From: Thermostichus sp. DRC_bins_24
GTDB taxonomy: Bacteria > Cyanobacteriota > Cyanobacteriia > Thermostichales > Thermostichaceae
DNA: 64,000 nucleotides
Direction of reading: 5' to 3'
Assembly: GCA_039794845.1 (NCBI GenBank)
Contig: JAUQVK010000101.1
Span: 33,225-97,224 of the forward strand
The notes below the pieces were generated by a model. The model worked only from the letters and a program-made list of their open reading frames with translations. It had not been told where the DNA came from and searched no databases. This document shows positions 1-64,000 of the stretch, one piece after another. A program made the position numbers and the translations under genes. The stretch's first letter is position 1, and the number at the start of each line of letters is the position of its first letter.

Positions 1-549
<549 letters not shown>

Positions 550-636
550 TCATTCTATTTGCAAACCGTTACAATTGCTCAGGCTGGCCGTGGTGGGGAA
601 AAGAGCCGCGCATGTAGGATCGCTGAAGAACCCGTA

Positions 637-644
637 GGGATCCC
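637..644. repeat. HIP-type palindrome GGGATCCC (one example; dozens of copies across the window)
   Basis: Other examples at 1271, 19541, 25533 and 36253; occurs in both coding and intergenic DNA. Confidence 0.9.
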
Positions 645-668
645 TAGCCGATTGCGAGAGCGAACCCG

Positions 669-1256
669 ATGAGCCTCACCACCCAGAAACTGTCTTTCGC
701 CGAATACTTGACCTATACCGATGGCACCGACACTCGCTACGAACTGGTGGATGGAGAATTGTTGCCCATGAGCCTGGGAACGGGTCAGCATGGGGCGATC
801 ATCCGCTACTTGGTGCGTCGTTGGGAGAATGCTGCTTTATCCGCCCGCCGCCCTTGGGTGGTTCTTCCGGGTTTGGTGGGCATTCGTTCTCCCAGAGGTC
901 GTCGGTGGGACACCGTGCGTATCCCGGATGTAACGGTCATGGAACAGGGGCAATGGGAGGAAATGGCGGATCGAGAAGCAGTGATCGACTTCAATGAGCC
1001 TCCGCCACTGCTGCTGGCCGAGGTGGTCAGCCCTTCCACGCAACTGGAAGACTATCGCTCCAAGCGGGCAGAGTACGGCCTGTTGGAGGTGCCTGAGTAC
1101 TGGATTGTCGATCCGATAGCGGAGAAGGTAACGGTCTGTATCTTGGAGCATGGCTTTTACGACGCCACAGAATGGACTGGCTCCCAAGGGATCCCTTGTC
1201 AGGGCTTTCCTGAGCTGGTTCTGACGCCGGAGCAAATTCTGGCAGCCCAACTTTAA
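669..1256 (+). CDS. Uma2 family (PD-(D/E)XK-fold) protein
   Basis: [19 protein letters not shown] and Y...VPEYWIVDP motifs. Confidence 0.88.
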
Positions 1257-1284
1257 GCCCGGTGCCTCAAGGGATCCCGCAACC

Positions 1285-1827
1285 CTAACGACGGAAACTA
1301 AGCTGCCCTGGCCGGCTTCGGCGACGCTTGCGCCAACGCTTCCAGCCCGAGATCATCCAATCGCTGAGGCTGTGGTTCATGGCTCCCAGCTCAAGCCCCA
1401 TGCCGATCCAAAACAGCAGCTCGCCATGCACCTGCAGCAGCTGCCAGAGATCACTGCGCCAAACCCAGGGTTGCCACATCCACCAGCCCCACAGGGATCC
1501 CAGCCAGGCCCACAGCAACCCAAATCCCCCGATCCACAGGCTTAGATACAACACCCGCACCCCTGTGCCCAAAATCGGCCCGTGGGACCAAAAGGAGCGA
1601 TGGCGCATCCATTTGCGGTAGGGCAGCCAAATCCAGCGCAAGAACAGCCAGCGTTGATATTGGCGAGAGCGGGTATCCAGATCCCCGGAAAACATCAGGC
1701 CACTGAACAAATAGGCGGATCCCACGGCCAAAGCAACGGTGGTGCTATTCCCCAACAACCCAGCGGCCAGCGTGATACTGGGGGCCGTCCAGAGGGTGAT
1801 GCGGTCATGGGTGGATCCCAGGGGCAT
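1285..1827 (-). CDS. DUF2227-family putative metal-binding membrane protein
   Basis: MP.G.THDRIT start, DLD, HRS.WSHGP..GT..R and H...D motifs, hydrophobic segments. Confidence 0.8.
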
Positions 1828-1971
1828 AAACTCAAGCCGTGCAACTGCGGCTCAGTTTACCCGCTTGATCGGGATAAAGCTTGCCGGGGGGGATCCCTTT
1901 TCTCTTACACCCGTAAACCGGCACCGGCTACATTGAAATTCTCGGAAATTCTCGGGATCCCTGGCTTTGTT

Positions 1972-3843
1972 ATGACCATCCCTCTGATTCAAAACCGTGA
2001 CCTTCTGGAAAGCCGTCTCAAGGAGCTGCCCCTCGAGCCGGGCGTCTACTTGATGCGGGATGCCACAGATCAAATCCTCTACGTGGGCAAATCCAAGAAA
2101 TTGCGCTCAAGGGTGCGATCCTACTTTCGCTTCACCAGTGATCTGTCCCCTCGCATTCAGCGCATGGTGGTTCAGGTTTGTGAGATTGAGTTTATCGTCA
2201 CCGATAATGAAAGCGAGGCCCTAGCCCTAGAAGATAACCTGATTAAAACCCATCAGCCCCCCTATAACGTTCTCCTCAAAGACGACAAAAAATACCCCTA
2301 TTTGTGTATCACCTGGTCGAATACTTATCCTCACCTTTACATCACCCGCCATCGTCGTCTCAATCAAAACCAAGACAAATACTATGGCCCCTATACCGAT
2401 GTGGGGTTGCTGCGCTACACCCTCGGGTTGGTGAAGCGAATATTCCCCTTGCGGCAACGGCCCAAACCCCTCTACAAAGATCGTACCTGTTTGAACTACG
2501 ACATTGGGCGTTGTCCGGGCGTCTGTCAAGGCTTGATCACCCCAGAAGACTATCGCAAAACCTTGTCTCAGGTGGCGATGATCTTCCAGGGACAAACCGA
2601 TGAGCTGGTTAAAGATCTAAAAGGAAAAATGGCTCAAGCAGCCGTCCATGAAAATTATGAGGCAGCGGCACGATTTCGGGATCAAATTCGTGGCCTAGAA
2701 CAACTGGGTGAATCCCAAAAGGTTTCGTTGCCCAACTCCACCGTTAGCCGGGATGCTCTGGCCCTGGCCATGAACGACTCGCGAGCTTGTATTCAACTGT
2801 TTCAGGTGCGGGCGGGAAAATTGGTGGGAAGATTGGGATTTATTGCCGAAAACCAGGGGGATGACCCGGCCCTGATTTTGCAACGGGTGCTGCAAGAGCA
2901 TTACCAATACTGTGATCCTGTGGAGATCCCTTCTGAAATTTTGACCCAGTATGAATTGCCCGAAAGTGACTTTTTGGAGTCTTGGTTAAGCCAGAAAAAG
3001 GGGCGCAAGGTGAGCCTCATCACCCCACAACGGCAGAGCAAAGCTGAGCTGATCGAGTTGGTGGAGCGAAATGCGGAACTGGAGCTAACCCGTACCCAGC
3101 GCCTGGCGGATCGGGATGCGGCGGCGTTGGAGCGCTTGGCGGAGGTGTTGGATTTGCCCGAAGCCCCTCGCCGTTTGGAAGCCTACGATATTTCCCACAT
3201 TCAGGGATCCGATGCGGTGGGCAGTCAGGTGGTGTTTATCGATGGGCTGCCCGCCAAGCAACACTATCGCCGCTACAAAATTCGCAACCCTGAGGTGCGC
3301 TCCGGTCGTTCCGATGATTTTGCCAGCCATGCGGAAGTGGCCCGTCGTCGCTTTGGCAAAATGACCCCCCAGGATCAACCGGATCTGGTGCTGATCGATG
3401 GGGGCAAAGGTCAGCTGTCGGCGGTCATGGCCGTTTTGGCGGATTTGGGTTTGGATCATCTGCCGGTGATTGGCTTGGCCAAGCGAGAAGAAGAAATTTT
3501 CCTGCCCGGGGATCCGATGCCCATACGGTTGGATCCCCAAGATCCCGCTCGCCTGTTGTTGCAACGCCTGCGGGATGAAGCCCACCGCTTTGCCATCACC
3601 TTTCACCGTCAGCAGCGCAAGGTACGCCAACAGGCCTCTACCCTTGATGAGATCCCCGGGCTGGGCAAACATCGACAAAAGCTGCTGATGGAGGAGTTTC
3701 GGTCGATTGCTCGCATTCAAGTGGCCTCAGAAGAGCAGTTGGCCCAGGTGCCCGGCATTGGCCCGAAGATCGCCCGGCAGATCTACCTCTACTTTCACCC
3801 GGAAACCCAAGCCGAATCCCTGGGAACGATGCAAGCGGGGTAA
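1972..3843 (+). CDS. uvrC: excinuclease ABC subunit C
   Basis: GIY-YIG ([14 protein letters not shown]), [17 protein letters not shown] and C-terminal HhH; start moved to ATG 1972 (MTIPLIQN). Confidence 0.96.
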
Positions 3844-3978
3844 TCAGGGGGAATCAGGGATAGGTACAGGGATCCCCGTCCAGTTTGGCCAGCGAGAATT
3901 CATCCTTTGCGCAATCTCCCTTCAGCCAATTGGCGGTTCCTGCGCATCTTTCCCCCCTCTTAAACTGAGAGGGGTTCA

Positions 3979-4257
3979 GTGAAGCAGTGGGTGGAACCTA
4001 TGAACATTCAGAGGGTGGACAGCCAAGCAGGGGCAACCCAGGGATCCGGTCTTCTGGGGGATCCCAGTCTATCTCCAGCTTGGGCACTGCAGCTCCCCGA
4101 CACACCCAGAACAGCCAAGAAGGGGCTAAATCGTCGGTTTGCCCTTCTCTGTTTGGCCGCCAACTTGATGGTGCCGCTATACTTACTCTGCCCCATTCCG
4201 CCGGGAGGGATCCTGAAGCACCTCTCTCCCTGGCCGACGACGACTTTTTCAGCTTGA
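3979..4257 (+). CDS. possible small hypothetical protein with one hydrophobic segment
   Basis: Fills an intergenic gap; no recognisable motif. Confidence 0.3.
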   Translation: MKQWVEPMNIQRVDSQAGATQGSGLLGDPSLSPAWALQLPDTPRTAKKGLNRRFALLCLAANLMVPLYLLCPIPPGGILKHLSPWPTTTFSA

Positions 4258-4404
4258 ATTGGCAGCTTTGCGGGTGACTGAGGCAGTTCAACTGAAAAAC
4301 TTGTGAAATATGAACATTGCTTAGAGCGAGAATGATACATACTCTTATGAGGATCATGTTTCTTTCAACACTCTGTGCCGCCGACAGGAACACAGAGGAG
4401 CGCG

Positions 4405-7400
4405 ATGCCAACCGGGTTTGATGTGCTCCTAGAGAATGCCCCCATCGGAATCTTCCGGGTGGATCGGGAGGGCCGGTTCCTGTTGGCCAATCGCAAGCTG
4501 GCGGAGATTTACGGATATGCCTCCAGCGCCCACCTGCTGCGCCACCTGTCGGATTTTGGCCATCGGTTCTATCTGGATGCTGCCGGTCGTCGCCAATGGT
4601 TCCAGGATCTGCTTCGGGGCAAAGTTGGTGATGAGGGAGCCGTTCAAGAGTTTCTACTTTGCAATCACCGGTGCTTGGAGGTGTGGATACGAGAACAGGT
4701 GCAGGTGGGGCGAAATGCCGAAGGGGATCCCCTTTATTTTGAAGGATACGTGGAGGACATTACGGCCCAGAAGCAAACTGAGCAAGCCCTGGCTGACAGC
4801 CAAGAGCGCTACCAAAGCCTGATTTGGGCTATCCCAGAAGTGTTGGTCATCTTCAGTAAAGAAGGTCAATATTTGGAGTTGACCTATCCACCCGAACATG
4901 CCCACCTCACCTCGATTCCGCTGGAAGATTTCCAGGGTAAATCTGTGCGGGATCTGTTTACGCCAGAAGTTGCCGATTTGTTGCAAAGGCTGATCGCTCG
5001 CTGCTTGGCCACGGGATCCCGACAAACCCTGGAATACCCCGTCACCACCCCAAAAGGAGAACCCCGCCACCAGGAAATTCGCATGGTGCCCTACGGATCG
5101 GAGCGGGTTCTGGGCTTAATCCGAGATATTACCGAGCGCAAACAGATGGAATTGGCGCTGCTGGAAAGTCAACAGCGGTTTTGGGGCATTGTCGGATCCT
5201 GCAACCTGGGCATTTCTCTGGTTCCCCTCGAGACGGAGGCCAAGCCCCACGGCATGAACTCAGCCCTTGCAGAGATTTCAGGGTATTCCGCGGAGGAATG
5301 GAGAACTTTACCCCTAGAAAGTTACATCCCTGACCCGGCCGATGTGAAGACTCTGAAAACCTTTTGGCGGGAATTGGTCAGTGGGCAGCGCAGCCATTAC
5401 GAGCTCGAGCACCGCTGTACCCGTAAGGACGGCCAAACCATCTGGGTGAAGTTTCAGGTGTATGTGGTCAAGGATGATAACGAACAGCCTTTGTTCGCCG
5501 TTTCTTTTTTGGATGATATTAGCGATCGCAGGCACATCAAGTCTGCTCTTGAAGAAACCAAACATCAATTGGAAGGCATTTTTAACTTCTGTGGGCAGGG
5601 GATCGCGCTGATGAACTTTGCTCCCAATCCTCAATATCTGATTCTAAATCCGGCGATGATGGAGATTACGGGATACAGTGAAGAGGATTGGCTGAACCTG
5701 AAAATTGAGGATTACACCCCCTATCTTGAAGACCAAGAACGGGGGAAAATGCTTTGGGAAGAATTGATCTCCGGACATATCAACAACTATGAATACGAAA
5801 AAATCATTCGTCGTAAAGATGGCAAAGAGATCTGGGTACATTTGCAGCTCTTTGCTGTGCGATCTCAGCAGGGAGAGCCTTTATTTATCTTGTCTTTTAT
5901 GGAAGATATTTCCGAACGAAAAAAGGCTGAGGCTCATTTGCGAGAAAGTTTGGCCGACCTAGCCCGCAGTGAAGCACGTTACCGTGCTCTGTATGAAGCC
6001 ATTCCAGACATGCTTTTGCAAGTGGATCGACAGGGGCTGATCATGTCTTACAAGCCTCCGAGAGGGTTTACATCGGCCTATCCCCATGATTGTTATCTCA
6101 ATCAGTATGCTCGGGACCTTTTTCCTGAGTATTGGACAACCTATTTTTCTCCGATATTGGAAAAAGCCTTTCAAACCGGGCAAATTCAGGTAACAGAATA
6201 CCCCTTCCCCAAACCTTCTGCTGAAGAGCAACCGGAATATCGCGAGGCGCGTGTGCTGCCCTTTGGGCCGGATGATGCTATTGTTTTGGTGCGCGACATC
6301 ACCCTGCGGAAACGCCTGGAAGTGGCCCAACAGGTACGTGAGGCGGAATTGCAAGCCTTAGTGCAGAAACATACGCGACAACTGGAGCTCAGCCTAGAGT
6401 TTGAATCAATTCTGCGCCGCCTCACCCATCAAATGCGTGAGACCTTAGATGAAGGCACCATTTTACGGACGGTAGTGCGAGAGTTAGGAACCTTTCTGAA
6501 AGTCATCTTTTGCGATATCGGCCTTTACGACAGCCGCAGAACCTACTCCCAGATCAGCTACGAATACACGACGCTGCCTACTTCAGGAATTGGGGATTGG
6601 ATCCGCATGGAAGACTTCCCCTTCATCTATGAACAACTGTGGCGAGGCTGGTGTTTTCAGATATGCGATCGGGATCGCCCTAGGGATCCCAAACAGCCTC
6701 CCCCTTTCCTGACGAAGCTGGCCTGCCCGATTGCCGATGATCAGGGCATCATCGGCGATTTGTGGTTGGCGCGCTCCCCTTCTGAAAGTTTCAGCGAATG
6801 GGAGATTAACCTCGTGCAACAAATGGCGGCTCAGTGTGCCATTGCCATCCGCCAAGCGCGGCTGTACGTGAGGAGCCAAGCCCAAGTGGTGGAACTGAAA
6901 AAACTAAACCAGCTCAAGGATGATTTCCTGGCTGCTGTTTCCCATGAACTGCGAACTTCCCTCACCAACATTAGCCTTTCGATTCGCATGTTAAAACTCA
7001 GCGCCAGAGCCGCCCCTTTGGATTCCAAGCAAATTCATTACATCGAGGTTTTGGAGCAGGAATGTGAAAGAGAGGTTTCCCTAGTCAACGACTTGCTCGA
7101 GCTCCAAAAACTGGGCAATAGCACCCTCAACCCTCGTCAGGAGCGGCTGCATCTGCCCACGTTCTTAGCCCCCTTACTCGAGCAGTTTCGCCAACGCATG
7201 CAGGAACGCCAGCAAACGCTGCACATTCACTGGGGTCCCCGCCTACCTTTTGTACAAACGGATCCCCGCCTGTTGGAACGGGTGGTACACGAACTCCTCA
7301 CCAATGCCACCCAATTCACCCCGCCCCAGGAACACGTTCACCTAGAGGTCCTGGCTCTCGACCGTGCTCAGGTGCAGCTGCGCCTGACCAACACCGGCAT

Positions 7401-7599
7401 CGCCCTTCCCGCCGAGCAACAGGAGCAGATTTTCGAGCGGTTTTATCGCATTCCCCAATCGGATCGCTGTCAGCAGGGCGGGACGGGATTGGGGTTGGCC
7501 CTAGCCAGAGAAATTGCCACCCACTTGGGCGGATCCCTGCAGGTGGAGAGCGCCGACCACCAGACCACGTTCATCCTCAGCTTGGGCGGATCCCGTTGA
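4405..7599 (+). CDS. multi-PAS (about five PAS/PAC) GAF sensor histidine kinase
   Basis: Repeated PAC ends (EDITAQK, RDITERK, DDISDRR, EDISERK, RDITLRK), a GAF domain, H-box SHELRT, N-box ELLTNA and G-box GGTGLGL; GAGGAG RBS before ATG 4405. Confidence 0.92.
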   Translation: MPTGFDVLLENAPIGIFRVDREGRFLLANRKLAEIYGYASSAHLLRHLSDFGHRFYLDAAGRRQWFQDLLRGKVGDEGAVQEFLLCNHRCLEVWIREQVQVGRNAEGDPLYFEGYVEDITAQKQTEQALADSQERYQSLIWAIPEVLVIFSKEGQYLELTYPPEHAHLTSIPLEDFQGKSVRDLFTPEVADLLQRLIARCLATGSRQTLEYPVTTPKGEPRHQEIRMVPYGSERVLGLIRDITERKQMELALLESQQRFWGIVGSCNLGISLVPLETEAKPHGMNSALAEISGYSAEEWRTLPLESYIPDPADVKTLKTFWRELVSGQRSHYELEHRCTRKDGQTIWVKFQVYVVKDDNEQPLFAVSFLDDISDRRHIKSALEETKHQLEGIFNFCGQGIALMNFAPNPQYLILNPAMMEITGYSEEDWLNLKIEDYTPYLEDQERGKMLWEELISGHINNYEYEKIIRRKDGKEIWVHLQLFAVRSQQGEPLFILSFMEDISERKKAEAHLRESLADLARSEARYRALYEAIPDMLLQVDRQGLIMSYKPPRGFTSAYPHDCYLNQYARDLFPEYWTTYFSPILEKAFQTGQIQVTEYPFPKPSAEEQPEYREARVLPFGPDDAIVLVRDITLRKRLEVAQQVREAELQALVQKHTRQLELSLEFESILRRLTHQMRETLDEGTILRTVVRELGTFLKVIFCDIGLYDSRRTYSQISYEYTTLPTSGIGDWIRMEDFPFIYEQLWRGWCFQICDRDRPRDPKQPPPFLTKLACPIADDQGIIGDLWLARSPSESFSEWEINLVQQMAAQCAIAIRQARLYVRSQAQVVELKKLNQLKDDFLAAVSHELRTSLTNISLSIRMLKLSARAAPLDSKQIHYIEVLEQECEREVSLVNDLLELQKLGNSTLNPRQERLHLPTFLAPLLEQFRQRMQERQQTLHIHWGPRLPFVQTDPRLLERVVHELLTNATQFTPPQEHVHLEVLALDRAQVQLRLTNTGIALPAEQQEQIFERFYRIPQSDRCQQGGTGLGLALAREIATHLGGSLQVESADHQTTFILSLGGSR

Positions 7600-7684
7600 C
7601 GATCCAGCCTGAGTCACTTATGGTGAAATCTACCATATTAGGAGCCGCCGTCCTGGCCGGGAGGGGCGGTGCTGAGGGGGCAGG

Positions 7685-9367
7685 GTGAAAGTAGCGCTGT
7701 TGCAACTGAACTATACCGTTGGCGACCTGAGCGGGAATGCGGAGCAGATCCGTCTGGCGGTAGAAGCGGTGGCCGCAGCGGGGGCCGAGTTGGCAGTCAC
7801 CTCCGAGCTGGCTCTGTTGGGGTACCCTCCCCGCGATCTGTTGCTCTACCCCGCCCTGGTTCAGAAAGCCGGCCAAGTGCTGGAGCATTTGGCAGGCCAG
7901 CTGGCCAAGAGTATTCCGGTGGTGGTGGGATCCGTGCAGCGCAACCCCTTTCCCACAGGTCGCCCCCTTTACAATGCCGCAGCCTGGCTGGAGCAAGGGC
8001 AGATTCGCCACTGGTTTCAGAAGTCGCTGCTGCCCACCTACGACGTGTTTGACGAAGATCGCTATTTCGAGCCGGGATCCCAGTCACAACCCATTCAGTA
8101 CCGCGGCTATCGCCTGGGGTTCACCATTTGTGAGGATGTTTGGAACGACCGCGATTTTTGGCAGCATCCCCGTTATCACAAGGATCCGGTCGAACTCATG
8201 GCCCAATCGGGTGCCGATCTGCTGATCAATCTTTCCGCCTCTCCCTTTAGCCTCGGCAAACAAAAGCTGCGGGTGGAGATGCTGGGATCCCTGGCCCGCA
8301 AGCACCATCTGCCCATCCTTTACGTGAATCAGGTGGGGGGCAATGACGATTTGATCTTCGACGGGGCCAGTTGTGCCCTGGATCCTTCCGGTCGAGTTTG
8401 GGCCCAAGCCGCCGCCTTTCACCCGGATCATCTCATTCTGGATGTAGCCGAGCTGACTCAGCCCCAGGGATCCCCGCAGGAGCAAGCAGCAGCACCCATC
8501 GGAGCCCGGTGGCCGGCGGAGCCGGAAGCAGAACTGTACGAGGCCTTGGTCTTGGGTACCCGTGACTACGTGGGCAAATGTGGCTTCCGGGAGGTGTTGT
8601 TGGGCCTATCCGGTGGGATTGACTCCGCCGTAACCGCGGTCATTGCTGCTGCCGCCTTGGGGCCAGAACGGGTTTTGGGGGTGCTCATGCCCTCTCCCTA
8701 TTCCAGCCCGGGCAGTTTAGCCGATGCCTACCAACTGGCCCAAAATTTGGGGATCCCCACCCTGAAGCTGCCCATTCAACCCGTTATGGACAGCTACCGT
8801 GACCTTTTGGCGGAACCCTTTGCAGGGCTGGCCCCGGACATCACGGAAGAGAACCTGCAGGCGCGCATCCGGGGCACCATCCTCATGGCCCTCTCCAACA
8901 AATTTCGGCGGCTGTTGCTGACCACGGGTAACAAATCGGAGCTGGCAGTGGGCTATTGCACCATCTACGGGGATATGTCCGGTGGGTTGGCAGTGATTTC
9001 CGATGTGCCCAAAACCTGGGTGTACCGGCTGGCCCATTGGATCAACCGTGATCAAGAGCGGATCCCGCTTTCCACCCTCACCAAACCCCCTTCAGCGGAG
9101 CTGCGGCCCGACCAGCAGGACAGCGATAGCTTGCCTGCTTACGATATTTTGGACAGCATTCTGCACCGGCACATCGAACAGCATCAATCTGGCCCCGAGC
9201 TGGTGGCGCAAGGGTTTGACCCCGAGACCGTACAGCGGGTGCTGCGGCTGGTACAACTGGCCGAGTTCAAACGGCACCAAGCTGCTCCCGGACTGCGCAT
9301 CACCGATCGTGCCTTCGGCACCGGCTGGCGCATGCCGATTGCCAAACGTCAGGAAGGGATCAACTGA
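7685..9367 (+). CDS. nadE: glutamine-dependent NAD+ synthetase
   Basis: CN-hydrolase domain (YPPRDL, YDVFDEDRYF, ICEDVW) plus SGGIDS, ENLQARIRG, TGNKSE and PPSAELRPDQ. Confidence 0.96.
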   Translation: MKVALLQLNYTVGDLSGNAEQIRLAVEAVAAAGAELAVTSELALLGYPPRDLLLYPALVQKAGQVLEHLAGQLAKSIPVVVGSVQRNPFPTGRPLYNAAAWLEQGQIRHWFQKSLLPTYDVFDEDRYFEPGSQSQPIQYRGYRLGFTICEDVWNDRDFWQHPRYHKDPVELMAQSGADLLINLSASPFSLGKQKLRVEMLGSLARKHHLPILYVNQVGGNDDLIFDGASCALDPSGRVWAQAAAFHPDHLILDVAELTQPQGSPQEQAAAPIGARWPAEPEAELYEALVLGTRDYVGKCGFREVLLGLSGGIDSAVTAVIAAAALGPERVLGVLMPSPYSSPGSLADAYQLAQNLGIPTLKLPIQPVMDSYRDLLAEPFAGLAPDITEENLQARIRGTILMALSNKFRRLLLTTGNKSELAVGYCTIYGDMSGGLAVISDVPKTWVYRLAHWINRDQERIPLSTLTKPPSAELRPDQQDSDSLPAYDILDSILHRHIEQHQSGPELVAQGFDPETVQRVLRLVQLAEFKRHQAAPGLRITDRAFGTGWRMPIAKRQEGIN

Positions 9368-9474
9368 GGGCTGCAACAGCAGGTGGGATCCCAGCTTTCT
9401 CCATCAGGGTGTCAATAGGCGTGATACAACTGCTAATCGAACCTGCTAACCAACACAGAGTTTGAGGAGGGGCA

Positions 9475-9693
9475 ATGGCGATCAAAAGGGGGACCCTGGT
9501 GCGGGCCATCCGTGAGAAACTGGAGGGCAGCTTGGAGGCCCAAGCCAGCGATTCCTTGATTCCCAACTACGTCTTCGAAACCGCCGGAGAGGTGGTAGAC
9601 ATAAAGGACGATTATTTGCAGATCAAGTTTGGGGTTGTTCCTACCCCCACGGTTTGGCTGCGGGCGGATCAGGTTCAGGAGATTGATGGTTGA
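9475..9693 (+). CDS. ndhO: NAD(P)H-quinone oxidoreductase subunit O
   Basis: LVRA.REKL..SLEA.ASD...P.Y.FE..GEV...VPTP.VWLR.DQ pattern; GAGGAGG RBS. Confidence 0.92.
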
Positions 9694-9757
9694 ATGGGAG
9701 CATTCGATGCTCCACGTCTTCACGCCCCAGCATGGCGGGTTGGTCTGAGGAGGTTTG

Positions 9758-10603
9758 ATGGTACCGCTGGCTCCTCCCACACGCGAACAACTGCTGCAGC
9801 GCAGGCGGCTTCTGCGCCAGCAACGGCGGAGTCGATTTTGGCAGGGATCCTGGCGTTTAACCAGTTCGGTGGCCGTCTTGACGATACTGGTGCTGGGTCT
9901 GCGGCAACCCTACTGGCAGATTCGTCAACCGGAACAAATTCAGATCAAGGGTGCTGACTGGGTGGATCCCGCTTGGGTAAGGGCCCGGTTGCCGTTGCAC
10001 TATCCCCTTGATATTTGGCAGGTGCAGCCGGCTGTTCTGGAAGGGGCGCTGCTGGGATCCCCGGCCCAACCCTCGCCCATTGAAAGTGTACAGGTGCAGC
10101 GGCGACTCCTCCCGGTGGGGGTGACTGTCCAGGTACGGGAACGACAGCCGATTGCGCGGGCACGACAGGGTAGCTTACTGGGGTTGGTGGATATCCAGGG
10201 CAACTGGCTGGCCCCCCATCCTTTTCGCACCCATAGCCCGGAGGGATCCGCCCGCGCTTGGCCCGAGTTGGAACTGCTGGGTTGGGAAAGCCACACCCCA
10301 GAACAATGGTCGCGTTTGCTCAAAACCTTGCAGCAGTCAGAGATCCAGATCGAGGCGGTGGATTGGCAGGCGGGAGAGGGGATCATGCTGCGCACCGAGC
10401 TGGGCCATGTCTATCTGGGGCCACTCTCGGAGCGATTGTCACTGCAAATTCAAACCCTAAACCAAATGCGGGATCTGCGCCGTTACTGTGAATGTACCCC
10501 CGACCAAATTGTCCACATCGATCTCACCAGTCCCACGGTTCCGACGTTGCAACTCACCCCCAGCGCCAGCCAAGCCCGTTGGAAAAATCTGGAGCTGCCC
10601 TAG
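9758..10603 (+). CDS. ftsQ: cell division protein FtsQ/DivIB
   Basis: Arg-rich N-terminus, a single TM segment, POTRA-like region (I.G...V.R...P.L) and V.RRLLP..V.V.V.ER.PIA, IDL..P..P. Confidence 0.78.
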   Translation: MVPLAPPTREQLLQRRRLLRQQRRSRFWQGSWRLTSSVAVLTILVLGLRQPYWQIRQPEQIQIKGADWVDPAWVRARLPLHYPLDIWQVQPAVLEGALLGSPAQPSPIESVQVQRRLLPVGVTVQVRERQPIARARQGSLLGLVDIQGNWLAPHPFRTHSPEGSARAWPELELLGWESHTPEQWSRLLKTLQQSEIQIEAVDWQAGEGIMLRTELGHVYLGPLSERLSLQIQTLNQMRDLRRYCECTPDQIVHIDLTSPTVPTLQLTPSASQARWKNLELP

Positions 10604-10610
10604 GGCTGCC

Positions 10611-11336
10611 ATGAACCCTGTGCTGGCGGTGGAAGTGAAGCAGTTGTGGGCCGCCTATCCCGGTTGCCCGCCGGTGCTGCAAGGGCTGGATCTACAGGTG
10701 CCAATGGGGGAACGACTGGGGATAATTGGGCCCAATGGGGTTGGCAAAACCACCCTCTTTCTCAGCCTCTGTGGCCTGTTGCCCATACACGCGGGCCAGG
10801 TGAGCCTGTTTGGGCAGCCCCTGCTGCCCGGCCAGTTTCGACCCGACGTAGGGTTGGTGTTTCAGGATCCCAACGACCAACTGTTTGCCGCAACTGTGGC
10901 CGAAGACGTGGCGTTTGGGTTGCGCAATCTGGGTTGTTCTGAAGCCGAGATTCCCGCTGCTGTTCACGAAGCGCTGCGCCTCACCGACACCCTGCATTTG
11001 GCGGATCGCCCCCCCCATCACCTCTCCGGCGGGGAAAAACGGATGGTGGCCATCGCCGGGATCCTGGCGATGCAGCCGCGGCTGGTTCTCTATGATGAGC
11101 CCACCGCCAACCTGGATCTGCGGGCTCGACGACGGCTGATCCAATTTGTGCAGCAGGCCCCCCACACTTTGCTGCTGGCCTCCCACGATCTGGAGCTGAT
11201 CCTGGAGGTGTGCAATCGGGTGATTTTGCTCGATCAAGGCCGGATTTGGGCACAGGGATCCCCGGCCCAGGTGATGAGCCAAACGGACCTCATGGAAGCC
11301 CATGGCCTGGAAGTGCCCCACTCGTTACGGCCCTGA
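10611..11336 (+). CDS. ECF (CbiO-type) transporter ATP-binding protein
   Basis: GPNGVGKTT, VFQDPNDQLF..TV.EDVAFG, LSGGEKRMVAIAG, DEPTANLD; start at ATG 10611. Confidence 0.88.
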   Translation: MNPVLAVEVKQLWAAYPGCPPVLQGLDLQVPMGERLGIIGPNGVGKTTLFLSLCGLLPIHAGQVSLFGQPLLPGQFRPDVGLVFQDPNDQLFAATVAEDVAFGLRNLGCSEAEIPAAVHEALRLTDTLHLADRPPHHLSGGEKRMVAIAGILAMQPRLVLYDEPTANLDLRARRRLIQFVQQAPHTLLLASHDLELILEVCNRVILLDQGRIWAQGSPAQVMSQTDLMEAHGLEVPHSLRP

Positions 11337-11745
11337 GCTGGAAGCCGACATCGATCAAAAAATGTCAAGAATTATTCTTTGAATTAACAGCAATTTCGCC
11401 TCTCTTAATAAAAAGCTATCATGCTAATTAAAAATATTGATTTTTGTTCAGGATCAATTGGGGATATCATTTTGTTAAGTCGGAGAACCTTCCTCTGAGT
11501 CATCCTGGTCAATTTTGTATGATCGGTTTTGTACAAGTAAAGATGCAGGTTTTGCCTCAGGGTTGGCGGTTTTGCCCTCCTGAGTGGCGGTCGCGGTTAA
11601 GCCAAGATAGCCTGTTCATTGGGGTTTGGGCAGAAAATCCTCTCTGATGAGATTGCATAAGCGAACCCAATAAGCGAGATAAATTCGCCTCATTGCTTGG
11701 TTTTGTGACGTTCAGGAACTGAGTGCTCAAAGATGGAGAGTTGAT

Positions 11746-12054
11746 ATGCCTATTGCAGTTGGAATGATCGAGACCCGCGGATTCCCGGCAGTGGTGGAAG
11801 CCGCCGATGCCATGGTAAAAGCGGCTCGTGTTACCTTGGTCGGCTATGAAAAAATTGGCAGTGGTCGGGTAACGGTGATCGTGCGGGGCGATGTTTCGGA
11901 GGTGCAAGCTTCTGTGGCCGCCGGTTTGGAGTCTGCCAAACGGGTGAGTGGCGGTGAAATTCTTTCCCACCACATCATTGCCCGTCCCCACGAGAACCTG
12001 GAGTTTGTGCTGCCCATCCGGTACACCGAGGCGGTGGAGCAGTTCCGCACCTAG
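11746..12054 (+). CDS. ccmK2: carboxysome shell hexamer CcmK2
   Basis: 102-aa BMC domain with KIGSG pore motif and [14 protein letters not shown]. Confidence 0.92.
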
Positions 12055-12199
12055 AGTTTCTGACGAAGCCGAGGGGCGCTCTGGATCCCTGCGGCAGCGC
12101 CCAAGCTTCCTGCCCATCAGCGAATGCTTGGCTTTCTCCTTGGTCTCGGTCTTGAGACAATTTTGCACCCATTCTTGAATTTCAGCATAAGGAGTACAT

Positions 12200-12541
12200 A
12201 TGGCTATTGCAGTCGGCATGATCGAAACCTTGGGCTTCCCGGCAGTGGTGGAAGCCGCCGATGCCATGGTGAAGGCGGCTCGCGTTACCCTGGTCGGCTA
12301 CGAAAAAATCAGCAGTGGGCGGGTGACGGTGATCGTGCGAGGGGATGTCTCGGAGGTGCAGGCTTCGGTATCTGCCGGGATCGACTCCGTCAAGCGGGTG
12401 AATGGCGGCCAGCTGTTGTCTTGGCACATCATTGCTCGTCCCCATGAAAACCTTGAGTACGTGCTGCCAATTCGCTACACGGAAGATGTGGCCCAGTTCC
12501 GCGAAGGGGTGAATGCCATCCGTCCCTTCACCCGTCCCTGA
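12200..12541 (+). CDS. ccmK1: carboxysome shell hexamer CcmK1
   Basis: BMC domain with the ~11-aa C-terminal extension typical of CcmK1. Confidence 0.9.
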
Positions 12542-12840
12542 TGCGTATCGCTATCGTGCGGGGCACCGTCACCAGTACCCAGAAGGATCCCAGCCTGACG
12601 GGGGTGAAGTTTCTGCTGCTGCAATTTGTCGATCTCGAGGGTCAGCCGCAACCCGACTATGCAGTGGCCGCCGATCCGGTAGGGGCTGGTACCGACGAAT
12701 GGGTTCTGGTCAGCCAGGGCAGTGCCGCTCGCCAACCCCAAGGGAATGAAACCCGACCCCTGGATGCCGTGGTGATGGCGATCATCGACACCGTTAGCAT
12801 TGGCGGTCGCTCCCTCTACAACAAGCGCGATCAACGCTAA
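12541..12840 (+). CDS. ccmL: carboxysome vertex pentamer CcmL
   Basis: GTVTSTQK.PSL.G.K, VAAD.VGAG..EWVLV..GSAAR. Confidence 0.95.
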   Translation: MRIAIVRGTVTSTQKDPSLTGVKFLLLQFVDLEGQPQPDYAVAADPVGAGTDEWVLVSQGSAARQPQGNETRPLDAVVMAIIDTVSIGGRSLYNKRDQR

Positions 12841-12900
12841 CTGGGATCCCTCATTTTTCTTCCTTTCCTCTCCCTTGATACGCTTCTGAGGCTCACGGTT

Positions 12901-14892
12901 ATGCCTGTTCGTACCTATGCTGCCCCGCCCACCCCTTGGTCTCGTGATTTGGCGGAGCCTGATATCGACCCTTCTGCCTACGTGCATTCCTTCTCCAACT
13001 TGATTGGGGATGTGCGGGTGGAAGCGCAGGTGCTGATCGCCCCAGGAACTTCCATCCGAGCTGACGAGGGATCCCCTTTCCACATTGGCGAGAGATCCAA
13101 CATTCAGGATGGGGTGGTGATCCACGGTCTGGAGCAGGGGCGAGTGGTGGGGGAAGATGGCAAACCCTACTCCGTCTGGATCGGCAGAAACACCTCCGTT
13201 GCCCACATGGCTCTAATCCATGGGCCGGCCTACGTGGGCAACGACTGCTTCATCGGCTTCCGCTCGACGGTGTTTAATGCCCGGGTTGGGGATGGTTGCA
13301 TCGTCATGTTGCACTGCCTGATCCAAGATGTGGAGATTCCTCCGGGCAAGTATGTGCCCTCCGGCTCCATCATCACCACCCAAGCTGAGGCGGATCGGTT
13401 GCCCAACGTGCAGGACAGCGATGCCAAATTTGCCCAGCATGTGATCGGTATTAATCAAGCCCTGCGAGAGGGCTACCACTGCAGCGAGAATCTGGTCTGT
13501 ATCGCCCCGATCCGCAACGAACTGCAATCGAGAACCCATGACTCAACGGCTACGGAGACTGCAACCATGACTCATCCCTCCCATCGCGCCAACGGCTGGA
13601 ACGGTGGCGGATCCCATCTCAAGCCCGAGGTGGTGGAGCAAATTCGCGCCCTGTTGGCCCAGGGATATCGAGTTGGCTTGGAATATGCCGATGCCCGTCG
13701 CTTCCGTACCTCCTCTTGGCAAAGCGAAAGCCCGATCACCAGCACCCGTGAAGCCGAAGTGGTGCAGTCTTTGGGGGCAATTTTGGCGGAGCACCAGGGA
13801 GAATACGTACGCCTGTTGGGGATCGATCCCAAGGCCAAACGGCGGGTCTTGGAGTTGGTGATTCAAACCCCTGACGGGCCGGCCCAAGGCTCTGGGGTGC
13901 CCACCCGCGTCCCGACGGCCACAGGCTCTGGCTCTGCTGCATCGGGGGCATCTGGTACGGGTTCAAACCTAGAGGAGCAGATTCGCTCGCTGTTGGCACA
14001 GGGGTATCGCATTGGCTTAGAAGCTGCCGATGCCCGTCGTTACCGCACCTCCTCTTGGCAAACCCTGGGCAACTTCAGTGGTCAACCTCGCGACATTTTG
14101 GCCTCGATTCAAACCGCTCTAGCCCAGCATTCAGGGGAGTATGTGCGCCTGTTGGGGATTGATCCCAAGGCCAAGCGGCGGGTCTTGGAACGGGTGATTC
14201 AAACCCCCCAAGGCCGGGTGAGCAGCGGTTCTGCGGCGGTGAGCCATGCTGCTGGGGCTGCCCCATCGGCGGGGAGTGTCGCCGGGTTGGAACTGGGGCT
14301 GCAGGAAGAAGTGCACCGCCTCCTGGCCAAGGGGTACCGGATTGGCTACGAATATGCCGATGAGCGTCGCTTCAAGACCTCTTCCTGGAGGAGCGGCCCC
14401 ACCATTCGCGCCACCCGTGGGCCGGAGGTCTTGGTGAAGCTAGCGGCTGCCTTGGCGGAGCACAGCGGTGAATATGTGCGCCTGATCGGCATCGACCCCA
14501 AGGCCAAAAGGCGTGTGTTCGAGCAGATCGTTCAAACCCCTGGCAGTAAGTCGGCGGTCACGGGTACTGCCCCCACTCCCTCTGCCGCTGCCTCTTCTCC
14601 GGGCCGATCCCACGCCCCTTCCACGTCCACTCGCCTCGATGCCGAGGTTTTGGCTCAAGTGCAGCAGCTGTTGGGTCAGGGCTATCGCATCGGCACCGAA
14701 CATGCCGATAAGCGTCGCTTCCGCACCTCCTCCTGGCAAAGCTGCAGCCCGATCGAAGCAACCCAAATGCCCCAGGTGGTGGCGGCTCTGGAAGCCTGCC
14801 TGGATGAACATCGTGGAGAATACGTGCGCCTGCTGGGCATCGATACCAAGGCGAAACGGCGGGTGCTGGAGCAAATCATCCAAACCCCTTGA
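12901..14892 (+). CDS. ccmM: carboxysome assembly protein CcmM (gamma-CA domain plus four RbcS-like repeats)
   Basis: PPTPWS..., [22 protein letters not shown]; four repeats of GYRIG.E.AD.RRF.TSSW...EYVRL.GID..AKRRV. Confidence 0.97.
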
Positions 14893-14949
14893 GGGAGGGA
14901 TCCCTGTGTTTGGTTAACCTCTGTTCGGTTCGAGCCCGACCCCCTAGCA

Positions 14950-15612
14950 ATGAGGAGCATTTTGGCCGCTACTCTGCCAACCCCAATGGCGTTCAGTGTC
15001 TCGCCCGGCAAGATCAGCGAAACCCGCTATTTCGTTAGTGGTGAGGTGCATGTCGAGCCTGGGGCGGGAATCGGGGCAGGAGTGCTGTTGCGGGCCAATC
15101 CCGGCTGTCGCATTCAAATCGGGCGAGGGGTGTGTATTGGTATGGGATCCATCTTGCACGCCTGCGGGGGATCCCTGATCGTCGAAGCCGGTGCCACCTT
15201 GGGAACAGGAGTGTTGGTGATCGGTCAGGGCACCATCGGCAGCAATGCTTGCATTGGCTCGGAGACGACACTGCTGGATTGCTCGATTTTAAGCCAACAG
15301 GTGATTCCCCCCGGCTCTTTGATTGGGGATCCCAGCTATTCCGATGCAGCAACCGCCAGCGACCCCAACCCGCCAGAACCTGCGGAAGCACCCGCATCCT
15401 CAGAACCGACACCCCTTCCACCCCCGAGCTCCCCAGTGGCTAATGTGGAAAAACAAACCCGTCGCTGGCAGGAAGCTGCCGAGCAAGCCGAAGAAAATCC
15501 TCGCTCCAAGAAGCTCCGCAAACGGAACGGGATCCCGGGACATTCCGAGCTGGATCGGCTGCTGGGCAAGATTTATCCCCATCGACAGGCACTCTCCTCC
15601 AACGATGGCTAG
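14950..15612 (+). CDS. ccmN: carboxysome protein CcmN
   Basis: Left-handed beta-helix hexapeptides, Pro-rich linker and C-terminal encapsulation peptide (G..ELDRLL..IYPHR); exact start uncertain. Confidence 0.88.
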   Translation: MRSILAATLPTPMAFSVSPGKISETRYFVSGEVHVEPGAGIGAGVLLRANPGCRIQIGRGVCIGMGSILHACGGSLIVEAGATLGTGVLVIGQGTIGSNACIGSETTLLDCSILSQQVIPPGSLIGDPSYSDAATASDPNPPEPAEAPASSEPTPLPPPSSPVANVEKQTRRWQEAAEQAEENPRSKKLRKRNGIPGHSELDRLLGKIYPHRQALSSNDG

Positions 15613-15631
15613 ACTGGCATGAGTACGTAGG

Positions 15632-16354
15632 ATGCCGATGTCAACCTCTCTGGGCCTGATTCAAACCCGCAGTTTTCCGGTGATTGTGCGCATTGCCGAC
15701 GCCATGACCAAGTCGGCGGGAGTGATGCTGATCGGTTTTGAGAAAACCTCGGGGGGCTACTGCACGGCGATCGTGCGCGGGGGCATTGCCGATGTGCGCA
15801 TTGCCATTGAAGAAGGGATTGAGCTGGCCCGGCATTTTGATCAGGAGGAGCTCTCCAGTTTGGTGATCCCACGTCCCTTGCCCAACCTGGAAGTGGTGCT
15901 GCCGATCAGTAGTAAGCTTTCCCAACTGGCGCAAAACCGGGGCTATAGCCGCCTTAGCAACCTGGCCGTGGGTCTGCTGGAAACCCGGGGTTTTCCGGCA
16001 ATGGTGGGGGCTGCAGATACAATGCTGAAAACCGCTGATGTGCAACTGGCTGCCTATGAGACGATCGGAGATGGCCTCTGTACGGCGATCATACGGGGCA
16101 CTGTAGCCAATGTGGCCATTGCCATCGATGCGGGCATGTACGAAGCAGAACGGATTGGGGAGCTGCACGCCATTGCCGTCATCCCGCGTCCCCTCGACGA
16201 GTTGGAACAAGCCCTGCCCGTGGCCAGTTGTTTCGTGGCTCAGCCCGTCAGTCTGCCTGTGGCCATTCCCCAGGTCCAGGAACAGGAGGTGCAACGCAGC
16301 GAAACTGCAGTGGAGCGGATTCCGGTGTATCTAGAGCCGCCTGAAACTCCCTAG
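15632..16354 (+). CDS. ccmO: tandem-BMC shell protein CcmO
   Basis: Two BMC domains (SFP.IV..AD.M.KSA; ETRGFPAMVGAAD.MLK). Confidence 0.92.
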   Translation: MPMSTSLGLIQTRSFPVIVRIADAMTKSAGVMLIGFEKTSGGYCTAIVRGGIADVRIAIEEGIELARHFDQEELSSLVIPRPLPNLEVVLPISSKLSQLAQNRGYSRLSNLAVGLLETRGFPAMVGAADTMLKTADVQLAAYETIGDGLCTAIIRGTVANVAIAIDAGMYEAERIGELHAIAVIPRPLDELEQALPVASCFVAQPVSLPVAIPQVQEQEVQRSETAVERIPVYLEPPETP

Positions 16355-16642
16355 GCCTTGAGGCAGATCACCGACCGATAGCCCCGAGCAGAGGGATCCC
16401 TACCTGCTGGGGGAAAAGTGCTAGGCTATTTAAAGACCTGGGTCCGTGCGGCTCCGACGCCTAAACCGTGTCAGGATCGGAAGATAGCAGCACCACGGGA
16501 TGCTTTGAGCAGGCGCGTCAACCCGGGTCGCCGTTTCCGCTTAGCCCCCAACTTGTCAAGGGAGTGCTGGGTAATGGATTTTTTGTTTTGTTGTTGTTGA
16601 TTTGTCAATATCTGAGTCCACCAACCAGCACACGGGCAACCC

Positions 16643-17047
16643 ATGGCTGAGACCAACAATCCCATCGCCAATTTTGCCCAGAAGGCCCTTTATCTCGGCA
16701 TGGGGCTGGCCGCTGTGGCGGCGGATAACGCTGCAAAGGTCGCGGGCAGGGCGGGTAGCCGTCTGGCTGAGTTGCGCAAGCAAGCCCAAGCTTTGGTGGA
16801 TGAGTTGGTGGAACGGGGGGCGATGAGCGCAGAAGAGGCGCGAGCCTTCATGGACACCGTGGCTGCTCAAGCCGGTCGCAAGGGGGAGGAGGGGCAAGCT
16901 TCAGGCCCACGCAAGATCAGCATTGACGATATCGGTGACGAAGCGGATGGAGCCAGCACCGCCATCGAGCTCTCGGAAGCAGCCCGCCTACGCCAGCAAA
17001 TCGCAGAATTACAAGCAGAGTTGGATCGGATCAAAGGCAAATCTTGA
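16643..17047 (+). CDS. phasin/granule-associated-like coiled-coil protein
   Basis: QKA.YLG.GLA...LVDELV.RG.M..EEAR.F.D and a C-terminal coiled coil. Confidence 0.7.
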   Translation: MAETNNPIANFAQKALYLGMGLAAVAADNAAKVAGRAGSRLAELRKQAQALVDELVERGAMSAEEARAFMDTVAAQAGRKGEEGQASGPRKISIDDIGDEADGASTAIELSEAARLRQQIAELQAELDRIKGKS

Positions 17048-17153
17048 ACAGGATCCCTGCCAGATTGATTTGCTCTCTTGGGAAGTTCACAGCCACGCTC
17101 ATATCCAGGTGGGCAAAAGAGAGATAGCTCGGTTCCCAACCGTTGGAGGGATC

Positions 17154-18470
17154 CTACCGTCGTGAAGCGGTGGGCAGCAGGATCCCGTCTTCAGAGAGAA
17201 ACCTTGGGCTTAAGAAAGGCTGCAAGGCCTTGGGAATGCGAATGGTACCGTCCGGCTGCTGGTGATTTTCCAGCAGGGCAGCCAGAGAGCGCCCCACCGC
17301 TAACCCCGAGCCATTGAGGGTATGAACAAACTGCGTTCCTTTCTGGCCGGTTTCTTTACAGCGCAGATTGGCCCGTCGGGCTTGAAAATCCCAGCAATTG
17401 GAGCAACTAGAGATCTCGCGGTACTGATTTTGTGAGGGGAACCACACCTCTAGGTCGAAGCAACGGGCCGCTGAAAAGCCCAAGTCGCCGGTACACAACT
17501 CCACCACTCGGTAGGGCAACTCCAGCATTTGCAAAATGGCTTCGGCATCTTGCACCAGTTTTTCGTGCTCGGCTTCCGATTGGTCGGGATGGGTCACTTT
17601 CACCATCTCCACTTTTTGAAATTGGTGCAACCGGATCAACCCCTTGGTGTCGCGGCCGTAGCTGCCGGCCTCCCGTCGAAAACAGGGGGTATGGGCACAA
17701 AAGTAAAAGGGCAGCTGCTCGGCCGGGATCACCTCATCACGGTACAGGTTGGTGAGGGGTACTTCAGCGGTGGGAACTAACCACAGATCGTCGTCGGCAC
17801 AGCGAAAGCCATCTTCGGCAAACTTGGGCAGTTGCCCCGTTCCCTGCAGGGCGGCGCTGTTGACCAAAAAGGGTGGGATCACCTCGGTATAGCCAGCCCC
17901 AATGTGACGATCCAGCATCATGGCGATCAAAGCGCGCTCTAGGGCTGCCCCTGCCCCAACCATGGCCACAAAGCGACTTTGGGCCACCTTGACCGCACGG
18001 CCAAAATCCAGCAATCCCCATTGTTCGGCAATCTCGTCGTGGGGCAAAACCGGGTGGGCGGGTTTGAGGGCATCTCCCCAGCGGCGCACCTCTGGGTTAT
18101 CGGTTTCGTCTTTCCCCACCGGCACCATCGGCAGAGGTAAGTTGGGTAAGGTGAGCAGCTGAGCCTCGATGTGGGCGTCAAGATCTCGTTCTTGTTGCTC
18201 CAATTGGGCGATCTCGGCTTTGAGATCCACCCCCCGTTGCCGTAGGGCTGCTACTTCGGATCCCTTGGGATCAGCTCCCCGGCGGACGAGATCGCCAACT
18301 TTCTTGCCGATGCTGTTGCTTTCCGCCTGCAGGGATCCCCGTCGAGTTTCCAACTGCCGCCGTTCCACATCCAATTTCAGGATCAGATCCAGATCAACCA
18401 CGGCCCGCCGATGTTGTAGAGCCTGCCGCACGGTTTCAGGATGATCCCGCAGTAGCTTCAGATCGAGCAC
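17154..18470 (-). CDS. serS: serine--tRNA ligase
   Basis: [50 protein letters not shown]. Confidence 0.97.
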
Positions 18471-18489
18471 AGGGATAGCCTACTTCCGC

Positions 18490-19521
<1,032 letters not shown>

Positions 19522-19543
19522 CTAGAATACCAGGATCCGAGGG

Positions 19544-19700
19544 ATCCCTCTCTACAAAAATGGGTAAACTACCCGACTCCGACCGCTAAGCAGTACAGCG
19601 CGGGCTTTCAGCAGCCCTCCAGTTATCTCGCAAGACAACCAGGAACCTCCAGGGCGGTTTACAAGCGCCCCGATTGATTGAATGTTCTTTGCACCGTTAA
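19544..19700 (-). ncRNA. predicted omega-RNA (reRNA) overlapping the tnpB 3' end; guide from the flank CCATTTTTGTAGAGAGGGAT; 5' end unknown
   Basis: Inferred from established TnpB biology and the position of the right-end hairpin. Confidence 0.55.
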
Positions 19701-20766
19701 AATCCGCATCCCCTTGCCAACCGCAATGCCCACAAGCAAACTTCTTCCCCTGCCGATACGATTCACCCTGTTCGGGATGAATGTGCAAGCATTGGTGGCA
19801 AATCTGGCTGGTATAGGCAGGGTTGACCAAGATCAGCTTCACGCCTTCTCTCAGACACTTATAGGTCAAAAAGAGGCGAAGCTGGTAGAACGCCCAACTA
19901 TTACTGCGCCTACGCTCCGTTTTGTTGCGAGGCTGTTGGTTGGTTCGCTCTCGGATGCCGGTCAAATCCTCCAAGGCGATGCTGGCAGACAGAGATTTGG
20001 CAGTTTCAACGATGCGTCTCGAAACAGTATGACTCACCCAACTTTGGAACCGACGCTCACCACCAGACAACCGTTGCAGCAATCCACGCACTCGGCGGCG
20101 TGTACTGCGTGTGCCCTTACTGGCTTTGTGCTGGAGCTTGGCTCTCAAGTTGGCCAAGTGGTCTCGAACTTTGGTTATGGCTTGTCCATTCCAGTGCTGT
20201 CCCTCCGAAGTGTGAGCAATATCGGTACGCCCCAAATCTACGCCCAAAACCTGATTCCTCTCTTGCGGCTCTGGCGACTCTGCCTCCAGACAAATTTGGA
20301 GATAGTAGGAACCCTCTTGCCGCTTCACCAGAGTGGCAGACTTGGGGTGAGAGCCTTTCAGCATTCCCCGTTGGTAGTTGCCGATTGCTAGTTCAAACCG
20401 CTCACGCCCATCAACGGTGGTAATCGAAGCCGTCCAGTCTTTCTCCCGAAACGAGAAAATCCGAGCGTCATAGGTAACAAAGCCCGTCTTGAACGCTTTG
20501 ACCGGGCGATGCTTTTGTTTGGCCACTTGGCGAGAACCGGCAACTCGCCTGCACACCTGTTGAGCCAAGTTGCTCGACAGGCCAAAGCGAGCGCGAATCT
20601 CGTAGTAGCAAAGGGATTGCAGCTTAACTGCATTGACTATCTTCTCCGGTGTGTTCTGGTTCACCCAGTTCAACGCCTGCCCAAAAGCATCCAGAGTCGC
20701 ATCCAGTTTTGCGGCCTGCGATTCGGATACCTTGAGCTTGCAAGAGATAGTCAGGACTTGGTTCAT
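19552..20766 (-). CDS. tnpB: IS200/IS605-family RNA-guided endonuclease TnpB
   Basis: RuvC-I GVDLG, RuvC-II IALEDL, zinc finger CHQC...CGHC and RuvC-III DADFNGAKNI. Confidence 0.95.
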   Translation of the reverse strand: MNQVLTISCKLKVSESQAAKLDATLDAFGQALNWVNQNTPEKIVNAVKLQSLCYYEIRARFGLSSNLAQQVCRRVAGSRQVAKQKHRPVKAFKTGFVTYDARIFSFREKDWTASITTVDGRERFELAIGNYQRGMLKGSHPKSATLVKRQEGSYYLQICLEAESPEPQERNQVLGVDLGRTDIAHTSEGQHWNGQAITKVRDHLANLRAKLQHKASKGTRSTRRRVRGLLQRLSGGERRFQSWVSHTVSRRIVETAKSLSASIALEDLTGIRERTNQQPRNKTERRRSNSWAFYQLRLFLTYKCLREGVKLILVNPAYTSQICHQCLHIHPEQGESYRQGKKFACGHCGWQGDADFNGAKNIQSIGALVNRPGGSWLSCEITGGLLKARAVLLSGRSRVVYPFL

Positions 20767-20856
20767 CCCTCCACTTTATTTCATCCCGCTGCCAGCGGCG
20801 CATTCCTCCCGAGACCCACCCTAAAGGGTAGGGTGCGGGGCTCCTGCTGCCCTAGC
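19564..20856 (-). mobile_element. non-autonomous (tnpB-only, IS1341-like) IS200/IS605 element; left boundary approximate
   Basis: Right end on the minus strand reads AAAG-CCCG...CGGG-TAGT-TTAC and ends at 19564; left-end hairpin CCCG-CACCCTACCCT...AGGGTGGGT-CTCGGG at about 20808-20840; no tnpA present. Confidence 0.75.
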
Positions 20857-21144
20857 TGAAGAGCGTTGTCGAATCAGCTCAGCCAAAATGGCCTCCTGGC
20901 GTTCTTGCCCTGCCGCTAAACTGCGCAGAATGGCTTCGTGCCGTTCTTGTCCTGCGACCAAGCTTTGTAGCAATTGACCTTGCTGAACCTGGGTGGTTTT
21001 GATTTCCTGGATAGCTGTGGTGACCACACCAGCCCATTCGGCAAAATGAGCCAAGTCGGCACGAGTTTCACTGACCACGCCCCTGAGATCATCCAAGCCT
21101 CTGGCAAGTAGGGCAAACCGTTCGTTCAGTTCTTCGTTGGTCAT
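20821..21144 (-). CDS. hypothetical coiled-coil protein with a 14-aa tandem repeat; C-terminus runs into the IS left end
   Basis: LQSLVAGQERHEAI / LRSLAAGQERQEAI repeat. Confidence 0.65.
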   Translation of the reverse strand: MTNEELNERFALLARGLDDLRGVVSETRADLAHFAEWAGVVTTAIQEIKTTQVQQGQLLQSLVAGQERHEAILRSLAAGQERQEAILAELIRQRSSARAAGAPHPTL

Positions 21145-21197
21145 ATTGTTGGTTCAAATCTTATTCCCAGCTTAGACGAACCCCCCTACGGAAGCGT

Positions 21198-21707
21198 TCA
21201 ACGCTCATCCACCCCCAATTGCCGCAGCAGTTGTTGCAGAATGGTTTGATCGGCAAAGTTACCACTCTTCGAGAACAGGGCCATTGCCTCACGAAAATCG
21301 GCCATAGCAGCTTCTCGATTTCCCAGTTGCAGGTGGGCAACCCCACGACTAAAGTAGGCCTCTGGGATCCCTGCATCCAAACGAATCGCTTCATCGGCGT
21401 CGGCCAGGGCTTCTTCAGGTAGGCGCATTTGATTGTAAACATAGCTGCGATTCACATAAGCAGGGGCATAACCGGGATCCAGCTGCAAGGCCCGATCCAG
21501 ATCCTCCAAAGCGCCCAGGCTATCTCCGCGCAGCAGTTTAAGGGATCCCTGCCAATTGAGGTGAGCGGCGGTTCCAGAAGAGGATACAGGTGGGGTGGCT
21601 ATTAACGAGGTAGGCAAAGGGTTGGCAGGAGGGCTTGCGGGGATCCCCACCCAACCAGCTAAGCTCATCAAGCCCAAAAACCAAACGTTACCCAACCTTT
21701 TTTTCAT
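21198..21707 (-). CDS. secreted TPR-repeat protein
   Basis: Signal-like MKKRLGNVWFLGLMSLAG; TPR units (ALEDLDRALQLDPGYAPAYVNR; AYFSRG). Confidence 0.85.
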   Translation of the reverse strand: MKKRLGNVWFLGLMSLAGWVGIPASPPANPLPTSLIATPPVSSSGTAAHLNWQGSLKLLRGDSLGALEDLDRALQLDPGYAPAYVNRSYVYNQMRLPEEALADADEAIRLDAGIPEAYFSRGVAHLQLGNREAAMADFREAMALFSKSGNFADQTILQQLLRQLGVDER

Positions 21708-21709
21708 TC

Positions 21710-22063
21710 TTACCCCTCTTCTTCTAACTCCAAAACCAGACTGGGCATCAGCCGTTGCAAATTCTTGAGGGACTTCCCCTGCCAAGGGATCCCTTTGGAT
21801 CCCAAAACCGTAATTTGAGGTTTGCCCTGCTGGCGAATGCGCACAATAAACTTTGAGAGCATGTTGATGCCGGAACTGTTGAGAAACTGAAGCTGGCGCA
21901 GATCCAATTTCATCGTTTCCGGTTGCTGGCCTGCCGCTTCATTCAGCAACTGAGCCACAGGAGCATATTCTTCTGTACCTGCCAAACGCAGGGATCCCTG
22001 ACAACGCACCGTACCTGAGGCCGCATCATAGTGGATTTGATAATCTTCTGCCTGAATCTCCAT
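21710..22063 (-). CDS. Slr1659-superfamily STAS-like regulator
   Basis: G.LRL....EY, L.FLNSSGINMLSKF, IPWQ.KSL.NLQRL. Confidence 0.82.
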   Translation of the reverse strand: MEIQAEDYQIHYDAASGTVRCQGSLRLAGTEEYAPVAQLLNEAAGQQPETMKLDLRQLQFLNSSGINMLSKFIVRIRQQGKPQITVLGSKGIPWQGKSLKNLQRLMPSLVLELEEEG

Positions 22064-22115
22064 GGTCTCTTCGGCTCCTTTGATTCATCCTTGGTAAATT
22101 CAAAAAAAGCACTTC

Positions 22116-22676
22116 TTAGAGCGACTCTGAGCGCAGCTGCACCATCGTCGAGACTGCGACACCATTGGGATCGGCGTCTTCAAACTTCCAGCCCAACTCC
22201 GCTTGGTAGTCGTTGATCATACTGAGAAAACCCAATCCCGATTGGTTAGAGTCTTCCTCTTCGGCATTTTGCTCCAGGTGTCGCAGCCAAAGTTCAGCAG
22301 GATCGGATTCCGTTAGCTCTCTCAGAAAGCTTTGAAAGGTTTGCACCTGCTGTTTAGCAATGCTGTTGTTGGTGAGAAAAACCAACCTATCTCGATATAA
22401 ATAAAGGGCAATAGTTACCGGAAAATCAGAAGACTGATCGCTATATTTCATGGCATTTTCGATCAGCTCATTGGCAATAAAACTCACTGCACTTTTGACG
22501 GTAACCACACTCTCACCCGGAAAAAAGGTAGCCATGTAGTCTGCCATAAAATTGGCCGAAAGACCATTGTTGCGCCAGCGTTCTTTAAGGGGTACTGAAG
22601 TGGGGGAAAATCTCAGGATCAGATACTCGTTGCCCTGAGGGAGATCCTCTCGGTAATCGCCAAAGATTTGGTTCAT
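22116..22676 (-). CDS. Slr1658-superfamily (DUF6272, HATPase-like) regulator
   Basis: RWRNNGLSA.F.ADY, NEL.ENAMKY, SGLGFL.MINDY...LGWKF. Confidence 0.82.
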   Translation of the reverse strand: MNQIFGDYREDLPQGNEYLILRFSPTSVPLKERWRNNGLSANFMADYMATFFPGESVVTVKSAVSFIANELIENAMKYSDQSSDFPVTIALYLYRDRLVFLTNNSIAKQQVQTFQSFLRELTESDPAELWLRHLEQNAEEEDSNQSGLGFLSMINDYQAELGWKFEDADPNGVAVSTMVQLRSESL

Positions 22677-22918
22677 AGGTTCAAGTCCTGCTGGGGATTG
22701 ATGGAAAGCTCGACCTGCCGGGGCATTAAAGCCAGAATTACCCCGGCATATTCTCCCTCTTCGTAACGCTATCCGTATAAAGAACTACCACATCCCCGCG
22801 ACTCAATTCCAGCTTGAGGGCAGACCGTTGCGCCAAAAGCACGCTAGGAGGCGTCAGCGGAGCGGAGTCCTTGAACGCTAAAATAGCTTGGGCTATCTAT
22901 TCAGACGGAACCAGTACC

Positions 22919-24214
22919 TTGATCGAGCGTTACACCCTGCCAGAAATGGGCCAAATTTGGGCCAACCCACAGAAATTGCAGACCTGGCTGGAGGTGGAGC
23001 TCGCCGTTTGTGAGGCGCAAGCAGAATTGGGCAGGATCCCTAAGGAGGCCCTAGAGCAGATCAGGAGCAAAGCGGCCTTTGACCCAGAGCGGGTGCTGGA
23101 AATTGAGGCGGAAGTGAAGCACGATGTCATCGCCTTTTTAACCAACGTCAACGAATATGTGGGGGAGGCGGGGCGGTACATCCATGTCGGCCTCACCAGT
23201 TCCGATGTTTTGGATACCGCCTTATCTTTGCAGTTGGTGGCTTCTGTGGCGGTTTTGCAGGCGCGGCTGGCGGATCTGAGTGCCGCCATTCGCACACAAG
23301 CCCAGAAGCACCGGCATACCCTGATGATCGGGCGTACCCACGGGATCCATGCCGAGCCGATTACTTTTGGGTTTAAGTTGGTGGGCTGGCTGGCGGAGTG
23401 CCTGCGACATCAAGAGCGACTGGAGCGGTTGCAAACCTTGGTGGCGGTGGGCAAAATTTCCGGCGCGGTGGGAACCTACGCCAATGTCTCGCCGCAGGTG
23501 GAGCAGCTGGCCTGTGCCCGTTTGGGCCTCAAACCCGATACCGCCTCTACCCAGGTGATCTCGCGGGATCGCCATGCGGAGTACGTGCAAACCCTGGCCC
23601 TAATTGGATCTTCTCTAGAGCGCTTTGCCACCGAGATTCGCAACCTGCAACGGACGGATGTGCTGGAGGTGGAAGAATACTTCGCCCCCGGCCAAAAGGG
23701 ATCTTCCGCTATGCCCCACAAGCGCAACCCGATCAAGTCGGAACAACTGACGGGGATCGCTCGCCTGTTGCGGGGGTATGCCCTCTCGGCTCTAGAAAAC
23801 ATTCCCCTTTGGCATGAACGGGATATTTCCCACAGCTCCGTGGAACGGGTGATTTTGCCGGATGCTTCTATCCTTTGCCACTATCTGTTGGTGCAGATGA
23901 CCGATCTGGTGCAGCACCTGCAGGTACACGCGGGCAACATGGAACGCAACCTCAATATTTATGGCGGCGTGATCTTCAGCCAGCAAGTGTTGTTGGCCCT
24001 GGTGAATAAAGGTCTTAGTCGAGAAGAAGCCTATCGCCTGGTGCAAGAGAATGCCCACCGTGCCTGGAACCAACCCCAGGGGGATTTCCGGGCCAATTTG
24101 CGCTCAGATGCACGGGTGATGGCCCACTTGAGCGAAGCTGAGCTCGCGGCCTGTTTCGAGGCTGATCATCACTTGGTCCATCTGGATGAGATTTTTGCCC
24201 GTGTGGGCCTTTAA
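22919..24214 (+). CDS. purB: adenylosuccinate lyase
   Basis: TTG start (MIERYTLPEMG), KHDVIAF, GRTHGIHAEP, GSSAMPHKRNP. Confidence 0.96.
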   Translation: MIERYTLPEMGQIWANPQKLQTWLEVELAVCEAQAELGRIPKEALEQIRSKAAFDPERVLEIEAEVKHDVIAFLTNVNEYVGEAGRYIHVGLTSSDVLDTALSLQLVASVAVLQARLADLSAAIRTQAQKHRHTLMIGRTHGIHAEPITFGFKLVGWLAECLRHQERLERLQTLVAVGKISGAVGTYANVSPQVEQLACARLGLKPDTASTQVISRDRHAEYVQTLALIGSSLERFATEIRNLQRTDVLEVEEYFAPGQKGSSAMPHKRNPIKSEQLTGIARLLRGYALSALENIPLWHERDISHSSVERVILPDASILCHYLLVQMTDLVQHLQVHAGNMERNLNIYGGVIFSQQVLLALVNKGLSREEAYRLVQENAHRAWNQPQGDFRANLRSDARVMAHLSEAELAACFEADHHLVHLDEIFARVGL

Positions 24215-24226
24215 GGGATCCACGGC

Positions 24227-25207
24227 ATGGTTTGGCAACGGCAACACGTTTTGGGCCTGGCGGACTTCACCCCGGAAGAGTACCAGATTGTTTTGCAGAC
24301 CACTGCCAGTTTTCGGGAAGTCTTAACCCGCCGCCTACCGAAGGTGCCCACGCTACAGGGCAAGGTGGTGGCCACCCTGTTTTTTGAGGCCTCCACCCGC
24401 ACCCGCAATAGCTTTGAGTTGGCGGCCAAACGGCTATCGGCGGATGTGCTGAACTTTGCCCCCGGCACTTCCTCTTTGAGCAAAGGAGAAACCATTCTGG
24501 ATACCGCCCGCACCTTCCTAGCGATGGGATCCGATCTGCTGATCATCCGTCATGCCCAGGCGGGAGTACCCCATCAGTTGGCCGCCGAAATTGCCCGCCG
24601 CGGATCCCCTACGGGGGTATTGAATGCCGGAGATGGCCTGCACGAACACCCCACCCAAGGGCTGTTGGATCTGTTTACCCTTTGCGCCCAACTGGAGCCC
24701 GAACGCCCCCGCCCAGAAGCCCTCCGGGGGGTGAAGATCGCCATCGTCGGCGATATTTTGCACTCGCGGGTGGCCCGTTCCGACATTCATGCCCTGGTGG
24801 CTGCCGGCGCGGAAGTGCACTTGGCTGGCCCCCCCACCCTGCTGCCGAAAGACTTCGCCCAGTTGATCCCCGGCCATACCCTGCCCCTTCATTGGCACCT
24901 GGAGCCGGCCCTAGAGGGATCCCGTTTTGTCATCACCCTGCGCCTACAACAGGAACGCATGAGCGAGTTTTTGCTGCCCAGCCTGCGGGAATACCACCAC
25001 TTTTTTGGCATCACCCGGCAGCGCCTGCAGCTGTGTCACCCGGAGGTGAAGCTCTTGCACCCCGGCCCCGTCAATCGCGGGGTGGAGCTCAGTTCTGAGG
25101 TGATGGAAGACCCCCAACTCAACCTGATCGAGCAGCAGGTTACCCACGGGGTGGCGGTGCGTATGGCCTTGCTTTACCTGATGGGGGGCGGCCGGATCCC
25201 TGCCTGA
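24227..25207 (+). CDS. pyrB: aspartate carbamoyltransferase catalytic subunit
   Basis: [34 protein letters not shown]. Confidence 0.96.
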
Positions 25208-25516
25208 GAAGGATTTGCCCGGAATGACCGCCCTTAGGGAACCGTTGAGGTTGCCTTTCGTCTAGAAAAGAGGAGGATGTAGCCAACCCCCTCCGTTGAA
25301 ACCCTGAAGGATACTTTGCTGGAGATCCTACTGGAACATTGCAAGCAGCCCTTAGCTTGTTGAGATGAAGAGCCATCTCTTCACCTCGAATTATTCTTTG
25401 ACGAAATTGCTTACAAGAGAGTTTTGGGATTTGCTGATACCTCACCTGCGGCGAAAGGTCTCCTGATCCCCACTATCCAGTAATTTCCCTCAAATCCTTA
25501 CCCCATCAAGCTTTTC

Positions 25517-25546
25517 GGATCCCAATCCTCTAGGGATCCCTTTTTT
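25517..25546 (+). terminator. putative intrinsic terminator whose stem is formed by two HIP-like motifs
   Basis: GGATCCC-aatcctcta-GGGATCC followed by CTTTTTT. Confidence 0.5.
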
Positions 25547-25639
25547 GTCGCAATCTTAAATAAATTTAAATTGATGGGTGAGAGGTAGGTTTTTATCCCA
25601 AATCAACACATTCAAAAAAATCGGATCTTTTTCTCTTGA

Positions 25640-25680
25640 TTTAACCTGAATTTAACCTCAATATATTCTTCGCTTAACCT
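25640..25680 (+). promoter_or_regulatory. Pho box (SphR/PhoB site), four repeats at 11-bp period
   Basis: TTTAACCT-gaa-TTTAACCT-caa-TATATTCT-tcg-CTTAACCT, 45 bp upstream of pstS; fits the cyanobacterial YTTAAYYW repeat (third unit degenerate). Confidence 0.85.
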
Positions 25681-25725
25681 TTAGGCTTTAGGGTTACAGG
25701 TGTTGATCTGCAACAGATATCACCT

Positions 25726-26805
25726 ATGCGATCTCTGCTTTCCGCCTCTATTCTTTCCCTAGCTGCCCTGGCAGTGGGATCCCTGGGGATGGCCCCTGCT
25801 CGTGCCCAAACCATCCAAATCTCCGGTGCGGGTGCGACCTTCGCCGCTCCGCTGCTACAGCGTTGGTTCGATGCCTACAACCGTACCGTTAACCCCAATG
25901 TGCAGGTTAGTTACCAGTCGGTGGGTAGTGGTGCTGGTTTGGAACAGTACATCAACGGCACTGTGGACTTCGGCGCTTCCGAAGGCCCGATGAACGAAAC
26001 CAACAACCGTTCCCGCTACGAAAACTTCCAAGCTAAGTTTGGCTACAAGCCACTGCAGTTGCCCCTAGCCGGTGGTGCCATCGAGTTTGCCTACAACCTG
26101 CCCGGTATTGGCGATCAAGAGTTGATCCTGAAGCGGGAAACCTATTGCGGCATCGTCACCGGCGAAATTACCCGCTGGGATGACATCCGCATCAAGGCCC
26201 AGAACCCCACCTTGGTGGATCGCCTGCCTGCTCTGGATATCACCTGGGTACACCGTTCCGACGGTTCGGGTACCACCTACGTGTTTACCAACCACATCAA
26301 CGCCGTTTGCCCCAACTGGACTGCTGGCTTTGGTACCTCTGTGGAGTGGCCCGTCGGAATTGGCGGACAGGGTAACGAAGGAGTAGCAGCGACCATCCTG
26401 CAAGAAGAAGGCGCGATTGGCTATGTGAACCAGTCCTACGCCAAGCTGGAAAACATGGATACCGCCCGCATCGAAAACAAGGCTGGCAATGTAGTTGCTT
26501 TCACCCCTGAAGGTGCCTCTGCCGCTTTGGATGCTCCTGTGCCGGAAGACTTTGCTCTGTTGGTACCCGACCCCGAAGGCCCAGACCACTACCCCATCGT
26601 TGGTTTGTTCTGGGTCATGCTTTACCGTGAATACCCGGATGCCGCCAAGCTAGAGGCTCTCGTGGATGCCATGAAGTGGACGCAAGGCCCAGATGGTCAA
26701 GCCATTACCCGCGAGCTGGACTACATCCCCATGCCGGATTCTGTGATTCAGCGGATTTTTGCGGAGCTGGATGCCATCACCGTCAACCCCAACGCGGTGC
26801 GATGA
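25726..26805 (+). CDS. pstS: phosphate ABC transporter substrate-binding protein
   Basis: GAGATF..P, YQSVGSGAG, VDFGAS, HRSDGSGTT, YPI. Confidence 0.95.
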   Translation: MRSLLSASILSLAALAVGSLGMAPARAQTIQISGAGATFAAPLLQRWFDAYNRTVNPNVQVSYQSVGSGAGLEQYINGTVDFGASEGPMNETNNRSRYENFQAKFGYKPLQLPLAGGAIEFAYNLPGIGDQELILKRETYCGIVTGEITRWDDIRIKAQNPTLVDRLPALDITWVHRSDGSGTTYVFTNHINAVCPNWTAGFGTSVEWPVGIGGQGNEGVAATILQEEGAIGYVNQSYAKLENMDTARIENKAGNVVAFTPEGASAALDAPVPEDFALLVPDPEGPDHYPIVGLFWVMLYREYPDAAKLEALVDAMKWTQGPDGQAITRELDYIPMPDSVIQRIFAELDAITVNPNAVR

Positions 26806-27081
26806 ATTGGTTTCAGTTTGAAATTCGCTAGCTTGTAGCCAGTGGTCGGTGGAGGGGTTTGTCGCCCTTCTACCGGCTACTGGTTTATCACTTGCACAGC
26901 GACAATCCACAGAGCTCGTTGCAAGGTTGGTGTCTCAAAAAGGTTTTCGGCTACGGATCCGTTTGGGTTGATATTCGCGGTTCAATTTTGAATGTTGACC
27001 AGAACACAGACACCCCCAACCGAAATGAGGTATTTAGGTTGAGAGTGATGTTAAAGAAAGAATTGCCACAGGGGAGGCCCT

Positions 27082-28059
27082 ATGACTTCGGCGGATAGAA
27101 CTTTAGATTCCTCGCAGGATATCAGCATAGAAAGAAAAATGGACACTTCCCGCGCCTTGGATGTGGGGTTTGTCCGTCTAACGCTGGCTCTGGCTAGCTT
27201 TGCGGGCATCATCCTCATTTGGGTGATTTTGCAAACTGCCGAAGCCGCTCTGCCCGCCATTCAACAATTTGGCTTGGGCTTTTTGGTTACCACCCGCTGG
27301 AACCCCGTCGAAGAAATTTTTGGGGTGCTGCCGCAGATCTACGGTACCCTGATGACCTCCTTGGTGGCCTTGATCTTCGCCATTCCCTTGGGCATTGGTA
27401 CGGCGATTTTCTTAACCGAAGATTTTGTGCCTAAGTGGATCACCACCCCGATTTCCTTTGCCATTGAGCTGATTGTGGCCATTCCCAGTGTGGTGTTGGG
27501 GCTGTGGGGCATCTTTGTGTTGATTCCGGCGGTGCGCCCCATCTTCCGAGCCATCAATGAGAGCATGAAGTGGTTCCCCCTTTTTGGTGGCCCTGCCCCG
27601 CGCGGACCCAGTTTGCTGATTGTGGGCTTGGTGCTTTCTATCATGATCTCCCCAATCATCATCTCCATTACCCGCAGCACCTTTGAGTCATTGCCCCGCA
27701 ACCTGCGCGATGGTGCCCTGGCTTTGGGGGCAACCCGTTGGGAAACCATCATGACCGTGATGATCCCTGCGGGTTTGTCGGGCATTGTTAGCTCCATCAT
27801 GTTGGCCATGGGCCGTGCCCTGGGAGAAACGATGGTGGCGGCGATGATCTCCGGCAATGCCAACCGTATTAATGTCTCCCTGATGCAGCCCGGATCTACC
27901 ATCACTGGCCTGATTGCCTCGCAGTTTGGGGAAGCAGGTCGGTTGCAGGTGTCAGCCCTGATGTACGCCGGGGTGGTCTTGATGGTGCTGTCTTTGTTGG
28001 TGAATATCCTGGCGGAGATCATCATCCGTAAATTCCAAAACCTTCAGCAGGCCAATTAG
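27082..28059 (+). CDS. pstC: phosphate ABC transporter permease
   Basis: AIPSVV.GLWG, ALGATRWET, GRALGETM. Confidence 0.95.
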   Translation: MTSADRTLDSSQDISIERKMDTSRALDVGFVRLTLALASFAGIILIWVILQTAEAALPAIQQFGLGFLVTTRWNPVEEIFGVLPQIYGTLMTSLVALIFAIPLGIGTAIFLTEDFVPKWITTPISFAIELIVAIPSVVLGLWGIFVLIPAVRPIFRAINESMKWFPLFGGPAPRGPSLLIVGLVLSIMISPIIISITRSTFESLPRNLRDGALALGATRWETIMTVMIPAGLSGIVSSIMLAMGRALGETMVAAMISGNANRINVSLMQPGSTITGLIASQFGEAGRLQVSALMYAGVVLMVLSLLVNILAEIIIRKFQNLQQAN

Positions 28060-28100
28060 GAAACAATTGGAGAAGTTACCGATTTAGGAGTCTTTTTGTC

Positions 28101-28988
28101 ATGTCAAGCTCAGCACAGTTGGGCTCTGGGGATATCGACATCACCCGTGCCGCCATTGCCCCCATCCGCAACTATTCCGGTAAAGTTCTCACCATTCTCA
28201 GTGCCGTCTTTGTGGCTGTAATCATCGTTCTCTTGGCGTGGGTACTTTGGGACGTTGCCAAAGAAGGGGTGCATAAGCTCACTTGGTACTCCTTTACCCA
28301 AGTCCGTTACCCTGCCCCTGGCTTGTCTGATGGGGGATTCGGTCATGCGATTGTCGGTAGCCTGATGGTGTTGGCAACGGGGGCAGCCTTGAGCTTTCCT
28401 TTCGGGATCCTGGCGGCGGTATATCTTTCGGAGTTTGGTCGCGGTACCCGTTTGGCCTATTTGGTCAAGTTCTCCTGTAACGTGCTCACGGGGGTGCCAG
28501 CCATTCTCTGTGGCCTATTTGCCTATGCGGTGGTGGTGCGGGGATCCGGCTTTTCCGCTTTTTCGGGGGGGATCGCACTGGGGGTGTTGATGCTGCCCAT
28601 CGTGATTCGCTCTACGGAAGAGGCGTTGTTGCTGGTGTCTCCCGATATGCGCTTGGCCTCGATTGGCTTGGGATCCACCCGCTTTCAAACCACGATGCGG
28701 ATTGTCCTGCCAGCAGCAGCTCCGGCGATTGTGACGGGGTTGATTTTGGCCTTGGCACGGGCGGCGGGTGAGGCGGCCCCCTTGCTGTTTACCTCCTTCA
28801 ACAACAACTTCTGGTCTACCAACCTATTTGGCCCGGTGGCTACTTTGCCGGTGATGACCTACTTCTTTGCCATCATTCCCTACAAACCCCAGCAAGAATT
28901 GGCTTGGGCGGGTGCTTTGGTGCTATTGGCGATGGTGCTAATCGCTAGCCTCCTCTCCCGCTTTGTGGTGCACAAAACCAAAAAGTAA
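28101..28988 (+). CDS. pstA: phosphate ABC transporter permease
   Basis: GVPAI..GLF, ARAAGEAAPLLFT, ELAWAGAL. Confidence 0.95.
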   Translation: MSSSAQLGSGDIDITRAAIAPIRNYSGKVLTILSAVFVAVIIVLLAWVLWDVAKEGVHKLTWYSFTQVRYPAPGLSDGGFGHAIVGSLMVLATGAALSFPFGILAAVYLSEFGRGTRLAYLVKFSCNVLTGVPAILCGLFAYAVVVRGSGFSAFSGGIALGVLMLPIVIRSTEEALLLVSPDMRLASIGLGSTRFQTTMRIVLPAAAPAIVTGLILALARAAGEAAPLLFTSFNNNFWSTNLFGPVATLPVMTYFFAIIPYKPQQELAWAGALVLLAMVLIASLLSRFVVHKTKK

Positions 28989-29045
28989 CTTGCTCTGTAT
29001 CTTGCTTTCCCTCTCGAGACGATCGCGCAAGCGGTGTAAAACATT

Positions 29046-29870
29046 ATGAACTCTAACCCTGTGAGTGGTGCCATGCAAACCAAATCCCCCAACCAAACTT
29101 CCTACGTTTTCAAAACCGAAAATCTGAACGTCTATTACGGCTCTAACCTGGCGGTGAAAAACGTCAATTTAGACATTCCCGCTCGGCAGATCACCGCCTT
29201 TATCGGCCCCTCCGGCTGTGGCAAAAGTACCGTCTTGCGCTGCTTTAACCGCACCAACGATTTGATCCCTGGCGCACGGGTAGAAGGCAAGCTCACCTAC
29301 CACGGCAAAGACCTCTACGCCGAAAACGTGGATCCGGTGTCGGTACGGCGACGCATTGGCATGGTGTTCCAAAAGCCCAACCCTTTTCCCAAAACCATCT
29401 ACGACAACATCGCCTACGGCCCACGGGTGCTGGGCATGAAGGTGGATATGGACGAAGTGGTGGAAACCTCTCTAAAGCGGGCTGCCCTTTGGGATGAAGT
29501 CAAAGACAAACTCAAAGAAAGTGGCCAATCGTTGTCGGGGGGGCAGCAGCAGCGTCTGTGTATCGCCCGTGCTTTGGCGGTGAAGCCGGATGTGATCTTG
29601 ATGGATGAGCCTTGCTCCGCTTTGGATCCGATTTCTACCCGCCGCATTGAGGAGCTGATGAAGGAGCTGGAGGAGGAGTACACGATCATCATCGTTACCC
29701 ACAATATGCAGCAGGCCAGCCGTGTTTCCGATATGACTGCCTTTTTCAGCGTGGAATTGGTGGGATCCAACCGCGTCGGCGAGCTGATGGAGTTCGATAA
29801 AACTGAGGTGATCTTCAACAATCCTGTTAAGGAAGCCACCAAGGATTACGTGGAAGGCCGCTTCGGCTAA
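29046..29870 (+). CDS. pstB: phosphate ABC transporter ATPase
   Basis: [37 protein letters not shown]. Confidence 0.96.
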
Positions 29871-29998
29871 ACCGATTGGCCGCGCAGGGGATCCCCGGAG
29901 GCAAGATACCCCTTCAGACTGTTCTTGACGAACTCTTTTGTCAACCCTTTCCACCGATGATCGGGGTCTAGAACGATTGCTTTTGAATAGGGATCCCT

Positions 29999-31366
29999 AT
30001 GACCGTTGCCGCTCCGGATAAGCTGCAAGCCTTACGTTCCGCCCTCACCGGCATTGAAATCATCACGGATCCGGTGCAGATCACCAAGTTATCGCTGGAT
30101 TTTTATCATTACAGCCCCGTGCTCACCCGGCAACTGAGCGACAAACGAGGGGATCTGGTAGTACGCCCCGCCAATGAGGCAGAAGTGTTGCGGGTAGCGG
30201 CAGCCTGTGCCCAACAACGGATCCCGGTCACGATTCGCGGCGCCGGGACAGGCAACTACGGCCAGTGCATTCCGATGGCGGGCGGTGTCATCCTGGATGT
30301 GAGCAAGCTGAACCAGGTGCTCTGGGCTAAACCCGGAGTGGCACGGGTTCAGGCGGGGGCCAAGTTGATGGCCATCGACAAACAAACCCGCGAGATTGGT
30401 TGGGAGATCCGCATGGCCCCTTCCACCTATCGCACTGCCACAATTGGGGGCTTTATTGCTGGCGGCAGTGGGGGCATTGGCTCCATCACCTACGGTCAAC
30501 TGCGGGATCGGGGCAATATCCTAGGGTTGCGGGTGGTCACCTTGGAGGAAGAACCGCGCATTATTGAGCTGCGAGGAGATGAAGTTTTCAAGGTCAGCCA
30601 TGCCTGGGGACTCAACGGCATCATCACCGAAGTGGAAATTCCTCTGGGGCCTGCTTACCCTTGGGCAGAATTGGTGGTGGCCTTTCCCCGTGAGGGGGGC
30701 TTTATGCCCTGTGCCCATTTTGGTCAAGCCCTGGGAGACGCGGACGGGATCATCAAAAAAATGATCAGCCTGCACGCCTGGCCCATCCCCAGTTACTTTG
30801 CACCGCTACGGGGATCCATACCCGAGGGATCCGCCATTGCCCTGCTGATGATTGCCGAATCGAGTGTCGAACCCCTGATGGAGTTGATCCGCGAACATGG
30901 AGGCCAGGTGGTTTACCACAAAACCGCCCAAGAGGCCAGCAAAGGGATCATGCTGGGGGAATTCACCTGGAACCACACCACCCTACACTGTCGCAGCGTC
31001 GACACAGGCCTTACCTATTTGCAATCGGCTTTTCCGACCGACCGAGAGCTGAAAATGGTGCAGCACATGTATGAGTATTTTGGCGATGAAGTGCTGATGC
31101 ACCTGGAGTTTATCCGTATTGATGGGCAAGCTACCCCGGTAGGTTTACAAATTGTGCGTTTTACCACCGAAGATCGCCTCAATGAGATTATGCGCTACCA
31201 CGAAGAGCATGGGGTATTCATCGCCAACCCCCATACGTTCATCATCGAAGATGGCGGGCGCAAAGTGATGGATCCACGTCAGATTCGCTTCAAAGAAGAA
31301 GTGGATCCCTATGGGTTGCTCAACCCCGGAAAAATGCGCACCTGGACGGAACGAGCCTCAGCATAG
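29999..31366 (+). CDS. FAD-binding (VAO/PCMH-type) oxidoreductase
   Basis: RGAGTGNYGQ, TIGGFIAGGSGG, DPYGLLNPGK. Confidence 0.88.
   Translation: MTVAAPDKLQALRSALTGIEIITDPVQITKLSLDFYHYSPVLTRQLSDKRGDLVVRPANEAEVLRVAAACAQQRIPVTIRGAGTGNYGQCIPMAGGVILDVSKLNQVLWAKPGVARVQAGAKLMAIDKQTREIGWEIRMAPSTYRTATIGGFIAGGSGGIGSITYGQLRDRGNILGLRVVTLEEEPRIIELRGDEVFKVSHAWGLNGIITEVEIPLGPAYPWAELVVAFPREGGFMPCAHFGQALGDADGIIKKMISLHAWPIPSYFAPLRGSIPEGSAIALLMIAESSVEPLMELIREHGGQVVYHKTAQEASKGIMLGEFTWNHTTLHCRSVDTGLTYLQSAFPTDRELKMVQHMYEYFGDEVLMHLEFIRIDGQATPVGLQIVRFTTEDRLNEIMRYHEEHGVFIANPHTFIIEDGGRKVMDPRQIRFKEEVDPYGLLNPGKMRTWTERASA
31310..31362 (+). repeat. direct repeat A, copy 1 (3' end of the FAD oxidoreductase gene)
   Basis: 50/53 identical to 32139-32191. 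Confidence 0.9.
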
Positions 31367-31394
31367 TCTACTTGATCTAGTTGATCTAGAAGGT

Positions 31395-31670
31395 TTACAT
31401 CTGTCCCAACAACTTGTCGTATTCTGCATGGGAGCCGATCCAAAACCAGATCATGGTATCCCCATCAACCTGACCTACCGCCCGGTAGTTCTTGCTAATA
31501 CGGGCAGAATAAAAATAAATTGGCAACTCTGGGTGCACTTTTTTGAAATGTAGACTGGGATAGTTCGGATCTTCCTGGAACAGGCGATAGGCTGCACGGG
31601 CCTGCTGTTGAACCTGCTCAGGCAATCCAGTAAACAACTTACGAAACTGGGCTGTAGTGCGCGACTTCAC
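31395..31670 (-). CDS. RelE/ParE-superfamily toxin
   Basis: F.KL...LP..VQ..A..AY.LF..DP.YPSL.FKK...S.RI..NYRA.....W.WIGSH..YD; start overlaps the antitoxin stop. Confidence 0.8.
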   Translation of the reverse strand: MKSRTTAQFRKLFTGLPEQVQQQARAAYRLFQEDPNYPSLHFKKVHPELPIYFYSARISKNYRAVGQVDGDTMIWFWIGSHAEYDKLLGQM

Positions 31671-31885
31671 AGCGTCTCTGGATTAAGTTCCTGGGTTTCT
31701 CCGGCCTGATACTCAGCCATTGCTGAAGCTGCGAGTTTGGCAAGCACATCTGGAGAACGGGAGAAGGTTTCATCCCAACGACGCTCATCCTCAATCTCTT
31801 CCAGGATAATTGAAGCAATTGCGTTTTGCTCACTTTCAGGCAAAGACTGCAACCTGGCGATTGCATGCTGAAGCAACTCAGTCAT
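31667..31885 (-). CDS. cognate antitoxin (small acidic protein)
   Basis: MTELL..AI..L..LP..EQ.AIA..ILEE.EDE.RWD..F; lies directly upstream of the toxin. Confidence 0.75.
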   Translation of the reverse strand: MTELLQHAIARLQSLPESEQNAIASIILEEIEDERRWDETFSRSPDVLAKLAASAMAEYQAGETQELNPETL

Positions 31886-31950
31886 CACCACTCTACCCGT
31901 CACTTCATACCGACTTTATCCACTATCGCAGCTCTCAGGGAGATTGGGCA

Positions 31951-32133
31951 TACAGCCCTTGCGCGGGTTTTCTACAGCAGGGCTTATGCTTCCTCCTCTC
32001 GCTAGGCGAGGTGCGGAGCACCACCCCTCCGGGAGATAGGTCTCAACCTCCATAGCTGTTACATATGACTAGCGGTGCCCTATGGGCCGCCATGGGCGAA
32101 CGCGCCAGCGTGCCCTGGGCGTAAAGGGCTGTA
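31951..32133. mobile_element. putative MITE (183 bp) with TACAGCCCTT terminal inverted repeats
   Basis: TACAGCCCTT at 31951 and AAGGGCTGTA ending at 32133; no convincing ORF inside. Confidence 0.45.
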
Positions 32134-32138
32134 CTCTG

Positions 32139-32191
32139 TATGGGTTGCTCAACCCCGGTAAAATGCGCACCTGGATGGAACGAGCCTCGGC
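32139..32191 (+). repeat. direct repeat A, copy 2 (displaced gene 3' end)
   Basis: TATGGGTTGCTCAACCCCGGTAAAATGCGCACCTGGATGGAACGAGCCTCGGC. Confidence 0.9.
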
Positions 32192-32292
32192 TTGGGATAT
32201 TGGGTTTCTAACTGTCTCTGCTGCCGGCAATTAAGGAGACGATAAGGTAAATGATCCCTAACGAGATGGCAGCTTCTTCCAAAACTCACGTC

Positions 32293-32919
32293 CTAAAACT
32301 CACGCCCCTGCCCGAAGGCCAGAACTTCGTCCACCCCCAAACGGGGCTTGCGAGGCCAATTCCCCGGTGCCGCATACCCAACAGGCAGCAACATCACCGG
32401 CACATAGCGCTCAGAAATGCCAAATTCCCGCTTCACCCCTTCCGGATCAAAACCAATCATCGGGCCGCTGACATAGCCTTTGGCTTGGGCTGCGATCATC
32501 AGGGCCATGGCTGCCATTGCCCCTGAGCGAATGGCCTCATCCCGGGCCAGCGTGGCATTGTTGCGGTAGGCACTCTGGGCCATGTTCACCCAACTTTCGG
32601 CTTTCTCGGCAGGGAGGATCCCGGCAGCAACTGTTTGCTCAACAATCTGGGGCATTTTTTCGTAAGCCAGGAGATCCCCAAGGATGATAAACACCACCGG
32701 GGCATCGGCCACCTTCTGTTGGTTATAGGCCACGGATTTGAGGCGCTCTTTGGCCTCTTGCTCCGTGACGGCAACAAATCGCCAATGCTGAATGTTGTAA
32801 GCAGAAGGCGCTTCCACAGCATAGGCAACCAACTCCTTAATCTCGGCTTCCGATAATGGGCGGCTGCTGTCAAACTTGTTGGCGGAAATGCGCGCTTTCA
32901 AAGCATCTAGGGCGTTCAT
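32293..32919 (-). CDS. nitroreductase family protein
   Basis: R.S...[33 protein letters not shown]. Confidence 0.9.
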
Positions 32920-33217
32920 AAGATTCTCCATTCTCCTCTCAATCAAAACATTCCAGGGCTCGGGCATCGGGGGGCAACGGTTCTAGAGTAAAGGCAAAGA
33001 CCGCACCCAGAGGGTTTTTCTCGGCCTGAAGGGGCAACGAGCTGCCTGTCGGAGCTTAGACTCATGTTCAAGCCACCGATCAACCCTTCATCCCCAACAG
33101 GGATCCCTGAGTCAGAGGCAGTTATGATGAGAAGGCGAGCAGCTGCCAAGCGGGCTCTGTATTGTTGAGAGATTGTTGGTTGAGAGAAGCGGTGTGGTTG
33201 ATGGGGAGAAACAGTCT

Positions 33218-34138
33218 GTGAGTCTGGGTCGGGTGCTGACGGCAATGGTTACCCCTTTTACCGCTGGGGGGGATCTCAATTATGACGAAGCCGCTCGTTT
33301 GGCTGACTATTTGGTTACCCATGGCAGCGATGGTTTGGTGGTCTGCGGCACCACCGGCGAGTCTCCCACCCTGACTTGGCAAGAGGAGTTTGAGCTGTTC
33401 CGTGTGGTGCGAGATGCCGTGGCGGGTCGGGCTAAGGTGATTGCCGGGACCGGATCCAACTCCACTCGAGAGGCAGTCGAGGCCACGAAAAAGGCTGCCC
33501 AGTTAGGTTTGGATGGCTCTTTACAAGTGGTGCCCTACTACAACAAGCCCACCCAAGCTGGTTTGTATCAGCATTTTAAGGCCATTGCCGAGGCTAGCGA
33601 CCTGCCGATCCTGCTGTACAACATTCCCGGTCGGACGGGGGCTAGCTTGCAACCAGAAACCGTGGCGAAATTAGCGGAGTTGGAAACGATTGTCGCCATC
33701 AAGGAAGCCAGTGGTATCATGGATGTAGTTTCGGAAATTCGACGACTGACTCCTCCTCGCTTTGGCATCTATTCAGGAGACGACTCTCTGACGCTGCCGA
33801 TTTTGTCCTTAGGAGGTGGTGGCGTGGTTAGTGTAGCCAGTCACTTGGTTGGGTTGCAGTTGCAGGAGTTGATCCAAAGCCATAGCAGAGGGCAGCACGA
33901 TCAAGCCCTGGCCCACCACTTGCGTCTGTTTCCGTTGTTCAAGGCTTTATTCGTCGAGACCAATCCTGTGCCGGTCAAGGCGGCTTTGGAAATGCAGGGC
34001 TGGCGGGTGGGGCAGGTGCGTCCCCCTCTGGCGCCTCTACAGGCTAGCTCTCTACAGGTCTTACGACAGGTGCTCAACGAGATGGGTTTGCTGGCTGAAT
34101 CAAAGGGATCTGAACGAGTTACGGCACAGGTTTCATGA
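33218..34138 (+). CDS. dapA: 4-hydroxy-tetrahydrodipicolinate synthase
   Basis: TAMVTPF, GTTGES, PYYNKP, YNIPGRT, IKEASG; likely GTG start at 33218. Confidence 0.96.
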
Positions 34139-34370
34139 TGGCATTTCTCCAAGTTTTGCCTCTACTATGACTAGGGTTCTTAAGGGTTTACATGGGGTTC
34201 TTCTGTGGCGTTTGACCTGTGGGTAAGTCCTGACCCTAACGTCATTTCACTCTTTCCCAACCCAGGGAATGCACGAGTTGCAGTAGCCGCATCCAGCTTT
34301 CTTTCAAACTTTGCTGGGGTTGGCCTGCGTAGATTTCGGGTTTGTTTTACTGTTGAGGATCTAGACCTTT

Positions 34371-36209
34371 ATGCCAACACCACGTACTTCGGTTGCTTCT
34401 CGTCCTGGGGCTTTGCCCCCCACCTCTCCTGTTCAGATGATCCCGCTGGGGGGCGAACGGGAGATCGGCAAAAACACTTGGGCCTTCCGCTACGAAGACG
34501 ACATTATCCTCCTGGATGCCGGTTTGGCCTTTCCGGATGAGAGCATGCACGGTGTGAACGTCGTGCTGCCGGATATGTCCTATATCAAGCAAAACCGCGA
34601 CAAAGTGCGGGGGATGGTGGTCACCCACGGCCATGAGGATCACATCGGCGGGATCCCTTACCACCTGCGGGAGTTCGATATTCCCGTCATCTACGGCCCT
34701 AAGTTGGCGCTGGCCTTGCTGGAAGAAAAGCTGCGGGATGTGGGTCTGCTCAACCGCACGGAATTGCGCACCGTTGGTCCCCGCGAGATCGTGCCCCTGA
34801 GCAAGCACTTCTTTGCGGAGTTCATCCGCAATACTCACTCGTTTGCCGACAGTTTTACGGTGGCTTTGCACACCCCCGCCGGGGTGATCATCCAAACCGG
34901 GGACTTCAAGATCGACCACACCCCTGTGGATGGGGAGTATTTCGACCTGCAACGGCTGGCAGAGCATGGGGAAAAGGGCGTCTTGTGCCTGATTAGCGAC
35001 TCCACCAACGCCGAAGTGCCGGGATTTACCCCTTCTGAGGCTTCTGTGTTGCCGGGCCTCACCAAAGCGATTGCGGGAGCTAAGGGCCGGGTGATCATCA
35101 CCACCTTCGCCTCTTCGGTACACCGTCTGAATTTGGTGTTGCAGGCTGCCGAACAACAGGGGCGGGTGGTGTCTTTGTTGGGCCGTTCCATGTTGAACGT
35201 GGTGGCTCATGCTCGGCGCTTGGGGTACATCCACTGCAAGGACGAAACCCTGCAGCCGATGCATGTGATCAACAACTTGCCCGATGACCAGGTGATCATT
35301 CTCACCACCGGATCCCAAGGGGAGCCCCTGGCGGCCCTCACCCGCATTGCCAATGGCGAACACCCTCAACTGCAGATCAAGCCCGGCGATACAGTGGTGT
35401 GGTCAGCCAACCCGATTCCCGGCAATGTCATTCCGGTGTCACGGGTGATCGACAAGCTGATGGAGTTGGGGGCCAACGTGATTTACGGCAAAGATAAGGG
35501 CCTGCACGTCTCCGGCCACGGCTGCCAGGAAGACCAAAAGCTAATGTTAGCCCTGACCCGCCCGAAATTCTTCGTGCCCACCCACGGCGAGTACCGCATG
35601 TTGCTCAAGCATGCCGAAACCGCCATGAGTATGGGGATCCCGCGGGAAAACATTGTCATTGTCGACAACGGTGATGTGGTGGAGGTGAGCCAGGATCGTA
35701 TCGCTGTCGTCGACAAGGTGCCTTCTGGCCTACAGATGATGGATGACTCCCGCGCCGGGGTGGTCATGGATAAGGTGCTGCAGGAGCGGCAACAAATCGC
35801 TAAAGATGGCATGGTAACGGTGGTGCTCAGCCTGGATAGGAGCGGCCAGTTGCTCTACACTCCGCAGATCCAAACCTTTGGCCTGGCGGGGGAGGCCAAA
35901 AATCTCAAGGGATCCGCCTTAAAACCGCTGTTGGAGGAGACTCTCCAACAGGAATGGCCTCGCTTTGCCCGATCGTTAGAACGGGGCAGCGTGGATATCG
36001 ACTGGGCTGGCCTCAAGGGAGAACTGGAGCGGGTGGTGCGTCGCTTTGTGCGGGAGCAGATGCTGAGTAAACCCACGGTGGTGGTCTTTGTCCAATCCCC
36101 CGAGCAGGAATCAGCCCCTTCTCTGCCGGCGTCTGGTTCCCGACAGGAACGGGTAGCGGATGCTTCTTCGCGGCGGCGGCGCTCCTCGACGGCTGTGGTG
36201 GCCTCCTAG
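34371..36209 (+). CDS. rnj: ribonuclease J
   Basis: EIGKN, THGHEDHIG, TGDFK, DSTNA, HVSGH, P.HGE. Confidence 0.95.
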   Translation: MPTPRTSVASRPGALPPTSPVQMIPLGGEREIGKNTWAFRYEDDIILLDAGLAFPDESMHGVNVVLPDMSYIKQNRDKVRGMVVTHGHEDHIGGIPYHLREFDIPVIYGPKLALALLEEKLRDVGLLNRTELRTVGPREIVPLSKHFFAEFIRNTHSFADSFTVALHTPAGVIIQTGDFKIDHTPVDGEYFDLQRLAEHGEKGVLCLISDSTNAEVPGFTPSEASVLPGLTKAIAGAKGRVIITTFASSVHRLNLVLQAAEQQGRVVSLLGRSMLNVVAHARRLGYIHCKDETLQPMHVINNLPDDQVIILTTGSQGEPLAALTRIANGEHPQLQIKPGDTVVWSANPIPGNVIPVSRVIDKLMELGANVIYGKDKGLHVSGHGCQEDQKLMLALTRPKFFVPTHGEYRMLLKHAETAMSMGIPRENIVIVDNGDVVEVSQDRIAVVDKVPSGLQMMDDSRAGVVMDKVLQERQQIAKDGMVTVVLSLDRSGQLLYTPQIQTFGLAGEAKNLKGSALKPLLEETLQQEWPRFARSLERGSVDIDWAGLKGELERVVRRFVREQMLSKPTVVVFVQSPEQESAPSLPASGSRQERVADASSRRRRSSTAVVAS

Positions 36210-36253
36210 AACCGGCCCCTGGGCTACGCCAGAGTGGTCCTCGCGAACATTCG

Positions 36254-36279
36254 GGATCCCTACAAGGGATCCTATTTTT
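36254..36279 (+). terminator. putative terminator between convergent genes, built from two HIP-like motifs
   Basis: GGATCCC-tacaa-GGGATCC-TATTTTT. Confidence 0.45.
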
Positions 36280-37291
36280 CATCCGGGAAATTTCTCAGCC
36301 AGGACTCCATCTCGCTGACGCGATCAGCCCCATCCAGTTCCGGCAGGGATCCCCTCTCGGTGAAAGGGGGACAAGTGGATTGCGGGGGAGTGGGTTGCTG
36401 AATGGCTCTCAAGAAAACATCGGCCAAGTCGGCATAACCTCGGTCATTGGGGTGAAAGCCATCGGCAATTGGCCCAGGGAAAAAGGAGTCGCGGCTGTAG
36501 GAGCGTGGATCGCAGAGCACATCCACCACCGGGATCCCCTGCTGGCTGAGGGGGTTAATGACCCGTTGACTCAGGCCAAGGGAAACCGTAGCCAACAGTT
36601 GGCGCACACTGCCGGGTTGCTGTTGCCCCAAAGGGATCAGGGCAAAGTTGGGTAGGTTGGCCACCACAATGCGGGCCTGTGGGGCACGGGCGCGGATCCC
36701 TTGCAGCAGCGTTTGGTAGTCGGTGGCAAATTGCTCGATTTGACGGTCGATAAAAGAAAAGGGATCCCCTCCCGCTAGGGCAAAGCGAGCGGCCGCCAGG
36801 GTAATGGCGTTGGTGTCGTTCCCTCCGATCCAGAGGGTAACCAGGGTGGTTTCGGGGGGAATGCGCGGCACTTGATCTTGTAACAAATTGGCCGGGATAG
36901 ACGGCCCCAAAGCTTGAATCTCTGGGCTGATCACCGCCCCTGAACGGCCCAAGTTGGTCAGCAGAACCGGTGGCGGCAAAGATTGGGCCAGACGGGGCAC
37001 ATAGCCGGTTCCATTGGGGCACTCCAGGGGATCCGATCGCTGCGGTCGGGTTCCGGCCAGGTTGGCGGGGCCATCACAGGAAACGGACGCATTGATACCA
37101 ACCGCATCGCTAGCCCCCAGAGCCGTGTAACGGGTGAGGGTGGGCGGGCGGGTCACCACCGACTCGGAGCCTCCAGAACAGGCGACTAAACCCAAACTGA
37201 GGGTGAGGGTTAAGGCCAGAAGCAATCCAGTCCAGCGCTGTCGGGTTACCGCTCGGGAGAATGGGGGATCCCCTAACGTATTGACACTCAT
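36272..37291 (-). CDS. SGNH/GDSL hydrolase lipoprotein
   Basis: Lipobox LVAC; Y.ALGAS, NLG.SGA, GGND, DGFHPN..GY. Confidence 0.85.
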   Translation of the reverse strand: MSVNTLGDPPFSRAVTRQRWTGLLLALTLTLSLGLVACSGGSESVVTRPPTLTRYTALGASDAVGINASVSCDGPANLAGTRPQRSDPLECPNGTGYVPRLAQSLPPPVLLTNLGRSGAVISPEIQALGPSIPANLLQDQVPRIPPETTLVTLWIGGNDTNAITLAAARFALAGGDPFSFIDRQIEQFATDYQTLLQGIRARAPQARIVVANLPNFALIPLGQQQPGSVRQLLATVSLGLSQRVINPLSQQGIPVVDVLCDPRSYSRDSFFPGPIADGFHPNDRGYADLADVFLRAIQQPTPPQSTCPPFTERGSLPELDGADRVSEMESWLRNFPDEK

Positions 37292-37452
37292 CGACTCTGT
37301 TTCCCTCTTGCGACCTGCGGTTGCTCACCGCCAGCGGCGAGGTCCATGAAACACCTAGGGCATCCTAGCCAAGAATATGAAGCGGGCTATTCCTGTGGAA
37401 GGCTGTTGCAGCTCCAGCGGCCAAGAAAGGGAGCAGCGAGTATCGTGGGAGT

Positions 37453-38742
37453 ATGGCGCTGCGTTTTTGCAAGTCCCGCACCTATCACGATCCCCTGCAC
37501 GGAGCCATCAGCCTCGATGGAGGGGATGCAGTTGAGGCACTGCTCATTCGCCTGATCGATACCCCCGCCTTCCAGCGCCTGCGTCGGATTCGCCAGCTGG
37601 ACACCGCCTTTTTCACGTTCCATGGGGCGGAGGGATCCCGGTTTACCCATTCAGTGGGGGTATTGCACATCGCCCGGCGACTGTTCGACAAATTGGCCCG
37701 CCGCTACGTGGAGTTGCGCCCCTATCGAGCCGTGACCCTTGCCTCTGCCCTGCTGCACGATATCGGCCATAGCCCCTTTAGCCACGCCGGGGAGGAGATC
37801 TTCGGTTGCCACCACGAAGTCTGGACAGCTCGCATTTTACAAGAGGATCCCCAGGTGTCTTCGTTGCTGGCGGAGTTTGATCCTCAGCTTCCGACCCAGA
37901 TGCAGCAGGTGTTGCAGAAGCAGTTTCCCTTGCCGCTGGTGGGGCAGCTGATCTCCAGCCAGCTGGACTGCGACCGCTTCGATTACCTCATGCGCGATAG
38001 CCTGCTCACCGGTGCTCAGTACGGCCATCTGGATTTGGATCGGATTGTAACGGTGCTGGATTATGACCCGGAAACGGGATCCCTTGCCATTCCGGCCCGC
38101 AAAGGCTTGGGGGCAATCGAACATTACTTGGTGGTGCGCTATTTCATGTACACCCAGGTGTACCAGCACCCAAAAAGTTTGTGTGCCCGCTTCATTCTGG
38201 ATCGGCTGTTCAAACGGGCGCAGTTGTTGTTGCAAAAAGGGGAACTGGAACTGGATCCCGTCTTGACGGCTTGGTCTTGGGCTTCGCTGGCCGCCCAAAA
38301 AGGGGATCCCTTTGATTTGCCCTTGCCCCTCTACCTAGCGGCGGATGATGTGCTCTTTAGCTATCCGTTGCGCTTTTGGGCGATGTTTGCGGTTGACCCC
38401 ATTTTGTCGGATCTGTCGCGGCGCTACCTGGATCGGGATTTGTTTAAGGCCCGTAACCTCTCCCACTTGCCCGAAGACCGGCGAGAAAAACTGCTCGCCA
38501 CCGTCAGCGAGAAAATGCTGCGGGATGGACTGGATCCCGAAAGTTACCTAGGGATCCGCTCAGCCCACACCCAGGGCTACAGCCTCTACGCCCAAGGGAT
38601 CCAACTAAAAACCGACCGAGGTTACGAAGAAATTGCCGATCTCTCCCCCCTAGTGCGCTCCCTTGTAGAAACCCAACTGCAAGTCTGGTTGATCTTTCCC
38701 CGCCCCTACAGCGATATCGTCGAGGGGTTTTTGTATGCCTAA
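37453..38742 (+). CDS. HD-domain phosphohydrolase (dNTPase-like)
   Basis: DP.HG, FQRLRRIRQL, SRFTHS.G, LHDIGH.PFSH, D.DR.DYL.RD. Confidence 0.9.
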   Translation: MALRFCKSRTYHDPLHGAISLDGGDAVEALLIRLIDTPAFQRLRRIRQLDTAFFTFHGAEGSRFTHSVGVLHIARRLFDKLARRYVELRPYRAVTLASALLHDIGHSPFSHAGEEIFGCHHEVWTARILQEDPQVSSLLAEFDPQLPTQMQQVLQKQFPLPLVGQLISSQLDCDRFDYLMRDSLLTGAQYGHLDLDRIVTVLDYDPETGSLAIPARKGLGAIEHYLVVRYFMYTQVYQHPKSLCARFILDRLFKRAQLLLQKGELELDPVLTAWSWASLAAQKGDPFDLPLPLYLAADDVLFSYPLRFWAMFAVDPILSDLSRRYLDRDLFKARNLSHLPEDRREKLLATVSEKMLRDGLDPESYLGIRSAHTQGYSLYAQGIQLKTDRGYEEIADLSPLVRSLVETQLQVWLIFPRPYSDIVEGFLYA

Positions 38743-38766
38743 TGCACTTCAGATGGGAATGGGCGG
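38640..38766 (+). repeat. direct repeat B, copy 1 (HD gene 3' end plus 24 bp)
   Basis: 122/127 identical to 41216-41342. Confidence 0.95.
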
Positions 38767-38836
38767 AGCCTTTCGAGACTTATTGAGCGTGGAGTCGGGA
38801 TCTGCTCGGTAACCATCGGGTCCCTTACCAGGCTAG

Positions 38837-39364
38837 CTAAGCCGTAGGGGGCCACAGATGTCTAAACTTGAATCCAGTCAGGGGAGTAGACTGTACTTTC
38901 TCGATGAAACCATCGGTTACATAGGTGCGAACCAGCCGGGTTTCGGGAACCTTGAAGATGATATTATCTCCAATTTTATCCAGGCAGAATGCGGGCCGAG
39001 TGATGGAGCTGCGGTTTCGCCTTTGTGTCTCTTCTTTGTCCAAAACATCAATAATATTGGTAACGTTATAGGCGAAGCAAGTATCTTCCCCTTCATAAAT
39101 GAGCGGTAATAATTCCCCATTAGCCAATAAAATATCTCCGAGCAGGTCAACAGCCCTTTGGCTAACGACACTTCCAATCAAACCTGTAAAACAAGCTGGG
39201 AAGTCACTTTTTGGCCTGCTTTCATGATCTGGAATCAATGTGATTTTCAATGGGCTCCAACTAGTAATAGGATCCCCGTTGCAAAAAACTGGGTTTTCAA
39301 GTGATTCGTCAGAAAGAAATCCTTGGTAAACATTGGCGTCAGGATAAAGCTCGTAAACATTCAT
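38837..39364 (-). CDS. Imm11 (DUF1629)-like immunity protein
   Basis: SDFP...VVSQRA.DLL...GELLPL...YNVTNIID.LD...IFK.PE...YVTD.F...V....LTGF.F; AAGGAG RBS; immediately downstream of the AHH toxin. Confidence 0.78.
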   Translation of the reverse strand: MNVYELYPDANVYQGFLSDESLENPVFCNGDPITSWSPLKITLIPDHESRPKSDFPACFTGLIGSVVSQRAVDLLGDILLANGELLPLIYEGEDTCFAYNVTNIIDVLDKEETQRRNRSSITRPAFCLDKIGDNIIFKVPETRLVRTYVTDGFIEKVQSTPLTGFKFRHLWPPTA

Positions 39365-39390
39365 GGATATCTCCTTCACTTGGTCAGGGG

Positions 39391-40971
39391 CTATAAAATT
39401 GGAAAGGCTCGGTTGAGTAGTTGCTGCCTAATCTCTTCCAGTTCCTGTAACACTCCTTGTTTCCCGCCTGAAGCATCTTTCTCTGTTAGTCTGTTCCGCA
39501 CCTCCAGATGATAAACTATCGTATGAAGTGAAGCATGAGGCATTCCTTCCACTTGAGTTACTGAAGAGTCTGCGGGCAGAGGAACACCATTTTCTGCAGA
39601 GTTGATATCGATCCCATGCTTAGCTAGTATTCCGCGAGATTTTTCGGCATTAGCATCGTTCACAGCAACAATGTGATGGGCTTCTGCACCGCAAGGTAAT
39701 CTTTGATTGGTTGCCAGTTCAATCGCTCTTGCTAGTTTGGCTGAGTCACTGTTACCCGAAGCAGCAGGCCGCCGACACTCAATCAGAATGGTCAAATCTT
39801 CATCCTGGTCTAAGGCTTTACTGCCTTCGAAAATGCCTCTGGAAGCAGGTGAAGAAGATCCCAGAGGGCTGGGGCTTAGTTCTACATCATCGATTTGAAA
39901 GCCTAATGTACTTGGCTTTACTCTCCCTCCGGAGAGGCCCTTAATTGTTAAATGACTGTTATAAGAATCGAGATTAACTAAATTGCTCTCTACATAGCTC
40001 TCACCCAGAGCAATGTCATCTTCTGTTTGAATTGAACCCTGATTAGGCCCCGATAGAGCCTCTAATCTTAGCGCTATTTTGTCTCCATCTTGCAAAAGAC
40101 CGTTGTCTTGATACTTTATTTTGAAACTGTAGCTGCTTACAATCAACCGGGCAGGAATATTCTCTACATATTCAGATGGGACATCAGGGTCTAAGTTGAT
40201 CTCCACGGTCACCACGCGAGGGAACACGTTCCCCCCTGGAGAGAGGTTAAAACCTCTCGTACTTGTCCCTGATATGACCTGGCTAGGGTCAATACCAAAA
40301 CGTACCGTGGTAACTGGTACAACTCCATCGCTGTAGGCAATAATCTCGAGCTTATTCTTTCCTGGCTTGATTGGAACAATGACTTTCCCTGCATCTGAAC
40401 TCAGGGGACTGGGGAGAACCAGCCGTTTTAAGAACGTACTCGAAGAGGTATTTTCATGCTGTACAGTAATATCTACGATGTCACCATCTACAATTGGGGA
40501 GCCTGTTCTTGGATTGATCCCTGCATCCCAGAAGTACACAATAACTTCATCTGTATTGACGGTTAATTGAGGCGTTAGTATCCTTGCCTCATGTTTTTTG
40601 TCTTTATCTATGAGCTTGGGTTCAATACAGCTTTCAAGCTCAGGTGGAACAGGCTCTGTTGGCTCGAGTTCGACATCACAAGAGGGCGGTGGGGTTGGAC
40701 GATAGCAAACATTCTCCCCGACTTGGTTGCATGCGCACCCAGGTGGCTTATGGCACTGAAAGTTTGCGTTAATGCAGGTATCACCACAAGCTTTGCCAAC
40801 GACACATCTTCTGCAACACGTATCACAGGGTACTGGTACTCCATTGCCAGAACGGCTCACAGAAGGAGCTTGAACCTCAGGCAAACTCCCTATCGTGGTT
40901 GGACCCCCCCCGCAAGCATAAAGTGTCAGCAAAGAAAAGAGGAGTATAAATAACGTTAGATACTTGCGCAT
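39391..40971 (-). CDS. lipoprotein with Cys-rich domain, two beta-rich repeats and a C-terminal AHH (HNH/EndoVII-fold) nuclease toxin domain
   Basis: Lipobox LYA-C20; CCRRC..GKACGDTCI...C.K.PGCAC; AHHIV...GIDINSAENGV.LP...H...H...Y...V..RL. Confidence 0.85.
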   Translation of the reverse strand: MRKYLTLFILLFSLLTLYACGGGPTTIGSLPEVQAPSVSRSGNGVPVPCDTCCRRCVVGKACGDTCINANFQCHKPPGCACNQVGENVCYRPTPPPSCDVELEPTEPVPPELESCIEPKLIDKDKKHEARILTPQLTVNTDEVIVYFWDAGINPRTGSPIVDGDIVDITVQHENTSSSTFLKRLVLPSPLSSDAGKVIVPIKPGKNKLEIIAYSDGVVPVTTVRFGIDPSQVISGTSTRGFNLSPGGNVFPRVVTVEINLDPDVPSEYVENIPARLIVSSYSFKIKYQDNGLLQDGDKIALRLEALSGPNQGSIQTEDDIALGESYVESNLVNLDSYNSHLTIKGLSGGRVKPSTLGFQIDDVELSPSPLGSSSPASRGIFEGSKALDQDEDLTILIECRRPAASGNSDSAKLARAIELATNQRLPCGAEAHHIVAVNDANAEKSRGILAKHGIDINSAENGVPLPADSSVTQVEGMPHASLHTIVYHLEVRNRLTEKDASGGKQGVLQELEEIRQQLLNRAFPIL

Positions 40972-41215
40972 AACCGTTATTGGCTGGAGATATTTGCCTC
41001 AAAACTAAGTCGTTTTACAGGCCCATGCAAGCCTGAACTCATCTTTATTTTAATTTTTATTTTGCTTGATTTGAAATGATTAAGTGAATTAGCAAAGGGA
41101 TTTACTACTGATTAGGTATTTGATATTTTGATTCACAAATTACTTGCAATTCTTTCTCTTCCCAGTATCGGCTTTCCCCGCGCTCTGCCAAAGGCAATGT
41201 AGCGTTGGTTTCGTT

Positions 41216-41342
41216 TCTCTCCCCCTTGGTGCGCTCCCTTGTGGAAACCCAACTGCAAGTCTGGTTGATCTTTCCCCGCCCCTACAGCGATATCGTGGAG
41301 GGGTTTTTGTATGCCTAATGCGCTTCAGATGGGAATGGGCGG
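41216..41342 (+). repeat. direct repeat B, copy 2 (displaced HD gene 3' end)
   Basis: Continues directly into the RBS and start of the GT2 gene. Confidence 0.95.
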
Positions 41343-41351
41343 GAGAACGAC

Positions 41352-42554
41352 ATGTTGGAGGGCTTAGTGGGGGGGCAGGCTGGGATCCCTGGCTTACTTA
41401 TGGGGGTGCTGTCGATGACCGCCCTCCTGATTGGGCTGGTGGCCTTGCGGCTGTGGCGAGCTTTGGCGGCTTCCCCCTGGCTGACCGATGTCCCTGAAAA
41501 CAAAAACACCGAGGTTGCTGAGGCGATGGCGCGTGTGGCGGTGATCGTGCCCGCCTACAACGAAGCAGACAATGTGGTGGACTGCCTGACCAGCATTCTG
41601 GAAAGTACCTCGGCTCCGCTGCAGGTGTGGTTGGTGGATGATGACTCTACCGATGCCACCTGGGATTTGGCCCAAGCCTTGGCTGCCGACCGACCAGATC
41701 CGCGGCTGCATTTGTTAAAAGGGGATCCCCGGCCAGAGGGGCAGGTGTGGGTGGGCAAAAACTGGGCCTGTGCTCAGGCGGTTGCCGTCATTGAGGCAGA
41801 CTATCTGCTGTTTCTCGACTGTGATGTGCGGCTGGGATCCGGCGCGATCGAGGCAGCTCTGATGCAGCTGCTGGAAAGCGACAGTGGCTTGGTCACCGTG
41901 GGGCCGCAGTTGGTGTGTGGTTGCCTGGCGGAATGGCTGGTTCAGCCGATCATGATGACCCTTCTGGCGGTGGGGTACAACTTTGCCGCCGTCAACGATC
42001 CGGATACCCCAAAAGCCTTTGCCTTCGGGCCCTTTATGTTGTTCCGTCGCCTCGCCTACGAACAAATTGGCGGACACGCCGGGGTAGCCGATGTGGTGGT
42101 GGAAGATGTCACCTTGGGCCAGCGCATCAAAGCCAGTGGATTGGGACTGAAGCTACGCTTAGGTGGAGAACGGGTTCGCAGCCGCATGTATGCCGACGGG
42201 GCCGCCCTCTGGGAAGGTTGGACGAAAAACTGGTTTTTGGGTTTGGAGCGCAACTGGTTGCTGGCCCTGTTGGCCATGGTCACGATTTTGGTGATTTGCA
42301 GTTTGCCTTGGCTGGGGTTGATCCTGGCTTTGGCCACCCAATCTCTGGGGGTGCTGTTGGCCAGTTTGGCCGGGATCACGGCTCAACTGGGGATTCGACT
42401 GCTGCTCAGGCATTGGGCCCACTTGCCGCTACGCTACTGGTGGCTGACGGCGGTGGGGGGATGGGTAACGGCTGCCATCGTTTTGGCCTCGGCGATTCGC
42501 ACCAGCACCGGACGCAACTGGACTTGGCGGGGCCGATCTTTGGCCACCCCCTAA
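41352..42554 (+). CDS. family 2 glycosyltransferase (membrane-bound)
   Basis: VIVPAYNE, VDD.STD.T, W.GK.WAC, D.D, ED, W.GW.KN, W.WRGR. Confidence 0.88.
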   Translation: MLEGLVGGQAGIPGLLMGVLSMTALLIGLVALRLWRALAASPWLTDVPENKNTEVAEAMARVAVIVPAYNEADNVVDCLTSILESTSAPLQVWLVDDDSTDATWDLAQALAADRPDPRLHLLKGDPRPEGQVWVGKNWACAQAVAVIEADYLLFLDCDVRLGSGAIEAALMQLLESDSGLVTVGPQLVCGCLAEWLVQPIMMTLLAVGYNFAAVNDPDTPKAFAFGPFMLFRRLAYEQIGGHAGVADVVVEDVTLGQRIKASGLGLKLRLGGERVRSRMYADGAALWEGWTKNWFLGLERNWLLALLAMVTILVICSLPWLGLILALATQSLGVLLASLAGITAQLGIRLLLRHWAHLPLRYWWLTAVGGWVTAAIVLASAIRTSTGRNWTWRGRSLATP

Positions 42555-42662
42555 CCGGCTCAACAAACTTACAGCGGGCACCCCGAACATGGTCTAATGG
42601 GGGGTGTTTGGGGCGGTTTCGGTGCTCCCCAGTTGGGCTCACGAACGGTGGAATAGCGAGAT

Positions 42663-43952
42663 ATGCAAGTTCTGGTCATTGGCTCTGGGGGACGAGAACA
42701 CGCTCTGATTTGGAAGCTACTGCAATCCCCACAGGTTACTCAGGTTTACTGTGCACCCGGCAACGGCGGCATTCGCCAGATGCGCCGCTGTCAAACCTTG
42801 GCTTTGGCAGCCACGGATATTGAGGGGTTGGTGCGCTTTGCCACGGTGCAAGGGATCCGTCTGACGGTGGTGGGGCCAGAGGTGCCCTTGGTGGAGGGGA
42901 TCGTCGATGCGTTTCAAGCGGCAGGACTGCCCATTTTTGGGCCGAACCGGGTGGCCGCCCAACTGGAGGGCAGCAAGCTCTGGGCCAAGCAACTGATGCA
43001 AGAGGCCGGGATCCCAACGGCTCGTGCTGCCGGTTTTCAGGATTTGTCGGCGGCCCTGGCCTATCTGGATTCCCAGTCTTTTCCGCTGGTGGTGAAGATG
43101 GATGGTCTGGCGGCGGGCAAGGGGGTGACCATCGCCCAAGATCGCGAGGAGGCGGTACAGGCTCTACAAGCCGCACTGGCCCGGCCTTCTGGCTCTGTGC
43201 TGATCGAGGAGTTTATCTCCGGGCAGGAGGTCTCCGTACTGGCCCTGACGGATGGCCAAATCTGTGTGCCACTTTTGCCTGCTCAAGACTACAAGCGCAT
43301 TGGCGAAGGGGATATGGGGCCCAATACCGGTGGCATGGGGGCTCATGCTCCCGCGGATCATGTGCTGACACCGGCCTTGCTGGCTCGCATTCAAACCCAG
43401 GTGTTGGATCCCACCCTGAAGGGCCTCCGGCAACGGGGCATTCGCTACCAGGGGGTGATCTACGCCGGGTTGATGATCACGCCCTCAGGGGATCCCTACG
43501 TGTTGGAGTATAACTGCCGCTTTGGGGATCCCGAGGCACAGGTGATTTTGCCCCTGTTGAAAAACCCCCTCGAAGAGGTGCTGTTGGCTTGTGTTGAGGG
43601 GCACTTGGCCCAGATCCAGTTGCAGTGGAAACCGGGCTATGCCGCTTGCGTGGTGATGGCTGCACCGGGGTATCCCGAGAGTTACGAACGAGGGATCCCA
43701 ATCCTCGGCTTAGAGGCGGCAGCGGAAACTGGGGCTTTGATCTTTCATGCGGGCACTCGTCAGGCGGGAGGGCAGATCTTCAGCGATGGGGGGCGTGTCT
43801 TGTGCATCACCGGTCAGGGGGCCAGTTTACCGGAGGCCTTGGGCCAAGCCTATGCCGCGGTGGAGCGGGTGCAGTTTGCCAAAGCCCACTACCGGTTGGA
43901 CATTGGTAGCCGAGCGCTGGGAGCCGCTGTTCGTCGTGGTGTGGTGGAATGA
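42663..43952 (+). CDS. purD: phosphoribosylamine--glycine ligase
   Basis: GSGGREHAL, GLAAGKGV, QDYKR..EGD.GPNTGGMG, EYNCRFGDPE. Confidence 0.97.
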   Translation: MQVLVIGSGGREHALIWKLLQSPQVTQVYCAPGNGGIRQMRRCQTLALAATDIEGLVRFATVQGIRLTVVGPEVPLVEGIVDAFQAAGLPIFGPNRVAAQLEGSKLWAKQLMQEAGIPTARAAGFQDLSAALAYLDSQSFPLVVKMDGLAAGKGVTIAQDREEAVQALQAALARPSGSVLIEEFISGQEVSVLALTDGQICVPLLPAQDYKRIGEGDMGPNTGGMGAHAPADHVLTPALLARIQTQVLDPTLKGLRQRGIRYQGVIYAGLMITPSGDPYVLEYNCRFGDPEAQVILPLLKNPLEEVLLACVEGHLAQIQLQWKPGYAACVVMAAPGYPESYERGIPILGLEAAAETGALIFHAGTRQAGGQIFSDGGRVLCITGQGASLPEALGQAYAAVERVQFAKAHYRLDIGSRALGAAVRRGVVE

Positions 43953-44144
43953 AAATGAACCCCAGAGGGTCGCTCCTCCGGGGTCAATAAAAACAGTATT
44001 GAAAAGAGTTTTGATATTTAAAAAATAGCGCTTTTGATAACGAGAAAGCAATTTTAGTATCGGAACCTCAACTTTAGTTCATATTCCTCAATAAGAGCCG
44101 TCTCGGTTGCTTGGCTTAGGTTGAGAGGGAATAGGTAGGGATCC

Positions 44145-44615
44145 CTATTTCACGTTCAAACCTTCTGGCTTCAGCCCGAACTCTTGTAGGGCAGGCAGGA
44201 AATTCTTGTTCTCATGATTAGAGCGACTTAATTTAATGAGAGCAAATCGCTGGATATTCTGTAGTCTCCTCCAAAATTCTAGAGTAATCTGAACCTGTAT
44301 TTCCTCAGCCTTTTGTTGCACACTCAGTGGGATCCTCTCGGTATTTTCCCATTCAGGTTCTAGCTCTGGCATGAATTCTTTGGCTTCCTCTCTACAAACA
44401 GTATGGATCAACTGCCGCAAATAACTGCCAAACTGTTCAATATCCTGGGCAGTTTGATCAGGCCAGTCCACACACTGTTGTTTTTGTGCTGCCGAAAACC
44501 GAGCCCACTGATGGAGCTTCAGCTTGACGCCACACAGATCTAACTTCAGACGTACGCTCATGGGAATACAGCGCAGAGAATCGGCAAAATCCTGCTCAAA
44601 CTGAAACAGAGACAT
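44145..44615 (-). CDS. narM: nitrate reductase-associated protein
   Basis: F.FE.DF..SLRCIPM.VR.KLD.CG.KLKL..W and QRFAL.KLSR..HEN.NF; follows narB. Confidence 0.88.
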
Positions 44616-46770
44616 CCGAAACATCCTCGGTGATTAAACTCTCGCTCTCCAGTTTCGGTGAAAAAGGATCGGTTTTACTGAGGGCCACTGCACAAGCTTT
44701 TAATTCCGGCTGGCCGGAGTCTGGGCAAGCAATATCGTGGGTAAGGGCATTACACTCTGCTTGCTCTGCCCACAAGGATCCCCAGTGCATGGGCACAAAC
44801 ACCGTCCCTGGGGCAATGGCACGGGTGATCTTGGCGGGGAAACAGGCTTGTCCACGGGCGGAGCGTACCTGCACGGGATCCCCCTCTTGCAGGGCCAGCT
44901 TTTCGGCATCACGGGGATGAATTTCAATAAAGGGCTGTGGGTGCATTTGGGTGATTTTTTCGATTCTGCCGGTACGGGTTTGGGTGTGCCAATGACCATA
45001 CACTCTACCGGTGGTTAACACATAGGGAAATTGCGGATCCGGTGGCTCAGCCAATCCTTTGGAATGATAGGGGATGAATCGAGCACGGCCATCGGCAGTG
45101 GGAAAACGCAAATCAGTATAAAGCCGAGCTGAACCTGAAGTTTTATCTGGCAATCTATCCTTTGGATAGGGCCATTGCTGGGGGCCTTGTTCCGCCAAAA
45201 GAGCATGACTAAGGCCAGAGTGGTCACAGGGGCGATGTTGAGTCAGGGCAGCAAATTCAGCATACACTTCTGCTGAGCTTTGAAACTGAAATTGCTCTAT
45301 AAATCCCAATCTGCGACCTACTTCCGCAAGGATTTCCCAATCCGGTCGGGCTTCTCCAGGGGGATCCTGAAACTGTTGGCAAAGGGTGACCCGACGCTCG
45401 GAATTGGTCATGACCCCTGTTTTTTCACTCCATTGACAGGCGGGCAAAAGCAGATGAGCATATTCTGCCGTTTCGGTGGGGTAGTAGGCTTCTTGATAGA
45501 TGGTAAAGGGGGAGTTCTGCAAAGCCTTTTTAACGCGCTCTAAATCGGGCAAACTCACCAAGGGATTGGTTGCAGCAATCCAAAACAGTTGCAGGGATCC
45601 CGCTTCTAGGGCAGAAATCATTTGGGTGGCAGTCAGTCCTGGAGCAGGGGATATGGATCCATCGGGCAAGCCCCAAACCTGTTCTACTTCTGCGCGATGT
45701 TGGGGATTTTTCACAGAGCGATAGCCGGGCAAGAGATGAGACAATCCGCCTGCTTCTCGCCCTCCCATGGCATTGGGTTGACCTGTTAAAGAAAATGGCC
45801 CCATCCCCGGTTTGCCGATCTGCCCAGTCATTAGGTGGAGATTAATCAGGCTAACGATTTTGGCCGTGCCCTCACTGGATTGATTTAAACCCATTGACCA
45901 AAGGGAAAGAATTTTTCGGGATCCCTTCCAGAGCTGGGCGACCGCAATGACATCCTCAGGTGCAATTCCACATCGCTCGGCCACCGTCTCAGGATCATAA
46001 CTGGACAATAGAGCGGCATATTGGGCAAAGCCTTGGGTGTAATCTTCAATGAAGGGGGCCTCGATCTCTCCCCAGCGCAACAGCAAATGGGCGATGCCGT
46101 TAAACAGATCAATATCGCTACCAGGTTTAATTCCCAAATGCAAATCTGCAGCTTCTGCCGTTTTTGTCCTGCGGGGATCCACCACGATAATCTTGAGGGG
46201 GGATCCCAATCTATGTCTTTTTTTCAGGCGATTAAACAAAATCGGGTGACATTCAGCCGTATTGGTACCCACCAAAAAAGCCAAATCACACTCATCCAAA
46301 TCTTCGTAACAGCAAGGGGGGCCATCGGATCCCAGCGATTGAACATAACCCGAAACCGCCGAAGACATACACAAACGAGAGTTGGCATCAAAATTGTTGG
46401 TTCTTAGACATCCTTTAATCAGTTTCTGGGCCACATAGTAATCTTCCGTCAGGAATTGCCCGGAGCCGTACATTGCCATCGCATCAGGGGTGGCTTGCAA
46501 ATCTTGGATGCGGGTGGTGATTTTCTGTATGGCTTGATCCCAAGAGATACGCCGAAAAGGTTGATCCAATCTCTCTCGGAACATGGGGTAAAGCAGTCGA
46601 TCTCGGTTGACCGACTCCATGATCGTGGCACCCTTAACACACACCATCCCCAAACTTGAAGGATGCTGCCGATCTCCACGAATTTTCCAATCTCCTGCAG
46701 GAGTGGGAACGGCCTCTAATCCACACCCCACTCCACAATAGGGGCATTGGGTCTTAATCACTTCTGTCAA
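44596..46770 (-). CDS. narB: ferredoxin-nitrate reductase
   Basis: [40 protein letters not shown] start. Confidence 0.95.
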
Positions 46771-47129
46771 GAGTGATCTCCCTTCTCAGATAAATCCTGA
46801 AAAATCTCTTCGAGCTTTATCCTCAGATCGGCAAGGTCTCCTTCGACAATCTCCCAAATTACCTCCAAGTTAAGCTGAAAGTATTGATGAATTAAAACAT
46901 CTCTAAACTTAGCAATTTTACTCCAGTCAACTTCTAGGTGGTTTTGACGAAACTCGTCAGGAATATTCTTGACTGCCTCCCCCATAACTTCAAAATTGCG
47001 AATCACAGCATCTTGAATAAGACTGGATCCCATAAATTGCTCTTCCCCAGAAGAGGTGTATCTTTGGATCTTTGTAATTGCGTTGATCATATCTTGAATA
47101 TAGAGACGCAAATCTCACTTTCCACTCAT
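46767..47129 (-). pseudogene. HepT-like (DUF86) HEPN RNase toxin with TGA at codon 5 (possible restart at TTG 47111)
   Basis: ATG AGT GGA AAG TGA GAT TTG CGT CTC TAT...; the HEPN motif R-x4-H (RDVLIHQY) is intact downstream. Confidence 0.7.
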
Positions 47130-47431
47130 AGTGACTTTGCCTCACTCAAAATACGATCCCTAATTAAGGGATGAATGCTGTTGGAGAAGACAACGTCAAC
47201 TTTTCGTTGTAGGAGTTCTTCCCAATCTTGAATTAAACCCACGGGGAACCAAGGGGTACGGTGGGATCCCTTGTCAATCAAAAAATCTATATCACTGTCT
47301 GGCCCTGCCTCTCCGCGAGCTACGGATCCGAAAACCCTGACATTGGTCGCCCCATGCTTGTCAGCTATGGCTAAAATGGCTTCTCTTTTGTCTTTGAGTA
47401 GGTCATCAATTCCCAATCCCATGGTCATCAC
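47126..47431 (-). CDS. minimal nucleotidyltransferase (MNT) antitoxin
   Basis: VFGSVARGEA..DSDIDFL (GS-x10-DxD); ATGA overlap with the HEPN gene. Confidence 0.88.
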   Translation of the reverse strand: MMTMGLGIDDLLKDKREAILAIADKHGATNVRVFGSVARGEAGPDSDIDFLIDKGSHRTPWFPVGLIQDWEELLQRKVDVVFSNSIHPLIRDRILSEAKSL

Positions 47432-47476
47432 CCAGATCAGATGTCATTTTGTATTTATAGACAACATAGGGATCCC

Positions 47477-48064
47477 CTAATTCAGCAGTTCAGAAACTGC
47501 AATCTCAAACCCCGGCAAGATCTCTCGGGTTTTGGCTATATCCTTCTCAGTTAGCCAAAGGTTTTGCTCTTGAGTTTGAATGAAAAGATGTTTGCTTTTA
47601 GGAAAAACCAGCCAAACTTCTAAAGCTCCAGAGCCAAGGTATTCCTGCGCCTTCAGAAAGATATCTTCTCCACTATCTGTTGGAGAAATGATCTCCCCAA
47701 TCAAGGGATAGCTTTGGGGCAAAAAGGTAAACTCGCCATATCGTTCCAACAGTTCTGCCGGGAGATAAGCAACATCTGGCTTGCGCCCCCGCTCAAGAGT
47801 ACGACAGTCCGGCTCAACCAATACCCTCCCACCCAGTTGCTGAGACTGAACAAAAGTCCGCCAGTGGAAATAAAGATTGCCTTGGATATTGCTATGCTGA
47901 AAACCCACGCCTGTTTTCTCCACTAGTTTTCCATCTACCCATTCGTGGTTCTCTACTGGGTTGGCGAGATATTCCTCCAAAGTCTTGGGAAGGGCTAAGG
48001 CAAGATCCTCGATTTCGGGATCCCTTTGCTGAGGTGGAGCTGGCTGAACTTGGGCAATCACCAT
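47477..48064 (-). CDS. Uma2 family protein
   Basis: EWVDG.L.E, RKPDVAY, EIISP.D, K..EYL..G..EVWLV.P, LPGF. Confidence 0.87.
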   Translation of the reverse strand: MVIAQVQPAPPQQRDPEIEDLALALPKTLEEYLANPVENHEWVDGKLVEKTGVGFQHSNIQGNLYFHWRTFVQSQQLGGRVLVEPDCRTLERGRKPDVAYLPAELLERYGEFTFLPQSYPLIGEIISPTDSGEDIFLKAQEYLGSGALEVWLVFPKSKHLFIQTQEQNLWLTEKDIAKTREILPGFEIAVSELLN

Positions 48065-48110
48065 CGACCTGACTCTCCGGATGTTCTGCTTTCTAGCTTA
48101 ATGGGTTGGT

Positions 48111-48956
48111 CTAATCGGTGGCATGGGCGAAGCGGCGGTAGAGGAAGTCGAGGGCGTAGTTGCGCAATTCGTAAAACTCGGGCATTTCCATCATGCGGGA
48201 ACGGATCCGAGGCCGCTCAAAAGGAATGGTTAGAATCTCACCAATATGGGCAGCGGGGCCGTTGGTCATCATTACCACGCGGTCGGCCAAATAAAGGGCT
48301 TCGTCAATATCGTGGGTGATCATCAAAACGGTACAGCGGTGATCCCGCCAAATGGCGAGCAACTCCTCCTGAAGTTCCTCTTTGGTGATGGCATCGAGCG
48401 CCCCGAAAGGTTCATCCAACAACAACACCTCTGGACGAATGGAAAGGGCACGGGCAATCGCCACCCTTTGTTTCATGCCGCCGGAGAGTTGTTTGGGGCG
48501 TTTGTGAGCGGCTTCGCTGAGGCCCACCAATTCCAGGTGTTCCTGAACAATTCGCTTTTTTTCGCTGTGAGATTTGTCGGGATACACCTGATCCACCACC
48601 AAATACACATTTTCGAAGGCGGTCAGCCAGGGCAAGAGGGCGTAGTTTTGAAACACCATCATCCGATCCGGGCCAGGGGATCCCACGGGTCGGCCTTTGA
48701 GGGTGATGGATCCTGACGTGGGAGTAGAAAACCCGGCCACCATATTCATCAGGGTAGATTTGCCGCAGCCGGAGTGACCAATCAGGCAAATAAATTCGCC
48801 GGATCCCACATTTAGATTGACATTTTCTAGAGCAACAAATGCTCCATTGGGAGTGGGATAGGTTTTGCCGACATTCTGTAAAGAAAGCAGGGGCAATCCG
48901 GGTACTGTCGGTGCAGCCGAAGGGGAAGAAGTAGGCAGGCGAGAACCGGTCATCAT
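48111..48956 (-). CDS. nrtD: nitrate ABC transporter ATPase
   Basis: GHSGCGKST, SGGMKQRVAIAR, DAITKEELQ, LRNYALDFL. Confidence 0.92.
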   Translation of the reverse strand: MMTGSRLPTSSPSAAPTVPGLPLLSLQNVGKTYPTPNGAFVALENVNLNVGSGEFICLIGHSGCGKSTLMNMVAGFSTPTSGSITLKGRPVGSPGPDRMMVFQNYALLPWLTAFENVYLVVDQVYPDKSHSEKKRIVQEHLELVGLSEAAHKRPKQLSGGMKQRVAIARALSIRPEVLLLDEPFGALDAITKEELQEELLAIWRDHRCTVLMITHDIDEALYLADRVVMMTNGPAAHIGEILTIPFERPRIRSRMMEMPEFYELRNYALDFLYRRFAHATD

Positions 48957-48988
48957 GATGTTTAGGAAATCACTAAGGTGGGTGGGAA

Positions 48989-50998
48989 CTAAGCCAGGAC
49001 AGGATTACTCAGGCGATAGTCTTGCAATTGTAGTTCTTGTCGGATGGGCACACTTTCCAGATAGCCCAATGGGTCTTGTCCATCAAACCGGGATCCATCG
49101 GCAAATAACAAAGCACCCCGGTCATGGGCCCGATCCGGCAAGCCTAACTCTCTGGCGGCAAGGGCATAGGTTTCTGTATCCAATACTTGATCGATCACGG
49201 AGATCCAATTGCGGGGGAAAGCACAGATCCCCCAACGGGCCATTTGTGTCAAAATCCAGAGATTCTCCAGCTTTTCTGGGCAGGTATTGCGACCATTGGC
49301 GAACTGGTTAAACCCAACAATCACCTGCGATTCGTCTTGAATGCCCCGCTGTAGGGTACCCATCAACCCCGGTTGTAGATCCTCTGTTGCCACTCCCACA
49401 TAATGAGGTTGCGCCAACCATTCGATGATTTCGGGGCGATGACGTGGCTGATCGCAATACTCACAAGCTTCTAAGAGGGCTTTGACCAGAGCGATGTGGG
49501 TACGGGGATATTTTTGGGCCCATTCTTGACGCACCGTTAAGACTTTTTCGATGTGGCTGGGCAAAATTTCGGGAGTGGTGGTGATGATGAAGCCCACCTG
49601 TTCGCGTACCGCTCTGGAATTCCAGGGTTCGCCGACACAGTAGCCATCGATATTCCCGGCTTTCAGGTTGCTGACCATTTGGGGCGGTGGGATCACCGTC
49701 AAGGTCACCTCTTGATCGGGGTGAATACCGCCGCTGGCCAGCCAATGCCGCAGAAGGAAATTGTGCATGGAGACCGGATGCACCATTCCCAGCGTATGTA
49801 CCTTATCGGGAGTTTGATTGAGGTACTGGCGAAAATCCTCTAGGGTTTGAATGCCCTGCTGTAGAAACTTGTGCCCTAAGGTAATGGCGTTGCCCCCCCG
49901 TGACAAAGTCAGGGCGGTAACCAACGGCACCGGCGTTCCCCCTACCCCCAGGGTAGATGCCAAAGGGATCCCGGCCACTGCCGCCGCTGCATCCAATCGA
50001 CCCGAACGGATCCCTTCCGCCAGGATTTTCCAGCCTGGTTCTCGCACCAAGGTAATATCTTCTAGGCCATATTTTTGAAAGAAACCCTTTTCTTTGGCCA
50101 CCACCAAAGGGGCACAGTCTGTGAGGGGAACAAAGCCAATTTCCAGATTGACTTTTTCCAGGCCATGTTTGGCGACAGCAACACGGATGGGAGTTTTTTT
50201 CTTGGCTCGTTTTTGCTGGTTGAGAAAGTAGATCATCTCCCCCCGCAGACTGTAGTAATCGGGATGATTGACCACTTCTAAACGATGCCGAGGGCGCGGG
50301 AAAGGCACAGACAAAATTTGCCCAATTTGGGCGGCAGGGCCGTTGGTGAGCATCACCACCCGATCCGAAAGCAAGAGCGCCTCATCCACATCATGGGTCA
50401 CCATCACGCAGGTGAGGTGTTCCGCCTGGGCGATATCCATCAATTGCTCCTGCAGATTGCCACGGGTGAGGGCATCCAGGGCACCAAACGGTTCATCCAG
50501 TAGCAACACCCGCGGACGAATGGCCAAAGCACGAGCAATGGCCACCCGCTGCTTCATCCCCCCCGACAGATGGGCCGGTCGTTTGTCGGCGGCAGCTTGT
50601 AACCCGACGCGACGGATATGCTCTTCCACGATCTGTTGTCGCTGGGCTTTGGGCTGGGATCCCAACACTTCATCCACCGCCAGGGCAATGTTTTCCCGCA
50701 CCGTCAGCCAGGGCAACAGCGAATAGTTCTGAAACACCACCATCCGCTCTGGGCCAGGATCTCTCACCTGTCGCCCTTCCAGAAGAATGCCCCCTTGGGA
50801 GGGTTTATCCAATCCGGCAATGATATTGAGCAGAGTGGATTTACCACAGCCGGAGTGCCCAATCAGAGAAACAAATTCCCCTTTTTGAATCTCCAGATGG
50901 ATCCCTTTCAGGGCTGGGTAAAGTTCACCATTACCCAACAGAAAACTTTTATCAATATGATCAACTTCAATATAGGGTTGAGTTTTCATGATCTTCAC
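48989..50998 (-). CDS. nrtC: nitrate ABC transporter ATPase with C-terminal regulatory domain
   Basis: ABC domain fused to an NrtA-like domain (GFVPLTDCAP, GYCVGEPW). Confidence 0.93.
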   Translation of the reverse strand: MKIMKTQPYIEVDHIDKSFLLGNGELYPALKGIHLEIQKGEFVSLIGHSGCGKSTLLNIIAGLDKPSQGGILLEGRQVRDPGPERMVVFQNYSLLPWLTVRENIALAVDEVLGSQPKAQRQQIVEEHIRRVGLQAAADKRPAHLSGGMKQRVAIARALAIRPRVLLLDEPFGALDALTRGNLQEQLMDIAQAEHLTCVMVTHDVDEALLLSDRVVMLTNGPAAQIGQILSVPFPRPRHRLEVVNHPDYYSLRGEMIYFLNQQKRAKKKTPIRVAVAKHGLEKVNLEIGFVPLTDCAPLVVAKEKGFFQKYGLEDITLVREPGWKILAEGIRSGRLDAAAAVAGIPLASTLGVGGTPVPLVTALTLSRGGNAITLGHKFLQQGIQTLEDFRQYLNQTPDKVHTLGMVHPVSMHNFLLRHWLASGGIHPDQEVTLTVIPPPQMVSNLKAGNIDGYCVGEPWNSRAVREQVGFIITTTPEILPSHIEKVLTVRQEWAQKYPRTHIALVKALLEACEYCDQPRHRPEIIEWLAQPHYVGVATEDLQPGLMGTLQRGIQDESQVIVGFNQFANGRNTCPEKLENLWILTQMARWGICAFPRNWISVIDQVLDTETYALAARELGLPDRAHDRGALLFADGSRFDGQDPLGYLESVPIRQELQLQDYRLSNPVLA

Positions 50999-51051
50999 CT
51001 AAGGGAGCCTTTGCCAATATGAATCTAGAGCCGTGAATTCAGAGCTTTGAA

Positions 51052-52020
51052 TTAGTGATCTTCTGCAACAACCAGCGAACCAATCCAGGCCATTAATCGA
51101 TCCAACAGAAGGCCAACAATCCCGACATAAATCAAGGCCAAAATAATTTCGCTGATGCGAGAACTATTCCAGGCATCCCAGATAAAGAAGCCGATGCCCA
51201 CGCCCCCAATCAACATTTCGGCAGCCACGATTGCCAACCAAGACAACCCCACCCCAATCCGCAAGCCTGTAAAGATGTAGGGTACTGTTGCCGGAAAGAC
51301 AATCTTAAAGAAATACTTCCAGCCCGACATGCGCACAATGCGGGCCACATTGCGGTAATCCTGTGGGATCCGTTGCACTCCCACGGTGGTGTTGATCAAA
51401 ATCGGCCAAATGGCAGTGATAAAAATTACGAAAATAGCCGAGGGGTTGGCATCCCGAAAGGCCGCCAGGGAAATGGGCAACCAAGCCAAAGGTGGCACCG
51501 TCCGCAAAACTTGGAAGATGGGATCCACTGCCTCGTGCAGCCAGCGATTCACCCCGATCACCATGCCTAAGCCCACCCCCACGATGGCCGCCAAGGTGAA
51601 GCCAATCGCCACCCGTCGCAGGCTGGCCCAAATTTGCCAAAACAGCCCTTTGTCATTGCCGCCGTAATCAAAGAAAGGATCTTTGATCAGGGGATCCCAG
51701 GTATCCCTCCAAACTTGGGCGGGGGTAGGCAAATTGGCCCCAGGTTGACTGTAAATAATTTGCCAGATCAGCAACACCACCAGAATTGCCGTAATCGGCA
51801 AGAGAATGCGGCGCAATGCTTTGTAGAGCTTGATCCTTTCTATCCAAGCGGAGCGGGGGCTGGAGCCAGAACTAGAGGAAGTATTGGCAACGGCTTTGAG
51901 TTGTAGGGCATGGCTTTGCAGCAGGCTCCATAGCCATTGACCGAAGCTCCCGATGAGGGGCAACAGGATGCGGAAGAGGTCATACCCGATCTTGAGGGTA
52001 TTGCGGAGTGTAGGGTTCAT
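51052..52020 (-). CDS. nrtB: nitrate ABC transporter permease
   Basis: PPLAWLP, FVIFITAIWP, WLAIVAAEM, GFFIWD. Confidence 0.92.
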   Translation of the reverse strand: MNPTLRNTLKIGYDLFRILLPLIGSFGQWLWSLLQSHALQLKAVANTSSSSGSSPRSAWIERIKLYKALRRILLPITAILVVLLIWQIIYSQPGANLPTPAQVWRDTWDPLIKDPFFDYGGNDKGLFWQIWASLRRVAIGFTLAAIVGVGLGMVIGVNRWLHEAVDPIFQVLRTVPPLAWLPISLAAFRDANPSAIFVIFITAIWPILINTTVGVQRIPQDYRNVARIVRMSGWKYFFKIVFPATVPYIFTGLRIGVGLSWLAIVAAEMLIGGVGIGFFIWDAWNSSRISEIILALIYVGIVGLLLDRLMAWIGSLVVAEDH

Positions 52021-52142
52021 GGTTGGCGGGGGGCTGAGGGTTGATGCAAAAATAAAGGAAAGAGGAGAGAAAAGGGGTCTGATTTGAACCGTTTGAAGGT
52101 GGATCCCTTCCCTCTCCAGTAGGGCATCCTGAACGGGTTGAG

Positions 52143-53456
52143 TTAGGCCAGTTTTTTGATGGCCAGACCCTCGAGATAGGCTCCGGGGTTTTCTGGATCG
52201 AATTGCACCCCGTCAAAGAAGGTTTCTACGCCGCGGGAGGTGCTTGCAGGAATGGCAGATTCTTGGCCAATGGCTTTGGCTGCTTCTCGCCATAGATCTT
52301 CCCGATTCACCTGCTCGACCAAAGCTTGGGTATCGGTATCGGCGGGCAGGTAGCCCCAGCGAATGTCTTCAGTTAAAAACCAAAGATCATGGCTCTTGAA
52401 GGGATAGGAAGCATCCTCGATCCAGAACTTCATCACATGGGGGCTGTTTTCCACAATTCTTCCGGTGCCGTAGTCGAAGGTGCCCTGGGCACGGCCCAAA
52501 ATATCCTCCACCGGGATCCCCAACCAACGGCGCTGGGCCAGGATCCGGCACATTTCCTCTTTGTTTTCCGGTTGATCACACCAGAGTTGGGCCTCTTGTA
52601 CCGCCTTGAGCAGAGCTAGGGCAGCTTTGGGATGGGCATCCACCCAATCGGCGCGCATTCCCAAGGATTTTTCGGGGTGATTGTTCCACAGTTCGCCGGT
52701 GGTTAAAGCAGAATAGCCCTCTTTTTGGTTGATTAATTGAGCGTTCCAGGGTTCGCCCACACAGAAGGCTTCCATGGTGCGGGATTTCATGTTGGCCACC
52801 ATCTGCGGCGGCGGCACCACAATTGTGGAAACGTCATTATTGGGATCAATTCCTCCGGCAGAGAGCCAGTAGCGCATCCACAAATCATGGGTGCCCCCCG
52901 GAAAGGTCACGGCACATTTGGGATCCCCACCGGCAGCGCGGGCTTCAGCAAATTTGGCCTTGAGTGGAGAGCTATCTAGGCCAATTTCCAAGTCTCGGTA
53001 GGTATTGGCGATGCTGATACCCTGACCATCCACATTCAAACGGGCCAAAATGTACATGGGCACGGGCCGACCATCGGTGACTTTGCCGGTGCTGATTAAG
53101 TAGGGCATGGGGGTGAGAATGTGTGCCCCATCAATGCCGCCGGATCCGGATCCCAGCACCAGGTTGTCGCGGGTGGTGCCCCAAGAGGCTTGCTTTTCCA
53201 CCTCCACATCTTTCATGCCGTACTTTTCAAATAGCCCTTTTTCTTTGGCGATGATCAGGGGAGCGGCATCCGTCAGGGCGATAAAGCCCAACTTGGCCCG
53301 GGTGGTCTCCGGGGTATCTGCTTGAGCGATCCAGTAGCCACTGCCCAACGATTGCGACCGGGCACGGGGGATCCCGGCGGTAACGGCTCCGGCGGTGAGG
53401 GCGGCGGCTCCGGCCAAAAACTGTCGACGAGAAACGGATGAAGATGACTTGAACAT
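52143..53456 (-). CDS. nrtA: nitrate/nitrite-binding protein
   Basis: Tat motif SRRQFL; LGFIALTD, TFPGGTHD, FCVGEPW, GVETFFDG. Confidence 0.93.
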   Translation of the reverse strand: MFKSSSSVSRRQFLAGAAALTAGAVTAGIPRARSQSLGSGYWIAQADTPETTRAKLGFIALTDAAPLIIAKEKGLFEKYGMKDVEVEKQASWGTTRDNLVLGSGSGGIDGAHILTPMPYLISTGKVTDGRPVPMYILARLNVDGQGISIANTYRDLEIGLDSSPLKAKFAEARAAGGDPKCAVTFPGGTHDLWMRYWLSAGGIDPNNDVSTIVVPPPQMVANMKSRTMEAFCVGEPWNAQLINQKEGYSALTTGELWNNHPEKSLGMRADWVDAHPKAALALLKAVQEAQLWCDQPENKEEMCRILAQRRWLGIPVEDILGRAQGTFDYGTGRIVENSPHVMKFWIEDASYPFKSHDLWFLTEDIRWGYLPADTDTQALVEQVNREDLWREAAKAIGQESAIPASTSRGVETFFDGVQFDPENPGAYLEGLAIKKLA

Positions 53457-53596
53457 AAACAACTCCTTGTCTTGAGACGTAAATGAATGAATGAATGGGG
53501 GAAGATCCGTGAGAACGGTTGAGAATCCGCGAGAATCCTAATGAGAATCAACGCAATGGAACGGTGCTCCAGGGATAAGTTCCCGAATGGGGATCC

Positions 53597-55156
53597 CTAG
53601 CCGATGGCCACCGGATCCGACAGGGAAGGCGGTTCTGGGGTGGGGAGGCTCTGGCGTCGCCGGGCCCCAAAGTGCTCGATCAGCAGCTCCACCAAGACGG
53701 GTTTCAGGTCTTCGCAAGGGATCCCTTTGCGCACACACTCACCCAACTTGGCGTCTTTGCCCACTTCCCCCCCCATGTAGATATCCACGGCCTCCACGGG
53801 TTTGCCGTCTTTACGAGCAGTGGTGCCCATCAGGCCAATATCTGCCACCTGCGGTTGACCACAGGAGTTGGGGCAGCCCGTCCAGTGGATGCGCACCGTC
53901 TGGGGCAGATCCAGCTCCTGCTCCAAACTTTCCATCAGGGCCACCGCCTGATTTTTGGTCTCGATCAGGGCAAAGTTACAAAACTGATTGCCGGTGCAGG
54001 ACACCAACCCCCGCTGCAACGGCCCTGGGTTGGGGGAAAACTTTTTCAAGAGGGGCTCTTTGAGCAGGGGGGCCACCCGCGAATCCGGCACATTGGGGAT
54101 CAGCAGATTCTGCTCTACCGTCAAGCGCAGCTCTCCAGATCCGTATACCTCCGCCATGCGGGCCAGCTCCATCATCTCCAGGGCGTTAAGCCGCCCCACC
54201 GGAACATGCAGGCCGACAAAGTTCAACCCCGGCTGCTTCTGGGCATGTACCCCGATCAAATCCCGCTTGTGCCAAAGCACTTCATCCTTTTCGGCGGCGG
54301 TGGGCAAGGCATGGCCGATCTGACGTTCCAAGGTGGCCCGGAACTTAGGGATCCCCCACTCATCCACCAACCACATCAGCCGGGATTTTTGCCGATTGGC
54401 CCGCAGGCCGTGATCCCGATAGACCAACAACACCGCCTCACAGATGGCCACCACATCTCGCGGATCCGCCCAGACATCCAAGGGGATGGCCTCCGCACAG
54501 CGACGGGCCGAGAAAAAGCCCCCCACCAGCACGTTGAAGCCCAGTTTGCCGTTTTTGAAGGCGGGCACAAAGGCCAAGTCGTTGATCTCGGCATGCACGG
54601 AGTTATCTCGACAGCCGGCGATGGCGATGTTGAACTTGCGGGGGAGATTACTAAAAGATTCATTCCCCTCGCCGTTGTTGGTGATCATGTCCTGCACCTT
54701 GCGGGTGAGGCCACGCACATCGATCAGCTCATCCGGGTCAATGCCCGCCAAGGGGGATCCCGTGATATTGCGCACGTTATCCATGCCGGATTGCACACTG
54801 GTGAGGCCGACATCCTTCAAATAGCCCAGGATCTGGGGCATTTCTTCAATGGGGATACCCCGCAGTTGGATATTTTGCCGGGTGGTGATGTCCGCCACGC
54901 CATCTTTCCCGTAGGGATGGATGATCGCCCCCAGCATGCGCATCTGACCGCTGGTGAGAATGCCATTGGGAATGCGCAGCCGCAGCATGAACTGGCCCGG
55001 GGTGCGCTTGCGCCAAAAGATCCCCAACCACTTGAGGCGATGATCCCGGTCGTCTTCAGGAATGTTTTCCCAACCCAACCGGGCAAATTCCTCCAGCTCG
55101 GCCTTAACCGCCAGCCCATCTTTCTCGCTTTTAATGCGTTCAAATTGGTTCGCCAT
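53597..55156 (-). CDS. nirA: ferredoxin-nitrite reductase
   Basis: TTRQN.Q.R, GMDNVRN, CTG.QFC, TGCPNSC; ATG 55156 preferred because it lies downstream of the NtcA promoter. Confidence 0.95.
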   Translation of the reverse strand: MANQFERIKSEKDGLAVKAELEEFARLGWENIPEDDRDHRLKWLGIFWRKRTPGQFMLRLRIPNGILTSGQMRMLGAIIHPYGKDGVADITTRQNIQLRGIPIEEMPQILGYLKDVGLTSVQSGMDNVRNITGSPLAGIDPDELIDVRGLTRKVQDMITNNGEGNESFSNLPRKFNIAIAGCRDNSVHAEINDLAFVPAFKNGKLGFNVLVGGFFSARRCAEAIPLDVWADPRDVVAICEAVLLVYRDHGLRANRQKSRLMWLVDEWGIPKFRATLERQIGHALPTAAEKDEVLWHKRDLIGVHAQKQPGLNFVGLHVPVGRLNALEMMELARMAEVYGSGELRLTVEQNLLIPNVPDSRVAPLLKEPLLKKFSPNPGPLQRGLVSCTGNQFCNFALIETKNQAVALMESLEQELDLPQTVRIHWTGCPNSCGQPQVADIGLMGTTARKDGKPVEAVDIYMGGEVGKDAKLGECVRKGIPCEDLKPVLVELLIEHFGARRRQSLPTPEPPSLSDPVAIG

Positions 55157-55184
55157 TGTCGCCGCCGTGGGGTTAATGTACGCC

Positions 55185-55227
55185 ACCTTAGCGATTGTCA
55201 ATCTTCAACTTTGGTATTCAACGTTAC
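55185..55227 (-). promoter_or_regulatory. NtcA-activated promoter of the nir operon
   Basis: GTA-ACGTTGAA-TAC (55227-55214), then 23 nt, then TAAGGT -10 element. Confidence 0.88.
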
Positions 55228-55242
55228 GGTTTGTCACAAGTT

Positions 55243-55257
55243 ATGCGTTTTTGTCAT
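55243..55257 (-). promoter_or_regulatory. NtcB (LysR) binding site
   Basis: ATGA-N7-GCAT centred about 70 bp upstream of the predicted TSS, close to the ATGC-N7-GCAT consensus. Confidence 0.7.
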
Positions 55258-55344
55258 GCAAGACTTGCGCTTTGTGCATTTCTCTGCTCTGGTCTCAGCG
55301 AACCACACTTCAAAGCGAAGGGATCCCTTGAGCAGTTCAGCCCT

Positions 55345-56448
55345 TTATTGAAGCAGGCGGGGTGGAACACCCAGCCTTCCGGCGGGCGTTAAATCTTGAA
55401 GGGGAGGAATCGGGTCACAATCGTAGAGGGTTGTCCTGTAGCGGTAAGTCCGCGGGGCTCCGCCATTGAAGCGAATGTCGCTAATTTCAAAGTCGTAGTC
55501 TCGGTTGGGCTGCACAAAGCCGACGGAATAGGTGAGGGTGTCCAAACCAAAGGCGGGATCCCCAACTCGAATGTTGCTCACCGGAACGGGATCCCCGGTT
55601 TGGGCGTCCGTGATCCGCACCTGTGCCTGGCTGAGATCGGATGCCCCCCCACGGCTGGGCACGGAAAAAGACCAGCGGTACGCATTCAGGGGTTGATTGG
55701 AAAACCCCTTTAGGCGGTAGAGGTAGCCATCTTTTTCGGGAAAGGCGATGAACTCCGGATCCGGAACGCTCTCATCGAAGCCGAAGATCCAGTTGGCATT
55801 GGCCTGGGTTACTCGTCCGGCGCGGGGATCGTAAACAATGGCATAGGCTCCTTGGCGGTACTGGGGGTAAAGATTCCAGCGACGGTGCCCCACATCGACG
55901 ACATTTTCTACCCCGGGCTCCGCAAAATAGATATCCACCTGTCGGGCCAAAATGCGCCCTGGATCAGGGCCATTCAGCTCCAAAATCGGGCCAATTGCCA
56001 GATTGCTAAATCGGGATCCCTCTTCTCCGGCCGGGGTAAAACACCGCCAAGAGGGGGGTGGCGTATGGCTGAGGGTTCCGTTGGCCACCTGCATCAGGGC
56101 AGCTTCTTGAGCCGCCTGCAAAAACTCAGCATTCAGATCCACCGGGGGCAACAGATGCAGAAGCCGCAGAAAGTTTAGGCGATCCATCATCTTCTGGGCT
56201 GCGGCTGCTGTCAGGCGACCCGGATTACAGGTGGCCGCATCTGGGGGCACGGCGTAGATTGGCCCAGAAAAGGTGCGGGTCTCCCGATCCAATTGACACA
56301 GCAGGCTGGCAATCGGCGCTTCCCCGGCAGGGGGTGGCCCCAATGAAAAGGGGGATCCCTCGCCCCCCCCACAGGCAACCAGTAGGCAAAGGCAGAGGAT
56401 CCCCAGGAACAAGTGCTTCCCAAGTCTGGGCAGCCGGTGCAAAACCAT
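55345..56448 (-). CDS. CAP (SCP)-domain lipoprotein
   Basis: Lipobox LVAC; N..R..H.L.PV, AQ..A..., LSH.PP..W.C, SNL, GHRRW.L. Confidence 0.8.
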   Translation of the reverse strand: MVLHRLPRLGKHLFLGILCLCLLVACGGGEGSPFSLGPPPAGEAPIASLLCQLDRETRTFSGPIYAVPPDAATCNPGRLTAAAAQKMMDRLNFLRLLHLLPPVDLNAEFLQAAQEAALMQVANGTLSHTPPPSWRCFTPAGEEGSRFSNLAIGPILELNGPDPGRILARQVDIYFAEPGVENVVDVGHRRWNLYPQYRQGAYAIVYDPRAGRVTQANANWIFGFDESVPDPEFIAFPEKDGYLYRLKGFSNQPLNAYRWSFSVPSRGGASDLSQAQVRITDAQTGDPVPVSNIRVGDPAFGLDTLTYSVGFVQPNRDYDFEISDIRFNGGAPRTYRYRTTLYDCDPIPPLQDLTPAGRLGVPPRLLQ

Positions 56449-56465
56449 GCAAAAACCAGATGGAA

Positions 56466-56615
56466 CTATTCGCTAGCAGGGGTGGGGGTGATGCTTGGGG
56501 GGCTAACCGTGCTAGAACCACCACCCTCATCACAGGCGGGCAAAAGCCCCAGAAAAACGAACAAGGCGAGGGCAGCCAGTAGCTGGCGAGTCACCCTAGG
56601 TTGCAATGAAGCCAT
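56466..56615 (-). CDS. very short lipoprotein or truncated lipoprotein remnant
   Basis: Signal peptide plus LPA-C, then only DEGGGSSTVSPPSITPTPASE before the stop. Confidence 0.45.
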   Translation of the reverse strand: MASLQPRVTRQLLAALALFVFLGLLPACDEGGGSSTVSPPSITPTPASE

Positions 56616-56857
56616 CACAACAAACCTCCTAAACTCTGCCGGGTTTGCCCTTGTTCTATCATTCAGCCAGACGGGTTGCAGGAGGGTAGCCAGGGCCAGC
56701 AAGAGCCTAAGTCAAGAGATGCTCATCAAACCCAGGCAGCTCTACTAGACCTAGAACGTGACCTCAGAGCTACCCCTACCGATAGCGCCCTGACGGATTC
56801 CTGCAACTCTCCTTACGCTTGAGCGAAAGATTACCTCCTTCAAGTCACCTTGTTCAT

Positions 56858-57883
56858 CTAAGAACCGCTGTAGGATGCCTCGGTGAGCGAGGATCCCTGA
56901 TAAACACGGGTAGGGGGCGGAAAACCGTAGGCGGTGCCATCCTTGTGAATTACCTGATCTTCCCAGGGCAGGCGATAGACCCCCTTCACCAAATCCTGCA
57001 TGTAGGTGTAGGGGCAATCTTGGGCTCCCCCTTTTACGGCCACATAGCCCCGATGCCCAAATTGATAGATGTTGTTCTCCACCCCCCAATGAATGCGAGC
57101 TTCCCGCACCAAATCTGGGCGCACTTCGGCGGTAATAATCTCATCCGGGCGATGGGATCCCATCACTAGGGGGGTGCCATCGAAATTGCAGATCATCCCC
57201 TCCCCCATCGAGTCAAAAGTACCATCGGATCCGCACATACACACCGAAGCCGTGACCATCAAATTGCAAAAGGCATTGGCCTGATTGGTGATCTGCCAGC
57301 TATGGCGAATCGGGGCGGTATATCCAGCTGTGCGCAACATGATCTCGGCCCCTTTGTAGGCACATTCGCGGGCCATTTCCGGGAACATGCCATCATGACA
57401 AATGATCAGGGCTATTTTTGAGCCATTGGGGCCATCACAGACCGGGATCCCTAAATTTCCCGGTTCCCAAGGTTCCACCGGGATCCAGGGATGCAACTTG
57501 CGATAGTACAGTTGCAAGTTCCCTTGGTTGTCGAGAATGATGCCGCTGTTGTAGGGGTTGCCGTGGGGATTGTACTCCATGATCGAGAAGCAGCCCCAGA
57601 TATTGTGCTCTCGACAGGCAGCACTGAAAGCCGCCACCTCCGGCCCATCCAAGCGGCACATAATCTCTGGGTTGGTATCCATGGACAGGCCGTGCAAAGC
57701 ATACTCTGGAAAGACCACCAAATCCATGCTGGGCATACTGCGGCGAGCCTTGCCCACCATGCTGACCACCTTTTGGGTTTGCGCCGCCAAATCCTCTGGG
57801 GTGACGACATTGGGCAGTTGCAATTGCACCAAGCCCAACACCACGCCATTGGGGGTTTTGTTGAGGCCGCCAAGTCCGCTCAT
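56858..57883 (-). CDS. amiF: formamidase (nitrilase superfamily)
   Basis: MSGLGGLNK, VFPEY.LHG, YRKLHPW.PVEPW.PG, ICHDGMFPE. Confidence 0.92.
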   Translation of the reverse strand: MSGLGGLNKTPNGVVLGLVQLQLPNVVTPEDLAAQTQKVVSMVGKARRSMPSMDLVVFPEYALHGLSMDTNPEIMCRLDGPEVAAFSAACREHNIWGCFSIMEYNPHGNPYNSGIILDNQGNLQLYYRKLHPWIPVEPWEPGNLGIPVCDGPNGSKIALIICHDGMFPEMARECAYKGAEIMLRTAGYTAPIRHSWQITNQANAFCNLMVTASVCMCGSDGTFDSMGEGMICNFDGTPLVMGSHRPDEIITAEVRPDLVREARIHWGVENNIYQFGHRGYVAVKGGAQDCPYTYMQDLVKGVYRLPWEDQVIHKDGTAYGFPPPTRVYQGSSLTEASYSGS

Positions 57884-57919
57884 GTTCAGAATCCTTTGTC
57901 AAATGAATGGTGAAATGGG

Positions 57920-58561
57920 TTAGAGAGTGGCTCGAATGGATTTAAGCACTTGCAAAAGCCGATGGATGGATTTGCGATCTAGCAACCATAGCTTGGGCAA
58001 GTAATGATAGGTGGGGGGAGAGCCTCGCTGCAAGAAAAAGAATTGATAATCTTCACCATTGGTAGCCAATCCCCAAACATGATCTTGAGATTCAATTCCT
58101 CTGTAGGCATAGGTTAACAGCTGTGCTGTTGCCAGCCTAGTCGACCCAATACCTGCTTTGGTCTCAATCACAAGGATCCAGAAGGATTTTTTTTGCTCCC
58201 GCTGTAGGACTAACAAATCCATTCGTCCTGTGATCAGGAGATTCTCATCGTCTTGACGAATGTTGATCTCTTCGATATTTTCTTCTAGATCAATATAAAT
58301 CTCTTCAGAGAAAAATCCTGCCAGTTTTAACAGTGGAGAAACAAACAGAAATTTGACTTGCCCTTCATTCAAGGTACCCTCTGCCAGATAGCTGAAATAC
58401 AGATCCTGCAGTTGGGTAAGCTCGGCAATTTCCTGTTCAGTCAGAGAGGGTAAGTCCAGTTTCTCCTCGAACTCTAAAGAGTCTCCCCGGCGTAAACCCA
58501 AGAGCTCGTGGACTTCTCTCAGAGTCAGGGTATTGGCAGGCCGGGTTTGCACAGCGGTCAT
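57920..58561 (-). CDS. HsdR N-terminal-like PD-(D/E)XK protein
   Basis: E..VK...VSPLL.LAGF, G..D.LV, VIE.K, AQLL.Y, GL.TNG. Confidence 0.72.
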   Translation of the reverse strand: MTAVQTRPANTLTLREVHELLGLRRGDSLEFEEKLDLPSLTEQEIAELTQLQDLYFSYLAEGTLNEGQVKFLFVSPLLKLAGFFSEEIYIDLEENIEEINIRQDDENLLITGRMDLLVLQREQKKSFWILVIETKAGIGSTRLATAQLLTYAYRGIESQDHVWGLATNGEDYQFFFLQRGSPPTYHYLPKLWLLDRKSIHRLLQVLKSIRATL

Positions 58562-58618
58562 AACAAGGGGATCCCTTGATCGGGTTACTTCGACTATAGC
58601 CAGTTAACCAGCTCGGGG

Positions 58619-59566
58619 TTACTTCCCTGTCCCCAAGGCTCCGGGCATACCCGCCAAGGTGCGCCGAGGAGAACTGGTGAGGATCATGATCCCCAAGGTT
58701 AAGACATAGGGAGCGGCATTCCAGAGGTAGTAGTTGGATTGCACCCCCACCGACTGCAGGGCTGGCCCAATTGCTTGGGCCCCCCCGAACAAGAAAGCCG
58801 CCAACAAACACTGCAACGGGTTCCATTTGGCGAAGATCACCAACGCCACCGCCATCAAGCCTTGTCCGCTGGAGATGCGCTCAGTCCAACTGCCGGGGAA
58901 ATAGAGAGATAGGCAAGCCCCGCCCACGGCTGCCAATAGGCTGCCCACCATGATGCAGAGGGTGCGCACCTTCGGTACCGAGATGGCCATCGCTCTTGCT
59001 GCTTCAGGGTTATCCCCTACCGCCCGCACAAACAAACCCCAACGGGTAGCTCGGAAAAACCAGTGCATCCCGAAAGCCAGAAGGGTCCCCAAGAGTAAGA
59101 GGGGATTCAGCTTCAAAGCAGCCCGAACGGCAGCATGGCTACTCCATCCCCCCAGTTCAAAAGCAGGCAACTGGGGAGCGACCGGCTGGATAAAGGGCTT
59201 GCCCAGATAAAAGGCCAGGCCACTGCCGAAGATGATCATGGCAATGCCCACCGCCACATCATTCACCCGCGGCTGCTGGGCCAGAAAGGCATGGATCCCC
59301 CCCAAAGCCAACCCGGCGAACCCCGCCACCAACACCCCCAACCACGGAGCCATCAGCGTACCGGCAGTGTTTTGGGTGAGGAAGGAAATGGCATAGGCGC
59401 TCATCGCCCCCATCAACAGGGATCCCTCGAGGCCGAGGTTGATTTTGCCGCTTTTTTCCGTCAGGCATTCCCCCAAACTGACGAATAGAAAGGGCGCACT
59501 CCCCCGCAGGGTTCCTGCCACCACCGCCAAGGGTACCCCCCACCATCCCAGTGCATCTGTTGTCAT
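58619..59566 (-). CDS. BMP-type ABC transporter permease
   Basis: GE...EKSG.INLGLEG, GQGLMAVALV, PYV.TL. Confidence 0.9.
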   Translation of the reverse strand: MTTDALGWWGVPLAVVAGTLRGSAPFLFVSLGECLTEKSGKINLGLEGSLLMGAMSAYAISFLTQNTAGTLMAPWLGVLVAGFAGLALGGIHAFLAQQPRVNDVAVGIAMIIFGSGLAFYLGKPFIQPVAPQLPAFELGGWSSHAAVRAALKLNPLLLLGTLLAFGMHWFFRATRWGLFVRAVGDNPEAARAMAISVPKVRTLCIMVGSLLAAVGGACLSLYFPGSWTERISSGQGLMAVALVIFAKWNPLQCLLAAFLFGGAQAIGPALQSVGVQSNYYLWNAAPYVLTLGIMILTSSPRRTLAGMPGALGTGK

Positions 59567-59602
59567 GTCCGGTTTTCTCCTTATTTGTGATTGAGCTGAA
59601 CT

Positions 59603-59953
59603 TTACAAAGGCAAATACAGGACGATTCCCTCCCATTCCGATTGCTCAGTACAATTCACCAACAACACCATTTCATCAATTACCTGTTGAACTGAGGCCC
59701 GATTATGCACGATAAACAACCCTGGCATCAGTTGGCCCTGAAGCAAACGCTCGTAAGCAAAACTGGGCATCGTTGCACGATCATGAGTTAATAAAATTCG
59801 ATCATTCCTTGCAGCCCAATCCAAAATCAACGGATCTTCAACCTGTCTCAATCCCACATCCTGAACTCGCACCAGATCGAGCTGAGGTTCCAGCAGGAGC
59901 AAACCACGGACGATATCGCCATTAAAGTTTTCATCACTGAGCAATCTCAACAC
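59603..59953 (-). CDS. DUF5615 PIN-like toxin (VapC45-like)
   Basis: L..DEN, D..IL.WA....RILLTHD. Confidence 0.85.
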   Translation of the reverse strand: MLRLLSDENFNGDIVRGLLLLEPQLDLVRVQDVGLRQVEDPLILDWAARNDRILLTHDRATMPSFAYERLLQGQLMPGLFIVHNRASVQQVIDEMVLLVNCTEQSEWEGIVLYLPL

Positions 59954-59962
59954 AAATGGATT

Positions 59963-60066
59963 TACAGCTTTTTCCAGCGTTATCTGCTATGGCTAGGTCG
60001 GATCAATTCTTTGCCCAACAGAGGTTTGGCTAAACCTTAGTCTACATAAAGTCGGAAAAGGCTGTA
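59963..60066. mobile_element. putative MITE (104 bp) between antitoxin and toxin
   Basis: TACAGCTTTTTCC ... GGAAAAGGCTGTA, a 12/13 inverted repeat with TA at both ends. Confidence 0.6.
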
Positions 60067-60070
60067 TGGC

Positions 60071-60391
60071 TTAGCAAGCCAGCATCCGTTCACGAATCCA
60101 ACGAAGATCGGGTTGTGTACTGTTAATCTTTTGTCGGACTGAGGCAGCCATCGATTCCCTCTCTTGAAGGTAACTCTCTACAGCATCTGGATGTCGCAGA
60201 TAATAAGCAATTGCTCCATAGACCTCAGAAAGAGACAGAGTTGGGTAACTCTGGAGAATTGCTTCTGGAGAAGCTCCATCTTGAAAGGCATGAACAACCA
60301 GCTCCAACAAAACTCTGGATTGACCCACTCGAATTGCACCAGAGCTTTCTTTGTTCAGCAGAGGCATTTCCTGTTCGAAAACTAGACTCAT
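60071..60391 (-). CDS. DUF433 antitoxin
   Basis: G.IRV..SRV.L..VV.AF..G.SPE.I...YP.L.L..VY.AI.YY. Confidence 0.87.
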   Translation of the reverse strand: MSLVFEQEMPLLNKESSGAIRVGQSRVLLELVVHAFQDGASPEAILQSYPTLSLSEVYGAIAYYLRHPDAVESYLQERESMAASVRQKINSTQPDLRWIRERMLAC

Positions 60392-60462
60392 GACATACTT
60401 CCCCATCCATTGCTTCTGATCCTAGCGGCACTAAAGAATCTTTCTCCCAAAACCCAGTTTCC

Positions 60463-61557
60463 CTAAGCCGGATCCGAGGATTCCCGATCCCGGAAAAAGT
60501 CGAAGCGTCCGTACAGCGATTCACTGTAGAGGATCAACAAAAAGACGATGCCCTGAAACACCAACACACTGGCATCCGGCAAACCGTGGGCTCGCTGCAA
60601 AATGCTGCCACTGGCCAGGATTCCCCCCAGCAGGATCGCCATCACCACCGCGGCGGCGGGGTTTTGCCGAGCGATAAAGGCCACCAAAATGCCGCTATAG
60701 CCGTAGCCAACGCTCAAGGACTCATTGGCCCGCCCATGCACGGCAGCCACTTCCACCATGCCCGCCAACCCGGCGCAGGATCCGGCCAAGAAGGTGATCA
60801 GCAAAGTCAATCTGCCCACAGCAATCCCCACCATGCGGGCCACCTTGGGGTTCCCCCCTATCGTCCGCACCGAAAAGCCCAGGGTCGTGTGCTGAATCAG
60901 CACATAGGCCAGCAGGCAGGCGAGGATGCCATAGACCAAGCCAAAGTGGATGCGCGTGCCAAACAGACGACCCAACATATTCGCTTCATCAATGGCAAAG
61001 CTGGAGGGCTTGCTCAAGAAACCGGGATCCCGCAACGGTCCCCCCACCAAATGGTTCATCAGGGCGATGGCGATATAGTTCATCAACAGGCTGCTGATGG
61101 TTTCGTTGACGCCCCGGTAGTGGCGCAATGCCCCCACCGCCATGATCCACAGGCCCCCCGCCACCATGCCCGCCAAGGCCATGAGAAACACCACCACCGG
61201 CGGAGCCAGGGATCCGGCCCAGAGGCCCATCCCCACCGCCGCTACACCCCCGATCACCAGTGCTCCTTCGTTGCCGATGATCACCAACCCCAAGCGGGCC
61301 GGCAGGATCGTACAAAGAGAGGTCAACATCAGGGGTGCCGCCCGTTGCAGGGTATTTTGCCAAGAAAACCCGCTGCCAAAAGCGGCCCGGTAGATGGAGC
61401 CGTACACCGCGAAGGGATTGGCCCCCGCCAGCGTGCAAAGCAAACCAAAAATAACCAGGGAAGCCAACAACGCCCCGCAGGGCAACAGAATCGGCTCCAG
61501 GCTAGACCGCCACCGTAGAGGGGCCGAACGAGGAATAGCAGAAGTGGTGGTAGCCAT
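60463..61557 (-). CDS. BMP-type ABC transporter permease
   Basis: IG.EG.L..G, VNE.ISSLL.NYI, GYGY.GILVA. Confidence 0.9.
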   Translation of the reverse strand: MATTTSAIPRSAPLRWRSSLEPILLPCGALLASLVIFGLLCTLAGANPFAVYGSIYRAAFGSGFSWQNTLQRAAPLMLTSLCTILPARLGLVIIGNEGALVIGGVAAVGMGLWAGSLAPPVVVFLMALAGMVAGGLWIMAVGALRHYRGVNETISSLLMNYIAIALMNHLVGGPLRDPGFLSKPSSFAIDEANMLGRLFGTRIHFGLVYGILACLLAYVLIQHTTLGFSVRTIGGNPKVARMVGIAVGRLTLLITFLAGSCAGLAGMVEVAAVHGRANESLSVGYGYSGILVAFIARQNPAAAVVMAILLGGILASGSILQRAHGLPDASVLVFQGIVFLLILYSESLYGRFDFFRDRESSDPA

Positions 61558-62717
61558 TAGCTGGAGGTACTCCCAATCACACCTTCCACCAAGTAATCCA
61601 TGGATTCCAACTCAATGGCCCGCTGACCGTATTCCGCTCCGGCAGGAATGACCTCTTGACCGGTGTTGTCCTTGAGGGGGCCTTTGTAGATCACCAGGGA
61701 TCCTGCCTGCAGTTGGGCTAGAGCCTCTTCCCCGGCTTTTTTGGCCTCCTCGCTGGCAGCGGATCCCCAGGGGGAGACCTTGATGAATTTCTCCTTAATG
61801 CCCCCGCGAATCAGGTGGGGGATCCCTCCGTTCATGAGGGTTTTGCCCGCTTGGATAGCTTCGGCAAATTGGGTATACACGCTCGTCCAGTCGTATTCTG
61901 CCCCCGTCAAATAGCCATTGGGAGCCAAGGCCGCTTGGCTGGTATTGTGGCCACAGCTCATCAGGCCGCGTCGTTCTGCCGTTTCGATGACAATCTTGGG
62001 GCTATCCACGTGGCAGGTGAGCACGTCAATGCCTTGATCCGCCATGCTGTTGGCCGCTTCTGCTTCTTTAACCGGCAACGCCCAGTCCCCGGTGAAGACC
62101 ACCTGGGTGCTGATGTCAGGGTTAACACTTTTGGCCCCCAACGTAAAGCTGTTGATGTTGCGCAGCACCAAGGGGATCGGTTTGGCGGCGATAAACCCGA
62201 GGCGGTTGCTCCGGGTCATGGATCCGGCCAGCACACCGTTGATGTAGTGGCCCTCATCTAGGTAACCGAAGTAGGTACCGACATTTTTCGGGTGAACCCC
62301 CTCGATGTAGAGGCCGCCCGCATGGAAAAACTGCACCTCAGGATATTCTTGCGCCACCCGCAACACGTGCGGATCGTAGTAGCCGAAGGAAGTGGGGAAG
62401 AGCACCGTCGCTCCATCCTGCTCGATCATGGCCCGCATGGATTCCTCCACCGCCACCGTCTCCGGCACGTTTTCCTCCTCGACGGTCTTCACCCAATCCA
62501 AACCCGATAGGCCCACGTTCCCCTCCGCATGGGCCTGGTTCCAGCCGAAGTCATCCTTGGGGCCAACGTAAATAAAGCCAACGATAATCTCTTTGTTTTG
62601 GGCTTGGGCACGCCACAGTTGTGAAGTCAGGGTCAAGGCAGTGGCGGCAGCAGCGGTGCGGATGATCTGCCTGCGAGTGTAAAGGTGTTGGAACGGGGAC
62701 TGGCTCATCTTGGGCAT
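61557..62717 (-). CDS. BMP-family ABC substrate-binding protein (Tat signal)
   Basis: TRRQII; GFIYVGP.DD.GWNQAH, TSFGY, N.F.LGA. Confidence 0.9.
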   Translation of the reverse strand: MPKMSQSPFQHLYTRRQIIRTAAAATALTLTSQLWRAQAQNKEIIVGFIYVGPKDDFGWNQAHAEGNVGLSGLDWVKTVEEENVPETVAVEESMRAMIEQDGATVLFPTSFGYYDPHVLRVAQEYPEVQFFHAGGLYIEGVHPKNVGTYFGYLDEGHYINGVLAGSMTRSNRLGFIAAKPIPLVLRNINSFTLGAKSVNPDISTQVVFTGDWALPVKEAEAANSMADQGIDVLTCHVDSPKIVIETAERRGLMSCGHNTSQAALAPNGYLTGAEYDWTSVYTQFAEAIQAGKTLMNGGIPHLIRGGIKEKFIKVSPWGSAASEEAKKAGEEALAQLQAGSLVIYKGPLKDNTGQEVIPAGAEYGQRAIELESMDYLVEGVIGSTSS

Positions 62718-62846
62718 CCTATGGGTGAAGGAACTTCCGACTCAAGGGCTGAAAGCAGCGGACAGCGTACAATTCTGACAGGGGAAGAATGCGGTAAACC
62801 CGGATCTGCTGCTACTGGATTTAATGACCTCCATCCATAAGTTTTC

Positions 62847-62860
62847 GTAGCCCTGGATAC
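62847..62860. promoter_or_regulatory. candidate NtcA box between the divergent BMP and amidohydrolase genes
   Basis: GTA-GCCCTGGA-TAC; TTAAAT lies 22 nt downstream on the minus strand (imperfect -10). Confidence 0.6.
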
Positions 62861-62963
62861 AATCTCCGGGATTCACGGCGCTGATGCTTCCCTTGTGTTA
62901 GCAGAACGCTGTTTTGCCAGCAAAGGTTCCTGTCCAGCCTTAGGTTTCTGACCTCTCCAAAGC

Positions 62964-64000
62964 ATGAATGTTCATTTTCAAGAGGGTGTGGTTCTGGCCG
63001 GCCCAGAGCTAGCTCCCCATCGTTGCTCCCATTTTGCGGTGGAACAAGACACAATTACCCGCATGGAATTGGGGGATCCCATCCTCAGCCTGGAACAGGG
63101 ATCCTGGGTGATTTTACCGGCCTTCACCAATAGCCACACCCACATGGGGGATAGCTGCTTGCCAGATGGGGCAACGGGCATGACCTTAGAAGAAGGGTTT
63201 TTCCGGCCCAATGGCTACAAATATCGAGAATTGGCCAAACAATCCCGTCAGCAACACCTAGAGCACATCACCGCCCACCTGCACTACATGGCGGCAACGG
63301 GCACCATCCGGCACATCGATTTTCGAGAACAAGGGGTTTATGGCTGCCAACTGTTGCGGGAGGCGGCAGCCCAGACCGGGATCCACTCGGTAATCTTGGG
63401 CCAGTTTGAGAGCCTCCCTTTTGATGATGCGCAATTGCGGCAAAATCGGGATCCCTTGAGCCCGCAAGCCCATCAAGAACTGCAGGACATCCTGGCGGTG
63501 GCGGATGGGTTTTCCGAAAGCACCCTGAACGACCTCACGGAGCCCGCCTGGAGACAAATTCACCACCTCACTGAACACATGGGCAAACTGCGGGCCATTC
63601 ATTGTCTGGAAAATGAGGGCTATCGAGAGGTGAGCCTGGCCATTAGCGGACGGGGGGACTTGGAGCGGGCTCTCGATTTCTATCATCCCCACTTGGTGAT
63701 TCACGCTACAGTCGCCAATGCAGCCGAAATTCAGTTGCTCTCCCAGCATCGGGTCAATGTGGCCCTCAACCCGCGGGCCAATGCCAACTTGGGCCTGCCC
63801 TTACCCCCGATTGCCCCCCTCCTGGAGAGTGAAGCCAACCTGCTGCTCGGCACCGACAATGGCCTTTTGAATAGCCCGAACCTGCTGCCAGAACTGGACT
63901 TTACCTACAAAGTTGCCAAAAGCCAATTTGCCGATGCGCTGCGCCCCGATCCTACCGAGATTTTGAAAATGGTGACCAGTAACATCCGACATTTGCGGCC
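62964..64000 (+). CDS. metal-dependent amidohydrolase (partial; runs off the window)
   Basis: Manual translation gives MNVHFQEGVVLAGPEL...LPAFTNSHTHMGD...AIHCLE...IHAT...NPRAN...LGTDN. Confidence 0.82.
   Translation, partial: MNVHFQEGVVLAGPELAPHRCSHFAVEQDTITRMELGDPILSLEQGSWVILPAFTNSHTHMGDSCLPDGATGMTLEEGFFRPNGYKYRELAKQSRQQHLEHITAHLHYMAATGTIRHIDFREQGVYGCQLLREAAAQTGIHSVILGQFESLPFDDAQLRQNRDPLSPQAHQELQDILAVADGFSESTLNDLTEPAWRQIHHLTEHMGKLRAIHCLENEGYREVSLAISGRGDLERALDFYHPHLVIHATVANAAEIQLLSQHRVNVALNPRANANLGLPLPPIAPLLESEANLLLGTDNGLLNSPNLLPELDFTYKVAKSQFADALRPDPTEILKMVTSNIRHLR

Follow-up and report, generated by a model that had tools for sequence, protein, structure and literature searches.

A candidate lipoprotein nuclease toxin with an Imm11-type immunity gene in an inserted cassette of Thermostichus

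Two adjacent genes in a 64-kb stretch of Thermostichus DNA (the window) raise a mechanistic question, namely how a toxin that is apparently made as a lipoprotein could work in a diderm bacterium that reportedly lacks the Lol pathway. In a preliminary description the pair was read as a lipid-anchored AHH nuclease with an Imm11-like immunity protein, and contact-dependent antagonism or kin discrimination was suggested as its role. Interference competition through protein toxins has, to our knowledge, been charted in detail for proteobacteria, Bacteroidota, Bacillota and myxobacteria, and hardly for cyanobacteria. Fine-scale diversity and recombination are studied in hot-spring populations of Thermostichus and Synechococcus as a model, and if a cassette for killing and immunity varied among strains at one fixed place in the chromosome, it would offer a concrete factor, open to testing, that decides which genotypes can coexist. 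We consider it likely that the two genes make up a polymorphic toxin-immunity cassette obtained by horizontal transfer, with an architecture resembling that of SitA5, i.e. a known kind of bacterial weapon placed on a delivery scaffold without previous description.

A low-GC cassette between direct repeats

The two genes form a discrete low-GC cassette of 2449 bp, which lies between a gene for an HD-domain protein and a glycosyltransferase gene and is flanked by direct repeats of 127 nt (Table 1). The two repeat copies are 96% identical (five differences) with a spacing of 2576, and the same sequence occurs as a single copy in each of the seven closest relatives. In none of these seven is the cassette found at the corresponding locus, and none of 79 related loci contains it; in these, the toxin, the immunity protein, the EndoU-bearing homologue and the protein P0002 (see below) likewise had no match. 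The HD-domain gene is directly followed by the glycosyltransferase and PurD genes in four of the seven closest loci, and the alignment with the uninterrupted site in locus L001 breaks at the spacer on the left side of the cassette. The GC3 values of the two cassette genes are 0.40 and 0.43, compared to 0.65–0.73 in the neighbouring genes. On the basis of composition, flanking repeats and absence from related loci, the cassette is best read as horizontally acquired.

Table 1. Coordinates of the cassette, its flanks and the predicted parts of the toxin (positions in the window)
Feature	Residues	Position	Strand	Remarks and basis
HD-domain gene		37453..38742		left intact by the insertion
Left repeat copy		38640..38766	+	last 34 codons and stop of the HD-domain gene, and 24 nt beyond
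Spacer at left cassette end		38767..38836	.	70 nt, from repeat to immunity stop codon
Immunity gene, divergent Imm11-type		38837..39364	-	175 aa from ATG, without signal peptide; Pfam, BLASTP, hhalign, Atlas, complex model
Intergenic gap		39365..39390	-	26 nt, with AAGGAG ribosome-binding site of the immunity gene
Toxin open reading frame		39391..40971	-	526 aa
Linker helix and AHH (HNH/EndoVII-fold) nuclease domain	401-526	39394..39771	-	exchangeable toxin module; Pfam AHH, signature
Second beta-rich segment (low-confidence model)	271-400	39772..40161	-	DGD at 295; common only to AHH protein P0002
First beta-rich segment (low-confidence model)	126-270	40162..40596	-	DGD at 162; common to EndoU-bearing homologues
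Cys-rich mini-domain	49-81	40729..40827	-	9 Cys, core GKACGD(T/S)CI; module statistics
Predicted signal peptide with lipobox L-Y-A-C20	1-20	40912..40971	-	lipobox rule holds for the toxin and for P0001 and P0010
Right cassette end		40972..41215	.	AT-rich, with a GC content of about 0.38-0.46; precedes the toxin gene; presumed promoter region
Right repeat copy		41216..41342	+	non-coding duplicate of the HD-domain gene 3' end; runs into native GT2 upstream region
GT2 gene		41352..42554

Mobility genes are absent from the cassette, and its DNA had no match when compared with phages and plasmids. No tRNA genes are present in the window, and a search of Rfam with positions 38000-42000 gave nothing at E<=1. 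Promoter-like sites in the region upstream of the toxin (41075-41047 and 41191-41164) were no more numerous than in shuffled sequences, and neither promoter- nor terminator-like sites were above shuffles. A small nuclease-inhibitor pair that moves horizontally and occupies a variable locus could also be an abortive-infection system, in which the inhibitor restrains a nuclease directed against phages. Hardly any credence can be given to this explanation, however, as neither protein matched a PADLOC model at E<=0.01, the toxin bears an export signal, and similarity to phage DNA was not found.

The cassette nature of the locus and the 127-nt repeats had no place in the preliminary description. 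A continuation of the repeat at lower identity into the start of the glycosyltransferase gene was ruled out by shuffling, in which the left spacer showed no significant similarity to the sequence to the right of the other repeat copy (score 13; mean of the shuffles 13.4). An origin of one copy from a donor allele is not needed, as the copies share 96% identity with one another and only 87% with the nearest relative. By our reading, none of the three derived changes that the functional copy carries alters the protein sequence.

The nuclease domain and its immunity protein

The assignment of an AHH nuclease domain to the C-terminus of the toxin was borne out by Pfam (PF14412, residues 427-518, E 8.7e-16, 58.3 bits versus a cut-off of 22.3). 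In an alignment of eight sequences the residues A431, H432, H433, N461, H479, H483 and Y487 are invariant, in agreement with the AHH signature reported in the literature, which consists of [AG]HH, N, H, H and Y (PMC3482391). From residue 410 onwards the toxin is 37–39% identical to the C-termini of RHS toxins. The toxin module is common to other delivery scaffolds, as in polymorphic toxin systems: AHH is also carried by RHS proteins and by proteins with HINT (P0004-P0006, and six RHS proteins encoded on Burkholderia plasmids). A sequence search of the PDB with the toxin gave one weak match (8cm0_A, E 0.36), which is an Rhs-family protein, and in NCBIfam neither the toxin nor the immunity protein scored above the cut-offs.

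The immunity gene starts 26 nt downstream of the toxin gene and has its own AAGGAG ribosome-binding site upstream of the ATG, as described previously; an alternative GTG start at 39379 would lengthen the protein by five residues. Its designation as Imm11-like had to be sought in other evidence than Pfam, since the match to PF07791 (DUF1629) remains below the cut-off (16 bits versus 22.1, E 0.0078), as is also the case for its relatives P0008 (18.0 bits) and P0161 (17.7 bits). A true Imm11 protein (L080:2879-3439, Pfam Imm11 1.7e-14) is encoded after a Burkholderia RHS-AHH toxin that is 38.8% identical to the toxin domain of the window, and the immunity protein matches it collinearly over nearly the full length, both in BLASTP (27% identity over 106 aa, E 3e-8) and in hhalign (probability 76.9%, E 2.1e-5, 143 columns). 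In the Atlas, 28 of the 30 feature matches of the immunity protein are Imm11 (feature score 0.93), and the Atlas's own model of the protein (pTM 0.86) superimposes on Imm11 clusters with TM values of 0.86 and 0.77. An AF2 model built from three rows was unusable (pLDDT 32.6), and a sequence search of the PDB with the immunity protein gave no match and detected no solved Imm11 structure.

Modelling of the toxin-immunity complex gave a score of 0.66, while the best of three controls reached 0.01; 116 of 157 solved complexes come up to the mark used for such models, as do 2 of 215 mismatched pairs. The separate runs share at least 37% of the contacts, the pLDDT of the partner is at least 85, and the modelled interface takes in toxin residues 484-489, adjoining H483 and Y487. 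The model supports binding of the immunity protein to the toxin domain. Four of the five differences between the toxin domain and that of P0001 fall within the modelled interface, which takes up 27 of 126 residues (p 0.007 in a hypergeometric test made post hoc), and the differences between the immunity protein and P0008 are not enriched there (5 of 29, p 0.32); co-variation of toxin and immunity protein at this modelled interface is possible. The pairing recurs in four cases, on contigs of equal size, and with homologues for both genes and recurrence on these four contigs the pair is far beyond chance. The proposal that the two genes encode an AHH-type toxin and its Imm11-type immunity protein is upheld by the Pfam AHH match, the Atlas, the BLASTP and hhalign matches to Imm11 and the complex model.

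A putative lipoprotein scaffold with exchangeable C-termini

Both open reading frames were found at the positions given in the preliminary description, and the lipoprotein signal that it noted on the toxin agrees with the PROSITE lipobox rule, which was applied as a pattern. Two Lys or Arg residues are present within the first seven residues, followed by a hydrophobic stretch up to the lipobox, and the rule also holds for the homologues P0001 (Cys20) and P0010 (Cys24). The lipobox Cys is kept in both branches of the family, i.e. in AHH-bearing and EndoU-bearing proteins. With an n-region, an h-region and a lipobox Cys that are kept in homologues, the toxin is a predicted substrate of signal peptidase II, and the residue following the predicted lipid-modified Cys is Gly, not Asp.

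Some public gene calls begin only at residue 38 (P0162, 489 aa). If translation did start at the GTG codon of this residue, as in these public records, the protein would not be exported and could be part of a cytoplasmic addiction (toxin-antitoxin-like) module that serves to stabilise the cassette only; a cassette without mobility genes could persist in this way. We regard this as very improbable, since P0001 and P0158 keep the 37 upstream residues, signal peptide and lipobox included, and P0010 and P0160 have an analogous signal peptide. In addition, a module with nine Cys residues would suit an oxidising compartment, and the N-terminal region of 400 aa would be left without a role.

The Cys-rich module reported previously is indeed present, with Cys residues at positions 49, 52, 53, 56, 62, 66, 73, 79 and 81, and its repeat unit of 30 residues contains eight Cys. 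This mini-domain had no match in Pfam, NCBIfam or the PDB, and is widespread (588 representative proteins at E<=1e-3); elsewhere it is fused to secreted nucleases, i.e. to SNase in P0142 and P0154 and to Endonuclease I in P0007. Its occurrence in hundreds of secreted proteins, with no family match in the libraries searched, makes it of separate interest.

Two beta-rich segments, each with a D..DGD.I/V motif, had also been described, and this could be confirmed in part. The motif as written is absent, but DGD followed by x[IV] occurs once in each segment; the beta character derives only from a low-confidence AF2 model of the whole toxin, made from a six-row alignment (mean pLDDT 42.7). The segments have no mutual similarity (BLASTP E 24), which rules out that they are a duplication of each other. 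The PDB fold search with the low-confidence model gave only matches to tandem beta-sandwich adhesins at TM values of about 0.1, and was taken as uninformative; no fold could be recognised for the N-terminal domains, which counts against the main reading. No Pfam family was found for residues 126-270, and for residues 120-400 the Atlas gave no usable feature match and structural matches of TM <=0.52, to Bacteroidota clusters without a name. The second segment is matched by P0002 (toxin residues 267-404) and is the most variable part in comparison with P0001, with 79% identity versus 94–95% in the neighbouring parts.

The homologues P0010/P0160, P0164 and P0165, all from related cyanobacterial MAGs, end in an EndoU_bacteria domain and not in AHH, and P0010 matches toxin residues 3-269 (39% identity, E 1.6e-45). 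The same N-terminal scaffold is joined to an EndoU RNase instead of AHH, and the family is therefore polymorphic; the C-terminus thus varies among homologues, and the invariance that would have refuted the preliminary description is not found. On the other hand, the whole family is tiny, which counts against the main reading. Only two types of C-terminal toxin were found (AHH and EndoU), and among the 150 best representative matches only P0010, P0011 and P0002 have a match beyond residue 150.

The toxin might instead be no weapon but a periplasmic, membrane-tethered nuclease for scavenging of extracellular nucleic acids or processing of incoming DNA, with the downstream protein as a cytoplasmic safety inhibitor; NucA/NuiA of Anabaena and barnase/barstar are parallels of such nuclease-inhibitor pairs. 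The Cys module is fused elsewhere to secreted nucleases of a housekeeping type (SNase, Endonuclease I), which is just as compatible with a nuclease that serves no antagonism; there are no delivery genes in the window, and a lipoprotein in a cell without Lol would be periplasm-facing. This alternative is nevertheless unlikely in our judgement, as the cassette is accessory, foreign in composition and missing from the loci of seven out of seven closest relatives, and the same scaffold bears an EndoU RNase in other genomes. Moreover, the nearest relatives of the nuclease domain are tips of RHS toxins followed by Imm11, and AHH and Imm11 have been catalogued, respectively, as polymorphic toxin and immunity families, according to Zhang et al. 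(2012).

Delivery and relation to known systems

In line with the earlier claim, no RHS, PAAR, VgrG, CdiA/B or secretion-system domain could be identified among the 47 larger open reading frames of the 64-kb window, and nothing TraA/TraB-like was found among them. The toxin itself has no PAAR, VgrG, RHS, HINT or CdiA filamentous haemagglutinin region, and does not group with the effectors of T6SS, RHS or CDI systems. We propose that the toxin is synthesised as a pre-lipoprotein, exported by Sec and acylated at Cys20, and therefore would reside on a membrane, facing the periplasm. The N-terminal 400 or so residues, i.e. a flexible linker, the Cys mini-domain (presumably stabilised by disulfides or metal) and one or two beta-rich domains, may be a family-specific carrier that conveys the C-terminal module to an adjacent cell and into its interior, by analogy with the SitA escort domains and with the receptor-binding and translocation domains of bacteriocins. 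Residues 401-526, which belong to the AHH family, would then act as a metal-dependent DNase that degrades the DNA in the target cytoplasm and kills the cell. Producers and kin would be shielded by the cytoplasmic Imm11-type protein, which in the complex model binds the nuclease beside the catalytic His and Tyr. Strains without the cassette would be sensitive, so that the cassette could function in strain-level antagonism and mark self among mat cyanobacteria that are close relatives. Only analogy suggests contact dependence, kin discrimination or membrane exchange of the SitA type.

Nuclease colicins and pyocins, e.g. the E9/Im9 HNH DNase, consist of an N-terminus for receptor binding and translocation and a C-terminal DNase of the HNH superfamily, with a tight-binding cytoplasmic immunity protein, and are not known to use a dedicated injection machine. 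The cassette would share this layout of N-terminal carrier, C-terminal HNH-superfamily DNase and cytoplasmic immunity. Colicins, however, are not known to be lipoproteins and are released via lysis proteins, and no lysis gene is present in the cassette.

A route along the lines of the preliminary description would have the toxin on the outer membrane and pass it on by SitA-like exchange, vesicles or shedding. Outer-membrane vesicles are released by cyanobacteria, Gly instead of Asp follows the predicted lipid-modified Cys, and the architecture matches that of SitA proteins (lipobox, flexible stretch, N-terminal domain of about 375-400 aa, C-terminal nuclease). We still judge this route improbable. 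According to the literature, Terrabacteria, Cyanobacteria among them, have practically no Lol system, and many Lol homologues are missing in Synechocystis (bioRxiv 10.1101/2021.05.31.446380; PMC5033237); an outer-membrane route like that of SitA is doubtful because cyanobacteria are largely without Lol, and in this reportedly Lol-less phylum the lipoprotein might never get to the outer membrane. Delivery of SitA requires outer-membrane lipoprotein sorting and TraAB, and SitA homologues were reportedly not found outside Myxococcales, occurring only in traAB-bearing species (PMC5562445). The N-terminal 426 residues of the toxin had no family match in Pfam or NCBIfam at E<=1, including SitA6 (PF09533), which is the one of the six SitA families covered by our escort-domain comparison, and as noted the window contains no TraA or TraB. 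Judged from its sequence, the cassette toxin is not a SitA member.

The likeness to SitA5/SitI5 of Myxococcus xanthus, a pair delivered by TraAB, extends from the lipobox signal peptide, the flexible stretch and the large family-specific N-terminal domain to the exchangeable C-terminal AHH domain (PF14412), the Imm11 gene directly downstream and the reportedly frequent horizontal acquisition; for M. xanthus SitAI5, eight ahh-imm11 loci are reported (PMC8546572; PMC12077181). Unlike SitA5, the toxin has an N-terminal region without detectable relationship to anything named, containing two beta-rich domains and the Cys mini-domain, and its host belongs to a phylum reported to lack Lol. Neither TraAB in the window nor a sitB-like upstream gene is found, and the two toxin types of the family compare with at least 37 reported for the modular SitA families (PMC8546572). 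The RHS-AHH toxins with Imm11 (DUF1629), for example on Burkholderia anthina plasmid NZ_CP126319.1, share the toxin module (38.8% identity from residue 410) and have a homologous immunity gene (27% identity, E 3e-8) likewise placed directly after the toxin. In these systems, however, the nuclease sits at the tip of a large RHS shell protein, whereas in the cassette it terminates a predicted lipoprotein of 526 aa that has no RHS, PAAR or HINT. The polymorphic effectors with APD1/APD2 prodomains of Amoebophilus asiaticus, as reported by Zhang et al. (2012), also have a signal peptide with lipobox, a conserved N-terminal domain and polymorphic C-termini; they are likened here by architecture, and were predicted to act on the eukaryotic host from the surface of the endosymbiont.

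A bolder proposal, which we put forward as speculative and rather doubtful, is that the N-terminal scaffold is a self-contained, Lol-independent route into the cytoplasm of neighbouring cyanobacteria, used for strain exclusion in hot-spring mats, and that the integrase-free cassette moves by host recombination across the 127-nt repeats. If true, cyanobacteria would have their first known system for delivering protein toxins from cell to cell. Our literature searches, like the preliminary description, found no account of such a system in cyanobacteria, and no paper on lipoprotein toxins or on nuclease toxins with immunity proteins in this phylum. Tox-AHH and Imm11 as such were already listed as present in cyanobacteria by Zhang et al. 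(2012).

Insertion of the cassette between HD and glycosyltransferase genes

The toxin-immunity cassette is real and well delimited. Its two genes have GC3 values of 0.40 and 0.43, compared to 0.65–0.73 in five flanking housekeeping genes (RNase J to PurD), and they are bracketed by two copies of a direct repeat that are 96% identical and differ at 5 positions. Compared with L001, a related locus without the cassette, the functional copy carries three derived changes, all synonymous by our own reading. Judged from the sequence, the insertion was acquired horizontally; it comprises 2449 bp of foreign DNA, to which a target duplication of 127 nt is added. It holds no integrase, transposase or tRNA gene, and no similarity was found to phage and plasmid records. 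Such an arrangement would arise if a circular molecule with the 127 nt of homology recombined with the chromosome by one crossover.

Species-representative genomes were scanned with the HD-domain protein, which yielded 79 loci, none of them encoding the toxin or the immunity protein. The repeat sequence is single-copy in each of the seven closest loci (HD identity of at least 85%), and in four of these (L001, L003, L004, L023) the HD gene is directly followed by the glycosyltransferase (GT) gene and PurD; L005 has another downstream neighbourhood. The GT2 gene beside the insertion site is itself variable, being absent in L002 and present as fragments in L006, which makes the HD–PurD interval an apparent hot spot of gene gain and loss.

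Among the other features of the window, the nitrate reductase region is possibly another stretch whose origin is foreign or distinct. The carboxysome-related genes are ordinary cyanobacterial content and confirm the chromosomal context.

Features of the cassette, its insertion site and other parts of the window
Feature	Coordinates	Strand	Description
Toxin gene	39391..40971	-	526 aa
Immunity gene	38837..39364	-	175 aa; 26 nt downstream of toxin gene; preceded by AAGGAG
Direct repeat (127 nt), left copy	38640-38766		intact 3' end of HD-domain gene
Direct repeat (127 nt), right copy	41216-41342		non-coding duplicate, runs into native GT2 upstream region
Cys module	40729-40827		toxin residues 49-81; 30-residue, 8-Cys, core GKACGD[ST]CI ... 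PPGCAC
GT2 gene	41352-42554		beside insertion site
Uma2-family ORF	669-1256	+	putative restriction endonuclease
Uma2-family ORF	47477-48064	-	putative restriction endonuclease
TnpB-type IS200/IS605 element	19552-20766	-	ORF with Cas12f1-like TNB and OrfB_IS605 domains
Nitrate reductase region	~43900-46800		nitrate reductase gene and associated small gene; GC below flanks (0.45-0.51; GC3 0.48-0.49)
Carboxysome-related genes	12901-16354		CcmM-like protein with RuBisCO small-subunit repeats; BMC-domain protein

Toxin domains and polymorphic C-termini

The preliminary description had read the toxin as a lipoprotein with a C-terminal AHH nuclease domain, and both points are supported by the sequence. 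The N-terminus shows a pair of basic residues, then a hydrophobic stretch and finally L-Y-A-C20, which fits a PROSITE lipobox rule applied by our own code; the relatives P0001 (88% identical; Cys20) and P0010 (39% identical; Cys24) fit it too. Some public gene calls start only at residue 38, but the long form is favoured because the upstream signal peptide is conserved in both family branches. A cytoplasmic addiction module conflicts with this conserved signal peptide, and a role as a defence system found no support. The AHH domain spans residues 427–518 (Pfam; E 8.7e-16, 58.3 bits compared to a cut-off of 22.3), and A431, H432, H433, N461, H479, H483 and Y487 are invariant in an alignment of the toxin and seven relatives. 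The same set constitutes the published Tox-AHH signature (PMC3482391), and the domain is assigned by its sequence to the Tox-AHH family. The gene is thus predicted to encode an exportable lipoprotein precursor with an intact AHH active-site signature.

For residues 1–426, neither Pfam nor NCBIfam has a matching family. When residues 1–405 were compared exhaustively with 1.84 billion representatives by HMMER, 588 matched at E<=1e-3, and among the best 150 of these only three extend beyond residue 150: P0010 (residues 3–269, E 1.6e-45), P0011 (part of a near-identical protein from a Thermostichus MAG) and P0002 (an AHH protein from a Cyanobacteriota MAG, residues 267–404). P0010, P0164, P0165 and P0160, the full-length cluster mate of P0010, all from Synechococcaceae MAGs or unnamed records, have the signal peptide, the Cys module and the first beta segment (residues 126–270) in common with the toxin, and each has a C-terminal EndoU_bacteria domain that scores above cut-off. 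As these ends replace AHH, a single N-terminal scaffold bears either a predicted DNase or a predicted RNase. C-terminal variation had been proposed as a test, and it was found with two toxin types only; by these polymorphic C-termini the pair qualifies as a predicted polymorphic toxin system.

In four cases a toxin and an immunity protein come from contigs that share the same length (96,472, 12,515, 114,415 and 3,404 nt); the 114,415-nt case is, by sequence identity, the window's own genome, and in the 3,404-nt case the two accession numbers are adjacent. P0159, the toxin homologue on the 96,472-nt contig, has a different N-terminus as far as the mid-point of the Cys module: its first 18 residues are unrelated, and it lacks the signal peptide as well as half of the module; the immunity homologue P0008 is retained (contig of the same length). 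P0159 is possibly a disarmed toxin whose immunity was kept. Relative to P0001, the second beta segment (residues 271–400) varies most (79% identity, compared to 94% in the first beta segment and 95–100% in the toxin module).

The Cys module, seen for instance in P0003 (repeated about 10 times), P0007 and P0013–P0157, was detected at E<=1e-3 in 588 representative proteins; Pfam, NCBIfam and PDB gave no match. It forms the extreme C-terminus in 102 of the 144 regex-positive proteins, and 94 of the 144 have at most 130 residues. Its fusion partners include SNase, Endonuclease I, SH3_3, LTD, N_BRCA1_IG and ankyrin domains.

The immunity protein and the modelled complex

The Imm11-like label given earlier to the downstream gene stands as a relationship, but not as a Pfam assignment: the protein scores 16 bits with Imm11, under the cut-off of 22.1, and two close relatives likewise fall below it. 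RHS proteins on seven plasmids have tips that are 37–39% identical to the toxin module from residue 410 onwards. In the Burkholderia anthina plasmid, the gene after the RHS toxin is annotated DUF1629 (Imm11 score 1.7e-14); the immunity protein aligns with its product at 27% identity (E 3e-8), and in hhalign the two are collinear over 143 columns (probability 76.9%, E 2.1e-5). The ESM Atlas model is confident (pTM 0.86), and its nearest clusters are Imm11 (features, 28 of 30 matches, score 0.93; structure, TM 0.86). The protein is best described as a divergent, predicted Imm11 relative that fails the curated cut-off. Compared to P0008 and P0161, it is a mosaic (residues 1–62, 63% identical; residues 63–175, 95%), a pattern that points to recombination or to diversification of the N-terminal part. 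This part contributes to the modelled toxin interface.

Modelling of toxin residues 395–526 with the immunity protein gave a score of 0.66, compared to 0.01 for the best of 3 controls, and passed a mark that was attained in 116 of 157 solved complexes and in 2 of 215 mismatched pairs. Contact agreement between runs was at least 37% and partner pLDDT at least 85. The model supports binding between the two proteins; by sequence analysis the immunity protein is a cognate Imm11-type partner. No solved Imm11 structure was found by sequence, so this pass does not obviously reflect a memorised structure; fold-level likeness may exist. The modelled interface comprises toxin residues 484–489, which adjoin H483 and Y487 of the catalytic site, as well as the C-terminal helix. 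Of the five positions at which the toxin domain differs from P0001, four fall within it (p 0.007, post hoc); differences in the immunity protein show no enrichment there (p 0.32).

Proposed action, delivery and relation to known systems

The immunity protein has no signal peptide and would be cytoplasmic, while the toxin would be exported; the target would therefore be DNA in another cell, or in a producer that no longer has immunity. Alternatively, the toxin could be a periplasmic nuclease on a tether that serves in scavenging or in the uptake of DNA, the partner being its safety inhibitor; this would fit the fusion of the Cys module to SNase and Endonuclease I elsewhere and the practical absence of Lol reported for Cyanobacteria. 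The accessory distribution of the cassette, the RNase alternative on the same scaffold and the kinship of the nuclease domain to RHS toxins argue against this.

The cassette would work like SitA5, a lipoprotein with AHH and Imm11 (PMC12077181), but its toxin is not a SitA member; SitA homologues are reported as confined to Myxococcales. The listings and passages searched on cyanobacteria or Thermostichus with toxin terms described no such system, and the matches listed for lipoprotein toxin, immunity protein and nuclease were myxobacterial, except for one paper on ColM and one on megaplasmids. This agrees with the claim that none is known from cyanobacteria, where Tox-AHH and Imm11 themselves are already listed by Zhang et al. 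2012 (PMC3482391). The main interest lies in the carrier scaffold without family assignment, the host phylum and the repeat-flanked insertion.

Delivery is the weak point of a reading as a weapon against other cells: SitA toxins depend on outer-membrane localisation and TraAB, and Cyanobacteria are reported to have practically no Lol. The N-terminal 400 residues might act as carrier and entry module, parallel to the SitA escort domains, which set the entry pathway (PMC8546572). Release through proteolytic cleavage of the flexible linkers, with subsequent uptake in the manner of a bacteriocin, is no less plausible than membrane exchange or vesicles. Release of the toxin module could, speculatively, take place at the block E-C-R-R-P...P-C-G, which includes Cys399 and Cys427; this block is kept in P0002, and in the HINT-bearing relative P0006 the toxin module starts just past this position.
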